From positions 85,002,001-85,066,000 of the forward strand of contig OZ024746.1 of NCBI GenBank assembly GCA_964016885.1: a DNA stretch of 64,000 nucleotides, read 5' to 3'. Below the pieces are notes generated by a model, which was not told where the DNA came from, did no database searches, and saw nothing but the letters and a program-made list of their open reading frames with translations. How positions within the stretch are numbered: position 1 is the first letter of the stretch; every line of letters begins with the position of its first letter. Origin of the DNA: Eledone cirrhosa. Its lineage: Eukaryota. Of the stretch, positions 1 to 64,000 are shown one piece after another. The position numbers and the translations under genes are program-made.

Positions 1-3
1 TAA

Positions 4-338
4 ATTCGAATGTGTTTTTTATTTTTTAAATGAAACTCAATGCAGCGAAAACTGCTCGCAATATCAACCAATAAACTGAACACGACCCCATCAGTGAATG
101 TACAATTCAACACGTATTCCAAAATCTTTATAGTAGAGAGCTGCACCTTGAAAACTAAGATCACATGTGGCCAATGATAAACAGCCACGAATTAGAGAGC
201 CATTATTGAAAAGGTCCCAAGCAAAACATCTCGAGAATTAGTACAAAAACGTTGATCATTCAACATTTTCCCGACATCTACACCACACTGGAAAATTAAA
301 AACAAATATTAAAAATAGTGCCGCGCGAACTGAACGCA
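4..338 (+). mobile_element. Decayed Tc1/mariner transposase N-terminal (HTH) fragment
   Basis: Manual translation across frameshifts gives IRMCF..NAAKTARNINQ..ISECTIQHVFQ..LEN*D..AIIEKVPSKTSRELVQK..VDHSTFSRHLHHTGK..K*VPRELN. This matches the mariner N-terminus and the WVPHEL motif, with stops and frameshifts. Confidence 0.8.
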
Positions 339-455
339 ATTATCACATTCAATGAAAAACTAATTCAACAAAATATATAAATTCAATTGACATGCATCAA
401 GTAATTTTTCTCTCATTTATATATCCGAATATACGCATACATATCTACCCACATC

Positions 456-1930
<1,475 letters not shown>

Positions 1931-2390
1931 ACTGTAGGTGTTTTGGTGGTGGTGGGAGGGTTCTGTACACAACGTTGATTTTATTAATACTTTCTCCTTT
2001 CTCAATTTATACCATAAGCACAATTTTTACCATAAATTGTATTATCTACACTCCTACAGTGAACCCAATCTTTAAAACAACAACAACAACAACCAACAAC
2101 CAACACCAAGAGAAGCCTAACCTCGTTTGTCACAGTAAATTGAGTTGGTTTTAGCACAGTTAAAGACCTGGCTTGAAAACGCACGCGAAGATCGAAAACT
2201 AACTCTAAATTGGCATTAAAAGAACTTGACAAGATTGGAAAGAAAAAAGAAAAGTTAAAAAACACCTTCATGTTTCAAGACATGTTCTGCAAAGAGTTCC
2301 CAGCATAACATGTAATATATGTATATATAGTATATATATATGTAATATATGTATATATACTATATATACTATATGTATATATAGTATATA

Positions 2391-2480
<90 letters not shown>

Positions 2481-2679
2481 AACCATTATTGTCTCTAGTT
2501 TACTGTAAAGATATGTATGTATATATATATCTATATATATATATATATGTGTGTGTGTGCGTGCGGGCGCGTGTGTGGGTATATCTAAATGCATATATAC
2601 ACGCAAATATTTATACAAACATACACACACTCACATACGCATACACACACACACACACACACACCACACACACATATAC

Positions 2680-2773
<94 letters not shown>

Positions 2774-3164
2774 AAATACGATTTCCTTAAAAAGTCACTA
2801 CGTTTTTCAAAGGGAATCTTTCGGATTTAATTGTGAGGGGAAGAAAAAAAAAAGATAAAGACATTACAGCAGGAAAGAAAAAGAAGAAGAAAAAGAAAAA
2901 AACAAATGAGAATCAAAGACAAAATATGACATAAATGAACTGAAAAATGTACGGTGATTTGATGAGCTTGTTTCTTTCTTTCTTTTTATTTTTTTATTTT
3001 TTCGTTTTTCGGAGGCACTTAAAGCACGAATTAAGTGGTTAAATTGAAAGATTTTTAGAATCAAAAGTTAAGAGAGTCAGACGTAGCGTCTGGTAGTTGC
3101 TAGTTTGATACAAAAAATAAGAGATAGATAAACACACACACACACATATACATACACACACACA

Positions 3165-3260
<96 letters not shown>

Positions 3261-3385
3261 GAGAGAGAGAAAGAGAAAGCTATGAAAGTGTCAGAGAGAG
3301 GTGATGAGGTGTGGGAGAGAAACTAAATCAGAAGAAATGAAAACTCAGATCTGAAAACTTATGGCAATGATTATAAATAATGGGG

Positions 3386-3570
3386 ATGTGGATTAGCGGA
3401 ATCGTGAAAATGGCAGGCATAATGACTTGCGGTATTTCGGTTCTTGAAGTCCTGAGATCGAATTCCGCCTTGTCGGCATTCCCATTGGACTTTTCTAGAG
3501 TCGATGAAATAAATGCAAGTCTAGTTCTGCCGTCCATATTATCTACTCAACCCATGCCTGTTAACTTTTT
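3386..3570 (+). mobile_element. Old, diverged tRNA-derived SINE (family 1)
   Basis: Degenerate match to the family 1 SINE (gagatcgaattccgcc...gtcgatgaaataaatgcaagt...tggcctagt). This explains ORFs 3328..3537 and 3380..3643. Confidence 0.55.
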
Positions 3571-4648
3571 TGGCCTAGTACTTTTCTTAGAAATACATTC
3601 TATATATACTAACATGTGGTTTCTCGAGTTGATTAATGTCTGAAATAAATACAATCATACTAATTGTATTTTAGATTAATTAATTGCTTTGAATAAAATG
3701 CTGAGAATTTTCGTTAATTCACCCAGAATTGTTGCAACTTAGGTAATTCTGAAGATGGCTCAAGCTGACCCCCCCCCCCCCCCCCCCACACACACACACG
3801 TGTATTTGCATGTGTGTAGCCATTGAAAACAAATTTATATCTTCAGCTTGCTATCGTTCTTAGACGTTTTCTTATTCGTTTCTATTCTTTCTCTATTTTA
3901 ATGAAATATTCCATCCGAAACGTAAGATTCCTCTTTCATTATGTATTTGCTGCAATCTAATGAATGAAACCAGTAAAAGAACAAAAGAATATTATATATT
4001 TCTAAATACGTGTTATTGTAATATTTTTTTTATAATATACATAATTTCTCAAAACTGATTAGTTTTTTAATCAGTAACGTTTCTCAATATCTATTGATGT
4101 TATGTAATATTCTTAGTTTTCTGATTGAAACTAAAGAAATAAAAATTTCATAAAACGTCACATAACCAATGACTTCTTGCAATTCACTAAATTTCCAGCT
4201 ACTTACGTGCAAAACTGTGGTCTGCATTCGAGATTATGATATGGACCTCCATCGTTTTCAAGATTGATTTTCTAGTTGTTCGATCATTGAAATTGCTTGC
4301 TCATGAAATGAATGATGTGCAAGTAGCTGAATATACCATAGATAAGTGTACCATTAACGTTCTTCTTGGGTAGATTCGGCGTAACAGTGTGTGAAAAACT
4401 GGTCCTGGTCCTCTGAATCACTAATCAAGTCCATCTGACGAAATTCCCCACAGTTGCCGTCTACCAAAATTTACTCACCAATATTGGATCTATGAAAGTC
4501 GATGGTAAATGACACTTACTCACGATGCCAAGTCTAATATATAGTTCCAGTAATTGATATGTAGTCAATTTAGGAGTGGTTTCAACTCAGAATATAAAGG
4601 GATGTTGTTAAAACCTCAAGATCAGAGTAAATCTTGATTCAGATAATG

Positions 4649-4699
<51 letters not shown>

Positions 4700-4705
<6 letters not shown>

Positions 4706-5137
4706 ATAGAAGGAGCTTCTACAGGACTAGAACTGTTTCATTCAGATGAAATCTTCAGGAAGCTGGGTGTCATATTAAGTTCTGGTATTTATACATTTAG
4801 GTAGTGGTAAGGGAGGGGTGGTGCCTGGGGGGGGGGAGATTTTGGGGTAGGTTGGTATTTAGATACACAGGACCATAACAATTTGTTATGGTCCTGTGTA
4901 TCTAAATACCAACATACCCCCCAAATCCCCCCCCCCAGCCACCACCGCTCCCTTACCACTACCTAAATGTATAAATACCAGAACTTAATATGACACCCAG
5001 CTTCCTGAAGATTTCATCTGAATGAAACAGTTCTAGTCCTGTAGAAGCTCCTTCTATACAATAAATATATTTTACTCTGCCATGTATTGAGTACCTTACA
5101 CTACTGTGGTTATCCCCGACTCAACCCGGGACCTACG
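4700..5137 (+). mobile_element. Fold-back + tail element, family B copy 1 (Penelope-like pLTR, HHR-bearing)
   Basis: ~180-bp inverted arms (4700-4881 / 4883-5063), AATAAA, then a unique tail to 5137. Flanked by (TA)n on both sides. Homologous to 13444-13642 and 55917-56122. Confidence 0.85.
4999..5049 (+). ncRNA. Type I hammerhead ribozyme (family B)
   Basis: agcttc-CTGAAGA-t.ttc.atct.gaa.t-GAAA-cag.ttctagtc.ctg-TA|gaagct. Perfect 6-bp stem I, intact core, GUA cleavage triplet. A mirror copy lies on the minus strand in the left arm. Confidence 0.8.
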
Positions 5138-5176
<39 letters not shown>

Positions 5177-5200
5177 ATGTATATATGTATCTCTCTCTCT

Positions 5201-5252
<52 letters not shown>

Positions 5253-5278
5253 ATGTATATATGTATCTCTCTCTCTCT

Positions 5279-5328
<50 letters not shown>

Positions 5329-5332
<4 letters not shown>

Positions 5333-5738
5333 AAAGGATAACAAGGACCATTGGTTACTCCTTCATTACATTTATTGGTAGGTGACGCGCGTTTCGCCAC
5401 TGATCAGCTCAAGGTTCGATCTGTATCGATCTTACCCGACTCAATAATCGGCAGCTCGGCGGACCCTTTAAAATGCTATAAGAAAAAAAAAAAAAAAAAA
5501 AAGGGTCCGTCGTGCTGCCGATTATTGAGTCGGGTAAGATCGATACAGATCGAACCTTGAGCTGATCAGTGGCGAAACGCGCGTCACCTACCAATAAATG
5601 TAATGAAGGAGTAACCAATCGTCCTTGTTATCCTTCAATATAATAAACTCTGTATAGCTCTATACCTCGACACTGAAGTGAACCTAAACATCGAGTACTC
5701 ACCCGGGTGAACCTGCAGTAACTCAAGTTACACTCCCT
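5329..5738 (+). mobile_element. Fold-back + tail element, family C
   Basis: ~140-bp near-perfect inverted arms (5329-5469 / 5500-5640) around an A-rich loop, then a ~100-bp tail, set in (TA)n. Contains GAAACGCGCGTC (5574-5585), the 3' half of a minimal palindromic HHR, followed by AATAAA. Confidence 0.8.
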
Positions 5739-5758
5739 ATATATATATATATATATAT

Positions 5759-5841
<83 letters not shown>

Positions 5842-5883
5842 TATATAGAGATATATAGGCATACACACACACACACACATATA

Positions 5884-5975
<92 letters not shown>

Positions 5976-6310
5976 GTTCAACGCCACATTATTCTTTCAG
6001 ATGTATATTTTCTCTGCATCATAAGACGAGAAAACAAAAACCAACAAGCACCAACATGCAACCAGTATACCATATTGACATACACCAAAGGGTGTATATA
6101 TTTAAACACGTATTGAAGTGTTTTAATTGTTTGATATGTCATTTTATTCATACATGTATAGAATCAAATATGTATATGACGTGTTATTTGTATACCTATG
6201 TTTATTCTTCATAACAATCAATTTTGCTTCGTCAGTAAATCGGAAAGAATAAAAAAAAAATAAAAGCAATATCTCGCAATCAATCCGTTATTAAGATGTG
6301 GATTGGGGGA

Positions 6311-6499
6311 GGTGGGTTGGCAGTATCAGTAGAGCGTCAGACGAGATGCTTTGCAGCATAGAGTTACGGCCCTTTATGATCTGAGTTCAAATCCCGCCGA
6401 GGTTAACTTTGTCTTTCATCCTTACGGGGTCGATAAAATAAAGTACCAGTAATACACTGGGATAATTGCTGGCCCTGTGCCAAAAGTAGAAATAATTAT
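6311..6499 (+). mobile_element. tRNA-derived SINE family 1
   Basis: A-box-like TGGCAGTATCAG, B-box GAGTTCAAATCCC, body ctttcatccttacggggtcgataaaataaagtaccagt, tail ccaaaagtagaaataattat. Many homologous copies lie in the window. Confidence 0.9.
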
Positions 6500-6517
6500 A
6501 TTATATTATATATTTTA

Positions 6518-6563
<46 letters not shown>

Positions 6564-6902
6564 TGGAACAGGTTATAACAACTGGAACCAGCCAGCTTGC
6601 AATTCTTCCTGAAAACGATGTATGATCTACTCCCATTCCCAGCCAATATTAGACAGTAGGTATTTAGTGACGCTGTTGATTGTCATTAATGTTAGATTAA
6701 GTTGTAGCAACATTTTCAGTCATTATCCTCACTAATGCATGAAACAACAATACAGCAGCTTTAATACAAGACAAATTAAAACAAAATTACATCTTATTGT
6801 ATCGGTAGAGGGTCGGACGCCATGCTTTCCAGCATAGTTACGTCCCTTTATGCATTAGTGATGATAATGACTGAAAATGTTGCTACAACTTAATCTAACA
6901 TT

Positions 6903-7085
6903 AATTGTTTTTACGTTAGGCACAAGGCCAGCAATTACCCAGTACATTACTGGTACTTTATTTTATCGACCCCGTAAGGATGAAAGGCAAAGTTAACCTC
7001 GGCGGGATTTGAACTCAGAATGGAAAAGGCCGTAACTCTTTGCGTCAAAGCATGGCATCCGACCCTCTACCGATACTGCCAATCC
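6903..7085 (-). mobile_element. tRNA-derived SINE family 1
   Basis: Reverse-complement match to the family 1 consensus. A head fragment on + lies at 6797-6850. Confidence 0.9.
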
Positions 7086-7631
7086 AGAAGATATAATGCC
7101 TTCATTTTATAGCCTGATCTGACTTCACAAAAAAGTCCTGATAGTTGAATTAAGAGTGTCGTAAGAAGCCAATACGAGATTGACGCATGAATGAAAGAGC
7201 CTAAAATATGAATGACTTAAGAACTTGTGTGGGATATGAAGGGGACATTGTTCGGTGCTTCCACTATATTACGGATGTTACTGATGTAACTAGTTTCCCT
7301 ATATCCCGCTCGATCTGTATATGATTTAGAAAAGACAATCGAGTAGGAGTTCATGAACTGGGGAGGGGAGGCATTATGTATTTTGTTTTAATTTTTTTTA
7401 TTAAATTGAATAGGATAATCAACGAATTATGTAATCTTACATTCAGTACAGATTGTCTCTAGTTTTAAGTTTTGATGTATTTTAATGCACACTTATTTGT
7501 GTATGGATATATTTCATTTACTTTTTTATAATGATTAAGGCTCGATTTTATTCTCTGAATTCTATCTTGAGCTGTTTTTTTAGACGAGACATGTTTGATT
7601 GTGTATCATTCATGACATCCTTTGCTTTGAA

Positions 7632-7751
<120 letters not shown>

Positions 7752-7791
7752 CAGTATATATATATATATATATATATGTATATACACACAT

Positions 7792-7840
<49 letters not shown>

Positions 7841-7843
<3 letters not shown>

Positions 7844-8050
7844 CGAAGGAAGTGTGGTAAGGAATCAGGTGGATCATAACGCACCAGAGTACTCGATACT
7901 TTGGGTAGTAGAGTGGGTAATAGGAAAAGGTTCAGGACCCCGACGGCAGACCTCAAGCCGTTTCGACGGCTATTTCTGGACACATTTCAGTCCAGAAATA
8001 GTCGTCGAAACGGCTTGAGCTCTGCCGTCGGGGTCCTGAACCTTTTCCTA
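7841..8050 (-). mobile_element. Fold-back + tail element, family A copy 1
   Basis: 80-bp tail (7841-7920) plus hairpin 7921-8050 with ~60-bp arms, next to (TA)n. Contains GAAA-cggc-ttgagctct-gccg-TC (HHR 3' half). Seven copies lie in the window. Confidence 0.9.
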
Positions 8051-9062
8051 TATATAAATATGTGTGTGTGGGTGCGGGGCGTGTGCATATGTTTGTATGT
8101 GTGTGTATAATTTTACGCATCTCTCTTTCAATTACTAGAACAGATTCTGTATGTAGACCAAACTCCAAGAGAGAAGGGGGGGGCAGTGTGAGGGAGAAAG
8201 AGCTAGAAAGAGTGGAAGAGAGAGAACACAGAGGGGTGAAATTGTGTCACTGTTTCGCCAAGCGTTGTTTGATTTAGTCAATTGAGTTGATCAGTGAATG
8301 AATACACCCCATGCTGCATATTTTCTCATTAGCCGATTAATTGCTTCACCTTGTCCATATCAATTTAGTCTGACTATGATAAATGGTCATGTAATGTTTG
8401 AAGACAGTCGAACGTAACTGCTAATGACATTTAAACACCGTATGTCAGAAAAGAATTTGTTTGGAAGTTTCATATACTTTACTTTTAAAATCTTTCGGGT
8501 TCCAACTCTCAAGAAGACCCATAGAACTTGCAGTTGTTGAAAGAAATATTGTCTGCATTAAAAAACAAACAAACAGAAAATTTGATATAAAATTGAAAGA
8601 CATTGATTGCAAACCAGGTAAACTTGATTGAAACCAAAAATATATGTATGCAAATCGGAGAAAAGTGATTGGAAATTAGGAAAAATTGATTACAAAACAG
8701 GCAAATTTAATTGAATAACCATAAAAACTGATGCAAGTCCAAAAGAAAAACGATTGGGTTAAACTGATTGGAAAAAAATGAAAAAAATCGTTTGAATAAT
8801 TAAACTTAGATTAGAAAAAATAAACAGAAATATTTATACATCTTTCATATAGTAAAGATAAAACATGTCACGGTAAAACAAGATAAAACACCTTACATCT
8901 TAAATCTATTGCAATCTATATGATTTTAACGCAAAATCTATTACTATCTGTGTTAGGCCAAAACAGCCACAAATCACACACCAATTAGGTCTTTATAAGA
9001 AGATCGATGAATTGGATATTCTAGATATGAATGCACTATATCTGTAAAAATATCATTATTAT

Positions 9063-9179
9063 TTAAATCCCGCCGAGGTTGACTTTGCCTTTCATCCTTA
9101 CGGGGTCGATAAAATAAAGTACCAGTAATACACTGCGGTAATAACTGGCCTTGTGCCAAAAGTAGAAACAATTATTATT
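9063..9179 (+). mobile_element. SINE family 1, 5'-truncated
   Basis: aaatcccgccgaggttgactttgcctttcatcc...ccaaaagtagaaacaattatt. Confidence 0.85.
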
Positions 9180-9245
9180 TTAACTTGTTCCTAATATCTG
9201 GAACAGCCGACGAAGCTCCAAGAAGAACAACAACACGCGCACACT

Positions 9246-9329
<84 letters not shown>

Positions 9330-9334
9330 TCTGT

Positions 9335-9602
9335 CTTAAGCCAGAAGGGTCGTTTGGCCGGTGCTTATCCCGGTTTCATGGTGTGAAGCGACTGAAAGTA
9401 CAAGACTCTCCCCTGGACAGGACGCCAGTCCATCGCAGGGTTAAATCTCCAGCTATTTCTGGTACCCATTTTAAGCTGAGAAATACTGGAGCAACGTGAA
9501 ATGAAGTGTTTTGCTCAAGAAGACAACACGCAGCCCAGGAATCGAACCCACGACATTATGATCGTAAGTCCAACAATCTTACCACTAGGCCACCTGCCTC
9601 CA
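9335..9602 (-). mobile_element. tRNA-derived CORE-type SINE (family 2)
   Basis: Minus strand shows A-box TGGCCTAGTGG, B-box GGTTCGATTCC and a CORE-like tgttgtcttcttgagcaaaacacttcatttcac. The 3' part recurs on + at ~29385-29452. Confidence 0.85.
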
Positions 9603-9612
9603 CTATACATAC

Positions 9613-9645
<33 letters not shown>

Positions 9646-9656
9646 AATATATATAT

Positions 9657-10073
<417 letters not shown>

Positions 10074-10120
10074 AATATATTGTATATATATATATATATA
10101 TATACATGTACATACATATA

Positions 10121-10320
10121 GTAATAAAAATAAATTTGAAGACTAAAATCTAAAGAGGGCTCAATAAGGATAAATATATATCAAATATATTTTTTGCTTA
10201 AACCTTAATCTGTTATTTTAATAAATATTTGCTCTATGGTTTTATATAATTTTATATATATATATATAATCCTTATCGAGCCCTCTTCGGATTATAGTCT
10301 TCACATTTATTATTATTACT
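10121..10320. repeat. Imperfect ~50-bp inverted repeat flanked by (TA)n
   Basis: tgaagactaaaatctaaagagggctcaataaggat versus atccttatcgagccctcttcggattatagtcttca. Confidence 0.7.
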
Positions 10321-10347
10321 ATACATATATATATGTAAGTGTATATT

Positions 10348-10452
<105 letters not shown>

Positions 10453-11352
10453 ATTGTGCACCTTTCCAATACTTAGCTAGAAAGGTGGGAATTGTTTTCC
10501 GTGTGTCTGTCTTGTATATATATATATATATATATGTATATGTGTGTGTGTATGTGTATGTATGTGTATGTATGTATGTATGTATGTATAGAGAGAGAAA
10601 GACAGGGGGAATAAATATATATATATATATACAAATACATAGAGTGTCTACATAGATTCTACTAACTAGATTCTACTAACTAGATTCTACTAACTTGGTA
10701 GAGAGACACTTATCAAATATACAGAGACATGTAATGGGATCGAACACAGAAGCCCGTGTTTGTTGACTGAAACTCTTAACCTTACAGCTATGTCTGTGCT
10801 TAGATTTAACGTTCTTTTCAGTGGTGGTAGTGGTGGGTGGGAGGGGATGGTTCTTTCTCTATTCTATTTCATTTCTACCTCTCACTTTGTGTATATACCT
10901 TTCTTTTTAACTCTTCTTTTCTACGGCGATGTTTTAATATCCAGCCAAAAACGAGTAAGAAACTAAGAAAGGAAAAAAGAAAGCCACGACTAGAATGGGC
11001 TGGGCCTATATTAGCCACGCCTCACTACAGAACAGCCGGCAGGAATTCTAAAAATGGTAGGACAAAAAAAAAACAACCAGCAAACAAACAAAAAAGACAA
11101 TACGATGTTGATTGTTATAATACACGCACACATACACGCATACATGCCCAAGTATTCATTCCTCCCTCTCTCTGTTTCTTACCTTTTGTACCCTTTCTCT
11201 TTTTTATCTATCTAACTATTTACACTATTCCGATGTTTAGACACCTATCTCCCCGCATACATCATATATATACATGTATACAGAGACTCATATATAATTT
11301 TACGGATGCATTTTCGTGAATGTATATATATGTATATATATAAATGTATATT

Positions 11353-11396
<44 letters not shown>

Positions 11397-11400
<4 letters not shown>

Positions 11401-11576
11401 AAAAAGTATGACCCCGACGGCAGAGCTCAAGTCGTTTCGGCGGCTATTTCTAGACATAGAAACGGCTTGAGTTCTGCCGTCGAGGTCATACTTTTTCCTA
11501 TTACCCACTCTACTACCCTAAGTATTGAGTACTCTGGTGCGTTATGGTCAATTTGGTTCCTTACCACAATTCCTTC

Positions 11577-11581
<5 letters not shown>
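11397..11581 (+). mobile_element. Fold-back + tail element, family A copy 2
   Basis: Hairpin 11397-11500 followed by the 80-bp tail, with (TA)n on both sides. Confidence 0.9.
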
Positions 11582-11645
<64 letters not shown>

Positions 11646-11697
11646 TTCTTAGGGTAAACATTGATGCAATTCAATTCAACCACTCAACGTACTTTTT

Positions 11698-11795
<98 letters not shown>

Positions 11796-11848
11796 GTATA
11801 TATGCATACTCCGCATTTTCTTATTCTATATATAAATACATATTTGTG

Positions 11849-11879
<31 letters not shown>

Positions 11880-12117
11880 CGTGTGTGTGTGTGTGCGGGG
11901 AGAGAGAAGGGTAGGAGAGAGAGAGATGGGGAGGAGATCTACAGGCAGATATAGCATGGAAGGATGGTTTTACTGGTCTCAGAGATTAGACTGGGGCCAT
12001 ACTGTAGCAGTGACTAGAAGCGAGCGATTTAGTCGATTATATCGACCCTAGAACATTTTTTTTCAATCAAATATTTATTTTTATCGTTCGCCTTTTTATC
12101 AGACCTCTACGTTGCCG

Positions 12118-12166
<49 letters not shown>

Positions 12167-12277
12167 TATATATATATATGTGTATATATGTACACATATA
12201 TACACACACAAGCACACACACACACACACTATATATATATACACATATATATACACACACATATATATATATATATA

Positions 12278-12471
12278 TAGGAAAATGTTCAAGACCCCGA
12301 CGGCAGAGCTCGAGCCGTTTCGACGGCTATTTCTGGACTCCAGTAATAGCCGTCCAAACGGCTGGAGCTCTGCTGTCGGGGTCTTGAACTGTTTCTTATT
12401 ACCCACTCTACTACCCTAAGTATTGAGGGTGCATTGTGGTCCACCTGGTTCCTTACCACACTTCCTTCGTT
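12278..12471 (+). mobile_element. Fold-back + tail element, family A copy 3
   Basis: Hairpin followed by tail, with (TA)n on both sides. Confidence 0.9.
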
Positions 12472-12539
12472 ATATATATATATATATACATACATAAATA
12501 CATACACACATATATACACACACAGACGCACACACACAG

Positions 12540-12608
<69 letters not shown>

Positions 12609-12780
12609 CATTTTATTAAGGCTAAATAGTGAGTCCTGTTACTCTGGAGAATCGCCTGCTTCACACAGACCTGTAAGAAGCAAGCGAAACTCCAGAGTCA
12701 CAAGAATCACTATTTGGCCTTAACAAAATGAATATTTAAACTCTACTTCGCTATTGAGTACTCTTTTTTCTCAGCCGTCA
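12609..12780 (+). mobile_element. Fold-back + tail element, family D copy 1
   Basis: Imperfect arms cattttattaaggctaaatagtga / tcactatttggccttaacaaaatg, and GAAA-ctc.ca.gag-TC. The tail aatatttaaactctacttcg-tattgagt is shared with 31914-32095. Confidence 0.75.
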
Positions 12781-12884
12781 ACTACATACAGATATGATGA
12801 ACAAAGCCAAATCAATTCGCTTCGAGCAACTCTGAGTACTTAGATAGGCATACGCTAGATTGTCATGTATCTTATACACTATAG

Positions 12885-12950
<66 letters not shown>

Positions 12951-12953
<3 letters not shown>

Positions 12954-13165
12954 AACAAAGGAAATGTGGTAAGGAACCAGGTGGACCATAACGCACCAGA
13001 GTACTCGATACTTTGGGTAGTAGAGTGTGTAATAGGAAAAAGTTCAGGACTCCGACGGCAGAGCTCAAGCTGTTCCGACGACTATTTCTGGACTAAATTA
13101 AATTTAGTCCAGAAATAGTCGTCGAAACAGCTTGAGCTCTGCCGTCGGGGTCCTGAACCTTTTCC

Positions 13166-13167
<2 letters not shown>
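12951..13167 (-). mobile_element. Fold-back + tail element, family A copy 4
   Basis: Tail 12951-13031 plus hairpin ~13032-13167, ending in (TA)n. Confidence 0.9.
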
Positions 13168-13264
<97 letters not shown>

Positions 13265-13443
13265 TTTCTCTGCTCAACGCACAATAGAATAACAAGACGA
13301 CTCGTTTCGCTTATCTTTAACATTTTAAATCACATTAGGAATATTTACTTCAACCAATCTATAAAGGGATAGTGTAGTTCGCAGTCACTCCATTTGCTCA
13401 TTTGTGTATCATTCATCTGTTTATCTATCTATCTGTATAGATA

Positions 13444-13642
13444 TATTAAATATAGAAATGGCATCTACAGGACTAGAACTGTTTCATTTGGAAGAAGTCA
13501 TCAGGAAAGCTTTCCTGATGATTTCTTCCGAATGAAACAGTTCTAGTCCTGTAGAAGCCATTTCTATATTAAATATTTATACTCTGCTATGTATTGAGTA
13601 CCTTACTTACTGTGGTTACCCCCGATTGAACCCGGGATAAAC
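13444..13642 (+). mobile_element. Fold-back + tail element, family B copy 2, with HHR
   Basis: Palindrome centred at 13509/13510. CTGATGA (13515-21), GAAA (13534-37), cag.ttctagtc.ctg-TA|gaag. The tail is homologous to copy 1. Confidence 0.85.
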
Positions 13643-13680
<38 letters not shown>

Positions 13681-13681
<1 letters not shown>

Positions 13682-13832
13682 ACAGTTACATAATGCGAAT
13701 GGACAACTGCGTATCTAGATTGTTAGCCAGCTTGCCGGCGTTTAATTAATTATCTTTAATGCACACAAGTGCACGCCAGCAAGGTAGCTGACGAGGTAGA
13801 AATTCAGTTGGTATGTGTATTATGTAACTGTC
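13681..13832. mobile_element. Palindromic MITE-like element
   Basis: 14-bp terminal inverted repeat (TIR) gacagttacataat / attatgtaactgtc, with imperfect internal symmetry (gttagccagcttgccggcgt / acgccagcaaggtagctgac). Confidence 0.55.
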
Positions 13833-14204
13833 TACATATATATATATATATATAATTTTGTTTCTTAATTATAAAGGGTATTATATAGATTTCTCGATGT
13901 GTCGTGGATCACCAGTTCGATATGACTCTTCAAATTGCTCAGATAAATAAATAAATAAAATATCGTACATAACACACATATAGTGAGAAAGTTTGTTATG
14001 TTTTGTTGATTTTCTTAACTAATATATAACAAATTGCTCAGTTTGATAATTATACGAAGAGAAAATCCTATACAAAACCAATTCGAGGTATTTATCACTT
14101 ATTTCAGATAACAGTGAAATACGCATATTGGCATGTCAGTACGTATATATATATATATACATATATAATATATAAGATCAAAAGATGGTTAAAAGAGTTC
14201 CATG

Positions 14205-14275
14205 TATTTTATTATGCGCATTTCAAAAACAAATATCATCATGCAATAACATTTGCGTTTTCGTCAGATAAAATA
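14205..14275 (-). ncRNA. Type I hammerhead ribozyme (minimal palindromic stem III)
   Basis: Minus strand reads tattttat-CTGACGA-[aaacgcaaatgttat...atgatatttgttttt stem II]-GAAA-tgcgca-TA|ataaaata. Perfect 8-bp stem I and self-complementary ATGCGCAT. Confidence 0.8.
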
Positions 14276-14863
14276 GGGAGACATGATATGAACGTTAAAA
14301 CACACTTGTGAATAGTGCAGTTTTAAATCAACATATGAAAAGTAGTTTTAGATTGATGTGTGATATTGGGAAAAAAATTGAGGGGTGGGGGTGGAAAGGA
14401 TGAAAAAGAGGAGGAGATGAGAGTAAAAAGTGGAGGGGGAGGAGTATAATGAGGAAGGATGAGATAGGAGGAGAGATGGGTGATAGAGAGAGAGAGATAG
14501 CTTTTATAACTGAGAAAAATATATTGTTTTACATAGAGAGGTTGAAAAACCATTGGAAGATAATATATAAATTAAAAGAATTTGAAAATTAACGAAGAGA
14601 AAAATTTAGAATAATGTTAAATTAAGGTTTGTATATTTAAGGGTTTAATAATATGTGCGATGAAAAGAAATTGTTAATTTGTATTAAGAATAATATTTAA
14701 GGGTTTAATAATATGTGCGATATCTGCATTGCTTTATTGTACTACAATAAAACTCACCTCCTACATATATACATATATATATACCTAAAAAGTAATTCAA
14801 ACACTCATATATGAAAAAACAACCTGATGTGAGAAAAACCACAGACCCTCCATCTCAACTCTA

Positions 14864-14899
14864 CTTTTGAAAAGCAGAAGAACTGCGAAACCGGTAAAG
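14864..14899 (+). ncRNA. Variant/degenerate minimal HHR (Penelope pLTR-like)
   Basis: ctt-TTGAAAA-gcag.aagaa.ctgc-GAAA-ccgg-TA|aag, followed by AATAAA. The core deviates from CUGANGA. Confidence 0.55.
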
Positions 14900-15089
14900 G
14901 AACCAAATAAATATATATATATTTTATTTAAAATAAGACTCCAGTTGCATTTTCGATTTCATCTTTTTTTCTTTATACTTTCACTCGTGTAGGACACCTC
15001 GGTTATTTTTCATTTTGTAAAAAAACCTCAATTTCTAATATATATATACGTGTGTGTGTGTGCGTACAAACAAGCATTCACATACGATT

Positions 15090-15204
<115 letters not shown>

Positions 15205-15771
15205 ATGTGTTTATCTGTGTATGTATTTATACTATGCTGTTAAATTTACACATTGATTGTATTGACATATAAACATACAAATATGCGTATTTCACTGTAA
15301 TTTTAAGCAAGTGATAACTACCTTGAATTGATTTTCAAACATTTTGTGTTCTTATAAGAATATATCATCTAAGCAACCGCAAGGAAATACATAATTGAGA
15401 TGTGTTTATATACTCTATCAGCTATACTAGTATACTGAAATAGACATACTGATTAGCATATTATTAGAGCTCATGCTGGTAGTTAAATTTAATATGTATT
15501 AACTTGCGTTCTAAGTAGAACATACGATAAATGTGTCTTTATATTTACAGTATAGAGGTAACAATGACTGTGTAAATGTGTATGTAAATTTACACACCCA
15601 AAATTTTGAAAATCGATTCAGGGTACTTTTTTTTTATTTACAGAGAAATAGGCTTATCCGGCATGTTTACATGTCTACACACTCAATGTGTATATGAAGG
15701 TATACACACATTATATATATCGTTTCTTTTGATGCAAGTACAATACCTCACTTGCTGCTAAAAACAGAGTG

Positions 15772-15802
<31 letters not shown>

Positions 15803-15901
15803 AGTGGTAAAAAGCCAGGAGGTTATATTCGACGTCGGTAGAGCATTCAGTCCAAAGGACAAGTCCGGTATAGAGTTAGTTTGCTAATTTGTTGTGGAAC
15901 T

Positions 15902-15908
<7 letters not shown>
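15803..15908 (-). mobile_element. Minimal fold-back + tail element
   Basis: Short hairpin agagttagtt...aactaactct with a unique tail running to (TA)n. The minus-strand tail starts ACTCT. Confidence 0.4.
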
Positions 15909-15943
<35 letters not shown>

Positions 15944-15969
15944 CCTCCCTCTCTTACTCTCTTTCTCTC

Positions 15970-16122
<153 letters not shown>

Positions 16123-16500
16123 CATTAAATAGACATTGCCACTAGAAATATGGAAATATGGGTCCAGATTCAAGGAAGGATTATATAAAACATGAATTTT
16201 AATGTTTGTATCTGGATACATTTATATATCACTCATTTTCATTAAACTTTTGTTACACACTAAGTCGAGGTCATGTTACCATTATATCAAGAACATATGT
16301 AATCCTATCACTAATATTATTATATACCCTCGGAATTTAATAGTTAAAGTTCGATTCTGAAGGTTGATTACAATGTAATCAACTTTTCAGAATCGATTTG
16401 AATAGAATTTGCACATAAAGAGATGGGGTTTGATTTTTTTAAATTTCAAGACAAATGACCAGATTGAATATTAATCCGGAAACAAACAATTGAATTATAA

Positions 16501-16697
16501 CCCCTTCAGTGCCATAGACAAGATAACTCGTCCTAACATGTTTGAACTTTTTTCTAACAGTTCATAACTTCAAAGCTAGATGGGGTTACTAGTTTATTGA
16601 TGTGACGTTTCTCAATCAAAATATTCATTTTACTAAAAAAAATGTTTTTTTTAAAACCCGGCACAGCAACTGTAAAATATACGCGGCAGTCAACAGG
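16501..16697. mobile_element. piggyBac-like MITE
   Basis: ATAA|ccccttcagtgcc ... ggcagtcaacagg|TTAA. Imperfect CC-starting TIRs with TTAA-type flanks. Confidence 0.45.
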
Positions 16698-17738
16698 TTA
16701 ATAAAAATACCAATCAGCAAACTTATGCATCAAAATGCATTACCAAATAAAATGCATATAGTTCCATGAGTGTTTGCTCCAGATATTTTGCCTCTAGAGG
16801 ACATTTAACCCTGTTTATGCAATTACATTTAGAACTATTTCCATAATTATTTGTGTTGCTATAGTTCAATAATTTGGCTGTGTTGGATTAGGTTATATTA
16901 CAAGGTCATTATTCCTGTTAAATATCTTATGGTATTTATGTTCCGGGCAAAATACTTACTAATTAAGAAGAGAAAGATTTTGGCTATTGGGGTAGCCACT
17001 TCCATATTAAACGGTGCATTATAGCAAGTAATAGGCTTCGGTCTAGTTTACTACTCCTACGCTTTAAATGTAATTTACCTTATCGATAAATCAGCTAGGA
17101 GACAGCTTCAATAAAGAGTGACAATTTAAAGTTGGTCATTGGTGGATAAACGGGACTCACTGAAATAATTTTAACTATAATAGAATATTAGTAAAACAGG
17201 TGGGGGTGGTTAGAAATTTACGTTGTCGTTGTCATCGTCAGCGTCGTCACCATTGCCGTCATCATTGTAGTCGTTATCGTCATTGTTATTGTCGCCGTCG
17301 TCGTCGTCAGTCGACATCATCGTCGTCGTTTTTGTTTTTGTTGTTGTTGCTTTTGGCGGTGGTTGGGCGTGTTGACATCATTTACAATATTCGACTTTCA
17401 TGAAGCTAAGTTAAATGGCCACCAAAAGGCTGGTTGTAAGAATCGATGATAATACGCGCGCTAAGTGTCACACTATTTTGTATTGGTTAATTATCAAACG
17501 ATCACCGACGTGTAACTATACGATTGGCAATATTAGGGTTAATTAATAAACATTTATTGCCGCACTCTGCAAACAGATATGGAGAAATAACATGCACATA
17601 TAACTTACACACATATATATATATATACACGCAAGCGTACGCACACACATACACACGAACGCATTTACACATTTACACATCCCTATGTATAGGGATGTGT
17701 AAATATACACACACATATACATATATATATAAATGTGC

Positions 17739-18254
<516 letters not shown>

Positions 18255-18500
18255 TAAAAGAGAAAACACAGGTAAGCATTAAGAAAAGGATTTTATCCAG
18301 GTATTTACGACCGTTTCATTGGTAAGTGCAACCTTATATTGCTATACTGCAAATAGCAGCCACTCAATGATAATTGTTGTTCACGTCCAAATTATCAAAA
18401 TAGTGAGTAAGTTACTCTTAAAAAAGTTCTTAATAACCACGAACTGGATCACAATAAGCAATTTCCTGCTTCCCAAACTATATATATATATATATATATA

Positions 18501-18572
18501 TTCCTATTACCCACTCTACTACCCTAAGTATTGAGTACACTGGTGTGTTTTAGTCCATCTGGTTCCTTACCA
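18501..18572 (+). mobile_element. Family A tail-only fragment (copy 5)
   Basis: ttcctattacccactctactaccctaagtattgagtacactggtg...ggttccttacca. Confidence 0.85.
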
Positions 18573-18593
18573 AGGAGAATTCAACTGATAAGG

Positions 18594-18655
<62 letters not shown>

Positions 18656-18662
<7 letters not shown>

Positions 18663-19936
18663 AATATGAAAACATGGCGTACTGCGTGGTTGCAAATGGG
18701 TTACATATGAATAAATTTAGTCTTTCATCAGTGATCTTCCATTGGTATTTCATCGCTTTAAAGACCATATACCTCTGGTTGGTGCGAGCAACGGCTAAAG
18801 AAAGTCGTTGGGACACGTAAATAGGGGGAACGAGCGAGAGAGTAAACAAACAGAGATGGTAATGCAGCGAAAAGTGAGGAAGAAGGAGTCAAGTCCCTGA
18901 AATCGATGAACATAAGTTCTATGAAATCGTGGACGAGAGACAATAAAGACCATCCGACCTGGTCGAAGTGAGAGTGAGGAAAGAATCTCGCACAGGTCAA
19001 ACGAGAGGAAAAAGGAGAGGAAGTAGCAGAGAGTGAGTGAGTGAAAGTGTGAGGAAGAGGCTAACAGAGAGAGTGACTGGTAGAGGGGGTAAAAGGAAGT
19101 TGGAGATACAGAGAAAAGGGGAAGCAGTAAGAAAGAAACAGACGGGTCACAGCGGAGGAAAATATATATGAAAAATATGAAAACATGGCGTGCTGCGTGG
19201 TTGCAAATGGGTTACATATGAATAAATTTAGTCCTTCATCAGTGATCTTCCAGCTTTATTGATATTTCATCGCTTTAAAGACCATATACCTCTGGTTGGT
19301 GCGAGCAACGGCTAAAGAAAGTCGTTGGGACACGTAAATAGAGGGGAACGAGCGAGACAGTAAACAAACGAAGATGGTAATGCAACGAAAAATGAGGAAG
19401 AAGGAGTCAAGTCTCTCACTTCCTTTTACCCCCTCTACCAGTCACTTTCTCTGTTAGCCTCTTCCTCACACTTTCACTCACTCACTCTCTGCTAATCCCT
19501 CTCCTTTTTCCTCCCGTTTGACCTGTGCGAGATTCTTTCCTCACTCACACTTCGACTAGGTCGGATGGTCTTTATTTTCTCTCGTCTACGATTTCACAGA
19601 ACATATGTTCATCGATTTCAGGGACTTGACTCCTTCTTCCTCCCGTTTGACCTGTGCGAAATTCTTTCCTTACTCACATTCGACCAGGTTTGATGGTCTT
19701 TATTCTCTCTCGCCCACGATTTCACAGACCTTATGTTCATCGATTTCAAGGACTTGACTCCTTCTTCCTCACTTTTCGTTGCATTACCATCTTTGTTTGT
19801 TTACTGTCTCGCTCGTTCCCCCTATTTACGTGTCCCAACGACTTTCTTTAGCTGTTGCTCGCATCAACCAGAGGTATATGGTCTTTAAAGCGATGAAATA
19901 CCAATGAAGGCTGGAAGATCACTGATGAAGGACTAA

Positions 19937-19940
<4 letters not shown>
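18656..19940 (-). mobile_element. Tandem + inverted repeat element (Penelope-like pLTR architecture), 511-bp unit
   Basis: Unit 1 at 18656-19166, partial tandem unit 2 at 19167-19413, then inverted copies at 19418-19642 and 19643-19940. The 56-bp tail is not inverted. (TA)n lies on both sides. Confidence 0.75.
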
Positions 19941-20006
<66 letters not shown>

Positions 20007-20007
20007 T

Positions 20008-20063
<56 letters not shown>

Positions 20064-20133
20064 TATCCAAGGAAAATTCAACTGATAAGGTATGTTTCCT
20101 TGGCTATGTCAAAATATATAAAACACACTTTGT

Positions 20134-20193
20134 ATTTTATCTGATGAAAGCGTACCAAAGTTTTTGGTACCCTTGAAATATATATAATAGAAT
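20134..20193 (+). ncRNA. Type I hammerhead ribozyme
   Basis: attttat-CTGATGA-aag.c.gtaccaaa/tttggtac.c.ctt-GAAA-tatata-TA|atagaat. 7-bp stem I (one G-U), long stem II, palindromic stem III. The tail motif follows at 20246-20267. Confidence 0.8.
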
Positions 20194-20368
20194 CAATATA
20201 GTTGTATAAATATAGTTTCCATTTATTTAATATCATTTAATATTTACTCCAGAAACTTGTCGAGTGCTCTGAATCAGTTATAAACATTTATATTTGTTGA
20301 ATTTCCAACAAATTAAATATTCCTTCTACTTATATATATATATACTGTATATATATCTACACACACAC

Positions 20369-20404
<36 letters not shown>

Positions 20405-20420
20405 CACAAACACACACACA

Positions 20421-20476
<56 letters not shown>

Positions 20477-20619
20477 CCTGGTTCACATATGTGTGCATAC
20501 ATACGCATTCACTTATACACACACATATATACACTTTGGTTCCGGCTAAATGTCAGAGTTATTGTTCTCACACCGTTTTATTGCCTCCTATCAAAACTAT
20601 CATAAATCATTACGTGGTC

Positions 20620-20648
20620 ATATATACATACATACATACATACATACA

Positions 20649-20682
<34 letters not shown>

Positions 20683-21725
20683 CATGCATACATACATATA
20701 TACATACATACATACACACACATTCGTAATATAAATGTATACATACATATATGCATAGATACAGACACATACATACATGTATACAAACGTACATACGTAC
20801 ATACATGCATGCATACGTACATACATGCGTACATACATGCGTGCATACGTACATACATGCATCTATACATACATACATCTGTACATACATACATACACCC
20901 GTACATACATACACCCGTACGTACATACATACATCCGTACATACATTCATACATACATACATACATACATACATACATAAAAAGCGCAGCTCCCTAATTC
21001 ATAGTCTACAAATGGCTGCGATAGCTGGCACCTTCAAAATATGCAAAACATTCTTGCGATTCAAGGGATGACAATTTCTTTTCTTTTACAACCTTGCCAC
21101 CAGGAAGGTGGCCGGTCAAAAAAATATACTCGAAATTAAGAGAAAGAGAAAACATACATACATACATACATACATACATACATACATACATACATACATA
21201 CATTTGTACATAAATACATCCGTACATACATACATACATACATACATACATACATACATACTTACATCCGTGCGTACATACATACATATACATAAATACA
21301 TACATACATAAATACATACATACATACATACATAGATGGGTACAACATACATACATACATACATAGATGGGTACATACATACATATATGCATGCATACGT
21401 CCATAGCTACATACATACATAAATACATACACTCATACTTACATACACACATCTGTATATACATCTGTACATAAATACATGCATACATATATATATATGC
21501 ATACATACGTACATACGTACGTACATACATACATACATACATACATACATACATACATACATACATACATACATACATACATGCATACATACATACATAC
21601 ATACATATATGCATACATACGTACATACGTACATACATACATACATACATATATGCATAAATACGTACATACGTACATACATACATACATACATACATAC
21701 ATACATACATACATACATACATGCA

Positions 21726-21758
<33 letters not shown>

Positions 21759-21857
21759 GCATAAATACGTACATACATACATACATACATACATACATAC
21801 ATACATACATACATGCATACATGCATACATATATGCATACATACATACATACATACA

Positions 21858-21889
<32 letters not shown>

Positions 21890-21930
21890 CGCATGTATAC
21901 GCCCATAGTTATATACATACATACATACCC
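20620..21930. repeat. Degenerate (TACA)n tetranucleotide array
   Basis: Directly visible. It is the source of the MYVC/HTYI ORFs. Confidence 0.95.
20978..21152 (+). mobile_element. 3' end of an RLE-type (R4/Dong-like) LINE inserted in (TACA)n
   Basis: Encodes LIHSLQMAAIAGTFKICKTFLRFKG* (stop at 21071), resembling the GTxKICKTF C-terminus of R4/Dong-type LINEs. A short 3' UTR follows, with (TACA)n on both sides. Confidence 0.65.
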
Positions 21931-22334
21931 ACATAAATGTGCACACGGGGCCCCCGTTAATTGATCTGTTGTATTGATGCATTTCACGTTGGTTTGTCAA
22001 TGAATATTTAAATAGAAATAACACCTCAGTAATATCCTTTCCGATAACATCACTACCAAACTTGAAAAGAGCTTATCCATGATTAATTAACATTAATCAG
22101 TAGCAAGCAGTAACAGAATAATTAATTCAATATTCTGACTCAAAACACAACTCTACTTCATTTCAACCACTTTTTTTTTTCCTCCAGTTGTTTTGTTTTT
22201 CTTATATAATTATGCTTATATTTCTTTATATATTATATTTATGTTTTATTGTTTTATATTTCATTTCTTTATATATATTATTTTATATTTATATTTTATT
22301 TCTTTATATAATTTTTATATTATATCTTTTATTT

Positions 22335-22519
<185 letters not shown>

Positions 22520-22563
22520 ATATATATATTATATATATATATATAAATGAAATATATATATAT

Positions 22564-22643
<80 letters not shown>

Positions 22644-22646
22644 CAC

Positions 22647-22858
22647 ACAACGGTAACAACAACAAAAAATAACAAGAACAACAAAGAAAAATAAATAAAT
22701 AATACATAAAAGATTAAAGATAAAAAAGATTATATATATACAAGATATATATATATACATATATATATAATCTTTTTTATCTTTAATCTTTTATGTATTA
22801 TTTATTTATTTTTCTTTGTTGTTCTTATTATTTTTTGTTGTTGTTGTTGTTACCGTTG
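22647..22858. repeat. Fold-back inverted duplication (~85-bp arms) around a (TA)n loop
   Basis: caacggtaacaacaac...aagattaaagataaaaaagatt versus aatcttttttatctttaatctt...gttgttgttaccgttg. Confidence 0.9.
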
Positions 22859-23364
22859 TCAGTATTGTTTTTGCTATGTAGTTATTGTTGTGGTAGTTGT
22901 GGTTGTTGCTTTTGATTTGTTGTCGTTGTTGGTAGTGGTGGTGGTAGTGGTGGTGGTATTGATGTTACGATTGGGGGTTGGGATACTGTTGTTGTTGTTG
23001 TTGGTGGTGGTGGTGTGGTGGTGGTGGTGGTATTGGTGTTGTGATTGGGGTTGTTGATACAGTTGTTGTTGTTGTTGTTATTGTATTGTTGTTGTTGAGG
23101 GTGTTGATGGTGTAGGTGTTGTGATACAGTTGTTGATACAGTTTTGTTGTTGTTGTAGTTGCTGTTGTTGTTGTTGTTATTGTATTGTTGTTGAGGGTGT
23201 TGATGGTGTAGGTGTTGTGATACAGTTGTTGATGTTGGGGTTATTACTTTTGTTGTTACATGTTGCTGTTGCTGTTGTTCTCTTTGTTTCTGTTGTTGTC
23301 GCTGTTTCTGTTTTTGTCGAGGTTGCTATTACTATTACTATTGTTGTTGTGATTGCTGTTACTG

Positions 23365-24716
23365 TTACAGTTGTTGTTGTTGTTGTTGTGACACAATGTG
23401 GTTCCTCTTGTTACAGTTGTTGTGACACATAATGTGGTTCCTCTTGTTACAGTTGTTGTTGTTGTGACACATAATGTGTTTCCTCTTGTTACAGTTGTTG
23501 TTGTTGTGACACAATGTGGTTCCTCTTGTTACAGTTGTTGTTGTTGTGACACATAATGTGGTTCCTCTTGTTACAGTTGTTGTTGTTGTGACACATAATG
23601 TGGTTCCTCTTGTTACGGTTGTTGTGACACATAATGTGGTTCCTCTTGTTACAGTTGTTGTTGTGACACATAATGTGGTTCCTCTTGTTACAGTTGTTGT
23701 GACACATAATGTGGTTCCTCTTGTTACAGTTGTTGTTGTTGTGACACATAATGTGGTTCCTCTTGTTACAGTTGTTGTTGTTGTGACACAATGTGGTTCC
23801 TCTTGTTACAGTTGTTGTTGTGACACATAATGTGGTTCCTCTTGTTACAGTTGTTGTTGTGACACATAATGTGGTTCCTCTTGTTACAGTTGTTGTTGTT
23901 GTGACACACAATGTGGTTCCTCTTGTTACAGTTGTTGTTGTTGTGACACATAATGTGGTTCCTCTTGTGACAGTTGTTGTTGTGACACATAATGTGTTTC
24001 CTCTTGTTACAGATGTTGTTGTTGTGACACATAATGTGGTTCCTCTTGTTACAGTTGTTGTTGTTGTGACACATAATGTGTTTCCTCTTGTTACATTTGT
24101 TGTTGTGACACATAATGTGGTTCCTCTTGTTACAGTTGTTGTTGTGACACATAATGTGGTTCCTCTTGTTACAGTTGTTGTTGTGACACATAATGTGGTT
24201 CCTCTTGTTACAGTTGTTGTTGTTGTGACACATAATGTGGTTCCTCTTGTTACATTTGTTGTTGTGACACATAATGTGGTTCCTCTTGTTACAGTTGTTG
24301 TTGTTGTTGTGACACATAATGTGGTTCCTCTTGTTACAGTTGTTGTTGTTGTGACACATAATGTGTTTCCTCTTGTTACATTTGTTGTTGTGACACATAA
24401 TGTGGTTCCTCTTGTTACAGTTGTTGTTGTTGTTGTGACACATAATGTGGTTCCTCTTGTTACAGTTGTTGTTGTTGTGATACATAATGTGGTTCCTCTT
24501 GTTACAGTTGTTGTTGTGACACATAATGTGGTTCCTCTTGTTACAGTTGTTGTTGTTGTGATACATAATGTGGTTCCTCTTGTTACAGTTGTTGTTGTGA
24601 CACATAATGTGGTTCCTCTTGTTACAGTTGTTGTTGTGACATAGCGTGGTTCCTCTTGTTACAGTTGTTGTTGTTGTGACACATAATGTGGTTCCTCTTG
24701 TTACAGTTGTTGTTGT
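23365..24716. repeat. Minisatellite: 27-bp core + variable (GTT)n + GTG, roughly 35 units
   Basis: Unit gtg-acacataatgtggttcctcttgttaca-(gtt)2-5, embedded in a GTT-rich region. Confidence 0.97.
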
Positions 24717-25399
24717 AGAGTATTTGTTATATATATTTACTATCATAACCTGTTGTTTTCTGTTTGTTTTTTTTAAGTAAGAGACCTTTATTCCACGTAC
24801 CACGGCCATAAATAAAATTTAAGGGTCAGTCCACATCGTAGTCCCTGCGGACGGTTGCTGATTTTGTTCCTGTTGTTGCTGCTGTTGTTGATATTACTTT
24901 TTGATTTTGTTGTTGTTTTTGTTGTTGTTGTTGTTGTTGTTGACGGGCTTTATGATAGTTATTTTATGGGATGGAGGGGGGGGGGCGGTCACGACTTTCC
25001 TCCATATTTTGTTTTTTTGTTGGTCACATTTTTCCTATTGTTATTGTTGTTACCGTTTAGGTGTTTGTACTAGGTGTAAAATGTTTTGTACTACTTGTAC
25101 TACTTGTACTACTTGTACTACTTGTACTACTTGTACTATTTGTAAAATGTTGTTTTAGCTGTTGTTGTAGTTGTTGTTAATGTTGCAACCTATGTTTTAT
25201 GGTTTTGTTGTGAATGAGGTTTATGTTTCGTTGTAGTATTAGGTTTTATGTTGTTCTTTTGTGTAACTTGTTGTTGTTGTTGTTGTAATGGTTTTTTACT
25301 GTTATTGTTATAATGTTCAGCCAATTGTGTTGCTGTTGTTGTTGTAATGGTTTTTCTTGTTTATGTTATATCCTCGTTATTGTTAATGTTGTTGTTTGT

Positions 25400-25736
25400 G
25401 TTGTTAGTGTCAGTGGTAGTGATGGTAATGGTGGTAGTTGTGGGAGGAGGTAGTGCTGGTAATGGTGGTAGTTGGGGGGGGGGGGGGGGGTAACGGTGGT
25501 AGTTATGGGGGGAGGTGGTGCTGGTAATGGTGGTATTTATGGGGGGGAGGTAGTGCTGGTGATGGTGGTAGTTATGGCGGGAGGAGGTGAAGGTAATGGT
25601 GGTAGTTATGGGGGGAGGTGGTGATGGGCAGGTGGTGATGATCATCGTCCTTAACGTGGTGGGTGATGGTAGTTGTGGTGGCAGAGATGTACTAGTGATG
25701 AAAGTCAAGTGGTGACCCTGTTAATGGTTCTGGTAT

Positions 25737-25784
<48 letters not shown>

Positions 25785-25804
25785 TGGTAGTGGTTGTGGT
25801 AGTG

Positions 25805-25876
<72 letters not shown>

Positions 25877-26560
25877 ATAGTAGTAGTATACTACTATTAC
25901 TACTACTACCACCACCACCACTAGTAGTAGTAGTAGTAGTAGTAGTAGTAATGGGGGCTGCGGTGGGTGATGGTAGTGGTTGGTTTGTGATGTGAGTGGT
26001 AGTGAGGTGATAATTGTGGTGGTGGTGGTGGTGGTGGTGGTGGTTGTAATGGAGATGGTTTGTGTTGATGATAGTGCTGGTGGTGTGTTGATGGTAGTGG
26101 TGGTGGCGTTGATGGTAGTGGTGGCGGTGGTGGTTGTGGTGGTGGTGGTGGTTGTGGTGGTGGTGATTGTAATGGAGATGGTTTGTGTTGATGGTAGTGC
26201 TGGTGGTGTGTTGATGGTAGTGGTGGTGGCGTTGATGGTAGTGGTGGCGGTGGTGGTGGTGGTGATTGTAATGGAGATGGTTTGTGTTGATGGTAGTGCC
26301 GGGGGGTAGTGATGGGGGGAGGGGTGTAATGGGGATGGTTTGTGTTGATGGTAGTGCCGGGGGGGGGTGATGGTAGTGGTGGTGGCGTTAATGGTAGTGG
26401 TGGTGGTGGTGGTGGTGGTGGTGGTGATTGTAATGGAGATGGTTTGTGTTGATGGTAGTGGTGGTGGTGGTAGTGTTGATGGTAGTGGTGGTGGTGGTAG
26501 TGTTGATGGTAGTGGTGGTGATGCGAATGTTTGTGTTGTTATTGGTGGTAGTGGTGAAAG
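25400..26560. repeat. (GGT)n/(TAG)n-rich low-complexity region with degenerate tandem units
   Basis: Repeated gtaatggtggtagttatgggggg units and tgtaatggagatggtttgtgttgatggtagtg units. Confidence 0.9.
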
Positions 26561-27494
26561 TGCTGTAATAAATAGTTATCCTTCCCACTTAATAATGTCA
26601 GAATCGATATGTTCACAGTGGAACATATGTAGTGGGATGGGAACTGATGGATATGTTAATAGCTGATGAGGAGGAGAAGGAGGAGGAGGATAATGATCAT
26701 CATTATTATTGCTTCATGTCTCCATACATCATAAATCGCTCTGTAAGTTTGTTCTATTTTCACGTACTGTACTTTGACTGTTTTGTAGTTAAACTAACCA
26801 GTGTCCTCCTGAACTGATTAGTTTAGCTTTAACTTTAAACCTGTGTTTTTTTATCAAACACGCCGCTCAACTTTTTTGTGGAAATTAAGGTAGCGATCAA
26901 AAAGGTTGCGTCCGCTAAACGGAGTGGCCGGTTATCCAGATGCCCTCTCCGTCTTCTTCTTCTTCTTCTTCTTCTTCTTCTTCTTCTTCTTCTTCTTCTT
27001 CTTCTTCTTCTTCTTCTTCTTCTTCTTCTTCTTCTTCTTCTTCTTCTTCTACCTGGATGATAAATATCATCAGAGATACGTGATCATGTTCATGGCATGA
27101 TATTAGCATATGGTCAACGCCAACATAACTTTTGGTGATATGTAATCAGGTTGGGTCACTAGGAACATTCATGTCCTCATGTCTCCATAAGATCATAAAA
27201 TAATCTCAATGTTACATTCAGTAGTAGGTGCCGAAAGAATGAGTCTGTGACTGTTACACAGAGCAGTAGAACATATGTAATGGCTTTCTACACAGAAGAG
27301 ACTGAAGCAAGGAAAGAACAACAGCATCTACACTAGCCATCATTCCGGTGGAGTCTGAAGGGATCGTCTCATCTTCAGTTGAGCTGACGATGAAACTAAG
27401 GAACTCACTCTCATAACAATAGTCAATAAACGCAGTGAGCATGGGATGAAAGGAAAGTGTGACCGACAGCAACAACAACATTGGTATTCAGAGT

Positions 27495-27895
27495 TACTGA
27501 AGAGCCCCTTAATAGCACTACAACCGTATCTACTTGTGGTGAGAGAGAGAGAGCAGATGGAAACTGGAAAGTATTTGCAAACATTTAAATGGGGGTGGGG
27601 TGGGGGGATAACAAGAAGCGGAAAAATAACCCGAAAAGAAAATCTCAATAGAAAGCAATCAGGAAGTTCTAGAAGGAACTCATGTCCTGTGAGGAGAACC
27701 TTCCTTGCTCCTCGGATGGAATAGAATCCGCAGATATTCCAATAACCAAAACAATAGCTGGTAAAAGAAGTATATGCAAGAGGGCCTTGGATATGAAGTG
27801 CCAATCAAAGAGGAGTGGGAGTTAAACCACAAAAAACAAAAGATGGCTATTGGTAAAATCCACCGATGGTCTTTACGATCTGCCACACGTTAATA
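27495..27895 (+). mobile_element. Probable decayed Penelope-like GIY-YIG endonuclease C-terminus
   Basis: Frame-hopping translation gives PLNS..STCGER..ETGKYLQT..KQSG..ME*NPQI..ALDMK..KDG-LVKST-W. The motif order matches CxCGxxYIGETxK..R..EH..W..P..REALEI..LNRDxG. Heavily mutated. Confidence 0.45.
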
Positions 27896-28240
27896 AACGT
27901 CAGGACGTTGGTTCTTACCGGTTTTCTTACAGATGATTCTGGAAATGCCAACTCTAAGATCTACATGAAGGATTTGGAGTGGCTTTACACGCATGCGTTA
28001 AACTGAATCTTATATGCTTTGTTTATTTTTTAGCATATTTGATTATTATCTGCAATTATTGCATTGTTTACCAAATTGTAAGCTCATCCTTCATATATAT
28101 AATGCCTTTGCCCCTTTCAACTTATTACATGATATGTTTGTTCAATCCACACGTATTTTGTAAACCAGATGTATTTTTGACATTCTTGTATGAATTCGCC
28201 TTTATGGTAAATAAAGAAAAGATTCTTCTTCTTCTTCTTC

Positions 28241-28295
<55 letters not shown>

Positions 28296-28749
28296 ATTAG
28301 AAACCATTATTATTAATAATAATTATTATTATAGTTGTTATTGTGAAGAAACAATCATAAACTTCTGAAATGAATTAGCAACGCCAATAACCCAATAACA
28401 AATAAAAAAAAAAGTACATACATACATAAAATACAACAAATATAAACGTACAAATAAGTCAATAAAGTAGTTTGAAGAGCAATGGCCGATATATTGAATT
28501 TAGTGGACCAAATTGATTTTGCAAGAAACCTAAAACTATGCTTTAAGATTTAAAAAAATCTAATCATATTTAGCATATTAAACTTTTCCCTAAGTCATTT
28601 TTAATAATTTTCTCAGACTTTTATTTTCTCGAACACGTATTTGAATTAAGATTTTAAATTATATTTGCAAACCTCTTTATGGGGGCTTTTATCGAATCAC
28701 CTGCAGTTTGGAAGATACAATAATAAAACATATTGTAAATATATATATA

Positions 28750-28799
<50 letters not shown>

Positions 28800-28807
<8 letters not shown>

Positions 28808-28825
28808 ACTATTTTCAATGTGTTT

Positions 28826-28872
<47 letters not shown>

Positions 28873-28890
28873 ACCATTTTCAATGTGTTT

Positions 28891-28937
<47 letters not shown>

Positions 28938-29010
28938 ATACCACCATTTTCATTGTTTTATATATATATATATATATACACAATACCATTTTTAATGTGT
29001 TTTATTATAT
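28800..29010. repeat. Four ~26-bp units separated by variable (TA)n
   Basis: caatac(c/t)attttcaatgtgttttatt repeated with TA spacers. Confidence 0.85.
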
Positions 29011-29025
29011 ACATATATATATATG

Positions 29026-29156
<131 letters not shown>

Positions 29157-30277
29157 AAAGGCCTGATTGTGTTTAAGTTATTTACAAGCAGATGGTTTTG
29201 AGTTCGATCAAACTCTGTGACATATTAGGTACATGTATTCTACCATAGCATCGAATACGACAAAATGATTGAAATGTTACCGTTGCCTAACGAGTGAAAT
29301 TTTTGTAGACGAAAACTCTGAAGAAGCCCTAAAGATATATAGATGTATGTAGGAGTGTGAAGGGACGAGCGAATGTGTTTGTCTTATACTTTCGGTCGCT
29401 TCACGCGATGAAACCTGGATAAGCACCGACCAAAAAGCCTTAAATGGCTTAAGTCAGACTTTAGACTTGTTTTAGGTTTATTTAAAGACAATATGGTGTT
29501 TTTTTTTTCATTGGAAAATTTCGCTGCTATGTCTTGCAGAGTGAATAACCACCTAAGGACTTCGTCTATATATTTATGTTTGTTTGCAAAAGATAGCAAA
29601 ATAGATGCAACGAATAAAACGTATTTGGTACAGTTTTGAAAAGTTTTTGTATTTCTTCTCTAACGAGATCAATGAAATATCTACCATTATAATCGTCTAA
29701 AATAACTTCCCGTGTGAGGGACAAGTGTGACCGCAGTCCGATGACAACGCTTAGCCAATAAAAGAATGAGAAAAGATTCTTTTGATTATTCAGTTATTTA
29801 ACAAACCAATGTCTGTTTCAAGCCCAGAGGTTCATCAGGCCAAAGCTCATACTCGGTTTCCTCTTTAAATGGGAAGGGGGCAATTCCGTCGGGGCACTTA
29901 CCTTCTTCGCGATCGATGCCTGCTGGCTCCAGATGTGATGGCAAGCCAGCTGCTTCCAGATTACAGTTCATCTTTGGTGAAGCCGTTCTATAATCACAAT
30001 ACTTTCTACCTTGACAATTTAATCTAATTTACAGAGAATATCCTGAAATTATATTATTCAATACTTTCTTCCCTTTATAAGATTTTAAGAGTGATTTGCC
30101 GAGAGACTTCGCTGTTATTTCTTACAGATCGAGTCTGCAAGAGAAAGCTTTTTCATTGGCTCATGTTCGACACATTACTTTGATTCTTAGTTAACAATGA
30201 ACTTCTTGAATGTGGAATGAATTCAAAGAGTAACAAATGGAAATAAACGTATATATTTATATGTATATTTTTTAGAC

Positions 30278-30547
30278 CAGTGTTTCTTAACCTTTTTCTT
30301 TTATTCCCCCTTTTACCAACTCACCTCTATAATTTCCCCCTATGTATGTTAAGAAAAAGTAGCCATGTATACAACAGACGTTATTGCTTATTAGCATCCT
30401 TAAAATTAACATAAAGGAAAATAAATCTAGCAAAAACAGTGCGAATAATGATGAAGTTTTCAACCTAAAAATAATTTACTACTGGAATTGTAAATGTTTT
30501 TCCTCTCATCTGAGTGGGTGGGATTTCCTCCAGGTTAAGAATTGCGG
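30278..30547. mobile_element. hAT (Charlie-like) MITE
   Basis: TIR cagtgtttcttaacct / aggttaagaattgcgg. 8-bp target-site duplication (TSD) ttttagac / ttctagac, an NTCTAGAN-type target. Confidence 0.7.
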
Positions 30548-30777
30548 TTCTAGACTATATATACAAATAAAAGCAATAAAATGAAGAAACATTTATATTG
30601 TTATATACATATGTGTAAAAGATTATCTTGACAAGATTTAACGATACATTCTTAAATAAACACAGATGTGAATAAATTTTGCTATGAAATTCTATTATTC
30701 TTTTACTTGTTTCAGTTATTATGCTGCAAGAATGCTGGGACACTACCGTCATTCAATATATATTGAAAATATGCGCG

Positions 30778-31062
30778 CTCTGAGTTCAAATCCCGCCGTG
30801 GTCAACTTTGCCTTTCATCCTTTCTAGGTCGATAAAAAAAGGATCAGTCCAGTACTGGGGTCGATTCTTCCTCTATAGAAAAGATCGGCTATGGTTAAAC
30901 CTTGAGAGGGTTGTGCTCCACCAGGATTAAATGTGCCCTAGACACGCCATATCACGGTACCTCTACGACTCCATAAGGAGTTATAGGATTTTTATCCTTT
31001 TTCTTTTTATAAGGCAACTGTATATAAAATCATTCTATATCCCAGACTGATAAACGTATCTA
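30778..31062 (+). mobile_element. SINE family 1 variant with alternative long tail (paralog of 51452-51808)
   Basis: B-box and family 1 body, then gagagggttgtgctccaccaggattaaatgtg...cccagactgataaacgtatcta, nearly identical to the 51.5-51.8 kb copy. Confidence 0.85.
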
Positions 31063-31466
31063 TATATATAATATATATATAATATATATATATATATGTG
31101 TGGGGAGTGGGAGGATTATGTGTATGCGTGGTGTGTGCAGATAAAAATATCTACGTAGCTTTCATTGAATTTATATGATGTGTGTGTAGTATTGTTTGTG
31201 AGTCTGTTTGTGGATGTATGCATAAATTCTTTTGTGAAAACCGGCTACTTTGAAACATAGATGCGCATACACTTAGACACACACACACACACACACACAC
31301 ATACACACACACACACATACACACACACACAAACACATTTTTATATACCTCACAAATAGACTCATAAACAAACACATCCATAAGAATGACTTTTTATGTG
31401 CGTGTGAGTGAGTGCATGTGGATTAGCAGGATTATGTTTGTGTGTGTGTGTATGTGTGTGTATATA

Positions 31467-31702
31467 CAGGGGTGGTGGAAGTATTTATCAATGGGGCGGG
31501 TGGGGGAAAATTTGGACAATTTAGTTGTAGTGATTAATTTAGCTCTTTGCACTCTAAAATGGTCAGAAAACTTCGATATGCAATAAAGATAATGTGTACA
31601 TAAATTGTAGCGCATATCCTAATAAATGTGTGTTTCGGTAGTTTGGAGGGGGCATGCACCTACCCCCCCCCCCTCACCCCCACCCCAGTTTCACCGCTGC
31701 TG
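31467..31702. mobile_element. MITE-like dispersed repeat
   Basis: Imperfect TIR caggggtggtggaa / tttcaccgctgctg. An internal ~135-bp segment recurs at ~52961-53095 and partly at ~53262-53330. Confidence 0.55.
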
Positions 31703-31862
31703 TATATATGAAATAAAAAAAAAATTATGCTCTGTGCCCTTTCCGAAGGGGTTCATATATCGAGCTTCTTCGCATTTGTTAAGAAACTGATATTATACCC
31801 AATTTATTCATCTCCTATATATATATATATATATATATATACATGTTACACCTCTATTCTTT

Positions 31863-31912
<50 letters not shown>

Positions 31913-31913
31913 C

Positions 31914-32095
31914 ATTCATTTATTATGGCTATTGGTGAGCTTTATTACTCTAAAGTTTCACCTGGGCACTCACAGGATCACCAGTCTTGTCTGGCGAGTA
32001 CGCAGGTGAGACTCCAGAGTAACAAGGCTTAGCCATAATAAATGAATATTTAAACTCTACTTCGGTATTGAGTTTTCATTCTTACGCCCGTCAAT
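31914..32095 (+). mobile_element. Fold-back + tail element, family D copy 2, with degenerate HHR
   Basis: Arms attcatttattatggcta / tagccataataaatgaat. gtcttgt-CTGGCGA-..-GAGA-ctc.ca.gag-TA|acaaggc (31984-32028); the left arm retains GAAA. Confidence 0.75.
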
Positions 32096-32102
32096 AATTC
32101 AC

Positions 32103-32448
32103 GTACTCTCAGGTCTGGAATAATCGTTCCCACCCCCGGTTATTAATTTGTCAGACCCAACTCACCCCACCCTGTTTTTATTCCATTACCACCACTCCAC
32201 TCGCTTATTAAATTTTGCTAATCTATCTCCGGCAAAATGTTATTGTAAGTAATTCATATTGACACAGCAGCTAGGGAATCTAATAATTTTATTTTATTTT
32301 ACATTAAAACAAAACATTACATATGGCAAAAGAAGAACATTGCAAGAAATACCGTATTTACGAACGTACACTATACATTTACTGATTTCTCAACCCCTCC
32401 ACCCACCTATTATTGCCACCCCTCCTATTATTTGGGACCCCAGAGTAC
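32103..32448. mobile_element. MITE with ~22-bp TIRs
   Basis: gtactctcaggtctggaataat ... attatttgggaccccagagtac. Confidence 0.6.
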
Positions 32449-32449
32449 C

Positions 32450-32825
32450 ACCAAACTCTCCTCCTCGCTATGTATATAACTCAAAACTCTCATTTAATCA
32501 CCCTCTCTGTATCTACTAAAACCAGACTCTACCCCTCTCTATACCTAACACGACACTGCTTCTCTTATCCCACTCTCTATATCTAAGGGTAATACACTCT
32601 CTCACTCTCTATAAATATCTACACTTATCTCTCCCAATCCCCCTCTGTATATTAAGCACCCCTAAACACTCCCCCTCTCTATATCTACTACCCAGTACTC
32701 TCCTATTATCCCTCTCTGTATATCTACAACTGCCAAATTCTCCTCTCTATATCTACTACACGGTACTCTCTTCCAATACCCCCCTCTATATCAATTAACA
32801 TCAAACTCTCCCCCTCTCTATAATG
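32450..32825. repeat. Degenerate ~30-bp CT-rich minisatellite
   Basis: Recurring ctctcccctctctatatctac units. A related array lies at ~53115-53260. Confidence 0.7.
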
Positions 32826-32867
32826 AATGTGTGTTTTTGTAGTTTTTGGAGAGAAATGTTATTATTG

Positions 32868-32904
<37 letters not shown>

Positions 32905-33414
32905 AAACAGTTAGCGCCTGGCGACTGAGCTCTTGCCGATTCGACGGGCACTACTTAGCTGAACAATGGTCTTACGTGTGTAAACTGGTAACTCCTTATC
33001 TGTCTATCTATTTATCTATTTTTGCTGAAAGGTGGGTGAATGTGACGAAAATGGCCCGAGTGAATGGGCCTTCTCTGTATATAAACCTGTAGGTTGAGGA
33101 AGAAAAACAGAGGGAAGACGGGAACACCTACAAAACGTGTTCCTGGTGTTGAGGTATGTTCTACCTACGGGGTGTAAAACATCCACGCAGTACGGTTCCC
33201 CCTTATTGGGGATTCCGATTGTTATTTTATTTATATATAGTTTATTGTTATTCATAAATGTTTATGATTTTTATGTAAAACCCCCGCCGTCACGTCTTGT
33301 AATGTCCCATTTTTGTACGCCCCTGTGGCAAATAAAGAAAGATATCTATCTATCTATTTATAACTATATATTTGTATGTGTGTGTGTATATATATATATA
33401 TGTATGTATATATG

Positions 33415-33445
<31 letters not shown>

Positions 33446-33892
33446 GCATATATGTATGTATATATATATATATATGCATATAAATACGGGGGCTCTTTTT
33501 TGGGTGTGGGTGTGTTTGTGTATTAGTGTGTGTCTTCAGGAATATGATTGTGGTCTTAAAATATCCTCTACTTTCATATATAAACACCCCTTGCTAAGAC
33601 TCACACTACTCACTCAGCCACGCGTGTTTATTTAACAACCTTCATATATACACATATGCTCATGGTTGTAATATATAAATATCAAACACTTATTAGCATG
33701 CCTGAATCTATGTATGTATGTAGGTATGTGTACACAAAACGCTGGACAACAGAGGCCACGTACCGTTCCTCTCCGACTAAAAACTTTCCCCCTCGGAAAA
33801 AACCCCAGTTGATGGGTGCGAAATCCGAAATATAGGGACAATTAAATCACTTCCAAGGTAACTCTATCTCGTGTTATTATTGTTATACTCTA

Positions 33893-34086
33893 GGGTGGTG
33901 GATTGTCAGTATCGGTAGAGGGTCGGACGCCATGCTTTCCAGCATAGTTACGGCCCTTGCCACTCTGAGTTCAAATCCCGCCGAGGTTGACTTTGCCTTT
34001 CATCCTTACAGGGTCGATAAAATAAAGTACCAGTAATGCACTGGGTAATTGCTGGCCTTGTGCCTAAAGTAGAAACCGTTATTATT
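33893..34086 (+). mobile_element. tRNA-derived SINE family 1, full length
   Basis: Head ggtggtggattgtcagtatcggtagag, B-box, body and tail all present. Confidence 0.92.
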
Positions 34087-34371
34087 TTTATACTCTTTCC
34101 TACGTTCCTTTACACCCTATACGTCTCATTCTACATTTCCTCTTACATCTCTCTTACTACCACCTGATTCTGTTACCCGGAGATTTACCCATCTGCATTG
34201 TTGAGACTTCCAAAACGACCAATTTTATATATGTATATATATATATATATATATCCTTTACTTCCACCAAGCGTAAACCTAATATAACTGTATACTATAG
34301 CTCCCTGTTTTGTTCGTTCATGTTCACCTATACACACACACACACACACACATCTATACATACATACTTAC

Positions 34372-34421
<50 letters not shown>

Positions 34422-34754
34422 CTATACATATATATATTATAATGATTTTCTGCCTTATGTATGGATTTATGTGATCTCTTCTATTTAAAATTTTAAATTT
34501 TCTCTCCAATAGAGTAAGAGCTGGTTTCCAGCTGAGAAACAAGGCTCTTTCACTGGAATTTACAGAACATCAACTAAGTAGTCATGTATGTATGTATGTA
34601 TGTATGTATGTATGTATGTATGTATGTATGTATGCATATTTGAATGCACACATGACTCTCTGTATGAATCTATTTTTTGATCCATGTGTGTGTGTACAAA
34701 TACATATGTTTATATGTTTGTATGGCTATACGTGTAAGCGGACATATTATAGGC

Positions 34755-35165
34755 TAAAATTCCGGGATGTCTTACAAGTTTAAAGTTCCATTAGTGGTTT
34801 GTAATTGTAATACTTTAATTAGTTGTGTCTTTGTGAAGACCAGAACCTCTCAAGGCTGCTACTGAGGCTGTTAATTACATTTTTAATTGCTCCAATAAAC
34901 ACAGGTATAAATATAAAGTTATAGTTTGGCGGTATTAGCTGGAGAATTCTCATGGCGGTATTAGCTAGAGAATTCTCATTAGTCAGCCATAGGTGTTTGC
35001 TTTTTCTTTCATCTTCAATATTAGTTTGGCGCCTGCTGATTTTTACTATTGTGCACAATGTTGTTTCTCCGACTCAGATCATTTCGTCTGATCTGCTTAA
35101 ATTTTACAAACTTTTTTTTTTTTTTTTTTTTTTTTGTAAATCATTCCACCATAACCAGAATTCTT
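34755..35165 (-). mobile_element. Decayed RLE-type (R4/Dong-like) LINE, endonuclease/C-terminal region
   Basis: Minus strand gives WWN..SRSDEMI*..LCTIVKIS..LQLIPPNYNFIFIPVFIGAI..GT..CKT, matching the WWN..RPD..IVEISCP..FIPIIxGALG..GTxKICKT pattern. Confidence 0.65.
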
Positions 35166-35196
35166 TCATATTATTCATGTTATGCGTAAATATAGA

Positions 35197-35763
35197 GTGG
35201 TGTATTGGCAATAACGGTAGAATCTCGGATAAAATACATTGCTGTTATGATTTTCTACGTTTCGAGTTCAAATCCCACCGGAGTCAACTTTGCCTTTCAT
35301 CCTTTCGGGTGTTGATGAAATAAAGTAAATTAGAAATCAAATTATGTGTGTGTGTGTTACCTACATCACTGTAACTTCCTTTATTTCAATCTTTGCCAAT
35401 ATACTTTTAGCAAATTACAATATATGTTTGAGCTCTTATTACATTGTCTCGTACGGTGATAATATGTGATGAAATTTTCAGATATCTGATTATAATGTGA
35501 ATTACATCTTCTGTGTTAAATCCACAGGTCATGTACCAGTTGTTATATTTGGGGGTCGTATCCAATCTTTATCCTGTTTCTGCAACAGGTATTTTATTAT
35601 TACTTAATGGGTAGGGCAGAGGATTGGCAGAATTGTTAGAATGTCGAGTAAAATACTCTGCAGAATTTTGTAACGGCCTCTTCCGTACTAGGATCGATGT
35701 AATCAACGTCATCTCCCCCCCCAAAAACTGTTGGCCTTGTGCCTCATTTAGAAATAATTATTA
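35197..35763 (+). mobile_element. Two diverged SINE family 1 copies (35197-35343, 35618-35763)
   Basis: B-box gagttcaaatccc and ctttgcctttcatcctttcggg. The second copy is internally deleted and ends ttggccttgtgcc...agaaataatt. Confidence 0.7.
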
Positions 35764-35869
35764 TTTACTCGGCAGTAGACTTAATCCATTGACTGTGTGA
35801 CTTTAGCAGAGTTCACCCTGTTGGAAGCATTTGTGCCAGGCCTCCGACTTCAGAATGACTCCTACCGAT

Positions 35870-36200
35870 CTCGAAAAGAGTCAGGAGCTCTGCTCTTCAC
35901 AACCTGTCGAAGGAATATACTGTGATATTTAAGAACTGTTTCAATCATTTTTGATAAAGTTTGCCAATATCAATGTTGGTGTAAATGATCTAAGTGTTGA
36001 CATTAATAGCCCAGATCTAGTGTCCAAACAAATTGCCGAAATATTGGTATGAAAACTGGTACAACAAACACATTGAGTGCTACTAAATTATTGAAAATAG
36101 AGTGGTTCGTAGACCACATTATTTTCACCCAAATGCAATAGTACTGCCGTATGATACATTTTCATCTATCCTTAGGTACTAGGGATATTGTTCATCGGTC
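35870..36200 (-). mobile_element. Decayed R4/Dong-like LINE, post-RT (thumb) region
   Basis: Minus strand gives VKIMWSTNHSIFNNLVALNVFVVPVFIPIFRQFVWTLD..YIP, resembling IWxSELSxxNKxxAxNxFAVPVL.xFG...WT. Collinear with the 34755-35165 fragment. Confidence 0.6.
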
Positions 36201-36301
36201 CAGATGAAAGCGACTTAGTCCATTCTTGGCGATGTTTGGAAACTGTATGGAAAATGTTGTTACATGCATGTATATAATTGTGGAAATATGGGCGCATGCA
36301 A

Positions 36302-36347
<46 letters not shown>

Positions 36348-37069
36348 GCATGCGTGTGTGTTTATAAGGTGTCTGTCAATATATACACTGTATGCAAAAG
36401 GGAAAACTATATTTTCACGTGGAAATGATACGAACACAAACCGACATATGTCGTATTCCAATTTATTGAATTTAATGCAACGACATTTATTCTATACAAA
36501 ATGGTGGCCCCAACTTGATTAAGCAAACAAGCGATATGAACCAGCAATAAGCAGAGGCATGTTTAACACAGTCTAGCACAGTCCGTTCGAGGAAATTCAA
36601 ACCTGTACCGATTATCGTTATTAAACATTGATTTTTATCCAGTCTCGTATACTCCATAGCCACGATTCAAGTAGGGTGCTGTGTAGCACTCTTATAAACT
36701 AAGGACATAGCATCTTTCGTGGAGTGCGAACGATATGAACTCGCAACGACATATTTGATTTTACAGTTTATTTATTCTAATACTAAGGTGAGATATTATA
36801 TGTAACGTCGTTGTTGTCGCAGTCAATATACCATGTGTGTGTATGTGTGTATGTGTGTGTGTGTGTACGTATGTATGTATGTGTATAATATATTGTTCTA
36901 TAGACACACACAAATATATGTATATTTGAATTAGATATAAACATACATATATGCATATATATGTGTGTATATGTGAGTGTATGTATGTATATATGGACAG
37001 ATAGATATAAATACATGTAGCCACACATACACATACAAGCACTTACATACATATATGTGTGTGTATATA

Positions 37070-37634
<565 letters not shown>

Positions 37635-38632
37635 GCATCTTTGTATATATGTGTGTGTATGAAAATATTCATGCATGTGTTAGTACTTACAGATGGATCT
37701 ATCTGCGTTAATGCATGCTTGCGTACGTGTCTGTATGTGTGTGTGTGCATACGTATGTCGTGCGTGGGTCTGTATGCGTGCATATTATGTGCGCATGTGT
37801 GTGTATCTGTGCGTGTGGTAAAAGCAATAAAAAATAGATAAATAGAAAATTTTCATATCAGTTAGTCAAGTCAAATCAGTCAGTCAGATGTTCTTGATCC
37901 AAGGCACCCTGGGTAGCGTATGTCAAAATTGGGGGTAGGAGGCGGATGGTACGGGAAGCGTAAGGGTGAGAGCTTTTTTATTTCCTCTCTCTTTTTTTTT
38001 TTCTAGGTAATAAGCGTATAGTGAAAGTCTGGAGGTTTCTTTGGCAGCTGTAGATATGTTGGTGTCATAACTGAGCCGATGTGACGGAAAGTTAGAACTA
38101 CCTCTGGCTTCCGGTGATCGGCTAATTGTAGCGCTAAACAAGCTAAACCAGCCGAAGGGTGAGGAAAAAGTAGGAGGCAGACTATACTCTCTTCCTCCCA
38201 CTTTTGGCTCCAAAAACATTGATAATATAATAAAGCCACTTTCTTTGTCGGAGGAGGAGTATAATTAACGCAATAGACCCCTTATATAAAACTGGTATTC
38301 GCTTTATAGATGAAAAGTATAATATTGTAAGTTCAACATTTTTTATGGCTTACTCAGATCAAGACGGAGAGCAACAGTTTTTCAATTTCCCCGGTACTGC
38401 TTAAGTCATCCGCTTTGTTTACACACCTAGCTACAAGCTTAAAATCTTCTAAAAAGTCCGTATTACCGATTATGTGCTCTCTGTCGTGGTAGTTAACATA
38501 TTCGCATGGTATCCAAGAGATGCGGATTCGTAACCTCACAGGGTCTGATGTGTACTTTTTCCCGTCCCTGGAGATACTTTACCCGATTTTCTCAACTATT
38601 GTTTATAGTAATCGATTATTATCACTAATAAC

Positions 38633-38773
38633 AGGGGGCGCAAGCTCTCCTATCCCAATGTCATCTCCAGAGATTCTGGTATTGAAATCCAGGACTTGGC
38701 AACGGCAATGAACGACAGATCCACGTGGAAATCAATTGTTGAGTCCATTTCGGCTGAGGCCACCGGAAGATGA
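38633..38773 (+). mobile_element. 3' end of an RTE-clade LINE ORF
   Basis: Open frame [46 protein letters not shown], which fits the RGRxxxxY..D..AMxDRxxW C-terminus of RTE elements. Confidence 0.75.
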
Positions 38774-38877
38774 GTATCATGGTCATTTTAGTTGGGACAT
38801 ACGTATTTCAAATTTCAAACATTCCCTATGCTTCTTATACATGTATGTATAAACCTTATTGTTTATCTTTATATATA

Positions 38878-39044
<167 letters not shown>

Positions 39045-39429
39045 TTAGAGTTTTAAACTCAAAATGTCATTTACAATTAATTAGCTCAAAGAAAGAAGCA
39101 TTTTTTGGAGGTGAAATGTCCTAATTTTTCTGGATTCCTGTTGATATCAAAGGTATATATTGAGTTAGGAACTCAAAATAGTCTCTTACAACAAAATAAC
39201 TCTAAGAAAGAGATATTTCCGAGCCGTATATTATAATAGAATATAAAAGAAAAAGGAACACAGATATATAGATATATGTGTTCAAATCGCAAGGGACCAG
39301 ATTCGCTAAGGTGATAAAAATACTAACTATAGACAATAGGTTTTTTTTTAATATAATATATACATATATATATATATATGTATTATATAAATATATATAT
39401 GTGTATATATACCTATCTATATATACATA

Positions 39430-39920
<491 letters not shown>

Positions 39921-40344
39921 CTCATGCACTCGTGTTGTTTCTCACACCACACAGAACATAATAACAGACAAAAGAACTCATACATAAATGATATTGAATA
40001 TTTAAGTGCGCTTTAGTAAGTGATAATTGCGGGGATTAGTCAATGACAGGGAAAACAGATAAGTGGCAGAATATAAATGAGGCCTATTACTCTATACTTT
40101 TATTCTCTTACTGCTTTCAGTCATTAAACTCTGGTCAAGCTGGGGCACGACTTCTATAGGGATAGTCAATTATATTGACCCAACATTACTTATTTTAATC
40201 GGATAATGCTTATATTTTTATCGACCTCGAGTGGATGAAAGGTAAAGTTGACCTAACTTCTGGACTGAGCGTTGATGAACATAACCAAAATCACTAGATA
40301 TTTTGCATACTGCTCTAGTGATTCTACTATTCACGTGATATATA

Positions 40345-40381
<37 letters not shown>

Positions 40382-40399
40382 TATGAAGAGAGAAGAAAC

Positions 40400-40739
40400 A
40401 TTTAGATATAATTAGTAATAAAATGTATCATACCTAAACTGCTCCTAAATTCCTCGACTACGTAGTTTCGTGGCATAAACAAAAACAATATATCATAAAG
40501 ATATAGAGTCCTTGCGAGGTCTGCCGACTTATCAAGAGGATACCTCATTTTACTAGTCTCAAGAACGCGTCTACACGACGTGAGAAAGAATCCCAAAAGG
40601 CGGAGGGGGAGATAGTCACGCGATATAACGGTCGAGAAACAGAGCTAAGCCTCTTATAACCCCGAAGAAAATACCACGGAGGCGGAGGGGGTATTTATAT
40701 CGAGGCCGTAGAAATAGTTAAAAGAATAGAGGTGTAACA
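40400..40739 (-). mobile_element. Possible solo-LTR-like fragment
   Basis: CpG-richer island ending tgtaaca (TGTTACA start on minus) with a TATAAA-like motif. The other end and TSD were not identified. Confidence 0.25.
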
Positions 40740-41023
40740 CACAAGTTATTATATATTGGTAAACGGAATAGAAAATGCTGACAAATTGTTCACAGTTGAA
40801 AAATGGTTTAATTAGGAATAAAAGAGTATTAGTGATTGTATGGGTTAGTATTCAGTTGTGGTTTTAAATTTTTAAGTTTTTACCGGTTGCGCATTTCTAA
40901 ATGCTTTTCAAAAATAATTTTGAGATAGAGTGTCCGTATATATATATAAATGTAATCTGAGTTTTTTCGAATATTAATAACGTTGGATTCGTTTGCGATA
41001 ATGCAAACGAATCGAATGTTATT

Positions 41024-41204
41024 ATTGGCAGTATAGGTAGAGAGTCGGACGCCATGCTTTCCAGCATAGTTACGTCCCTTTACGATCTGAGTTCAAATCC
41101 CGCCGAGGTTGACTTTGCCTTTCATCCTTACGGGGTCGATAAAATAAAGTACCAGTAATGCAGTGGTTAATTGCTGGCCTTGTGCCTAAAGTAGAAACAA
41201 TTAT
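41024..41204 (+). mobile_element. tRNA-derived SINE family 1
   Basis: Near-consensus full copy. Confidence 0.92.
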
Positions 41205-41269
41205 TAATATTCGAAAAACTCAGATTACATTTATTGTATTCAGCCATGTAGAGCGAAATTTTCTTTATT

Positions 41270-41302
<33 letters not shown>

Positions 41303-41303
41303 A

Positions 41304-41341
<38 letters not shown>

Positions 41342-41342
<1 letters not shown>

Positions 41343-41540
41343 AACGAAGGAAGTGTGGTAAGGAAGCAGGTGGACCATAACGCACCAGAGTACTCAATAC
41401 TTAGGGTATTAGAGTGGATAATAGGAAAATGTTCAAGACCCCGACGGCAGAGCTCGAGCCGTTTCGATGGCTATTTGTGGTCCAGAAATAGCCGTCGAAA
41501 CGGCTCGAGCTCTGCCGTTGGGGTCTTGAACATTTTCCTA
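41342..41540 (-). mobile_element. Fold-back + tail element, family A copy 6
   Basis: Tail 41342-41420 plus hairpin ~41421-41540, ending in (TA)n. Confidence 0.9.
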
Positions 41541-41630
41541 TATATATATATATATATAGGGAAAGAGTTATATGCGCATGTGAGTATGTGTACATACACA
41601 AACACAAAAACCATATATATGATATAATAT

Positions 41631-41679
<49 letters not shown>

Positions 41680-42750
41680 GAACAGCTTTTCTTTCAGACA
41701 TGCTGCATTATTAAAGACCCATTGATAAGTTTTTCGTATTCACTTATAAGACTTTTGCAGCTCATCTGAAACAAAAAATTGTCTAAATTAATAATCAACG
41801 TATCTAGACTTTCATGGTCTCATCATCAGAATGTGAAGTGTTATTTATTTTTTTTTTTTCACTGTAATATATTCAGTTTTTGTGCTGCCTTTATCACTGA
41901 AATTTGAAATTTGTAGTTTTATTGTTACATTTATACACCATCAGTCACCGGTTTATTTTCTTGGACTGCTAATTTAACCTTGTGACCTACAAACATGTGG
42001 AATGCTGGGTATATTAAAAATCTTGCTGCAGAAACGATAAATGTCACCCAATGCTATAAAGGGAGTAAAGATAATCACAGACGAAGAAGAATTAGAAATA
42101 TATACACCAGAAAGAAAACAGATTAATGCAATGGCTAATACTGTTTTAAATATTTTGCTGGCCATGTGCCTTAATAAGAAATCATTATTTTTATTATTTT
42201 GCTTATTAATTGAGACAATTCTGTTGATGACTTCACAGTGGTTACCGGAGTATTGATGAAAGAATCACCTAGTATATATAGAAGATTGTTTATTGGTGGT
42301 AAGAAAATAATATTTACATAATACATCATTCAGATACACCATTGTACTTATTTTATCGAAAGAATGGAAAGCGAAGTCAATAACACACTCAAATATACTT
42401 CGTACACGAGTTGGTGTGAAAAATTAATATAGTTTTTTAAAATCTCCGAGTTATTAATTCTTCAAAGACTTTATAGGCATAAAAGAATACAAATCAAGTT
42501 AGTGAGTTAGTGTTAATATCAAGGATACCAACTTTGTCCTTATTGTTTCGGGGTCGTTGAAGTAAAATACTTGCTGTATTTGTTCCGTTCTCTTTACCTT
42601 CTGATTTCTTTGAGTGATTGTTTCGCCTTGTTTAACACCACCAGGTGATCTTTGAGAATAACATCCTCCCTTTAAACTTCCTCACCCATTAACCAAAGAT
42701 TGAAAAGATACGTTATTCACCTAATCACATCGCTTCTCGTTGTCCACATC

Positions 42751-42850
42751 AAATGAATATAGCGTGGACCATTAGATATAATACATATCTTTAATGAGTT
42801 AAATGAATATAGCGTGGACCATTAAATATAATAGATATCTTTAATGAGTT
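42751..42850. repeat. 50-bp tandem duplication
   Basis: aaatgaatatagcgtggaccatta(g/a)atataata(c/g)atatctttaatgagtt, two copies. Confidence 0.95.
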
Positions 42851-43730
42851 GAATTACATGGATAAGTAGGCTGATCAAAGCTAAATTGATAACACTAGAG
42901 ATATATTGATTTCTTGTTATAATTAATGCACAATACCAACTTTTTTAAAGAGGTTATAGCATATAATACATTTTATTTATCATTTGTTTTTGTTACAATT
43001 GTTGTTTAGCAGACCTGTGGTGAAAAGTATTCTAGCCATAACCATGCGGTCTTTTCAGATACAGTTTACCTAGGATTACATTATCCAGTATGTTCTTATT
43101 TTTTAAAGATAGAAGAGTCGAATTAAAATGAGATTTGGCTGCTCTTCTGCTAGGTCAAGCATCTACGTAGAAACTTCCTTTGTGGTTACTGCGGTCGTTT
43201 ATTCTAATTAAAGTCCTCAGATTTATAGACCGAATAAATGGGCCATTGTGACATTTATACTTCTCAAGATGGTGTCAGCAAATAGTCAGTCACAAAGTTC
43301 GCTTTGCAGTTACATTGTTTCTGGTTAGATCTCACTAGCCAGCACTTTGATGGGGGCATGTCGACCCATGTCTTGTGAGTGAAACTTGATAGCTGGAAAA
43401 TGTGCGATAACCTATCGGAATAACTGTATGTGTTTTTCGATGACCATTGATATTATTTCATAAAACGGTTTTATCACCGAAAACTCTAGGCAATAATAGA
43501 GACTCATTCTCTCCACGTCGTCTTAACAGATACATTGAATAATGTAATCCTACTCACCCTAAACATACGAGATGCTCACAGTTGGAATGACTTTGATCAA
43601 GGATCATGTCGATCAGTGTTGAAGTGAGCTGAACTAGAACAACAATAACTAGCATAGTGAAATGATAAATCGTCTACCAATAGCATCACATTTCCGTTTT
43701 ATAACGAAACTAAATGGATATAAAGATAAC

Positions 43731-43878
43731 TGTTTCTACTTTAGGCACAAGGCCAGCAATTACCCAGTGCATTACTGGTACTTTATTTTATCGACCCCGT
43801 AAGGATGAAACGCAAAGTCAACCTCGGCGGGAAAGCATGGCGTCCGACCCTCTACCGATACTGCCAATCCACCGCCCT
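43731..43878 (-). mobile_element. SINE family 1 (internal deletion) with 16-bp TSD
   Basis: TSD tggatataaagataac at 43715-43730 and 43879-43894. Confidence 0.93.
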
Positions 43879-44280
43879 TGGATATAAAGATAACAAAACC
43901 TATTTATACAACGTATATGTTTATTTAATAGACGAGTGAGATATACAACCACTCAACGCGACATCTTCTGAGTTTGGCTTTCAAAGTTGACCACATTCTC
44001 GCCACCGCCACACATTTTTACACAGCCACTTATGGCTGAGAATTCTTTTGAAGTATTTCTGTGATTGGTCCACCATTGAATATAGAAGTTCTTTAAACAT
44101 GCGTGATTGTGATCACAACGTAATCGACCTTGAAACCAATAATCAGAAGGAGAACGCAAAAGAAAAATCAATTCTACACCTCGCTCCCATAGAAAGTGCA
44201 CTCACACAAAATACGGCTGCAACAAAAACAAACATAAAAAAAATACAATTTTGCCTGTCATCCTTCCGGCGTCGATAAAA

Positions 44281-44463
44281 TAATTGTTTCTACTTTAGGC
44301 ACAAGGCCAGCAATTAACCAGTGCATTACTGGTACTTTATTTTATCGACCCCGTAAAGATGAAAGGCAAAGTCAACCTTGGCGGGATTTGAACTCAGATC
44401 GTAAAGGGACGTAACTATGCTGGAAAGCATGGCGTCCGACCCTCTACCGATACTGCCAATCCA
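44281..44463 (-). mobile_element. SINE family 1 with ~12-bp TSD, nested in an older opposite-strand SINE
   Basis: TSD cgataaaataat at 44273-44284 and 44464-44475. The flanks continue an older + copy (ttttgcctgtcatccttccggcgtcgataaaataa). Confidence 0.9.
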
Positions 44464-44999
44464 CGATAAAATAATGTGGCTATCAAGTACTGAGGTAGAT
44501 ATAACGCTCCTCCAAATTACCTTGTGTCTATGTAGGCAATCTCTAATATCATTCTACGTGTGTTTGAATGTTACACTTTCAAAGGGAAACAACATCGTCT
44601 TAACTTCGATTGTAATTTGTATATGTTGTAGTCAGACAGGCAAGAGAGATGGAGATGTAAGTGTGAGGCGGTTGAACGGTCAAAGAGAGAAGAATATAAA
44701 ACAATGTGAAAAGAAATTATATATATATAAATATATACATTGAGAAATAAACCAAACACTGCTAACTATATCATATTTTAATTTACGTGCGTTTCATACT
44801 TAATATTAAAAGCTTAATATTAAGTTTCCTCAGAATTACATAAGATATAGTTGCCTTAAATATGACATTATGTACAAAAAAATATAACATACCGATGTGG
44901 TTTTGTTTACATTTTTAAAAGAAATCGTATTTGCTTTCGTATTTGAAATCATATTACTTTATACTATATAAATACACACATATGTATATATATATATAT

Positions 45000-45681
<682 letters not shown>

Positions 45682-46331
45682 TGGAGGTGTATAGTGTTCA
45701 GTGATGTCATGATTAAGCCATCCTTAACGTAATGAAACAATCTTGATAAGATTTTCAAATGTATGCATCAAAGGAATTCATAAAACATGGAATTTTCACG
45801 TTTGGTCAATATTAATTACCAGGAGAGATTGATGAATAGGTTGAACAAAGGACAGAATACATTAGGGCGTGTGGTTACTTACTACTCGACATTACCTTTC
45901 ATCTTTCTTGGGTGTCAATAAGTACCTGCCGAGTACTGAGGTCGATATAACAACAGTTTCAATCTCCTCCTACGGAGTAACTAAATACAACATGGTGTTT
46001 ATCTGACGCTCTACTGATTCTGCTAATCTACCGTCCTGGTCACCCCCTCTTAATATTGACGATATTAATAAAGCTAGTAATAGAACTACCATTAACATTA
46101 ACAATGAAATCTATAAACAGAATCAACAGCAACAGTAACAATAATGTAATAATGTCTAATTTAGACACATGGTTAGTCATTAACAGATGATCGATTGCAT
46201 CACTCCCAATACGTGATTGGTACTTTAGTTTATCGACCCCTGAATGACAACAGATCGGGGGATATTACTGAGACTGGTTACAAAACAATGAGGGGAGGGG
46301 GTCACAGAAATGAAATGAAATGCAAAGTGCC

Positions 46332-46847
46332 TGGTTACACAGTATACGAGCTGGAATGGCTCTTCCAGTGCGTCTCCCTCACCATTCTCCGGAGAAATGT
46401 TTTTTCCATTCTGCCCACCGTGACCGCGGGGCTGCTAGCGCGTGGCTCCCATTTGCTCATAATAGTGAGAGATGGGGAGAGCGGGAGGGACGGAGGCAGT
46501 GATAGTGAGAGTTTGGTTCTTTTGTGTCCCGACCTTGTGTATGTGTATACGTTTGGCGGGGATAGACTCATGTATAAATTTATGGTAAGGTCTCAAAGGG
46601 ACGACGACCACCTAAGGCCAGAATTAACACAAATACAAAAGGTAAGTGCCCACTCCTAATTGTAGTTCTTAGCCTACAGTTGCACGACTCGAGCATGCTC
46701 ACCAGCCCCACTCAACATTCAACAAATTTAGTAGAGGGCAGAACTGTTTCTCCTTAAAGTCGAGGGTTTGGTCAAAAAGTAAGGTATCTGTCCTAAGTCC
46801 TTTCAGACATGTCCACTACTATACAATCTTTCGGCATTATCGTAACA
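46332..46847 (-). mobile_element. Possible solo-LTR-like element
   Basis: GC-richer island with TG...CA ends (tggttacac...cgtaaca). No TSD was verified. Confidence 0.25.
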
Positions 46848-47255
46848 GTTGATGTCACTGTTGCTTTTCTAGTAGGTTTGAAGAGATAGTTGTTTGTCCC
46901 AATATCTATTTAAATACAACCTCATGCACCCCGCTGTTAATAAGATATTTAGGTTAATCAATGTAACCGTTAAATTGGCCAAGCGGAACTTTGAATTTGA
47001 TGAAGCATTGCGAGAGTAGAACGGGCGACAGAGGATGATAGGTCTAAAGAGTAAGAGATAGGTCTAAGTAGATAGAGAGAAAAAGAAAGAGGGTGAGACA
47101 GAGAGAGAGGGATGAGAGAGATGAGAGAGGAATACGGAGATACGGAGATAAAGAAGGGAAGAGAGGGAGAGGGAAGGGGTAAAGAGTCGTGGAGATATAT
47201 AGATACAGAGAGGGAGAAAGAGAGAGTATATAGAGAGTGATACAGCGATACAGAA

Positions 47256-47835
47256 ATAATTGTTTCTACTTTTGGCACAAGGCCAGCAATTACCCAGTAC
47301 ATTACTGGTACTTTATTTATCGACCACGTAAGGATGAAAGGCAAAGTTAACTTCGGCGGGATTTGAACTCAGAATGGCAAGGGCCGTAACTCTATACGTC
47401 AAAGCATGGCGTCCGACCCTCTACCGATACTGACAATTCACCGCCCTTCGTCCGACTCTCCACCGATACTGCCAATCCACAGAAATAATGATTTCTAGTA
47501 TAGGCACAAGGCCAGTAATTTGGAAGGAGGGGAAATCGACCCAGTACGTCACTGGTACTTTATTTTATCGACCCCGTAAGGTTGAAAAGCAAAGTTAACC
47601 TCGGCGGGGTTTTAACTCAGAACGTAAGAAGAATAAGAAGAGGAAAAATAATTGTTTCTACTATTGACACAAGGCCAGCAATTACCCAGTGCATTACTGG
47701 TACTTTATTTTATCGACCCCGTAAGGATGACAGACAAAGTTAACCTCGACAGGATTTGAACTCAGAGCATAAAGGGCCGTAACTCTATGCTCCAAAGCAT
47801 GGCGTCCGACCCTCTACCGATACTGCCAATCCACC
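47256..47835 (-). mobile_element. Tandem cluster of three SINE family 1 copies
   Basis: Copies at ~47256-47479 (duplicated head, acagaaataat flanks), ~47484-47626 and ~47648-47835, all on the minus strand. Confidence 0.9.
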
Positions 47836-47895
47836 AATGGGTATAAATCAAAGTTGTAGTTGCAGTATAGCAGCTACCAATATATATATATATAT

Positions 47896-47980
<85 letters not shown>

Positions 47981-48020
47981 GAGAGGGAGAGACAAACATA
48001 GCAATATTTTCAGTGATACA

Positions 48021-48115
<95 letters not shown>

Positions 48116-48365
48116 AGGGCGTTGGGGGAAGCTGCGAGGGAAAGTAATCTCTAGGGTAAAGTGGCTCAAGAGGAAGTAAGCGCTGAAAGAGTAACAGTAT
48201 AATTAATTGTAAACGCAGCTTATCGTTGAGTTATCATTGTTAACATTAGCGTGTATATTGATTTTGCTAATACTGGTGAATGTATGCATACAGACATATG
48301 AGTGTGCGTGTGTGTGTGTAAATGTGGTGTCTTCGTATGTGTGTGTGTATATATATGTATATATA

Positions 48366-48437
<72 letters not shown>

Positions 48438-48580
48438 CACACATATATATATATATACATATATATACAAGGTGTCCCCCCCCCCCCCAAAAAAAAAAAT
48501 GTATACACTCTTTGATTAGAATGCTGTTGAAGTTTGTATACATTTTTAGGGTCACTATATACACATATACACATATATAT

Positions 48581-48848
48581 GGGGTTTGAACCTAGAAAGT
48601 TCGCCTCCTAGACACAAGTCAGGGCCAGGTTGTTTGTTGAAGACCAGCAGTCGCCCATGTATACCAGTCTCCCCTCTCCACGCCACCGATGTTGCCCAAG
48701 GGATAGGCAATGGCTGATACAGCTTGGCACCAGTGACATCGCAACTCATTTCTAGAGCTGAGTGAACTGGAGCAACGTGAAATAAAGTGTCTTGCTCAAG
48801 AACACAACGCGACCTCTACGAGTGTAAACTTGAGGCTCTATCCACTAA
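48581..48848 (-). mobile_element. CORE-type SINE (family 2 head, alternative tail)
   Basis: Reverse complement of gtgttcttgagcaagacactttatttcacgttgctccagttcactcagc plus a long tail. Confidence 0.85.
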
Positions 48849-48916
48849 GTCATATATATATATATATATATGTGAGAGAGAGAGAGAGGGAGAGAGAGGG
48901 AGAGAGAGAGAGAGAG

Positions 48917-49235
48917 GGTGCATGTGGTTAGAGGTTGTGAGTTCGATTTTCGGCTCGGGCTTTGCGTTTTGTTCTTGAGCAAGACACTTTATTTCACGTT
49001 TCTCCAGTTTACTCAGCTGTAGAAATGAGTTGTGAGACGTCACTGGTGTCAAGCTGTTTCCCTCTTTGCCTTTCTCTTGGACAACAGAGGTGACGTGGAG
49101 AGGGGAGACTGTACACATGGGTGATTGCTGGTCTTCCACAAACACCCTCGCCGAGACTTGTGCCTGAGGCGAGGGGGGGGGGGGGGGATTCATAGGTTCA
49201 AATCCTATGGTCATTCATGACCGAAGGTTTTTTTT
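48917..49235 (+). mobile_element. CORE-type SINE, head-to-head with the 48581-48848 copy
   Basis: B-box gagttcgatt and CORE-like gttcttgagcaagacactttatttcacg. The tail is homologous to the neighbouring copy. Confidence 0.85.
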
Positions 49236-49410
49236 TTTACCTTATACATAAAATAACCTCTAATACTTAGACATCTCAATGAATGGATAAAATATACCGA
49301 TAAGATATCACTTAGAGAAGCAATTTTACATATTAAACTTATGCCAACAATAAACCTCTATTTAAGAGTGTATAAGTCAGGCAGATTGTTGTTGTTGTTG
49401 TTGTAAGGGG

Positions 49411-49630
49411 GGGGGGCGATTGACAGAATATGTAGAGCGTCAGACAACAGGTTTCGTGACATATAATTACGGCTCTTTACGATTCGAGTTCAAATCTCGC
49501 CGAGGTTAGCTTTACCTTTCATCTTTACGAGGTCGATAAAATAAAGTACCTGTAACGCACTGGGGTCGATATAATCGACTTTCCCTTCCCTTAAAATTGT
49601 TGGATTTGTGCCTAAAAGTAGAAGCAATTA
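49411..49630 (+). mobile_element. tRNA-derived SINE family 1 (older variant)
   Basis: gagttcaaatctcgccgagg...gtcgataaaataaagtacc...gtgcctaaaagtagaagcaatta. Confidence 0.85.
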
Positions 49631-49647
49631 TCATCTACCCAGTCTAT

Positions 49648-51322
49648 CTACCCAGTGCCATAATGCTTCACCCTAGTTCCCCAGTTCCATAGTGTGCCAC
49701 CCTAGCTTCCCAGTGCCATAGTGTGCCACCCTAGCTTCCCAGTAACATAGTGTGCCACCCTAGCTTCCCAGTAACATAGTTGTGTCACCCTAGCTTCCCA
49801 GTGCCATAGTGTGCCACCTTAGCTTCCCAGTAACATAGTGTGCCACCCTAGTTCCATAGTGTGTCACCCTAGCTTCCCAGTAACATAGTGTGCCACTCTA
49901 GTTCCATAGTGTGTCACCCTAGCTTCCCAGTTCCATAGTGTGCCACCCTAGCTTCCCAGTAACATAGTGTGTCACCCTAGTTCCATAGTGTGTCACCCTA
50001 GCTTCCCAGTTCCATAGTGTGCCACCCTAGCTTCCCAGTAACATAGTGTGTCACCCTAGTTCCATAGTGTGTCACCCTAGCTTCCCAGTTCCATAGTGTG
50101 TCACCCTAGCTTCCCAGTAACATAGTGTGTCACCCTAGTTCCATAGTGTGTCACCCTAGCTTCCCAGTTCCATAGTGTGCCACCCTAGCTTCCCAGTAAC
50201 ATAGTGTGTCACCCTAGTTCCATAGTGTGTCACCCTAGCTTCCTAGTAACATAGTGTGTCACCCTAGCTTCCCAGTAACATAGTGTGTCACCCTAGTTCC
50301 ATAGTGTGTCACCCCTAGCTTCCTAGTAACATAGTGTGTCACCCTAGCTTCCTAGTAACATAGTGTGTCACTCTAGCTTCCCAGTAACATAGTGTGTCAC
50401 CCTAGCTTCCTAGTAACATAGTGTGTCACCCTAGCTTCCCAGTTCCATACTGCGGCACCCTAGCTTCCCAGTAACATAGTGTGCCACTCTAGTTCCATAG
50501 TGTGTCACCCTAGCTTCCCAGTTCCATAGTGTGCCACCCTAGCTTCCTAGTAACATAGTGTGCCACCCTAGCTCCGCAGTGCCATACTGCGGCACGCTAG
50601 CTTCAAAGTGGCATATTTCACCACACTACCTCCTCATTGCCATACTTCGCCACCCTAGTTCCATATTGCCATACTGTTTCACCCTAGCTCCCCAGTTCCA
50701 TAGTGTTCCGCCAGAGCTCCGCAGTGCCATACTGCGACACCCTAGCCCCGAAGTGCTGTATTTGCCACCCTATCTCCCCATTTCCATAATGCGACATCCT
50801 AGTTCCATATTGCCATACTGTGTCACTCAAGCTTCCCAGTGCCATACTGCGTCACCCTAGCTCCGCAGTGCCATACTGTGGAACCCTAGCTTCAAAGTAC
50901 CATATTTTACCACACTATCTCCCCATTGTTAGACTACGACATCCTAGTTCCATATTGCCATACTGTGTCACTGAAGCTCCCCAGTTCCATAGTGTGCCAC
51001 CCTAGCTCCACAGTACCATAGTGCGGTACTCTAGCTCCGAAGTACCGTATTTTACCACCCTACCTCCGCATTGCCATATGTTACCATCCTATCTTCCCAG
51101 TGCCATACTGTCCCACCCTAGCTCCCCTGTACTATAGTGTGCCACCCTAGCTCCACAGTGCCATACTGTGGCACTCTAACTTCAAAGTGCCATACTACGT
51201 CACCCTATCTCCTCATTGCCATACTGCCCCACCCTAGCTCCATATTACTATTCTGTCACTCAAGCTCCCCAGACCCACAGTTTTCCACTCTAGCTCCGCA
51301 GTGCCATACTGCGGCACTCTAG
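49648..51322. repeat. Minisatellite of 29-bp and 21-bp units with higher-order structure
   Basis: catagtgtgccaccctagcttcccagtaa (29) and catagtgtgtcaccctagttc (21). The diverged right part has ~290-bp periodicity (cttcaaagt at 50601, 50890, 51180). Confidence 0.95.
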
Positions 51323-51451
51323 GAAAATCAAGGTGAGAAAACTGAAGATAGGTATAAAGGAAAAAAAAAAACAATTAAAAAAAAGATATCGACTCGTATT
51401 CGTCATTGATTAGATTGATTTTTGCTGGGGGCGTAGTTAGGCTGTTCCGAT

Positions 51452-51808
51452 AAGGCGGCGAATAGACATAGATGTTAAGATGTCGGCTGGAATGCTTTAC
51501 GTATTCGCCCCACCTCATTGAACACTCTGATTTCAAATCCCGCTGAGGTCAACTTTGCCTTTCATCCTTTCGAGGTCGATAAAAAAGTACCAGTCCAGTA
51601 CTGGGGTCGATTTTTCCGCTAGAGAAAAGATCGACTGTGTTCAGACCTGGAGAGGGTTGTGCTCCACCAGGATTAAATGTGTCCTAGACACGCCATATCA
51701 CGGTACCTCTACGACTCCATAAGGAGTTATAGGATTTTTATCCTTTTTCTTTTTATAAGGCAACTGTATATAAAATCATTCTATATCCCAGACTGATAAA
51801 CGTATCTA
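51452..51808 (+). mobile_element. SINE family 1 variant with long tail (paralog of 30778-31062)
   Basis: Shares ~280 bp with 30778-31062. Confidence 0.85.
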
Positions 51809-52040
51809 ATGAAACGATGAAGATTGAAGTTTAACGAAGAGAGAACACAAAGGTTGTGTATAGTCTCTTGAAATATAAAATAAAAAAGAATGTTTAATTT
51901 GAAGTCTACAGCAATATAAATGGGGCCTTAAATGTTAAAATAATAGTGATAATTAAGATGCTAGGATAATAAAACACGCTATTTTCTACACTTTGCACGG
52001 TACTTCAAGCAAATTACAACTTCCTACAAAATACAAACAA

Positions 52041-52206
52041 ATAATTGTTTCTACTTTTGGCACAAGGCCAGCAATTATTTCAGTGATTTACTGGTACTTT
52101 ATTTTATCGACTCCGTAAGGATGAAAGGCAAAGTGAACCTCGGCGGGATTTGATCTTAGACAATAAAGGGCCGTAACTCTTTGCTGCAAAGCATGGCGTC
52201 AGACCT
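52041..52206 (-). mobile_element. tRNA-derived SINE family 1
   Basis: Reverse-complement match to the consensus. Confidence 0.88.
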
Positions 52207-52278
52207 TAAATAATGTATATAGCGATAAGTAAATAAAGCAACAAAAGAGACAATAAAACTTTATAAAATAACCTAACA

Positions 52279-52462
52279 CAGACCTGCCAACCTCTAAAAA
52301 TTCAAACGGGGCGTACCACAAAAAGAGAAGTGCCACAAAACGAAGAGAAATGAGATTTTACATGATGAAAACTATACCCATTTTCACAAGAGAAGACATC
52401 TCTCATCCAACCCAAAGTAGGTGGTAGATATCCACGTCCGACGGGGAGAGTTGACAGGTCTG
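52279..52462. mobile_element. MITE with 13-bp TIR and 6-bp TSD
   Basis: ctaaca|cagacctgccaac ... gttgacaggtctg|ctaaca. Confidence 0.8.
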
Positions 52463-53344
52463 CTAACATAAGGAAGGAAACGGATTTAAAATATATATAC
52501 TACATACATACGATAAAAGAAAAATATAAAAGAAAATAAAAATATCGAATCAGATAAATATAAAATATTGAATTGTCTTCCGCATTTTTTCAGGTTAAAT
52601 TCATAATTACTTGTTTATGTTCAAATATATAAGAAGCTATATGTATGGAAAATATACCGTATAACTTAAACTAAAATCTAATAAAATAAAATGAAATACA
52701 TAAAAAGTCTAAAAATAAAATAAAACAATAGCAAAATGGAAAAAAAAAAACATTTGCATTTGTCAGTTGGGTTTGAAATTGGAAAATTTAAAATTTAAGT
52801 TTGTGCATTTTTTTTTTTTTTTTGTGGGGTGATTAAGGAGTATATAGACGACATCCTTTAAAGATATTACAACCTTTTAAAGATATTATAACATATAGTT
52901 ACTACAGTCGGTAATACTATAGGGACAGTGAATGCATTTCTGAACGGGGGGGGGGGGGTAGACAATTTAGTTGTAGTGATTAGTTTAGCTCTTTGCTCTC
53001 TAAAATGGTCAAAAACCTTCGATATGCGATAAACATAACATGTACATAAATTGTAGCGTATATCGAAATAGATGTGTGTTTTGGTAGTTTGAGGAGAAAA
53101 TGTATATTTACTACACGGAACTCTCTCTACATGAATAAATATCAATCTCTCCCACTCTCTATATCTAATATACAACACACTCTCCCAACCTTCCTCTCTA
53201 TATAAATTACCACCAAATTCTCCCCCTCTATATATCTATATATCTCTCTCTCATCTGCCTCTAAATAACATGTACATAAATTGTAGCGCATGTACAAATA
53301 GATGTGTGTTTTGGTAGTTGGGGAGAAAAATATAATTATTGGAG

Positions 53345-53657
53345 GTCCTATTATTGCTGGCACAAGTGTATCAACTGGGCTTTTTGCCCTGCACAATCAA
53401 ATAAGTATTCTTTCACTAGATGGCCACAAAGGGACACAGTTCCGGAATGTTCTAAGCTATTGAGGTGTCATAAGGATTTTCAAGTCCTTATTGATCTGTT
53501 ATGACTGTGTCTGACTTGTGTCCATTGTCCACATTTTTGCTATTTTACTATCCAGGTCATTATATTTAAATGTTCCCCTGCCGCCATTGCTAAGTCGTTA
53601 TTGTCGTTTGTGCAAGCCACATCAGTTAGTGTACAAAAACTGGCACTTTTGTCTTTT
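53345..53657 (-). mobile_element. Decayed RLE-type LINE endonuclease fragment
   Basis: Minus strand gives DKSASFCTLTDVACTNDNN..FKYNDLDSKIAKMWTM, matching the IDVAxPxDxN..EK..KYxDL..EIxRMW pattern. Confidence 0.6.
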
Positions 53658-53659
53658 AT

Positions 53660-53843
53660 AATTGTTTCTACTTTTGGCACAATTACCCCCCAGTGCATTA
53701 CTGGTGTTCTATTTTTTCAAACCTGTTAGGATGAAAGGCAAAGTTAACCTCGGCGGGATTTGAACTCAGAACGTAAAGGTATCATAAACTCTGTGCTGCA
53801 AAGCATGGTGTCCGACGCTCTACCGATTCTGCCAATCAACCGC
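53660..53843 (-). mobile_element. tRNA-derived SINE family 1
   Basis: Reverse-complement match to the consensus. Confidence 0.85.
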
Positions 53844-53919
53844 ATTTTTGTCTTCTCTAATGATGTCTGGTCAGACAGACTTGTGGTTATAGAGAAATTA
53901 TTATCATCCCTGCACTACA

Positions 53920-53976
53920 ACCATCATCACCACCACCACCACCACCACAACCTTACCCCCCCCCCCACTACAGGAG

Positions 53977-54014
<38 letters not shown>

Positions 54015-54221
54015 GTCGTCGTCGTCGTCGTCGTCATCATCATCATCATCAACACCCACATCAGTAACACCACTATCACAACGACCACTATCATCATTAT
54101 TATCAACAGCCTCTCTTTCCTGCAACTTCTAACACTACTACTACTACTACTACTACTACTGTTGCTGCTTCTGCTACTACTACTACTACTACTACTACTA
54201 CTGTTGGTACTTCTGCTGCTG

Positions 54222-54270
<49 letters not shown>

Positions 54271-54420
54271 GACTACTACGACTACTAATTGTCATCATCA
54301 TCACACAACCACCACTATGACTACCTATTGATGTTGTCGTCGTTGTCATGATCAACAACAACAGCAACAACAACAACAGCAACAGCAACAACAGCAACAA
54401 CAACAGCAACAGCAGCAAGT
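53920..54420. repeat. Mixed trinucleotide tracts (CAC, CAT, CGT, CTA, CAA/CAG)
   Basis: Directly visible. Confidence 0.95.
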
Positions 54421-54767
54421 ATTGTTTGTTCTGTTACCAACACGCCCCTCGCCATCTTAAAAGCCCCTTTGTCATAGAAGCATCTATTAATGCGGTAGTA
54501 TGAAGTTTCGCTTCATTGCACACTGTAAATATTCATATCTATGTTTGTTTACATATCCTGTTATTTCATGTTTTGTTGCTGTTGTGTTTTTGTTTTGTTT
54601 TACTTGTTTCAATCATTAGACAGCGGCCATGTTGGAACACTGCTTTGAAGGGATTTAGTCAATAATATCGACCCCAATACTAATGTTTTGGGGTTTTTTT
54701 TTTCGAATCTGTTACTTATTTTATCGTTCCCTTTTATCGAACTGCTATGTTACGGGATATGCACGCT

Positions 54768-54798
<31 letters not shown>

Positions 54799-55033
54799 AC
54801 GCACACGCACACACACACACACATACACACACACATACACACACACACACACACACAGAGAAGCACGTAATCACTGCCACGTTTCTATTTAGAAAATAAA
54901 TTTCTACACTCTACTCACCGGTATTGAGTGCTTATGTGGGTGTTGGTATGTGTGTCGGGGGGGGGGAGTAGTGTTCCCTTTTTTCTTGGGAATTTTCTCG
55001 TCAAAGAAATGGAAACAGTTTCAAAAGAACTAA

Positions 55034-55127
<94 letters not shown>

Positions 55128-55229
55128 AAAAGCAAACGACAGCAACAATTGAACTTAGAATAGGTGGACATTTGTCGGTTTCGACAATGAACGTTCTGGA
55201 AGTTTGATCCACAGATCAGCTTGATCAAG

Positions 55230-55495
55230 AAATGAATGTGCAAGTAGCTGAGTATTCCATTGTCACGTGTATTCTTAAGGTAACTGTCAGTGTGACTGGT
55301 TGTTTCAGTAACAGATACAGTCTATAAGTTTGGCTAGCGAACATTCTTCGTATACCAAATGTCACTCTCCCAAGGTTTGGGTCGTCCTGAAGCTGTGGTA
55401 AATCACACCTGTCAAAAATAATACGCAGTGGCATCGAACACGAGACCTCATGATTGCGAAGCAAGCCTCTTTACCATTCTTCCATGCTGCGTCTA
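55230..55495 (-). mobile_element. Diverged SINE-like repeat (family 3)
   Basis: gaaatgaatgtgcaagtagctgagtattccat is shared with ~4305-4340. A tRNA-like head lies on the minus strand (gtgttcgatgccactgcg). Confidence 0.6.
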
Positions 55496-55627
55496 CATTA
55501 CCGAACTTACACAACAGCATACTACCAACACATTAACCTAGTATTCTTTGTGTAGTGAAAGGGTTCTATAAAGTCGGCATTTGTTAAAGCATGCATTTCG
55601 TACGACCATCGCTAATTCTACCACCCG

Positions 55628-55685
<58 letters not shown>

Positions 55686-55916
55686 CTTTATATATATATA
55701 TATATATATTGGCTTAGGTGGTTGATAGCTTCTTAACCGCCGTCTCAGTTTTTATGGCCTTTGTAACATATGTTATGGTTTCTTTTGCTCTGGTCTCTTT
55801 TGGTCCATGGAGTGCTTGCCACACAAATCGGAAATTGAGTTTTGCTTATTTCTACCCGCCGAAATACGATTCTCGCTGAATTTATATTTGTATATATATA
55901 TATATATATATATATA

Positions 55917-56119
55917 GGTACGTTATTCCGGGTTGAATCGGAGGTAACCACAGTAAGTAAGGTACTCAATACATAGCAGAGTATAAAAGTTTTAGTATAG
56001 ATGAGATTCTACGGGACTAGAACTGTTTCATTCTTTAGAAATCATCAGGAATCCTGAGATTCCTGATGATTTCTAAAGAATGAAACAGTTCTAGTCCTGT
56101 AGAATCTCATCTATATTAA

Positions 56120-56122
<3 letters not shown>
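55917..56122 (-). mobile_element. Fold-back + tail element, family B copy 3, with HHR
   Basis: Tail 55917-55990 plus hairpin to 56122. The + arm reads gagattc-CTGATGA-tttctaaagaat-GAAA-cag.ttctagtc.ctg-TA|gaatctc (56056-56108). Confidence 0.88.
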
Positions 56123-56165
<43 letters not shown>

Positions 56166-56594
56166 CAATCTATCTATCTCTATATCTCTCTATCTATCTA
56201 TCTATTTATCTACCTACCTATCTATCTGTATTTATTTCTCCTTCATACCACTCTGTAGGTTTCTTTTCTACTCCCCCCCTTCTCTGTCGGTGTATCTGTC
56301 TCTCTTCTTTTATTTTCCAAACCTCTCCCGTCCACTATTTTATTTTGATTTGTTGTTGTTGTTGTTTGTGTTTTGTATTTCATTGTTTTTCGCACTTTCT
56401 GTGAGCTTTTTTAAGCGCCTCTGCCTGCCTCCACTTCCGGATAGAAGATCTCACAATCTCTAATTCTTCCAATCCCAATCCTCTATTCTCCCATTCTTTT
56501 ATTCCACCATCATCCCATTCTCTCAACCTTTCATTCTTCTATTTCATTCATCAAACACCAATTTATTCTTTTTAGCTTTAAATCTATTTATTGT

Positions 56595-56649
<55 letters not shown>

Positions 56650-56940
56650 ATTTCTCTCTCTATTTTGCTCTACAAATTGAACACCATGCGTACTCTCTCA
56701 CCCTCCTTCTCAATCTCTCTCGCTTTTTCTCTACCTATCTATCATTCTTATTTTCTCTCTCAAATCACTCTCAAATAGACACGCACTCCTTCCACATCAC
56801 GCACTATCTCCCTCTTTCTCACGCACTCTTCATTAGTTTTCCTTCTTTCTTCCCCAGTATAATTCCCGCACACACACATGCATATATATATATATATATG
56901 TGTATGTGTGTGTGTGTGTGTGTGGATGTGTATATGTATA

Positions 56941-56989
<49 letters not shown>

Positions 56990-57072
56990 ACATATACATA
57001 TATATATATATGTTTTCTTTCTCATTCTCTCTCTCACACACTCTCTCTCACACACTCTCTCTCACACACACA

Positions 57073-57103
<31 letters not shown>

Positions 57104-57434
57104 TCCTCCTCTCTATCCCTATCTCTCCCAGTCTCTTTTCTAATTTTAACCTCGAGTTACTTCCCCACTTCTTCACACTCTTCTGCGTGCCTTTTCCCTA
57201 TCGTTTCTTTCCTCTTTTCTTCCTTTCTGTCTTTCCACTTCCCCACCCATTCCCTGCCTAGGTGGAATTGGCAGTTCAATCATAATTAACCACTAATAGA
57301 AGCCTGTGACAACCACACAAATAGAACAGAGAACTAAAACATATGAAAAAAATAATAATAATCTAACACGAAAGACTAAAAAATGTATCACACACACTCA
57401 TGTACAAATAATAATGATAATGATAACAACATCA

Positions 57435-57435
<1 letters not shown>

Positions 57436-57526
<91 letters not shown>

Positions 57527-57540
57527 CTCTACTACTACTT

Positions 57541-57589
<49 letters not shown>

Positions 57590-57590
57590 A
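57436..57590. repeat. (CTA)n microsatellite
   Basis: Directly visible. Confidence 0.97.
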
Positions 57591-57710
57591 AGCTGCCATG
57601 AGTTCCCCCCTTTCTTGCACACATCCCTCTATCGTCTATTTTCGCACACACAATAGTAATAATATTAACAAACTAACAAACTATAAAGCAATAAACACTA
57701 ATAGGGGCAT

Positions 57711-57785
<75 letters not shown>

Positions 57786-58310
57786 GGAAGAAAAAGTAAA
57801 AGGAGAGAGGGCGCAAAAAGAGAGAGGTAAGGAATAGGAGAAAAATGCAAAGACCGAGACATATTTAGAGGAAGAGAGAAAGTGGGGGAAGATAGAGAGA
57901 AAACCATTAGGTTGGTGAGATATAGTGAGTCCGTTATAATGTAAGAAAAGGAGCGTGCGAGAATAAACTTAAAATGGTCGCCACAAAGCGAGAATTGGTG
58001 AGTTCGGGGTGAGAGTACGTGAACTGATGTGGGAGAAGTGGTGACTGGGGAACAGCAGAAAGAAAGAAGCAAGGTATCAAGTGAAAATAAAAATGATGAC
58101 AACAGAGAGAGGGGGGTAGGGGGGCAGGAGGGGGGGGTAAAAGAGGGAGAGAGAGGGGGACATTAATTGGACAGAAAGATAAATAATGAAAAACAGGAGT
58201 GGGGAATGTCAAAGAGAACGACATAGTGAGAGATTTAGCAAGGGAAGAGAGAGAAGATAGAAAGACACACATAGAGACAAAAGAAAAACGCACGCAAACA
58301 CACGCATACA

Positions 58311-58374
<64 letters not shown>

Positions 58375-58519
58375 TTAGTCACAAAGAAAAAAAAGAACAC
58401 CCAGACAATCATACAAATTAAATAGTAAATACATTTCTTTAGTCATTGTTATCATTTCTACCGTTTGTTTATAATGAAGAACTAGATGATGATGATGATG
58501 ATGACACACACAGATATAC

Positions 58520-58559
<40 letters not shown>

Positions 58560-59269
58560 CCTCTTGTATCATAAAATAATTGTGATACAAGATTATGTTT
58601 TTACTGATATTACATATTTCGTATGTTTTATGAAGTCTCTGACGACACAAGATTGAGTGGAATTCATGTTTTATAGCAAATTACTGGAGTCAATGCTCAG
58701 GTCATAATATATAGACGCATCTATATATTAATAAAGATGCTTCAGTGATGTTTTTCACTTTTTGTATATTTTCCTCTCATTTTTTATGAAACATCTATTA
58801 TAATCTGTGCTCTTTACCTCTGCAATCATACGACTCTTGGATTTGTTTACTCGAAATGTTATTCCTAGTATTATAATTACGGAATATACCTGTGATACAT
58901 CTTTTTGTTTTGTTTTCTGGTCCTGGAACTACATAGAGCTTGACATTTGTTGGCTCAACAAATGTTGATATACGCTACCATCTCTCTCACAAGGTAAGTG
59001 GTATGCTACATGGGTTTCAATACAACAAATATGTCTTTGACTCATGGCTTGTCGTCATCTTTCGCCACAATTCAGACTCTGAATGAAAGCCGAGGCAGCT
59101 AGCGACAACATCTGATCGAGTAGAGTCTCTATCATCTTTCAGGTTATAATGAAATCGCATCATTCTTAGAGTGATCAACACCAGGGGCCAACAACGACCA
59201 GGAAACTGAATGGTTTCCCCCTCTAGTACTTGATTGGGCAGCGATTAGGAGAAGCTTAGCTCCCAGAAA

Positions 59270-59430
59270 AGCTCACATTAAAAAGACATGATCATAAGCA
59301 TTCCAGTAAAAGAGCATTTCGGCTTCGTATTCAAACATAGTGTTGTATCAGATATTACATTACCCAAATCTGCTATTTAAGAGATTTGGTTGCTATTTCT
59401 AGCAGGTCGGATGACTACGTAAGCACCAGC
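59270..59430 (+). mobile_element. Diverged dispersed repeat (family 4)
   Basis: gagatttgg(c/t)tgctatttctagcaggtcg-like motif also present at ~30100-30133 and ~43130-43160. Confidence 0.5.
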
Positions 59431-59559
59431 GGCCGTATTATTTAGCAGCAATGTCATCATCATTTAATTACATCCCATAGTACACAAATATGTCCATACA
59501 GTCGCCAAATTTTTAAACTCTATATTATATTATATTGGCCAGCATGTCGCTCGCGCTAT

Positions 59560-59713
59560 ATTGTTTCTACTTTTTGGCACAAGGCCAGCAATTACCCAGT
59601 ACATTACTGGTACTTTATTTTATCGACCCCGTAAGGATGAAAGGCAAAGTTAACCTCGGCGGTTAAAGTTAAACTCAGATCGTTAAGGGACGTAACTATG
59701 CTGGAAAGCATGG
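59560..59713 (-). mobile_element. tRNA-derived SINE family 1 (head truncated)
   Basis: Reverse-complement match to the consensus. Confidence 0.88.
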
Positions 59714-60664
59714 TAGGCTATCTGTCAGCCAACCAGAGGTAATGAAGAGCTAAATAAAAACAAAAACACACCACTACAACATTTTTTTTAAAAACCATCA
59801 GCATCGCCAACAACAATAAATAAACAAAAAATGAAATTGATAAAAAAAATGCAGCAACATAACGTCAATGACTCGGGAATTATGGGATACGATATGGCGT
59901 AAAATAGAGATAGTGATGGTTAGTAGAATTTGCGAATAAAATGGAGGCGAGATTGAAAGCAGGAATTGAAAGGGAATAAAAGAAGAGTAAAGAATTAGGC
60001 AGCAAGGCTGGGGAGGTGATACAAATGTGTTAGTTGGAAGAAGGAGAAATAATGACCGAATAAGTGATAGTAGAATAATTAATTGGAACCAAATAAAAGT
60101 AGAGGTAAATAAAGGGAAGGTGTCGAAGAATAAAGAAAACTGGAAAAAGAGGAATAATGTATATAATATGTTATATATACATGCATACACACACAAAGAC
60201 ACACACACACGCCCACACACACACACGCACACACACACACACCGTCTATTATCACACCCCTAGTACAACTAATACAGGCCGACTATATATGCCCACTCTA
60301 CTTTTCCTTCACAGCTCTGTATACACACATACACACCTTTATATTAACATACTTTTGCTCATAGCTCCGTACTTACATGCACACACACTCTTTTACTCAC
60401 ATATACACACACATTTCTTAGCTTCGTACGGACGTATAATAACACACACACAAGTATAGCTCTTTTTACAAAACGGTTTTTTTTTTCCATTTCAGGTCAC
60501 GCGCTCCATCATCCACTTTTCTAAGGAATAAATCATACACAAAACGCCAGCACCAACAGTTTTGCAAAAGATGTCAACATGAATGGACCTGTTATTTTTA
60601 TCTAAGGATATTTTTTCCAATTGCAATCCGCCCGTCCCCTCAATCTATCTTATTTCTCATTCTT

Positions 60665-60700
60665 TCTTCTGATGACAGACTGGCGTCCGAAACGTTAAGA
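60665..60700 (+). ncRNA. Minimal type I hammerhead ribozyme (Penelope pLTR-type)
   Basis: tctt-CTGATGA-ca.gac.tggc.gtc.c-GAAA-cg-TT|aaga, with palindromic ACGT stem III. Confidence 0.65.
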
Positions 60701-60902
60701 CCCTATTCCTGCTATATCAAGCGTTAACCTAATATACCCTTCCATATACTGTACCGATTGTGTTGTTATTTCTGTTTACCTTTACATACCTATATATATA
60801 TGCAACTCAGAACTTGAGAAACCGAAAAACGATATCTTGTATACCTATATATATATATATGCATATATATATATATTGTGTGTGTGTTTGTGTGTCTGTG
60901 TC

Positions 60903-60939
<37 letters not shown>

Positions 60940-60958
60940 GTGTGTGTGTGTGTGTGTA

Positions 60959-61027
<69 letters not shown>

Positions 61028-61290
61028 TGTGCGTGCACGCGCTGGGACTGTGTATAATATAGTCATCCTTAAGCAAATAACTATAATAATAGTTGATGAC
61101 AATAAATAATAGTTGGAAAATGTTTCTTTTTCACAATACTTCTTAAGTCAAACGGTTGCTTAAATATATATATACATATATATATGGGGGGGGGGGGGGT
61201 AGAGTGCGAAACGATATAAAGCAAAAGGCATCATAGAGAGAACGAATAAAATGTTGTACATTGAGAGGAAAATATATATATGTGTGTGTA

Positions 61291-61343
<53 letters not shown>

Positions 61344-61414
61344 CAAGGAGACAACAAACAGAGGTACAAAAAGTCTTGTTAGTTTCACGCTTTATATTGG
61401 AAAGAGGAAAGAAA

Positions 61415-61450
61415 GTTCGACGTGTCGGGCTTAAGCCCTTCTTCAGGAGT
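61415..61450 (-). ncRNA. Degenerate minimal HHR
   Basis: Minus strand reads actc-CTGAAGA-a.gggc.ttaa.gccc-GACA-cg-TC|gaac. GAAA and stem I are mutated. Confidence 0.5.
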
Positions 61451-61837
61451 ACCAAATAGAGACAGGATTACAATGGAAAAACAGAAAAAAAGGTCCAGTA
61501 AAGATGCAAAAAAACATATTTATATCAGTATAAATATGGTACCAGGAAAAACAGGAAGAAGTGGTCAGAAGAAGAAATGTATTGTGTGTACAATTTTTAA
61601 CACATGTTTCTGTACAATTACATAACCATCTGCATGCGCTGACTGCATTATCCGATGCTCAATTGTATGCATTACGTTTCAGTTACTGCACATCATCAGA
61701 AAGAAGTTAGCAGGGAGAAAGAAAAAATGTGTTATACTCTGAGGTGTGTACCACATTTCTGCAATAAGCATTACTTACTGCTGACAAAGCTGAAGTACAA
61801 ATAACAGAAATAGTAAGCAAAGAATTATATATATATA

Positions 61838-62041
61838 TAACAAAGGAATTGTGGTAAGGAACCAGATGGACCATAACACACCAGAGTACTCAATACTTAG
61901 GGTAGTAGAGTGGGAAATAGGAAAAAGTATGACCCCGACGGCAGAGCTCAAGCCGTTTCGACGGCTATTTCTGGACGACTATTTCAGTCCAGAAATAGCC
62001 GTCGAAACGGCTTGAGCTCTACCGTCGGGGTCATACTTTTT

Positions 62042-62045
<4 letters not shown>
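61838..62045 (-). mobile_element. Fold-back + tail element, family A copy 7
   Basis: Tail plus hairpin ~61918-62045, with (TA)n on both sides. Confidence 0.9.
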
Positions 62046-62133
<88 letters not shown>

Positions 62134-62147
62134 TATATATAGAATTG

Positions 62148-62225
62148 ACTCCCTGATGAAGAAAGGAATTCTCCATGGTTTTGAACACTATTTATATCCC
62201 CTTTCAGAAACTAATTAGTTGGAGT
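62148..62225 (+). ncRNA. Type I hammerhead ribozyme, copy 1 of the tandem pair
   Basis: actcc-CTGATGA-a.gaaagg...cctttc.a-GAAA-ctaattag-TT|ggagt. Perfect stem I and palindromic ACTAATTAGT. Confidence 0.8.
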
Positions 62226-62669
62226 GAAACTTAAGTAAGTAAGTTAATTATTATAATTTTCTTATTTTACGTCTTTCATATAATTGTTCTACATTTTTGT
62301 ATTGAACCCCAAAGTTACTAAGACAAAACCTATATCTTGCTAGCATAAGTATACTTCTGTATAAATATGTTGGTAGATATACTAATTCTTTATAATTATC
62401 TCAAAATTATTTGTTGAGCAAAAATTTGCCTGAATTACTGCTATGATTCATAGTAATAGTTTGGCTACTGTCTTTTTAACACCCCACTCCTCACTGATTA
62501 ACCTCGGTGTCACGTGATTGATTCTTTTGAATTTGCCACTGACCGGGAAGGTAGTGAAATTTTCAGTGTCTTGAAATTTAGTCCGCGCTTGCTTCTTTTC
62601 CATTCACTGAATTATTTTTGTTTGAGATCCCTGTGTCCGCCTATCGCCAGCGATCTTAGCAGAGAATTG

Positions 62670-62747
62670 ACTCCCTGATGAAGAAAGGAATTCTCCATGG
62701 TTTTGAACACTATGTATATCTCCTTTCAGAAACTAATTAGTTGGAGT
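62670..62747 (+). ncRNA. Type I hammerhead ribozyme, copy 2 of the tandem pair
   Basis: Same fold as copy 1, with a perfect gaaagga / tcctttc stem II base. Confidence 0.8.
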
Positions 62748-63039
62748 GAAACTTAAGTAAGTAAGTTAATTATTATAATTTTCTTTTTTACGTCTTTCAT
62801 ATATATATATATGTATGTATGTATATATATATATATATGTATTTTTTTTCGCGAGTCAGTTCTTTTGTTGTTACGGACTCCGCGGCTGAATTACCGGCCG
62901 CTATCTTCAATTTGCAAAGCCCTTTAAACTGTATGTTATTACTCTGATGTTTTATACCTTATCGAGTGCTTGGCTGCACTTCTGAATGCATTCGTCGGCT
63001 TAGCTGCGGCTCGAGCTTCGAACATGGTGTACTTCCATT

Positions 63040-63622
<583 letters not shown>

Positions 63623-64000
63623 AATGGAAGGTTAGTTATGGCGGCGGCCAAGCTAACGAGATACAATGTATGTGTGTGTGTACATGTAAATTAAATATAC
63701 ATACATACACTTGTGTGTATACGTAAGTACGCACACACACAGAGCGTGAAGGGAGAGGGAATGGTGAAACGATTAAATTAGAAAGAGGTAATGGTGGCGG
63801 GAAGAGAAACGGAAGAAAAGGAGAAGGAAATCAAAGGTTTATTAGTGAACAAATAAATGAGATTGGTGGTGAGTGTTTAGGAGTTTTAAACCGGAAGTGT
63901 GAGGGGACGAGAAATAACTGTTGTAATTGAGAGACTTGATAAAGGGAGTAGGAGGAAGGAGAAAATAATGATAGTGAGAAGAAGGCTGCAAGAAAATAAG

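Follow-up and report, generated by a model that had tools for sequence, protein, structure and literature searches.

What does it mean when a short stretch of genomic DNA carries two nearly identical hammerhead ribozymes in tandem? Such a pair occurs in a stretch of 64,000 nucleotides from Eledone cirrhosa (assembly GCA_964016885.1, contig OZ024746.1, positions 85,002,001 to 85,066,000 of the forward strand), which is referred to below as the window and in which positions are counted from its first letter. A preliminary description of the locus proposed a retrozyme, a non-coding retroelement whose tandem hammerheads release monomers that circularise. The question is whether the pair is a self-contained unit of this kind, and what was copied when it was inserted. 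The answer reached here from genomic sequence is that the locus is a truncated copy of an abundant hammerhead repeat, likely inserted by the enzyme of a Penelope-like element (PLE), which made more than one round of a single RNA of unit length, probably circular.

The insertion occupies positions 62141-62803 of the plus strand. Its direct repeats (62141-62282 and 62663-62803, about 141 nt each) are spaced by 522 nt and are 97.9% identical, with two substitutions and one indel, and each contains one type I hammerhead. The anatomy of hammerhead 1 (62148-62225) comprises stem I (ACTCC/GGAGT, 62148-62152/62221-62225), the core CTGATGA (62153-62159), stem II (GAAAGG/CCTTTC, 62161-62166/62200-62205, 6 bp with a long insert), GAAA (62207-62210) and stem III (62210-62219), with additional A residues at 62160 and 62206 and a GUU triplet after which, at 62220, cleavage is predicted. 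Hammerhead 2 (62670-62747) has the same anatomy, with cleavage predicted after 62742. Stem III of both is ACTAATTAGT, a perfect palindrome. A strict hammerhead descriptor recognized these two sites in the window and none in each of 100 local shuffles. The predicted monomer (62221-62742, 522 nt) is structured and lacks a coding frame; no frame longer than 58 codons was found between the hammerheads. Direct repeats of about 140 bp with an intact hammerhead in each, GUU sites separated by exactly 522 nt, an interval free of open reading frames and a palindromic stem III had all been claimed in the preliminary description, and they are borne out.

The window copy is a plain single arm. Its 5' truncation point is position 443 of the unit, with numbering from the cleavage site; from there it crosses the two predicted cleavage sites and ends at a site termed A, which gives 1.27 units in total. 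Upstream, it is bordered by a (TA)n/(GA)n target tract (62046-62140), and downstream, by a (TA)n tract (62800-62840). The latter runs on from the TATA of site A, and a target duplication cannot be read. The copy differs from the commonest letters of its own group at 10 of 522 positions, and no tRNA was found near the element. Three contig sets from one sample contain the repeat family and have loose TA ends at 62282. The locus is one 5'-truncated insertion among thousands, not a designed pair, and its two hammerheads result from the partial tandem (pseudo-LTR) arrangement that Penelope-type reverse transcription produces. The retrozyme proposal survives for the repeat, which is non-coding, has a head-to-tail period of 507-571 nt, and keeps its core and covarying helices across subfamilies, but not for the window pair as a self-contained two-hammerhead unit.

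The surroundings contain other structures. An unrelated head-to-head insertion adjoins the element at 61830-62046; it is palindromic over about 125 bp, with its centre near 61980, and its left arm extends about 90 nt further before the TA tract than the right one, which looks like the same combination of a short and a long end as that described below, in another family. At least 13 other hammerhead-like cores were noted in the window (4758, 5005, 13504, 13515, 14267, 20141, 29838, 41829, 56048, 56063, 60669, 61446, 61699); they belong to several short families, some form inverted pairs, and several have a mismatch at the base of stem II. Minisatellites are present at 23376-24716 (period about 42 nt) and at 49644-51239 (about 29 nt).

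The extra A on either side of the base of stem II makes the hammerhead motif atypical. It gives an A·A mismatch at the window locus and C·A in other subfamilies; among 102 parsed motifs, 68 had A·A and 31 had C·A, which indicates a family trait rather than decay. A mismatch at this position is described for one axolotl retrozyme family in the available text of PMC7229834 and bioRxiv 10.64898/2026.07.22.740005. Rfam returned no family at the gathering score in the window, and no hammerhead at E values up to 10 over 61800-63000, probably because the long stem II and the mismatch defeat the models. The active fold is predicted to lie 2.5 kcal/mol above the local minimum-energy fold. For the palindromic stem III, the predicted energies are +1.5 kcal/mol as a hairpin and -9.0 kcal/mol as a two-copy duplex. 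Animal hammerheads have been reported to work as dimers when stem III is unstable as a hairpin (PMC4209133, in the part available), and by these energy models, dimeric cleavage through the palindromic stem III is plausible.

The repeat is abundant in the 3.0-Gb genome. The 3' half of the hammerhead gave 9,522 exact matches, so its copy number is at least 9,522; other exact patterns gave 5,020 matches (the block before the end), 1,329 (one young subfamily) and 4,494 (an internal 18-mer from a conserved block at 62508-62527), and all reversed controls gave 0. A similarity search with the element yielded 2,679 candidates, of which 40 were scored. The 44 complete units collected measure 507-571 nt and fall into seven groups at 90% identity, with identities down to 68%. 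Their longest sense-strand ATG frames span 16-66 codons, and tblastn with 14 PLE frames detected no PLE coding in the unit (best E 0.59). Units are arranged head to tail with up to six hammerheads per arm, so that the longer tandem arrays considered in the preliminary description do exist, with up to eight complete units per insertion. Mobility is evident from a near-identical young subfamily that sits at dispersed loci. That the family is a non-coding hammerhead repeat mobilised by a PLE is very probable.

The positions at which copies end are informative. In a sample of 110 arms from 68 loci, taken in order along one chromosome, 103 arms ended at one of two sites: 49 at site A, about 62 nt past the cleavage site, and 54 at site B, about 174 nt past it; seven ended elsewhere. 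In the window, site A (unit position 58-62) lies with a conserved block at 62256-62282 and recurs at the end of the insertion at 62800-62803, and site B (unit position 170-174) corresponds to 62390-62394, the two being separated by a 112-nt "tail" (62283-62394). Ends at A and B lead into (TA)n, sometimes after a short (CT)n, whereas 5' ends are scattered and the length of the repeat varies between loci. A head-to-head inverted arm was present in 41 of the 68 loci. One arm ended at A and the other at B in 36 of these, one end could not be resolved in five, and no A+A or B+B pair was seen. An earlier, partly overlapping set enriched for close relatives (36 inverted insertions) comprised 25 A+B, two A+A and one B+B pairs, with eight unresolved. 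Partial tandem, 5' truncation, an inverted arm and an optional tail are thus all present in the family.

None of the 110 arms ended within 10 nt of the predicted cleavage site, which was crossed intact 118 times in 103 arms. The 5' ends of 16 of 103 arms lay just downstream of this site, a 1.9-fold excess (p=0.016, uncorrected) that is no larger than the excess at unit positions 435-500. The signal was strong in similarity-ranked loci and weak in the position-sampled set, and it was not counted as evidence of cleavage. The pattern of DNA ends is thus no demonstration of cleavage in vivo.

Comparable ends are found in a protein-coding element of this species. The locus L086 (G000:C1:145,868,500-145,877,500, minus strand) contains a full-length coding PLE unit of 4,979 bp with a 938-codon RT and GIY-YIG frame. 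A cysteine motif precedes the endonuclease, as in the Neptune or Nematis type by the description in the available part of PMC8557442, and the named relatives of the genome's PLE protein are from bivalves (47-48% identity). The hammerhead of L086 is minimal, with its C3-G8 pair replaced by U-A, and a related PLE family has GCAA in place of GAAA. Copies of the L086-type coding element stop at +82 or +150, counted from their hammerhead, within (TA)n, and three inverted insertions of this type combine an end at +82 with one at +150. The window itself contains, at 14786-15044, a 3' fragment of the L086 family (92% identity) that terminates at the +150 site in TA. The Poseidon PLE of the anole has been shown in vitro to initiate reverse transcription at two internal positions past its hammerhead; its tail is the interval between these positions, both target strands are cut and extended, and the protein is predicted to be a dimer (PMC11167929). 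The accessible text of PMC3846280 and PMC8557442 describes inverted PLE arms of which one bears a tail. By analogy with these systems, the rule of one A and one B end in TA targets is read as a Penelope signature, as in the coding element of the same genome.

Which autonomous element drives the family was approached by sampling 35 GIY-YIG loci from 150 scored matches, out of 10,596 candidates, and no sequence common to the unit and an autonomous partner was found in these loci. The coding PLE unit showed no DNA similarity to the 44 monomers at E<1. Among the 360 flanks of 181 arms, a single one has a match to a PLE protein, which begins 287 nt outside the arm's end, and none runs straight into PLE coding sequence. 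The absence of sequence in common with the sampled PLEs and the PLE-free flanks indicate a self-standing passenger rather than the stump of a sampled coding element. Two candidate links were set aside. A 21-nt match at unit positions 177-197 lies within stem I of another family's hammerhead and was taken as chance, and when the pattern kept stem III but allowed a shorter stem II, it had 34 matches, almost all of them apparently deleted family members according to their listing.

How does the family relate to known hammerhead elements? Like the animal non-LTR retrozymes, as they are presented in the available text of PMC7229834 (Cervera and de la Pena 2020) and bioRxiv 10.64898/2026.07.22.740005 (Li, Clavereau and Pollet 2026), it consists of non-coding units that follow each other head to tail, each with a single type I hammerhead; it also shares with them low GC, a copy number in the thousands, a structured monomer, a short palindromic stem III and coexisting PLEs. 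Its unit length of 507-571 nt exceeds the 150-450 nt given in the portion of PMC7229834 at hand and is within the 51-972 nt of bioRxiv 10.64898/2026.07.22.740005. As those two sources describe them in part, animal non-LTR retrozymes form long satellites, and circles and cleavage have been demonstrated for them, whereas the window family consists of dispersed short arrays, and its cleavage and circles are predictions. In the same portions of these reports, the link of retrozymes to PLEs rests on co-occurrence and repeat similarity, the mobilisation of circles by PLEs is offered as a hypothesis, and fixed internal end sites, TA targeting and inverted arms are not described for retrozymes. As far as the accessible accounts of the endonuclease-bearing PLEs go (anole Poseidon, PMC11167929; Adineta Penelope, PMC3846280), the family has in common with them the pseudo-LTR, 5' truncation, a head-to-head inverted arm, a tail that one arm may carry, a pair of internal start sites past the hammerhead and AT-rich targets. 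It differs from them in having no ORF, a tail of 112 nt instead of 30-40 nt, up to about six units per arm, and a longer stem II with an inner hairpin. The autonomous PLE identity itself was rejected, as the unit has no RT and GIY-YIG frame.

The non-autonomous members of the Chlamys PLEs, MRC1 among them (Craig et al. 2021, PMC8557442, as far as its available text goes), are likewise non-coding passengers, with pseudo-LTRs, multicopy insertions arranged head to tail and a bias towards microsatellites. In the same text, the Chlamys clade lacks canonical hammerheads, unlike the window family, and its passengers generally resemble the 3' end of their autonomous partner, a resemblance not found for the window family among the sampled PLE loci. 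Plant LTR retrozymes (PMC7229834 and bioRxiv 10.64898/2026.07.22.740005, in the parts available) also carry two hammerheads in direct repeats around a non-coding interior, and are characterized by type III hammerheads, true LTRs, a primer site, a polypurine tract and duplications of 4 bp. This class is excluded for the window element by its type I hammerheads and by a repeat length that varies from locus to locus. On sequence features, the family combines those of animal non-LTR retrozymes and of non-autonomous PLEs and can be assigned to these known groups as a further member. In the literature, we found no report of cephalopod hammerhead retrozymes, nor of this family or its end signature in retrozymes, although supplementary species lists may already include such families.

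The predicted RNA is structured. The compact monomer fold suggested in the preliminary description is supported by z scores against shuffles of -4.6 (linear) and -4.8 (circular), with the reverse strand also reaching -3.2, and the predicted linear fold pairs its own two ends. Stem II is paired in 15 of 15 aligned sequences, with compensatory change at two of six pairs, and in the whole structure of this alignment the 23 compensated cells exceed those of all 500 shuffles, which ignore relatedness. In a consensus fold of eight units (some rows incomplete at the end), compensatory change affects 16 of 117 pairs in several helices. The core motif CUGAUGA was part of none of the patterns used to draw the compared loci; relative to the window unit, 3.3% of its sites are changed, compared with 10.3% for the whole unit.

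Two internal signals deserve attention. CACTCC (62485-62490) is exact in 29 of 44 monomers, and in the consensus fold, it is a possible alternative partner of the GGAGUG strand of stem I; such pairing could hold the ribozyme off. The longest block common to all seven subfamilies (62508-62527) contains a CACGTG palindrome and, beside it, what we take to be a CCAAT-like box on the opposite strand. Similar boxes were found upstream of the hammerhead in four coding PLE loci. Motifs of this kind make the block a possible internal promoter. If so, monomer release would need the block and two hammerheads downstream of it, about 1.5 units. The window copy has 1.27 units and lacks the upstream copy of the block, so that a monomer from it would likely need read-through from the host; the copy is more likely a daughter than a source.

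The remaining issue is the template. A cleaved monomer that was simply read a single time cannot have been the template, because the arms begin past the cleavage site and run through it unbroken. Within the subfamily to which the window copy belongs (111 segments, 40 loci), a rare allele was shared in 14.8% of cases between passes of the same arm, in 10.4% between inverted arms and in 1.6% between loci. A set of 20 young loci, chosen for having several hammerheads, provided 44 units and 506 clean columns. Over these columns, units differ on average by 1.07 positions within an arm (28 pairs), by 0.52 between opposite arms (23 pairs) and by 7.11 between loci (895 pairs). In the 13 loci with at least two complete units, 37 minor alleles occur in every unit, ten of them in no other locus; 23 alleles occur in only some units, and none tracks unit rank. 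An example is the young insertion L180 (G000:C1:120,073,500-120,080,600), with four hammerheads on one arm and six on the inverted one, in which all eight complete units share one allele. The number of hammerheads per arm declines smoothly (30, 15, 8, 3, 0 and 1 arms with one to six, first 100 matches). Junction crossings were exact over 12 nt in 173 of 210 cases, with one deletion at the site, in a sample partly drawn with a junction-spanning pattern and thus biased towards clean junctions. Indels are rarer at the ribozyme junction (0.3% per base) than in the rest of the unit (2.0%). The shared haplotypes and clean crossings are most simply read as repeated copying of one unit, as on a circle, and a circular template is the fairly probable choice. 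Two arrays (L009:1428-2682 and L011:843-2273) switch subfamily; a switch at the cleavage site was considered for them, and both switches proved to be internal (unit positions about 240-305 and 422-431). Together with the 23 partial alleles, they indicate that template switching or DNA recombination also occurs.

A passenger could also be copied without any circle, from uncleaved linear multimers transcribed from long, recently homogenised arrays, with the hammerhead trimming ends or rarely active. We consider this reading rather unlikely. Several points weigh against a circle: the base of stem II is mismatched and the active fold is not the minimum, the hammerhead of the anole PLE is dispensable and uncleaved RNA is its main template in vitro (PMC11167929), eight of nine frog retrozyme dimers gave no cleavage in vitro (bioRxiv 10.64898/2026.07.22.740005), and the coding unit has no DNA similarity to the 44 monomers. 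The anole result also favours linear multimers. The 118 intact crossings fit an uncleaved template, arrays with up to six hammerheads per arm could serve as masters, and a largely similar haplotype pattern would be expected if uniform young arrays were read into linear multimers. One array (L051, two differences in 509 and many private alleles) could be a local DNA duplication, and the mild excess of 5' ends past the site would fit linear RNAs with a cleaved 5' end, although it is matched at 435-500 and fails correction for many bins. Against linear masters, each round of 5' truncation would shorten the arrays unless length were somehow restored. Moreover, no allele tracks rank in the 13 multi-unit loci, and many haplotypes each occur as uniform multi-unit insertions, which implies frequent passage through one unit.

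A single unit could equally be read repeatedly if the cleaved linear monomer were held end to end by stem I, as a nicked circle, and the enzyme jumped the nick. Uniform haplotypes are explained as well by this as by a closed circle, the predicted fold does pair both ends, and the internal subfamily switches in two arrays show that template changes or recombination happen. Template jumps are usually imprecise, however, whereas the junction has fewer indels than the rest of the unit, and both observed switches lie away from the cleavage site; a nicked template is accordingly improbable to us. The alternative raised against the retrozyme at the outset, in which the repeats are merely what is left, as pseudo-LTRs, of a coding PLE after loss of its internal part, can draw on the architecture and hammerhead position, which match PLE pseudo-LTRs, and the family may have arisen in this way long ago. 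For the present family, it is largely refuted and we give it very little credence. The interior is itself present in thousands of copies (the 4,494 matches of its 18-mer), has diversified into about seven subfamilies with covarying helices, and is not similar to sampled PLE DNA or proteins, and none of the 360 flanks runs straight into PLE coding sequence.

With repeated copying of a circle as the preferred reading, a cycle can be proposed. Transcription of longer copies, perhaps driven by the conserved internal block, would come first. A monomer would then be cut out by two hammerheads, which probably dimerise via the palindromic stem III, and it would be ligated. The PLE protein, probably also a dimer, would nick (TA)n on one or both strands, and reverse transcription would start inside the RNA at A or B, one site per strand. 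The enzyme would then circle the template through the religated junction until falling off, and the cDNA ends would join the target or each other, which would give direct or head-to-head inverted insertions. Copying of a circle back to DNA is also the cycle proposed for animal retrozymes, according to the available text of PMC7229834. The full statement, that the genome records in this family how a circle made by a ribozyme underwent target-primed reverse transcription of the rolling-circle type, with a dimer priming both strands at two fixed sites for up to six rounds, is in our view evenly balanced between true and false.

The class of element is known, and the value of this locus is that of a test system rather than a surprise. 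A signature shared with a coding element, a very young subfamily and start sites defined at the level of the base make two questions testable, namely the role of PLE hammerheads and whether PLE enzymes copy circles. Studies of PLE-based insertion would also gain a compact template in an RNA of half a kilobase whose start sites are defined. If the rolling-circle reading is true, cis signals (two start sites, a possible promoter and a ribozyme-blocking helix) would be mapped within half a kilobase, and the family would provide direct evidence for the so far hypothetical step by which the circles of animal retrozymes return to the genome.
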